DNA of 11,353 nucleotides from Fibrobacterota bacterium (GCA_043753995.1 JAYUVP010000079.1:1-11353); one strand, 5' to 3'. Shown: positions 1 through 11,353, numbered from the stretch's first letter. Notes: a model not told the origin generated them from the sequence alone. Program-made: numbers and translations.

Positions 1-261
1 GTCCTACTCATCCTTTCAGGAGCAGCCGGAAATCTCATCGATCGCGTGACCATGCATAAAGTCACCGACTTCATCGACGTGGGTATTCCGAATATTCAAC
101 CGCGTTGGCCGATATTCAATGTGGCCGATAGTTGCGTCTGCGTTGGCGTCTGCATTCTGCTTATCCTTCCCATGTTTATGAAAAAGTCCGAAGCCAATTT
201 GAAGACCGCGGAAACATCGCCCAATCCGACCGCGGGGAAGGACAGTGCCGAGCATGCTTGA
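1..261 (+). CDS. lspA: Lipoprotein signal peptidase (signal peptidase II), 3' part; 5' end lies outside the window
   Basis: Frame 1 is open from base 1: VLLILSGAAGNLIDRVTMHKVTDFIDVGIPNIQPRWPIFNVADSCVCVGVCILL. It contains the LspA signatures GNxxDR, VxDFI and FNVAD (both catalytic Asp) followed by a final TM helix. Stop TGA at 259-261. lspA followed by rluD is a common gene order. Confidence 0.95.
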   Translation, partial: VLLILSGAAGNLIDRVTMHKVTDFIDVGIPNIQPRWPIFNVADSCVCVGVCILLILPMFMKKSEANLKTAETSPNPTAGKDSAEHA

Positions 262-1261
262 GCTTGGCCAGTCTTTTCAATGTGAACCCGAAGAGGCCGG
301 AACTCGCCTCGACGCCTTTTTAGCCGCTCGATTGGAAGGCGTTTCACGCAATCGCATTCAGCAGTGGATAGAGGCTGGCCATTTTAACTTGCAGGGAAAA
401 ACGCCTAAGAAAAATGCCTTGCTCGAAGCTGGCCACAGCATTGAAGTGATCAAGCTTCCCGAGGCGGAAGTCAGTCACCTCATCCCGGAAGACATTTCAC
501 TTTCCATTGTTCATGAGGATGACGACATCGTGGTGGTCGACAAACCACGCGGCATGGTCACCCATCCTGGCCATGGCGTGCCGTCCGGAACCCTCGCCAA
601 TGCCTTGGCGTTCCGTTATCAAAATTTACCGACCACCAATGGCGCCTTACGCGCTGGTTTGGTGCATCGCCTCGATCGTGACACCACCGGCCTCCTAGTG
701 GTGGCCCGCAATGAAGCCGCGCAATTGAGCCTTTCCCGGCAATTGCAAGATCGAAGCCTCGGACGCACCTATCGGGCCATAGTTTTTCGTTGCATGAGTC
801 AGAGCGAGGGAAGCTATCAATGGCCGCTGGGTCGCCATGTACGCGATCCCCTTCGCCGCTCGGTACGCGACGATGGCAAACCCTCGGAAACCCATTTCCG
901 GGTGCGTCAGCGTTTTGCCTTCGCCAGCGAACTTGAATTGAACTTAATGACGGGACGCACCCATCAAATCCGGGTGCATTTGTCGCATGCCGGGTTTCCG
1001 GTCATGGGCGACGCCCTCTATGGTGGAACCAAGGCCAGCCTCGACAAAATCGAACCGCTCTATCGTGGGCCCGCGGCTGCAGCACTCAAGCTTTTGCCGG
1101 GCCAAGCCCTGCATGCCTGGAATTTGCGCTTGATTCATCCCAGCAGCGGAGAGTCCATGGTTTTCGAAAGCCCATTGCCCGCTGATTTTGCTGCGGCCTT
1201 GAACTCACTTACGCCCTTCCGTCTGGAAACCGATGAAATCGACGACGGCGAAAAGGCCTGA
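254..1261 (+). CDS. rluD: RluA/RluD-family 23S rRNA pseudouridine synthase with N-terminal S4 domain
   Basis: S4-like RLDAFLA..SRNRIQQWIEAG; motifs VVDKPRGMVTHP, HRLDRDTTG (catalytic Asp), TGRTHQIRVH, PVMGDALYG and QALHA. ATG at 254 overlaps the lspA stop (ATGCTTGA, 8 nt) and has GGAAGGA upstream. The ORF-track GTG at 245 is an alternative start. Confidence 0.92.
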   Translation: MLELGQSFQCEPEEAGTRLDAFLAARLEGVSRNRIQQWIEAGHFNLQGKTPKKNALLEAGHSIEVIKLPEAEVSHLIPEDISLSIVHEDDDIVVVDKPRGMVTHPGHGVPSGTLANALAFRYQNLPTTNGALRAGLVHRLDRDTTGLLVVARNEAAQLSLSRQLQDRSLGRTYRAIVFRCMSQSEGSYQWPLGRHVRDPLRRSVRDDGKPSETHFRVRQRFAFASELELNLMTGRTHQIRVHLSHAGFPVMGDALYGGTKASLDKIEPLYRGPAAAALKLLPGQALHAWNLRLIHPSSGESMVFESPLPADFAAALNSLTPFRLETDEIDDGEKA

Positions 1262-1269
1262 GGAAAATC

Positions 1270-2178
1270 ATGCGCAATCCTGAACGCATCAAATTTGAAA
1301 AGCATTTTCGCCGTGGGCATCGCAGCTATGACTCGCAAGTCGGTGACTGGTGGGAATGGCGCGCCTCGGACGGACCCCATCGTGCGGCCTACCGCCATGT
1401 CATCTCTTGCATGCAGCGCTATTTCCGCCGCCAGGGAAAGACTCCCCGCTTGCTCATGGACTATGCTTGCGGCAGCGCCACCTTCCTCTCGCACTTGGCC
1501 GTGGCCTTTCCCAAAACGCGCCTGGTGGGTCTCGATGGCTCCAAGCATATGCTTGGCATGGCAGCCCAACGCCTCAGCGAATCAGGACTTGAGGCCGAAG
1601 TCGTGCCCCTGGAAAAAGCCTTTGATAACAAAGGTCCGCAAATTCGATTGGTGCAAACCCGTCTACCCAATTTCGACTTGCCCGAAGGCTCATGCGATGG
1701 CGTGGCCTTTGTCTTTCCCAATATCACGGCTGTGCCATCCGACCAACCTTATTATGACAAGCATGGTTACAAGATTCCGAAAGACGTCGCCGTGGGTCGC
1801 ATGTTAGCGCGCTTTCGTGAAATGGATCCCGAAGACGAAGTCGGTTCCATGGAAGTTGAAGATCGCTATGACGGTCTCATGACCGAACGCGTCGTCGCCC
1901 GCAATATACGCGGGCTCTTGCGCAAAGGGCGGCCTTGGTTCAAGGTCGATTATGCCAATGCGCATCGAAAAGAATTAAGTGAGCTGACTCAGTGGCGTAC
2001 TTTGTTTTCAGAGGGCGCCTTGACCATGCCTATCAAAGAAAAGCACAGCGAAGTATTTTTTCGTTATTGCAAGGACGAATTCAAGAAGAGCCGAGTCATA
2101 CTTGACGTCTATCATCAAACGCGCGATGCCAGCGACAAAACAGGTGGGTATTTCGTCACCTGGTTCGAAGGCGTTTGA
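1270..2178 (+). CDS. Class I SAM-dependent methyltransferase, substrate unknown
   Basis: Motif I variant LMDYACGSA, motif II LVGLDGSKHML, beta4 SCDGVAFVF, and RNIRGLLRKG resembling the 'rvLkpGG' helix-turn. RBS-like GAGGA at 1260-1264 overlaps the rluD stop. Gap to rluD is 8 nt. Confidence 0.75.
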   Translation: MRNPERIKFEKHFRRGHRSYDSQVGDWWEWRASDGPHRAAYRHVISCMQRYFRRQGKTPRLLMDYACGSATFLSHLAVAFPKTRLVGLDGSKHMLGMAAQRLSESGLEAEVVPLEKAFDNKGPQIRLVQTRLPNFDLPEGSCDGVAFVFPNITAVPSDQPYYDKHGYKIPKDVAVGRMLARFREMDPEDEVGSMEVEDRYDGLMTERVVARNIRGLLRKGRPWFKVDYANAHRKELSELTQWRTLFSEGALTMPIKEKHSEVFFRYCKDEFKKSRVILDVYHQTRDASDKTGGYFVTWFEGV

Positions 2179-2186
2179 AGAACCTT

Positions 2187-2234
2187 AAAACAAAAACAGC
2201 CGAGGCCACTTAAGGCTTCGGCTGTTTCGATTTT
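2187..2234. terminator. Bidirectional rho-independent terminator between the convergent methyltransferase and topB
   Basis: Stem AAACAGCCGAGGCC (2194-2207), loop ACTTAA, stem GGCTTCGGCTGTTT (2214-2227): 14 bp with one G-U on the + transcript. A-rich left flank (AAAACAAAAA, a U-tract on the - strand) and T-rich right end (TTTCGATTTT). Confidence 0.85.
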
Positions 2235-2260
2235 CTGACTAGGCCGCGGAGCCCTTAGAA

Positions 2261-4798
2261 TCACTCGTCCGCTTCGGCCCCTACGGTGGCTTTCGCTTCG
2301 CCCTTGCCTTTGCCAAAGCGTCCTTTGCCTTTGAATTCACGCGGCGGAAACTCGAATTCCAGTTTTCCATCCTTGGACAATTTCAAAAAGGCATCGAAAA
2401 AGCGCCGGGTTTTGGCGGATTGAAATCCCTGAATGAGTTCGGTTTTTTGGCCCGCTAACATGCGTAGCATACTGTCGCGGGTAATGGGCTTGCCAAGAAT
2501 GACCTTGCCCATCTTAAAGCCTTTTTTATCGCCCTTCATAGCGCTTTCGCTTAGATAACCCGTGAGGGTTTCCATCACCGCGGTGCCGTCGATGGGAGAG
2601 TTGCCGAGCGACTCTTGATTCACGATCTCCGGACCCTTACCATCTTCGCCCATGGCGTCTTCGAAGACGAACTCAACCTTGTTTTCCTCAGTGAGCCGAA
2701 TCGCCGCAGAAAAGGACTTGCCCATTTTACTACGAAAACCCGATAGCGGACCGACTCGACGCTTTTGCAGCAATTCAAGAATTTCGCTTTCGGCCATGTG
2801 TCGGCCGCCAAGCACTTTTCGAATCAAGATTTTGCCGTCGCTCGATTCCCATTTGCTGAGGGTTTCGAACATCGGCTTGCCATCTATGGGATTAGCGAAG
2901 CTCGCTTCCTTGCGATCGCGATCTTCGTCATAACCCTTGATATGGGAAACCATTTTGCGGGTGAGATCCTTGATCTCTTCCATAAAGGCCGGACGCGTGA
3001 TGGTTCCGCGCTCCATGGCATTCAGCTTGTATTCCCATTCACCGGTCAATTCGGGGCTCGTCAACTCTTCAATGCCGATGGCCTCAAGCAAACCGAGCAA
3101 GTCCGTGCCCTTGGCGGTAGGAATCAACTCCTTGCCCTCGCGCACGATATACTTGTCGTCAATAAGCCCTTCGATAATGGCGGCTCGCGTTGCTGGCGTT
3201 CCGAGTCCGCGCTCTTTCAAGGCTTCGCTCAGCTCTTCATCGTCTACGTATTTGCCGGCGCTTTCCATGAAGGAAAGCAAGGTCGATTCGGTCAAACGCG
3301 GTGGAGGCTTGGTCGCTTCTTTGCGTGCTTCTAATTCCATGGCGCGCCAGCGCACGCTTTGCTGCACGGGCGGAAGCAGGGCTTCTTCTTTTTTGTCTAT
3401 GCCGTAAATGGCACGCCAGCCAGCGTCTTCAAGCACCTTGCCTTCCGTTTTGAAGGTTTCGCCTTCCACCACGGAAAGACGGGTCGTAACATGATATCTC
3501 GCTGGCGGGAAGAACACGGCCAAGAAACGCTGTACCACCATGTGATAAATACGACGCTCGGCATCGCTTAATTCACCGGGCATCACATTGGTGGGAATAA
3601 TGGCAAAGTGATCGGAAACCTTGGTATTGTCGAATATGCGCTTGTCCATGCGCACATAGCCTTTATCAATCGCCTCCGCGGCGAACTTACCGTAATCGGT
3701 GTCGCGGAAGGTGCGCATCAAATCACGCGCCACCCCGACATAATCTTCAGGCAAGTAGCGACTAGCGGTACGCGGATAGGTCAGGACTTTGTGCTTTTCG
3801 TACAAGGCCTGGGCTATGCTCAAGGTTGTTCTAGCTGAAAATCCGTAGCGGGCATTGCCTTCGCGCTGTAGCGAGGTCAAGTCATAGAGGCCTGGCGCGC
3901 TTTGCGAAGAAGGCTTGCTGGTTTCCGTGACTTCAGCAACCTTACCAGTGCATTTGGCGACAATGGCCTTGGCGCGCGCCTCGTCCCATAGCCTCTCGGG
4001 CTTGGCAACATCGTCCTTTTCCTTGTCGGCTTTTTTGAAATTCGGGTCTATCCAACGTCCAGGATATTCGGGGCCGTCATTGGCGCCGGCACGAAAATTC
4101 GCATCGACTTCCCAATAATCTCGCGAACGAAAGGCATCGCGTTCCCGCTCGCGCCTCACCATCATGGAAAGAGTCGGCGTTTGCACGCGTCCGCAGGGCG
4201 TGAGGAAAAAACCGCCTTTCAGGGATTTATAACCGGTCAAGGCGCGTGAACCATTGATTCCAATAAGCCAATCCGCTTCGGAACGGCATTGCGCCGCAGC
4301 GGCGAGGTTTTGCATTTCGCCTTCCTCGCGTAAATGCTTGAAGCCCTCTTGTATGGCCGACTTGGTCATGCTTTGCAGCCAAAGCCTTTTGTACTCGAAT
4401 TTGAGCGGCTTAGTGGCACCGACATATTGGGTGATATAGCGAAAAATCAATTCGCCTTCTCGGCCTGCGTCGCAGGCATTCACCACGGTCTTTACGTCTT
4501 TGCGCTTCAGTAATTTCGCCAGAACATTGAGCTGCCCCTTGGTTCGGACTATGGGCGTAATAGCGAAAGTTTCAGGCAAGAAAGGCAAATTGTCGAGCGA
4601 CCATTCCTTGAAACGATCGTCCATGGCCTTGGGATTGGCGATGGCGACTAAATGGCCAATCGCATAGGAGACCAAGGTTTCAGAACCTTCGTAATACCCT
4701 TCTTGCTTTTGGAATTTTTCGGAAAGGGAGCGGGTAATGTCGAGGGCCACACTGGGCTTCTCGGCAATGACGAGGGTTTTGGGGGTCTCGGCTGCCAA
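2261..4798 (-). CDS. topB: DNA topoisomerase III (type IA) with two C-terminal Toprim_Crpt-like repeats
   Basis: TOPRIM motifs LVIAEKPSVA and NACDAGREGELIF; RLWLQSMT, EADWLIGINGSRA, GRVQTPT, active-site TYPRT, DHFAIIPT, GLGTPATRAAIIE and LTSPELTGEWEYKL, all of the TopB type. Start re-called to TTG at 4798 (845 aa), which has AGGAG 7 nt upstream and lies just before the first conserved strand. The ORF-track start at 4918 adds 40 implausible residues. Confidence 0.95.
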   Translation of the reverse strand: MAAETPKTLVIAEKPSVALDITRSLSEKFQKQEGYYEGSETLVSYAIGHLVAIANPKAMDDRFKEWSLDNLPFLPETFAITPIVRTKGQLNVLAKLLKRKDVKTVVNACDAGREGELIFRYITQYVGATKPLKFEYKRLWLQSMTKSAIQEGFKHLREEGEMQNLAAAAQCRSEADWLIGINGSRALTGYKSLKGGFFLTPCGRVQTPTLSMMVRRERERDAFRSRDYWEVDANFRAGANDGPEYPGRWIDPNFKKADKEKDDVAKPERLWDEARAKAIVAKCTGKVAEVTETSKPSSQSAPGLYDLTSLQREGNARYGFSARTTLSIAQALYEKHKVLTYPRTASRYLPEDYVGVARDLMRTFRDTDYGKFAAEAIDKGYVRMDKRIFDNTKVSDHFAIIPTNVMPGELSDAERRIYHMVVQRFLAVFFPPARYHVTTRLSVVEGETFKTEGKVLEDAGWRAIYGIDKKEEALLPPVQQSVRWRAMELEARKEATKPPPRLTESTLLSFMESAGKYVDDEELSEALKERGLGTPATRAAIIEGLIDDKYIVREGKELIPTAKGTDLLGLLEAIGIEELTSPELTGEWEYKLNAMERGTITRPAFMEEIKDLTRKMVSHIKGYDEDRDRKEASFANPIDGKPMFETLSKWESSDGKILIRKVLGGRHMAESEILELLQKRRVGPLSGFRSKMGKSFSAAIRLTEENKVEFVFEDAMGEDGKGPEIVNQESLGNSPIDGTAVMETLTGYLSESAMKGDKKGFKMGKVILGKPITRDSMLRMLAGQKTELIQGFQSAKTRRFFDAFLKLSKDGKLEFEFPPREFKGKGRFGKGKGEAKATVGAEADE

Positions 4799-4805
4799 AG
4801 AGAAT

Positions 4806-4810
4806 CTCCT
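4806..4810 (-). promoter_or_regulatory. Shine-Dalgarno site of topB
   Basis: The minus strand reads AGGAG-attctct-TTG (7-nt spacer). Confidence 0.8.
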
Positions 4811-4822
4811 GAATGGTCTTAA

Positions 4823-4851
4823 AGTATAGGAATGTGTAGGTCGAGCTACAA
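4823..4851 (-). promoter_or_regulatory. Putative sigma70-type promoter for topB
   Basis: The minus strand reads TTGTAG (4851-4846), a 17-nt spacer, then TATACT (4828-4823). This puts a transcription start near 4816, just upstream of the RBS. Confidence 0.6.
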
Positions 4852-4959
4852 ATTGGCCCAACCTTTGCTTTTTATAGTCATCTGCGCAAGACGGAAACAT
4901 GGCGGTTTCCTCCCCCACCCTGGCCTATCTTTAGCGCTTCAAATCAACCCTGCTAGGCT

Positions 4960-5901
4960 ATGCCAGAATACCCCGATCTTGAAGTCTATCTAGACGCTTT
5001 GCGGCAAAGGGTTCAGGGCCAAACCCTGCTTGCCCTAAGGTTAAATAGCCCATTTTTATTGCGAACCGTTTCTCCCGCCTTGTCCGAGTTTCACGGCAAA
5101 AGAGTGGAGAGCCTTTCCCGATTGGGCAAGCGATTGGTATTTGGATTTGAAGGCGAAAACTTTCTGGTTTTGCATCTCATGGTTGCCGGTAGACTTCAGT
5201 GGAAACCACAGGGGACAGCCCTATCCGGAAAAATCCAGTTGGCGGCATTCGATTTTTCTCCCGGCACCTTGATCCTGACTGAGGCAGGAACCAAAAAACG
5301 AGCCTCCTTGCATGCCGTGCGCGGCCAAAGCGCCTTAGAAAAGCACAACCCCGGCGGCCTAGAAGCAGTGGCATCCACCTTGGCCGATTTCACCCAAAGG
5401 ATTCGCTCCGAAAATCACACTTTGAAGCGCACCTTAACCGATCCTCGGATTTTTAGCGGCATAGGCAATGCCTATTCCGATGAAATATTGCATCGCTCCC
5501 GACTCTCGCCCGTCCAATTGACTTTGAAAATGGACGACGCATCGATCGCTCGCTTGCATCAAGCCGTGCAAGAGGTCATGCTGGAATGGAAGCAGAAGCT
5601 TCAAGCCGAGGCGAATTCGGGTTTTCCTGCAAAGGTCACCGCCTTTCACCCCGAAATGGCCGTGCACGGTCGCTATGGCAAACCTTGCCCTGAGTGCGGA
5701 GAATTGGTGCAGCGCATTCGCTATGCCGAAAACGAAACCGATTATTGCCCCAAGTGCCAAAACCAAGGCCGCTTATTGGCCGACCGGGCGCTTTCGCGCC
5801 TACTGGGGGCCGATTGGCCGAAAACCATGACCGACATGGAAGAAAAGTGGGCTCATTGGGGAATTGCAAAAAAGCCGCTTCCCGAGCCCAAGGAAGAATA
5901 A
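4960..5901 (+). CDS. Fpg/Nei-family DNA glycosylase/AP lyase (non-canonical subfamily)
   Basis: N-terminal MPEYPDLE (catalytic Pro2/Glu3), RLGKRL (conserved Lys), LVLHLMVAGRL, H2TH motif SGIGNAYSDEILHRSRLSP, and zinc finger CPECG...YCPKCQ followed by GRLLADRALSRLL. No clear SD sequence. The symbol mutM is withheld because canonical Fpg specificity residues are missing. Confidence 0.92.
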   Translation: MPEYPDLEVYLDALRQRVQGQTLLALRLNSPFLLRTVSPALSEFHGKRVESLSRLGKRLVFGFEGENFLVLHLMVAGRLQWKPQGTALSGKIQLAAFDFSPGTLILTEAGTKKRASLHAVRGQSALEKHNPGGLEAVASTLADFTQRIRSENHTLKRTLTDPRIFSGIGNAYSDEILHRSRLSPVQLTLKMDDASIARLHQAVQEVMLEWKQKLQAEANSGFPAKVTAFHPEMAVHGRYGKPCPECGELVQRIRYAENETDYCPKCQNQGRLLADRALSRLLGADWPKTMTDMEEKWAHWGIAKKPLPEPKEE

Positions 5902-5913
5902 AGGCAAAACAGT

Positions 5914-6678
5914 TTAGACGCTAGCGCCCGATCCCTCTATGGTGCGCTGCAATTCGTCGGCCAAAAGGGTTTTTGCCTTGTCCCAATGGCGTGTGAGCAC
6001 ATCGGCGACGAGACGGGTATTTTCTGTTCTTTCGCCCTTAATGCGATATCCCAAAGCCTGGAACATGTGCAAGTGATCATAGCCGCTATGTACGGCTTCA
6101 CTCTCAACTGCAGTCAAACGCACTAGGGTCTTCAATTCAAATAAAGCGCGCAAGAGGTGTTCGGCATATCGTTCATCCTGCAACATCCCATAAACGCGAT
6201 GCCAGAGCGGGCGCTGACGTAATGGAATACCGTGGCCAATAGAATTTTCAACCGTGGCTGCCACGGGTAAAACGACCTGCATTTCACGGAAACGCTGTAA
6301 CCATTTCCTTGTTTCGGCGGTGCCTGTATGCGTTTGCCATGCGGCGATATGTATGACGAGATCGGTGGACAAACCCTCACCCGCCAGGAGTCGAATCGCC
6401 GCAGCGGTATCGAGGCTCAATCGCGAGGGATCTTGAATCACCAAATGCTTGATGCCTTCCGCTTTCGCGCGCAGGCATAAGGATTCCAAGCCTTCGCGTA
6501 ATTGGCCGGGACGAGCAGGACGAATGTCCTGACCCAAGCCAACCACTTCCAATTGGCTCATGAGGCAATAGGCCTGTAATTCCACCGACTGGGCATCCAA
6601 AGAGGCCTGCGGAGCTTCCTCTGGCCATGAGGAGCAATACAAGAATGCTTTTTCACCGTACATAGTTTGTTTTCGCAA
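5914..6678 (-). CDS. Hypothetical protein: degenerate serine-resolvase-like N-terminal domain plus an unrecognised C-terminal helical domain
   Basis: aa 10-134 follow the resolvase catalytic-domain pattern in order: AFLYCSS..Q.SLDAQ..ELQAYC....LEVVG...D.........REGLESL....K..GIKHLVIQDPSRLS.D ... HTGTAETRKWLQ. The ORF is uninterrupted and fills the gap between its neighbours. The start is either TTG 6678 or ATG 6663. Confidence 0.65.
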   Translation of the reverse strand: MRKQTMYGEKAFLYCSSWPEEAPQASLDAQSVELQAYCLMSQLEVVGLGQDIRPARPGQLREGLESLCLRAKAEGIKHLVIQDPSRLSLDTAAAIRLLAGEGLSTDLVIHIAAWQTHTGTAETRKWLQRFREMQVVLPVAATVENSIGHGIPLRQRPLWHRVYGMLQDERYAEHLLRALFELKTLVRLTAVESEAVHSGYDHLHMFQALGYRIKGERTENTRLVADVLTRHWDKAKTLLADELQRTIEGSGASV

Positions 6679-6687
6679 TCGTCAGAC

Positions 6688-6713
6688 TTGGCTACAAGCC
6701 TTTTGTAAGCCAA
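6688..6713. repeat. Imperfect inverted repeat in the divergent intergenic region
   Basis: TTGGCTACAA-gcctt-TTGTAAGCCAA: 10-bp arms with one bulged A. Confidence 0.6.
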
Positions 6714-6766
6714 AATATAGTGCTGGGTCGATAAGGTCCCGTAAAGTCTGTGAGCATTTCCCCCAC

Positions 6767-7900
6767 ATGTTCAAAAACCTCCAACAATCGACACCCATAC
6801 ATTTCATAACAACTGATTTTCCCCCAAACCTTGGAGGATTAGAGACTTATGCCTGGGAGATTTCACAAGGTTTATTGGAAATCGACCTAGTTAGCGCGGC
6901 CTTAAATCGGGTAGCTCCACCGCCTCAAATTGTTCAAGGGCCAAGTCATGGCCCGCCCCGATACCGTTGGCATCGCCGGCGTGACCGTGTGGGAGCTGGC
7001 TTGTGGAGCGCTTTCGATGCCTGCATATTGCCGAGAGCCACTCGACTGCATATGCAATGGAGCACGGCCTTGCCTTCCTATTTACGGCGACGAGTAGGGT
7101 TCCCTGGACGTTACATCGTCCTCGCCCATGGCGCGGAAATCGTCGAAAGCAATCCATGGTTGCGCTTGACCATGAAACGCATTCTCGAAGCCGCAGACGC
7201 GGTCGTAACAGGATCGCATTTTACGCGGAACCTTCTTCTTGAACAGGGAGTACGACCACGTCGCCTGGAAATCATCGCCTATGGGGCCCCGCCGCCGCCA
7301 CCCGAAACCGATCGTGCCACACCCGGTCAAAGCAATAGATTGGAATTGCTATGCGTGCACAGGCTGGTACCACGCAAAGGCACGGCTCTATTGTTTCATA
7401 GTTTGGCCACATTGTTGGAAATGCCTTGGCATTTGACCGTGATTGGCGAGGGTCCAGAAAGGGATAGCTTGATGCATTTGGCGAATCAACTGGGCCTAGA
7501 ATGCAGAGTGTCATTTCTTGGTGCCGTGAATGAAGACGAGAAAAAGAAATGCCTAGGCAATTCCGACTTATTCATTTTGCCCAGCCTATCTCCTCAAGGC
7601 AATAATCATGTTGAAGGATTGGGGCTCGGCTTGCTTGAAGCCCAGGCCTTTGGCGTGCCGGTCTTGGCAGCGAAAACGGGGGGCATTCCGGAAGCCCTCG
7701 TCGAAGGACAAACCGGCTGGCTTTTTCCTCCTGGCTCGGTTTCCGCGCTCGCCCAAGCTCTAGGGAATTGTCTTTCCAATCCTCAGGAATTGATAAGGCG
7801 AGGGCGAAATGGCCCGACATTCATCGCCAATCATTATGACTGGGGGAAAAATATTCGGGAATGGAAAGCCTTATTGGCAGCGCTTTCGGAACGGCCGTAA
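6767..7900 (+). CDS. Family 4 glycosyltransferase (GT-B fold, retaining; PimB-like N-terminal motif)
   Basis: ITTDFPPNLGGLETY N-terminal motif, LAHGAE, RLVPRKG, VIGEGPER, DLFILPS, and the E-x7-E signature EGLGLGLLEAQAFGVPVLA followed by GGIPEALVEGQTG. Confidence 0.92.
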   Translation: MFKNLQQSTPIHFITTDFPPNLGGLETYAWEISQGLLEIDLVSAALNRVAPPPQIVQGPSHGPPRYRWHRRRDRVGAGLWSAFDACILPRATRLHMQWSTALPSYLRRRVGFPGRYIVLAHGAEIVESNPWLRLTMKRILEAADAVVTGSHFTRNLLLEQGVRPRRLEIIAYGAPPPPPETDRATPGQSNRLELLCVHRLVPRKGTALLFHSLATLLEMPWHLTVIGEGPERDSLMHLANQLGLECRVSFLGAVNEDEKKKCLGNSDLFILPSLSPQGNNHVEGLGLGLLEAQAFGVPVLAAKTGGIPEALVEGQTGWLFPPGSVSALAQALGNCLSNPQELIRRGRNGPTFIANHYDWGKNIREWKALLAALSERP

Positions 7901-7913
7901 AACGGCCTAATAA

Positions 7914-8378
7914 TCAGGAATATTTTTCTTCGCCAATGCGCAGGTTGGCGTAAAACTCTTCGGGGGAATTGGAAAGTATCAAGCTGCGACGAATGTCGGC
8001 ATCCGACATGATGCGCGAAATCGCCGATAAGGCACGAATATGTGGCCCGGTGGTATTGGATGGCGACACGATTAGGAAAAGCAAGTATACCGGCTCTTTG
8101 TCTATGGCCTCAAAATCCAATCCTCGTTTCACCGAGCAAGCCACCACGCACATGCGATCGACAAAGTCGACTTTTCCGTGAGGAACAGCTAAACCGCAGC
8201 CAATACCGGTGGACATTTTATCTTCGCGGCCCAAAACGGCTGCCAAAATTCCGGCCCGGTTTTCGATCTGATAGGCCTGACAAAGCAGATCGACCATCTC
8301 TTCCAGGATTTCACGTTTGGTTTGCCGATGCGAGTCGATGATGACGCACTTTTCGGTAAACCGTTCGGAAAGCTTCAT
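7914..8378 (-). CDS. Stand-alone PTS EIIA component (PTS_EIIA_2; PtsN/fructose-mannitol type)
   Basis: REDKMSTGIGCGLAVPHGK containing the phospho-acceptor His, GLDFEAIDKEPVYLLFLIVSP and HIRALSAISR. 154 aa. Purine-rich GGAAGGG precedes the ATG. Confidence 0.92.
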   Translation of the reverse strand: MKLSERFTEKCVIIDSHRQTKREILEEMVDLLCQAYQIENRAGILAAVLGREDKMSTGIGCGLAVPHGKVDFVDRMCVVACSVKRGLDFEAIDKEPVYLLFLIVSPSNTTGPHIRALSAISRIMSDADIRRSLILSNSPEEFYANLRIGEEKYS

Positions 8379-8467
8379 TCTACCCTTCCCGGTGTGAGAT
8401 CTAAGGTTCCTGCAGCAATTCTACCGCAGGGGGGCCCAAATCTAGCATAAGGCGTCGGCCTTCTGGC

Positions 8468-11353
8468 TTAGAATTCGGCCCCTAAAGACCAATATTCGCG
8501 AGAAGGGTTTTTATGCGAGCCTACGCCGTCGACCGGCTTGCCCCAGGTATACTTGAGCACGAAGATCCCAAGATTAAGGCGCATGCCCCACCCCCAGCCC
8601 ATGCCCAATTGCTCCAGGGCATTGCCGCTAGACCAAGCTCCGCCATAATCGATGAAGACATTTCCCATGACATAACGAATGGAAAACGGTATGGGCCAAA
8701 GTACGGTGAACTCTTCGATGAAGGGATAGCGAAACTCCACATTGCCCAAAAATTTGCGCGTTCCCGCATATTCGAAGTAATCATAGCCGCGCAACGGGAA
8801 ATCGAAGGCGCCGAAATACCACTCTTCCAGCTTGTCCGGGATATTGGCTTCATTGGCATGCGCATTGAAGGTTAAATCCTCGCCGCCGACCCAGTAAACG
8901 TGCGGGTTACGGTAACCTCCGATGGCTTCCGAAGCGCCGGCGGAAAGCCGCAATGCCAAGGTGTATTTCTTGCCGAACTCAAAATACCGGCGTATGTCGG
9001 CATCAAAAACCGAGTAGGAGTATTTATCCTGAAGGGCTGGTGGCACATAGGAAACCTGTAGCCTCGCTCGCATGCCATTGACGGGGCCGACCATGCCCCA
9101 TTGCGTGTGATCATGAACAAAGGACAGCGAGGTGAAAAGCGCGTTGTTTTGTGAATTACGGGCAGCCTGGCTACCTGAATCACTGCTTTCGGCCTTGCGC
9201 GAAGCAAAAAATGTGGTGGCTGCTCCCTCCAAGCGGGTGAAAGTGGAAAGTGGATAAGAGGCTCCACCTCCGAATCCCCAGCGTCTATCCAAAACGGTGG
9301 AATCGAAAAGGGTATTCGAATCTCGGAAAACGCTACGCGTGGATTGTTCGGCACGGTGAAAAGCCGAAATGGAAAAGTCAGGCTTCAAAGGCAAATAGCT
9401 GTAAACGATTTCACCATTGGTATTGTCCCAGCTTCCGTTGATGGAAAGGGCCATGCCGATTTCCTGATCGCCCATCAAATCACTCATGGTGAGATAGGCC
9501 ATGCCACCCGCCCCATAATAATTGTCCACGCCTAAGGCCGCATTGGCATTGTCCAAGCTGAAAATCGGGCGATAAGGCTTTTGCTTGAAATTGCCCGCAG
9601 CATCCACATATAGGCTGCTGTCCTGCAAAAAGGGCGAACGCTTAACGACTTTGGCGGATTTTTTTTCTGCTGTGACCACGCTATCGCTGAGAGTTAATGT
9701 TGCCGTGTCGCGGGCGGAGGCAACCACACTCGAGTCTTGGACTTTGGACGTATCTTGGCGCGTCGAATCGGTCTTGGCAAAAACTGGGGCGGCCGAATCA
9801 CGGGCTGTGGAATCCTTAGTGGCGGTTTGCGTGCCCATCTTTGAGGAATCGGTCTTGGTCGCGGCTTTCACTAGACTCGAATCTTCCGATATTTTTCGGC
9901 TTGATTTACGGCTCTTGCGCTTCCTTTTGCCGTCTTTTCCGTCGCCGGAATCCGGCTTATAGCTTTCCAAATTCGCAAAGGTCACAGGTCTGAAAAAAGT
10001 TTTAGTAGAATCTTCGGCAACTTGAATGAAGCGGGTTTTGGGCAATTCTCCATCCATGACCTTGCCCATGGGATCTTTCATCAAATAAATGTCCCACCCG
10101 CCGGCCTCGAATAGCGAAAAAGTCATGAGCTTGCCGTCACGTGACCAGGCCGGCGTGAAACATCCCGTCAGCAGATTCGAAATGGGGTGCGATACCCAAG
10201 TGCCACCCGAATCCTTGGCCAAATACAGATTGTCAAGCCCGGAACGATTCGACACAAAGGAAATGAGGCTATCCGAAGGCCCATAGCTCGGCATTTTTTC
10301 ATCCCAACGGCCCGACGCGATGCGCTGCAATTGCCCTGTCACGAGGTCAAGGCGATACAAATCTTTAAATGGCAATAGGCTGTCGTAGTGACTCAGAGGA
10401 TCGCTTTGCGGAGTCATATCGGTGGAGGGACGGTCGCTTTCAAAGGCCAAATAGCGGCCCGAAGGTGAAAAGACCGGCTTGTCATCATTCGCGATGTCAT
10501 GAGTTAACTGACGTGTTACCTGGGTCGCGATATCGGTGATGAAAAGATCGGTGATGCCGCTCTTGCTGGCGCTGAAGGCGATTTGTTTGCCATCGCGGGA
10601 CCAGTCTGGCGAGAGTATGGCTTGAACATCGGGCCGAATTTCCCCAGTGATTTTACCGGTTTTAACATCGATCAGGTGAATGGCGTCACGACCTTCCGTC
10701 TTGCTGACTATGGCTAGTCGCTTGCCATCGGGGCTCCAGGATATCGCCGACTTGAAACTATGGAAGCTTTCATGCTTGCTCCCTTTGCCGCCCTGAATCA
10801 CGGTCCGCGTGACTTTTTCCGTTTTCACATTGAGGATGTAAATCGCCTCCCAAGATTCCCGGTCAGAGAAAAAAGCGATCTCCTTGCCGTCTGGAGATAT
10901 CGATGGCTGGAGGTTATAGAAGCTATTGTCCTTACCATGGCGGGTCAGTTGGCGAGCCACGGTTTTCCCATATTGCCTTTGCCCGAGCTCAGGCCAATAC
11001 AGATAGCGCAATTCGCGCAACCAAATCTCTCCTGCCTCTTCCAAAGACGTCTTGGTCACTTTTTTAAATGCCTGGGGCAAGTCGCGCTCTTCAGTCAAGG
11101 CTGCGATGAATCGCGTCACTGTACCCTTGCCATAAGACGCGTCCATCCAACGCAAGAAAAGCTGGCCGCCTTTGTAGGCTAGAAAGCCTCCGAAATCTAC
11201 GGTTGGTGGGGCGACATAGCCGAAAGTTGTCGCATCGATCATGAAAAACTCCGAGGCGAGATCCCATCCTAAGGTGGCGTATTCGGCCAAGCCTTCATTC
11301 ACCCACAATGGAAACTGATAACCCGCTTGACGGGCCATAGCCGAGGCCCCTTC
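8468..11353 (-). CDS. Large outer-membrane protein: peptidase-MA-like domain, TolB/PD40 beta-propeller and Omp85 (BamA/TamA-like) beta-barrel; 5' end outside the window
   Basis: The frame is open to the window edge (EGASA precedes M at 11338). PLWVNEGLAEY and AYKGGQLFLRWMDASYG are typical of the C-terminal half of gluzincin/peptidase-MA domains. Six PD40-like repeats follow. The barrel has SDLMGDQ at its start, the loop-6 motif LRGY (8783-8794), FIDYG, and a C-terminal beta-signal YWSLGAEF ending in Phe. Confidence 0.85.
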   Translation of the reverse strand, partial: EGASAMARQAGYQFPLWVNEGLAEYATLGWDLASEFFMIDATTFGYVAPPTVDFGGFLAYKGGQLFLRWMDASYGKGTVTRFIAALTEERDLPQAFKKVTKTSLEEAGEIWLRELRYLYWPELGQRQYGKTVARQLTRHGKDNSFYNLQPSISPDGKEIAFFSDRESWEAIYILNVKTEKVTRTVIQGGKGSKHESFHSFKSAISWSPDGKRLAIVSKTEGRDAIHLIDVKTGKITGEIRPDVQAILSPDWSRDGKQIAFSASKSGITDLFITDIATQVTRQLTHDIANDDKPVFSPSGRYLAFESDRPSTDMTPQSDPLSHYDSLLPFKDLYRLDLVTGQLQRIASGRWDEKMPSYGPSDSLISFVSNRSGLDNLYLAKDSGGTWVSHPISNLLTGCFTPAWSRDGKLMTFSLFEAGGWDIYLMKDPMGKVMDGELPKTRFIQVAEDSTKTFFRPVTFANLESYKPDSGDGKDGKRKRKSRKSSRKISEDSSLVKAATKTDSSKMGTQTATKDSTARDSAAPVFAKTDSTRQDTSKVQDSSVVASARDTATLTLSDSVVTAEKKSAKVVKRSPFLQDSSLYVDAAGNFKQKPYRPIFSLDNANAALGVDNYYGAGGMAYLTMSDLMGDQEIGMALSINGSWDNTNGEIVYSYLPLKPDFSISAFHRAEQSTRSVFRDSNTLFDSTVLDRRWGFGGGASYPLSTFTRLEGAATTFFASRKAESSDSGSQAARNSQNNALFTSLSFVHDHTQWGMVGPVNGMRARLQVSYVPPALQDKYSYSVFDADIRRYFEFGKKYTLALRLSAGASEAIGGYRNPHVYWVGGEDLTFNAHANEANIPDKLEEWYFGAFDFPLRGYDYFEYAGTRKFLGNVEFRYPFIEEFTVLWPIPFSIRYVMGNVFIDYGGAWSSGNALEQLGMGWGWGMRLNLGIFVLKYTWGKPVDGVGSHKNPSREYWSLGAEF
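9614..9958 (-). repeat. Low-complexity D-(S/T)-x repeat linker within the Omp85-like gene
   Basis: The 115-aa stretch has 11 D-S/T dipeptides and a basic patch KRKRKSRKSSRK. A 13-bp direct repeat GAATCGGTCTTGG occurs at 9765-9777 and 9846-9858, both encoding KTDS. Confidence 0.75.
10080..10915 (-). repeat. Six PD40/TolB-like protein repeats (approximate bounds)
   Basis: PSISPDGKEIAFFSDR, ISWSPDGKRLAIVS, PDWSRDGKQIAFSA, PVFSPSGRYLAFESDR, PSYGPSDSLISFVSNRSG and PAWSRDGKLMTFSL, each followed by a DIY/DLF/AIY-type strand. Confidence 0.85.

Follow-up and report, generated by a model that had tools for sequence, protein, structure and literature searches.

Serine recombinases are, to our knowledge, known almost only as enzymes of mobile elements. 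The locus described here raises the question of what a gene with the pattern of a resolvase catalytic domain, and with an altered active site, is doing in the chromosome of a Fibrobacterota bacterium. The gene lies in the window, the whole analysed stretch of 11,353 nucleotides, and its product will be called ResL (resolvase-like protein). The earlier note described an intact ORF at 5914..6678, and this was confirmed by the ORF list and the translation; the strand, which had been omitted there, is minus, and the ORF encodes 254 aa if it is read from the TTG at 6678. In all close homologues of ResL the sequence begins at the residue corresponding to M6, whose codon is the ATG at 6663, and a record exists of a product of 249 aa. 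Because of these two observations, a 249-aa protein (5914..6663, minus strand, from the ATG at 6663 to the stop codon at 5914-5916) was taken as the product. The previously given length of 254 aa thus holds for the ORF starting with TTG, and 249 aa would be the likelier length of the protein. The five additional codons upstream of the ATG (6664..6678, minus strand), which are present only if the TTG at 6678 is used, were found in no close homologue, and their translation is improbable. Although 249 aa is taken as the product, residue numbers in this work follow the 254-aa numbering that starts with the TTG.

The resolvase pattern that had been noticed in the first approximately 135 residues was supported by profile as well as by fold matches. 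The sequence motifs quoted in the earlier note, YCSSW (aa 14-18), SLDAQ..ELQAYC, REGLESL, LVIQDPSRLSLD and HTGTAETR, were all found in the translation. The match of the window protein to the Pfam family Resolvase (PF00239; E 2.7e-4, 21.5 bits) was just below the gathering cut-off of 23.3 when the single sequence was used; the cut-off was passed by relatives (the protein P0021 scores 34 bits), and PF00239 is assigned in 8 of 17 ResL homologues in a precomputed table. Profiles of the ResL family run against the PDB matched the catalytic domain of the TP901-1 integrase at E-values of 3.9e-5, 4.8e-8 and 5.9e-6, with gamma-delta/Tn3 resolvase, IS607-type TnpA and TnpX among the other matches. With the AlphaFold2 model of ResL (mean pLDDT 82), Foldseek returned the TP901-1 integrase chain 3bvp_B (E 9.7e-6, target TM 0.78), and the N-terminal domain was superposed on the same chain by VIA-align with a Z of 15.5 and an rmsd of 2.6 over 128 aligned residues. 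The top 29 VIA-align rows were serine recombinases without exception (Z 8.9-15.5), followed by the N-domain of HflX with Z values not exceeding 8.4. In hhalign, ResL was aligned over 118 columns, with a probability of 97.3% and an E-value of 2.2e-11, to a canonical small recombinase encoded in another genome of the phylum; this protein has an E-value of 2.6e-34 for PF00239 and matches HTH_7 weakly. These results show that the first approximately 135 residues of ResL are a genuine serine-recombinase catalytic domain, whose fold extends over aa 9-135 (6274..6654, minus strand) with a short helix E (aa 121-135) counted within it. By fold and homology ResL belongs to the superfamily of these domains, yet it lacks the features that define an active recombinase, namely the nucleophile motif, the D-R-x-x-R motif, the DNA-binding module, the recombination sites and the mobility.

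The catalytic positions were compared in 40 distinct two-domain homologues, 25 of which came from loci and 15 further ones from protein searches. Equivalent positions are designated by the gamma-delta resolvase numbers; the equivalences themselves were derived from alignments made here. Tn3/gamma-delta resolvase requires R8, R68 and R71. ResL has Y-C-S-S-W (6625..6639, minus strand, aa 14-18) where the canonical nucleophile motif is Y-x-R-x-S, and S-R-L-S-L (6412..6426, minus strand, aa 85-89) where the canonical sequence is D-R-L-x-R. The equivalents of Y6, Q19, D36 and R45 (Y14, Q30, D51 and R61 of the window protein) are Y, Q, D and R, respectively, in 40/40 homologues. The R68 equivalent (R86) is R in 35, Q in 3 and N in 2 proteins, the R71 equivalent (L89) is R in 24, L in 7, K in 4 and another residue in 5, and at the D67 equivalent (S85) S was found 17 times, G 15 times, T 4 times, N twice, and E and D once each. 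Arg does not occur in any of the 40 homologues at the R8 equivalent, which in an ungapped alignment is S16; this position is occupied by S in 36, by A in 3 and by G in 1 protein, the carriers of A or G being otherwise intact. At position 18, the S10 equivalent in the ungapped alignment, there is W in 37, N in 2 and C in 1 homologue. On these alignments, loss of the R8 and D67 equivalents, as claimed in the earlier note, is family-wide, whereas loss of the R71 equivalent, claimed in the same place, is peculiar to the window protein and its clade. The statement that of the catalytic residues only the R45 and R68 equivalents remained was too restrictive, as those of Y6, Q19 and D36 have also been kept. 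The substitutions in the active site are common to the homologues, and there is no private decay of the window copy.

It had been left undecided in the earlier note whether S10 was replaced by W or shifted, and both placements occur, depending on the alignment. When ResL is aligned without gaps to its closest canonical relatives, S16 falls on R8 and W18 on S10; this placement was seen in four of six relatives from the phylum, in 3guv and in the hhalign partner. In HMMER alignments to the TP901-1 integrase and to locus L046 two residues are deleted, and S16 is placed on the nucleophile Ser. The position corresponding to the nucleophile (S16 or W18) thus appears ambiguous and alignment-dependent, and no candidate nucleophile Ser is universal among the 40 homologues. 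From the residues present in the family we infer that ResL has probably lost recombinase activity.

The catalytic domain is followed by a poorly conserved linker that is predicted to be disordered (6220..6273, minus strand, aa 136-153; mean column conservation 0.43, pLDDT below 50 for aa 138-154) and by a C-terminal domain of approximately 100 residues (5932..6219, minus strand, aa 154-249), which replaces the HTH of the canonical recombinases. When modelled alone, the C-domain was predicted as six helices with a pLDDT of 93.4 and a pTM of 0.85. It is the most conserved part of ResL, with a mean column conservation of 0.76 vs 0.59 for the N-domain, and contains the near-invariant stretches L-Q-D-E-R-Y-A, V-H-x-G-Y-D-H-L and G-[FY]-R-I-K-G-E-x-T-x-N-T, the last of which forms, in the model, a 10-residue loop linking helix 3 to helix 4. 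The earlier description of this part as unrecognised proved to be right: the domain was without a usable match in Pfam, PHROGs, PADLOC, the PDB and BFVD. In Pfam no family, HTH families included, was found at E ≤0.1 for aa 150-254; PHROGs gave no match; the best PADLOC hit had an E-value of 0.02 for the window protein, and 7e-4 (AbiEi) was reached by one stand-alone homologue only. The PDB sequence profile search yielded nothing for the C-terminal part, and the best E-values in the Foldseek search of the PDB and in the BFVD fold search were 1.3 and 0.85, respectively. VIA-align comparison with 48,161 chains gave no row at Z ≥5. The best of them, the CARD of NLRC4 (6mks_A; Z 4.8, rmsd 3.8, 82 aligned), as well as many CARD/PYD (death-fold) rows at Z 3.5-4.7, score no higher than helical domains do by chance. 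Nothing informative came from the ESM Atlas for this domain (best 0.91 with 92/256 shared features). The C-domain also occurs alone, in rare metagenomic proteins of approximately 100-116 aa, and a narrowed alignment of these stand-alone homologues detected no relatives in the metagenome contigs or viral contigs searched.

Among canonical proteins of the phylum, those of loci L044, L047 and L048 score best as relatives of ResL; they are approximately 210 aa long and have F-V-R-V-S-S, a Y-C ending helix A, S-R-L-G-R, a strand-4 His and an HTH at the C-terminus. They share with ResL the catalytic-domain fold, the Y-C at the end of helix A, the sequence S-R-x-G-R and the strand-4 His, and they already have Ser at the D67 position, as does the window protein. 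In contrast to ResL, which has S and W at the corresponding positions, they keep R8 and S10, a full helix E and the HTH; ResL has a short helix E, no HTH, a different C-domain of approximately 100 aa, and is encoded by a fixed single-copy chromosomal gene. An origin of ResL within this subgroup is probable; R8 and S10 would have been substituted, and all that follows the first half of helix E would have been replaced. The TP901-1 integrase (3bvp) is the best structural match, and the strand 1-helix A loop of ResL is similar in length to that of this enzyme; gamma-delta/Tn3 resolvases (1gdt, 2rsl, 5cy1) gave Z values of 12.1-12.7. Unlike the TP901-1 integrase and these resolvases, with which it shares 14-20% identity, ResL lacks the catalytic residues and has neither a recombinase, a zinc-ribbon nor an HTH DNA-binding module. 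The novel feature of ResL is that a highly conserved orphan domain has taken the place of the DNA-binding domain.

In the window, ResL is surrounded by genes for a topoisomerase III (2261..4918, minus strand; Pfam Topoisom_bac, E 6.4e-112; translation probably begins at the TTG at 4798), an Fpg/Nei-type DNA glycosylase (4960..5901, plus strand; Pfam and NCBIfam), a GT4 glycosyltransferase (6767..7900, plus strand; Pfam), which is divergent from ResL, and a PtsN-like PTS EIIA-2 protein (7914..8378, minus strand; Pfam PTS_EIIA_2, E 2.7e-33). In all 15 related loci, ResL lies between the EIIA gene, its conserved upstream neighbour, and the topoisomerase III gene, its constant downstream neighbour, on the same strand as both. 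Synteny with Fpg/Nei and GT4, which the earlier note had suggested to check, was found for the latter but not for the former: GT4 is present in 12 of the 15 loci (9/11 + 3/4), and Fpg/Nei in none (0/11 + 0/4). The Fpg gene is missing even from L055, the nearest relative of the window locus (84% identity between the topoisomerases), and the Fpg/Nei neighbour, which stands between ResL and topoisomerase III, is peculiar to the genome of the window. In loci without ResL the topoisomerase III gene abuts the EIIA gene, and GT4 is likewise absent (5/5). The gene context of ResL offers no functional clue. No recombination sites, invertible segment or flanking repeats were found, only short two-copy repeats of the chance type within 4500-8600, and there are no element ends beside the gene, in agreement with the previous remark that transposon ends do not flank it. 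A scan for promoters and terminators gave results at chance level. An operon with, or translational coupling to, topoisomerase III was considered and rejected: the gap between the two genes is approximately 45-235 bp and a conserved promoter-like motif of the TTATATATATT type precedes the TTG start of the topoisomerase, and 38 of 39 genomes of the order encode this enzyme, whether they have ResL or not.

ResL is rare. When 1.84 billion representatives were scanned exhaustively with HMMER, no more than 24 proteins were returned at E ≤1e-3, and the named records of the family come from MAGs of uncultured Fibrobacterota/Fibrobacteria. An alignment-based search of genome contigs identified 19 loci; with a single protein as query no locus was found in the genome contigs. 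A survey of 296 genomes from the phylum revealed the two-domain form in 21 of 31 members of the family to which the window belongs (f1, Fibrobacteria), in the single genome (1/1) of the sister family f3, and in the genome of the window itself, where it is present in one copy (genome completeness 97%). Ten of the 12 genomes of g4, a genus with small genomes, and all six of family f2 lack this form. Fourteen other genomes matched with the N-domain only, as ordinary recombinases. All full-length matches have intact frames with 0 stops. The unpublished genome G021 is counted in these distribution tallies and in the count of topoisomerase III across the order, and its locus L007 was included in the residue table and in the dN/dS analysis; the L007 protein is identical to that of the public record L025, and no claim depends on G021 alone. 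The hosts of ResL are uncultured sediment Fibrobacteria. The constant position and the distribution of the gene show that ResL is vertically inherited at one chromosomal site.

Selection was estimated by the Nei-Gojobori method from 70 orthologue pairs of at least 69% identity, which share ancestry and are not independent. The dN/dS ratios were between 0.066 and 0.264 for the whole gene, between 0.075 and 0.351 for the N-domain and between 0.024 and 0.171 for the C-domain, with the C-domain having the lower value in 68 of the 70 pairs. The ratio, which the earlier note had suggested comparing with 1, is thus far below 1 in both domains for these pairs; for the branch of the window itself, no DNA relative was available against which dS is unsaturated (nearest 71% identity). 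ResL orthologues with identities as low as 38-49% still keep 50 near-invariant positions. These values show that ResL is under strong purifying selection, which is strongest on the C-domain.

Taking these observations together, we estimate a probability of roughly 0.6 that ResL stems from a small serine recombinase, has been domesticated and has given up recombining DNA. The family-wide substitutions, the low dN/dS and the fixed single-copy locus argue for the interpretation offered in the earlier note, i.e. a domesticated pseudo-recombinase and not a decaying mobile-element gene. Such a protein would act without catalysis. It would dimerise in the manner of resolvases, by way of the short helix E and the invariant W114, and the dimer would display two C-domains for the binding of a partner protein, a ligand or DNA. 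Part of the former phosphate-binding pocket may still be in use, as suggested by the invariance of the Y6, Q19, D36 and R45 equivalents. It is the conservation of the C-domain, and only this, from which we infer a binding module.

The dimer was predicted with an ipSAE of 0.48 (median of three runs), a mark to be compared with 0.00 for the best of three controls. Twenty of 30 proteins solved as same-chain pairs and one of 23 single-chain structures attained this mark; both counts are only approximate because our own alignment was used for ResL. The runs agreed in at least 39% of the contacts, the partner pLDDT was at least 73, and the predicted interface consists of helix E, W114 and the 83-85/91/94 loops. 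Conservation of the interface (0.54) was no higher than that of the rest of the N-domain (0.59), and the prediction may reflect the model's memory of solved resolvase dimers. As to the function of the putative dimer, we lean towards a regulatory or adaptor role based on binding of a partner or a ligand, in preference to a classical basic DNA-binding role, because the N-domain is acidic (median pI 5.4) and so are the stand-alone relatives of the C-domain (pI below 6.2 in 13 of 14).

The view that ResL is a sequence-specific DNA-binding regulator, comparable to TnpR at res, with an unrecognised DNA-binding C-domain acting on its own promoter and on GT4, appears rather unlikely. It would account for the divergent orientation of GT4, which starts approximately 100 bp from ResL, and for the finding that no locus without ResL has GT4 in this place; a median pI of 8.8 makes the C-domain of the two-domain proteins mildly basic, and the HTH domain of WhiA was matched weakly in VIA-align (Z 4.6, rmsd 2.4 over 62 residues; Z 4.2, rmsd 2.3 over 58 residues). 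However, these Z values are far below the chance level for helical domains, no HTH family was matched, and the conserved G-[FY]-R-I-K-G-E-x-T-x-N-T stretch is the 10-residue loop and not a turn. Moreover, the stand-alone C-domain relatives are acidic, two of 11 loci have lost GT4 and still retain ResL, and the intergenic region contains no conserved repeat or palindrome. There is perhaps one chance in ten or so, which we regard as a low likelihood, that ResL is still an enzyme, i.e. an atypical recombinase, nickase or phosphotransferase using S16 or another nucleophile together with the R45/R68 pocket. Two observations count against the reading of a dead core: S16 is Ser in 36/40 homologues and is placed by HMMER on the nucleophile of the TP901-1 integrase (and on that of L046), and the equivalents of R45 (40/40) and R68 (35/40) remain, to which the complete conservation of the Y6, Q19 and D36 equivalents may be added. 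Continued catalysis is nevertheless difficult to reconcile with A or G at position 16 in four otherwise intact homologues, with the absence of R8 from all 40 and of D67 from 39 of them, with Q or N at the R68 position in five and with the loss of R71 in 16, including the window protein. The closest canonical relatives align without gaps, which puts W18 on the nucleophile, and ResL has no DNA-binding domain and is encoded in a single copy at a fixed locus without flanking sites.

It is similarly improbable that ResL is an accessory factor of the adjoining topoisomerase III, serving for example in the recognition of DNA crossings or in recruitment of the enzyme. Both proteins come from the enzymology of DNA strand passage, and ResL is directly upstream on the same strand in all 15 related loci, but such constant adjacency can equally be the inheritance of one insertion. 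The presence of the topoisomerase in genomes of the order that lack ResL, the intergenic gap with its promoter-like motif, which implies separate transcription, and the oppositely oriented fpg between the two genes in the genome of the window all speak against this role, and the functional tie of ResL to topoisomerase III is weak. The last alternative, a functionless relic of a mobile element whose decay is still to come, is hardly credible. It would fit the derivation from a mobile-element enzyme and the absence of ResL from most g4 genomes and from family f2, where it is evidently dispensable, but not the intact frames, the near-invariant positions kept in distant orthologues or the omega values of 0.07-0.26.

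Returning to the domesticated, non-recombining protein, a more specific and speculative version of it, to which we assign a small probability, is that the C-domain represents an undescribed family and that a dead resolvase core has been captured as its dimerisation platform. ResL could then be a non-catalytic factor controlling DNA topology or recombination, perhaps acting with topoisomerase III at crossings or poisoning incoming serine recombinases through mixed helix-E dimers. In ResL a recombinase core has been kept over a long term as a fixed chromosomal gene, without the cutting residues and without the usual DNA-binding domain. This suggests that the serine-recombinase fold can be put to uses other than recombination, such as dimerisation or exploitation of a residual phosphate pocket, and the C-domain, which is small, helical, very strongly conserved and without known relatives, offers itself for structural and functional study.

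At the level of listings and abstracts, the literature contained no account of the ResL family or of a resolvase core joined to such a domain. Another chromosomal protein annotated as resolvase-like is the YneB family resolvase-like protein (NCBIfam NF049883), which gave a weak match to aa 11-91 of ResL (E 0.0084). Membership of ResL in this family was rejected, the score being 15.6 bits vs a cut-off of 175. In the excerpted text of PMC6051672, YneB is mentioned only as a member of an SOS-induced operon.

Comparison of the loci without ResL (L050-L054) with loci L014-L024 showed that both ResL, the protein combining a serine-recombinase core with a six-helix C-terminal domain, and the GT4 gene are absent from the small-genome relatives (genus g4) and from family f2, and that in L018 and L024 the GT4 gene alone is missing. 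In the interval from the PtsN-like gene to the topoisomerase III gene, these two genes act like an insertion/deletion module.

A further gene, encoding an Fpg/Nei-type glycosylase (window 4960-5901, plus strand), is squeezed between ResL and topoisomerase III in an orientation opposite to both. Its stop codon is 12 bp from that of ResL, and about 160 bp separate its start from the probable start of topoisomerase III. No Fpg/Nei-type gene was found at the corresponding position in any of 15 related loci, among them L055, from the nearest relative. Its presence here looks like the result of a recent single-gene insertion.

Counted from the GTG at 4918, the topoisomerase III ORF of the window comprises 885 aa. 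The true start is probably the TTG at 4798 (TTG-GCx, Leu41; region from GTG to TTG, window 4796-4918, minus strand). Topoisomerase III of relatives starts at the equivalent position, and a TTATATATATT-like motif is conserved approximately 40-50 bp upstream of their TTG start (loci bearing on start and motif: L015, L017, L019, L022, L029, L034, L039, L058 and L059). The window itself has no such motif: a search allowing two mismatches gave no match.

Two neighboring genes keep their places across the order: a class I SAM methyltransferase-like gene (window 1270-2178, plus strand) immediately following rluD and next to topoisomerase III, and, adjoining the PtsN-like gene, a gene (window 8468-11338, minus strand) for a 956-aa protein, in which PD40 beta-propeller repeats are joined to a C-terminal Omp85 barrel by a long, low-complexity, Ser/Thr/Lys/Asp-rich linker (about aa 455-560).

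Outside the window, rare stand-alone homologues of the ResL C-terminal domain (P0025-P0042; metagenomic, ~100-116 aa) were found; most are acidic, with abundant Asn, Lys and Ile. P0037 is a 618-aa protein of near-identical tandem repeats, each of which ends in a segment with weak similarity to the beginning of the C-terminal domain of ResL (E 1.2e-4, six matched stretches). Chance or low sequence complexity may account for this similarity.
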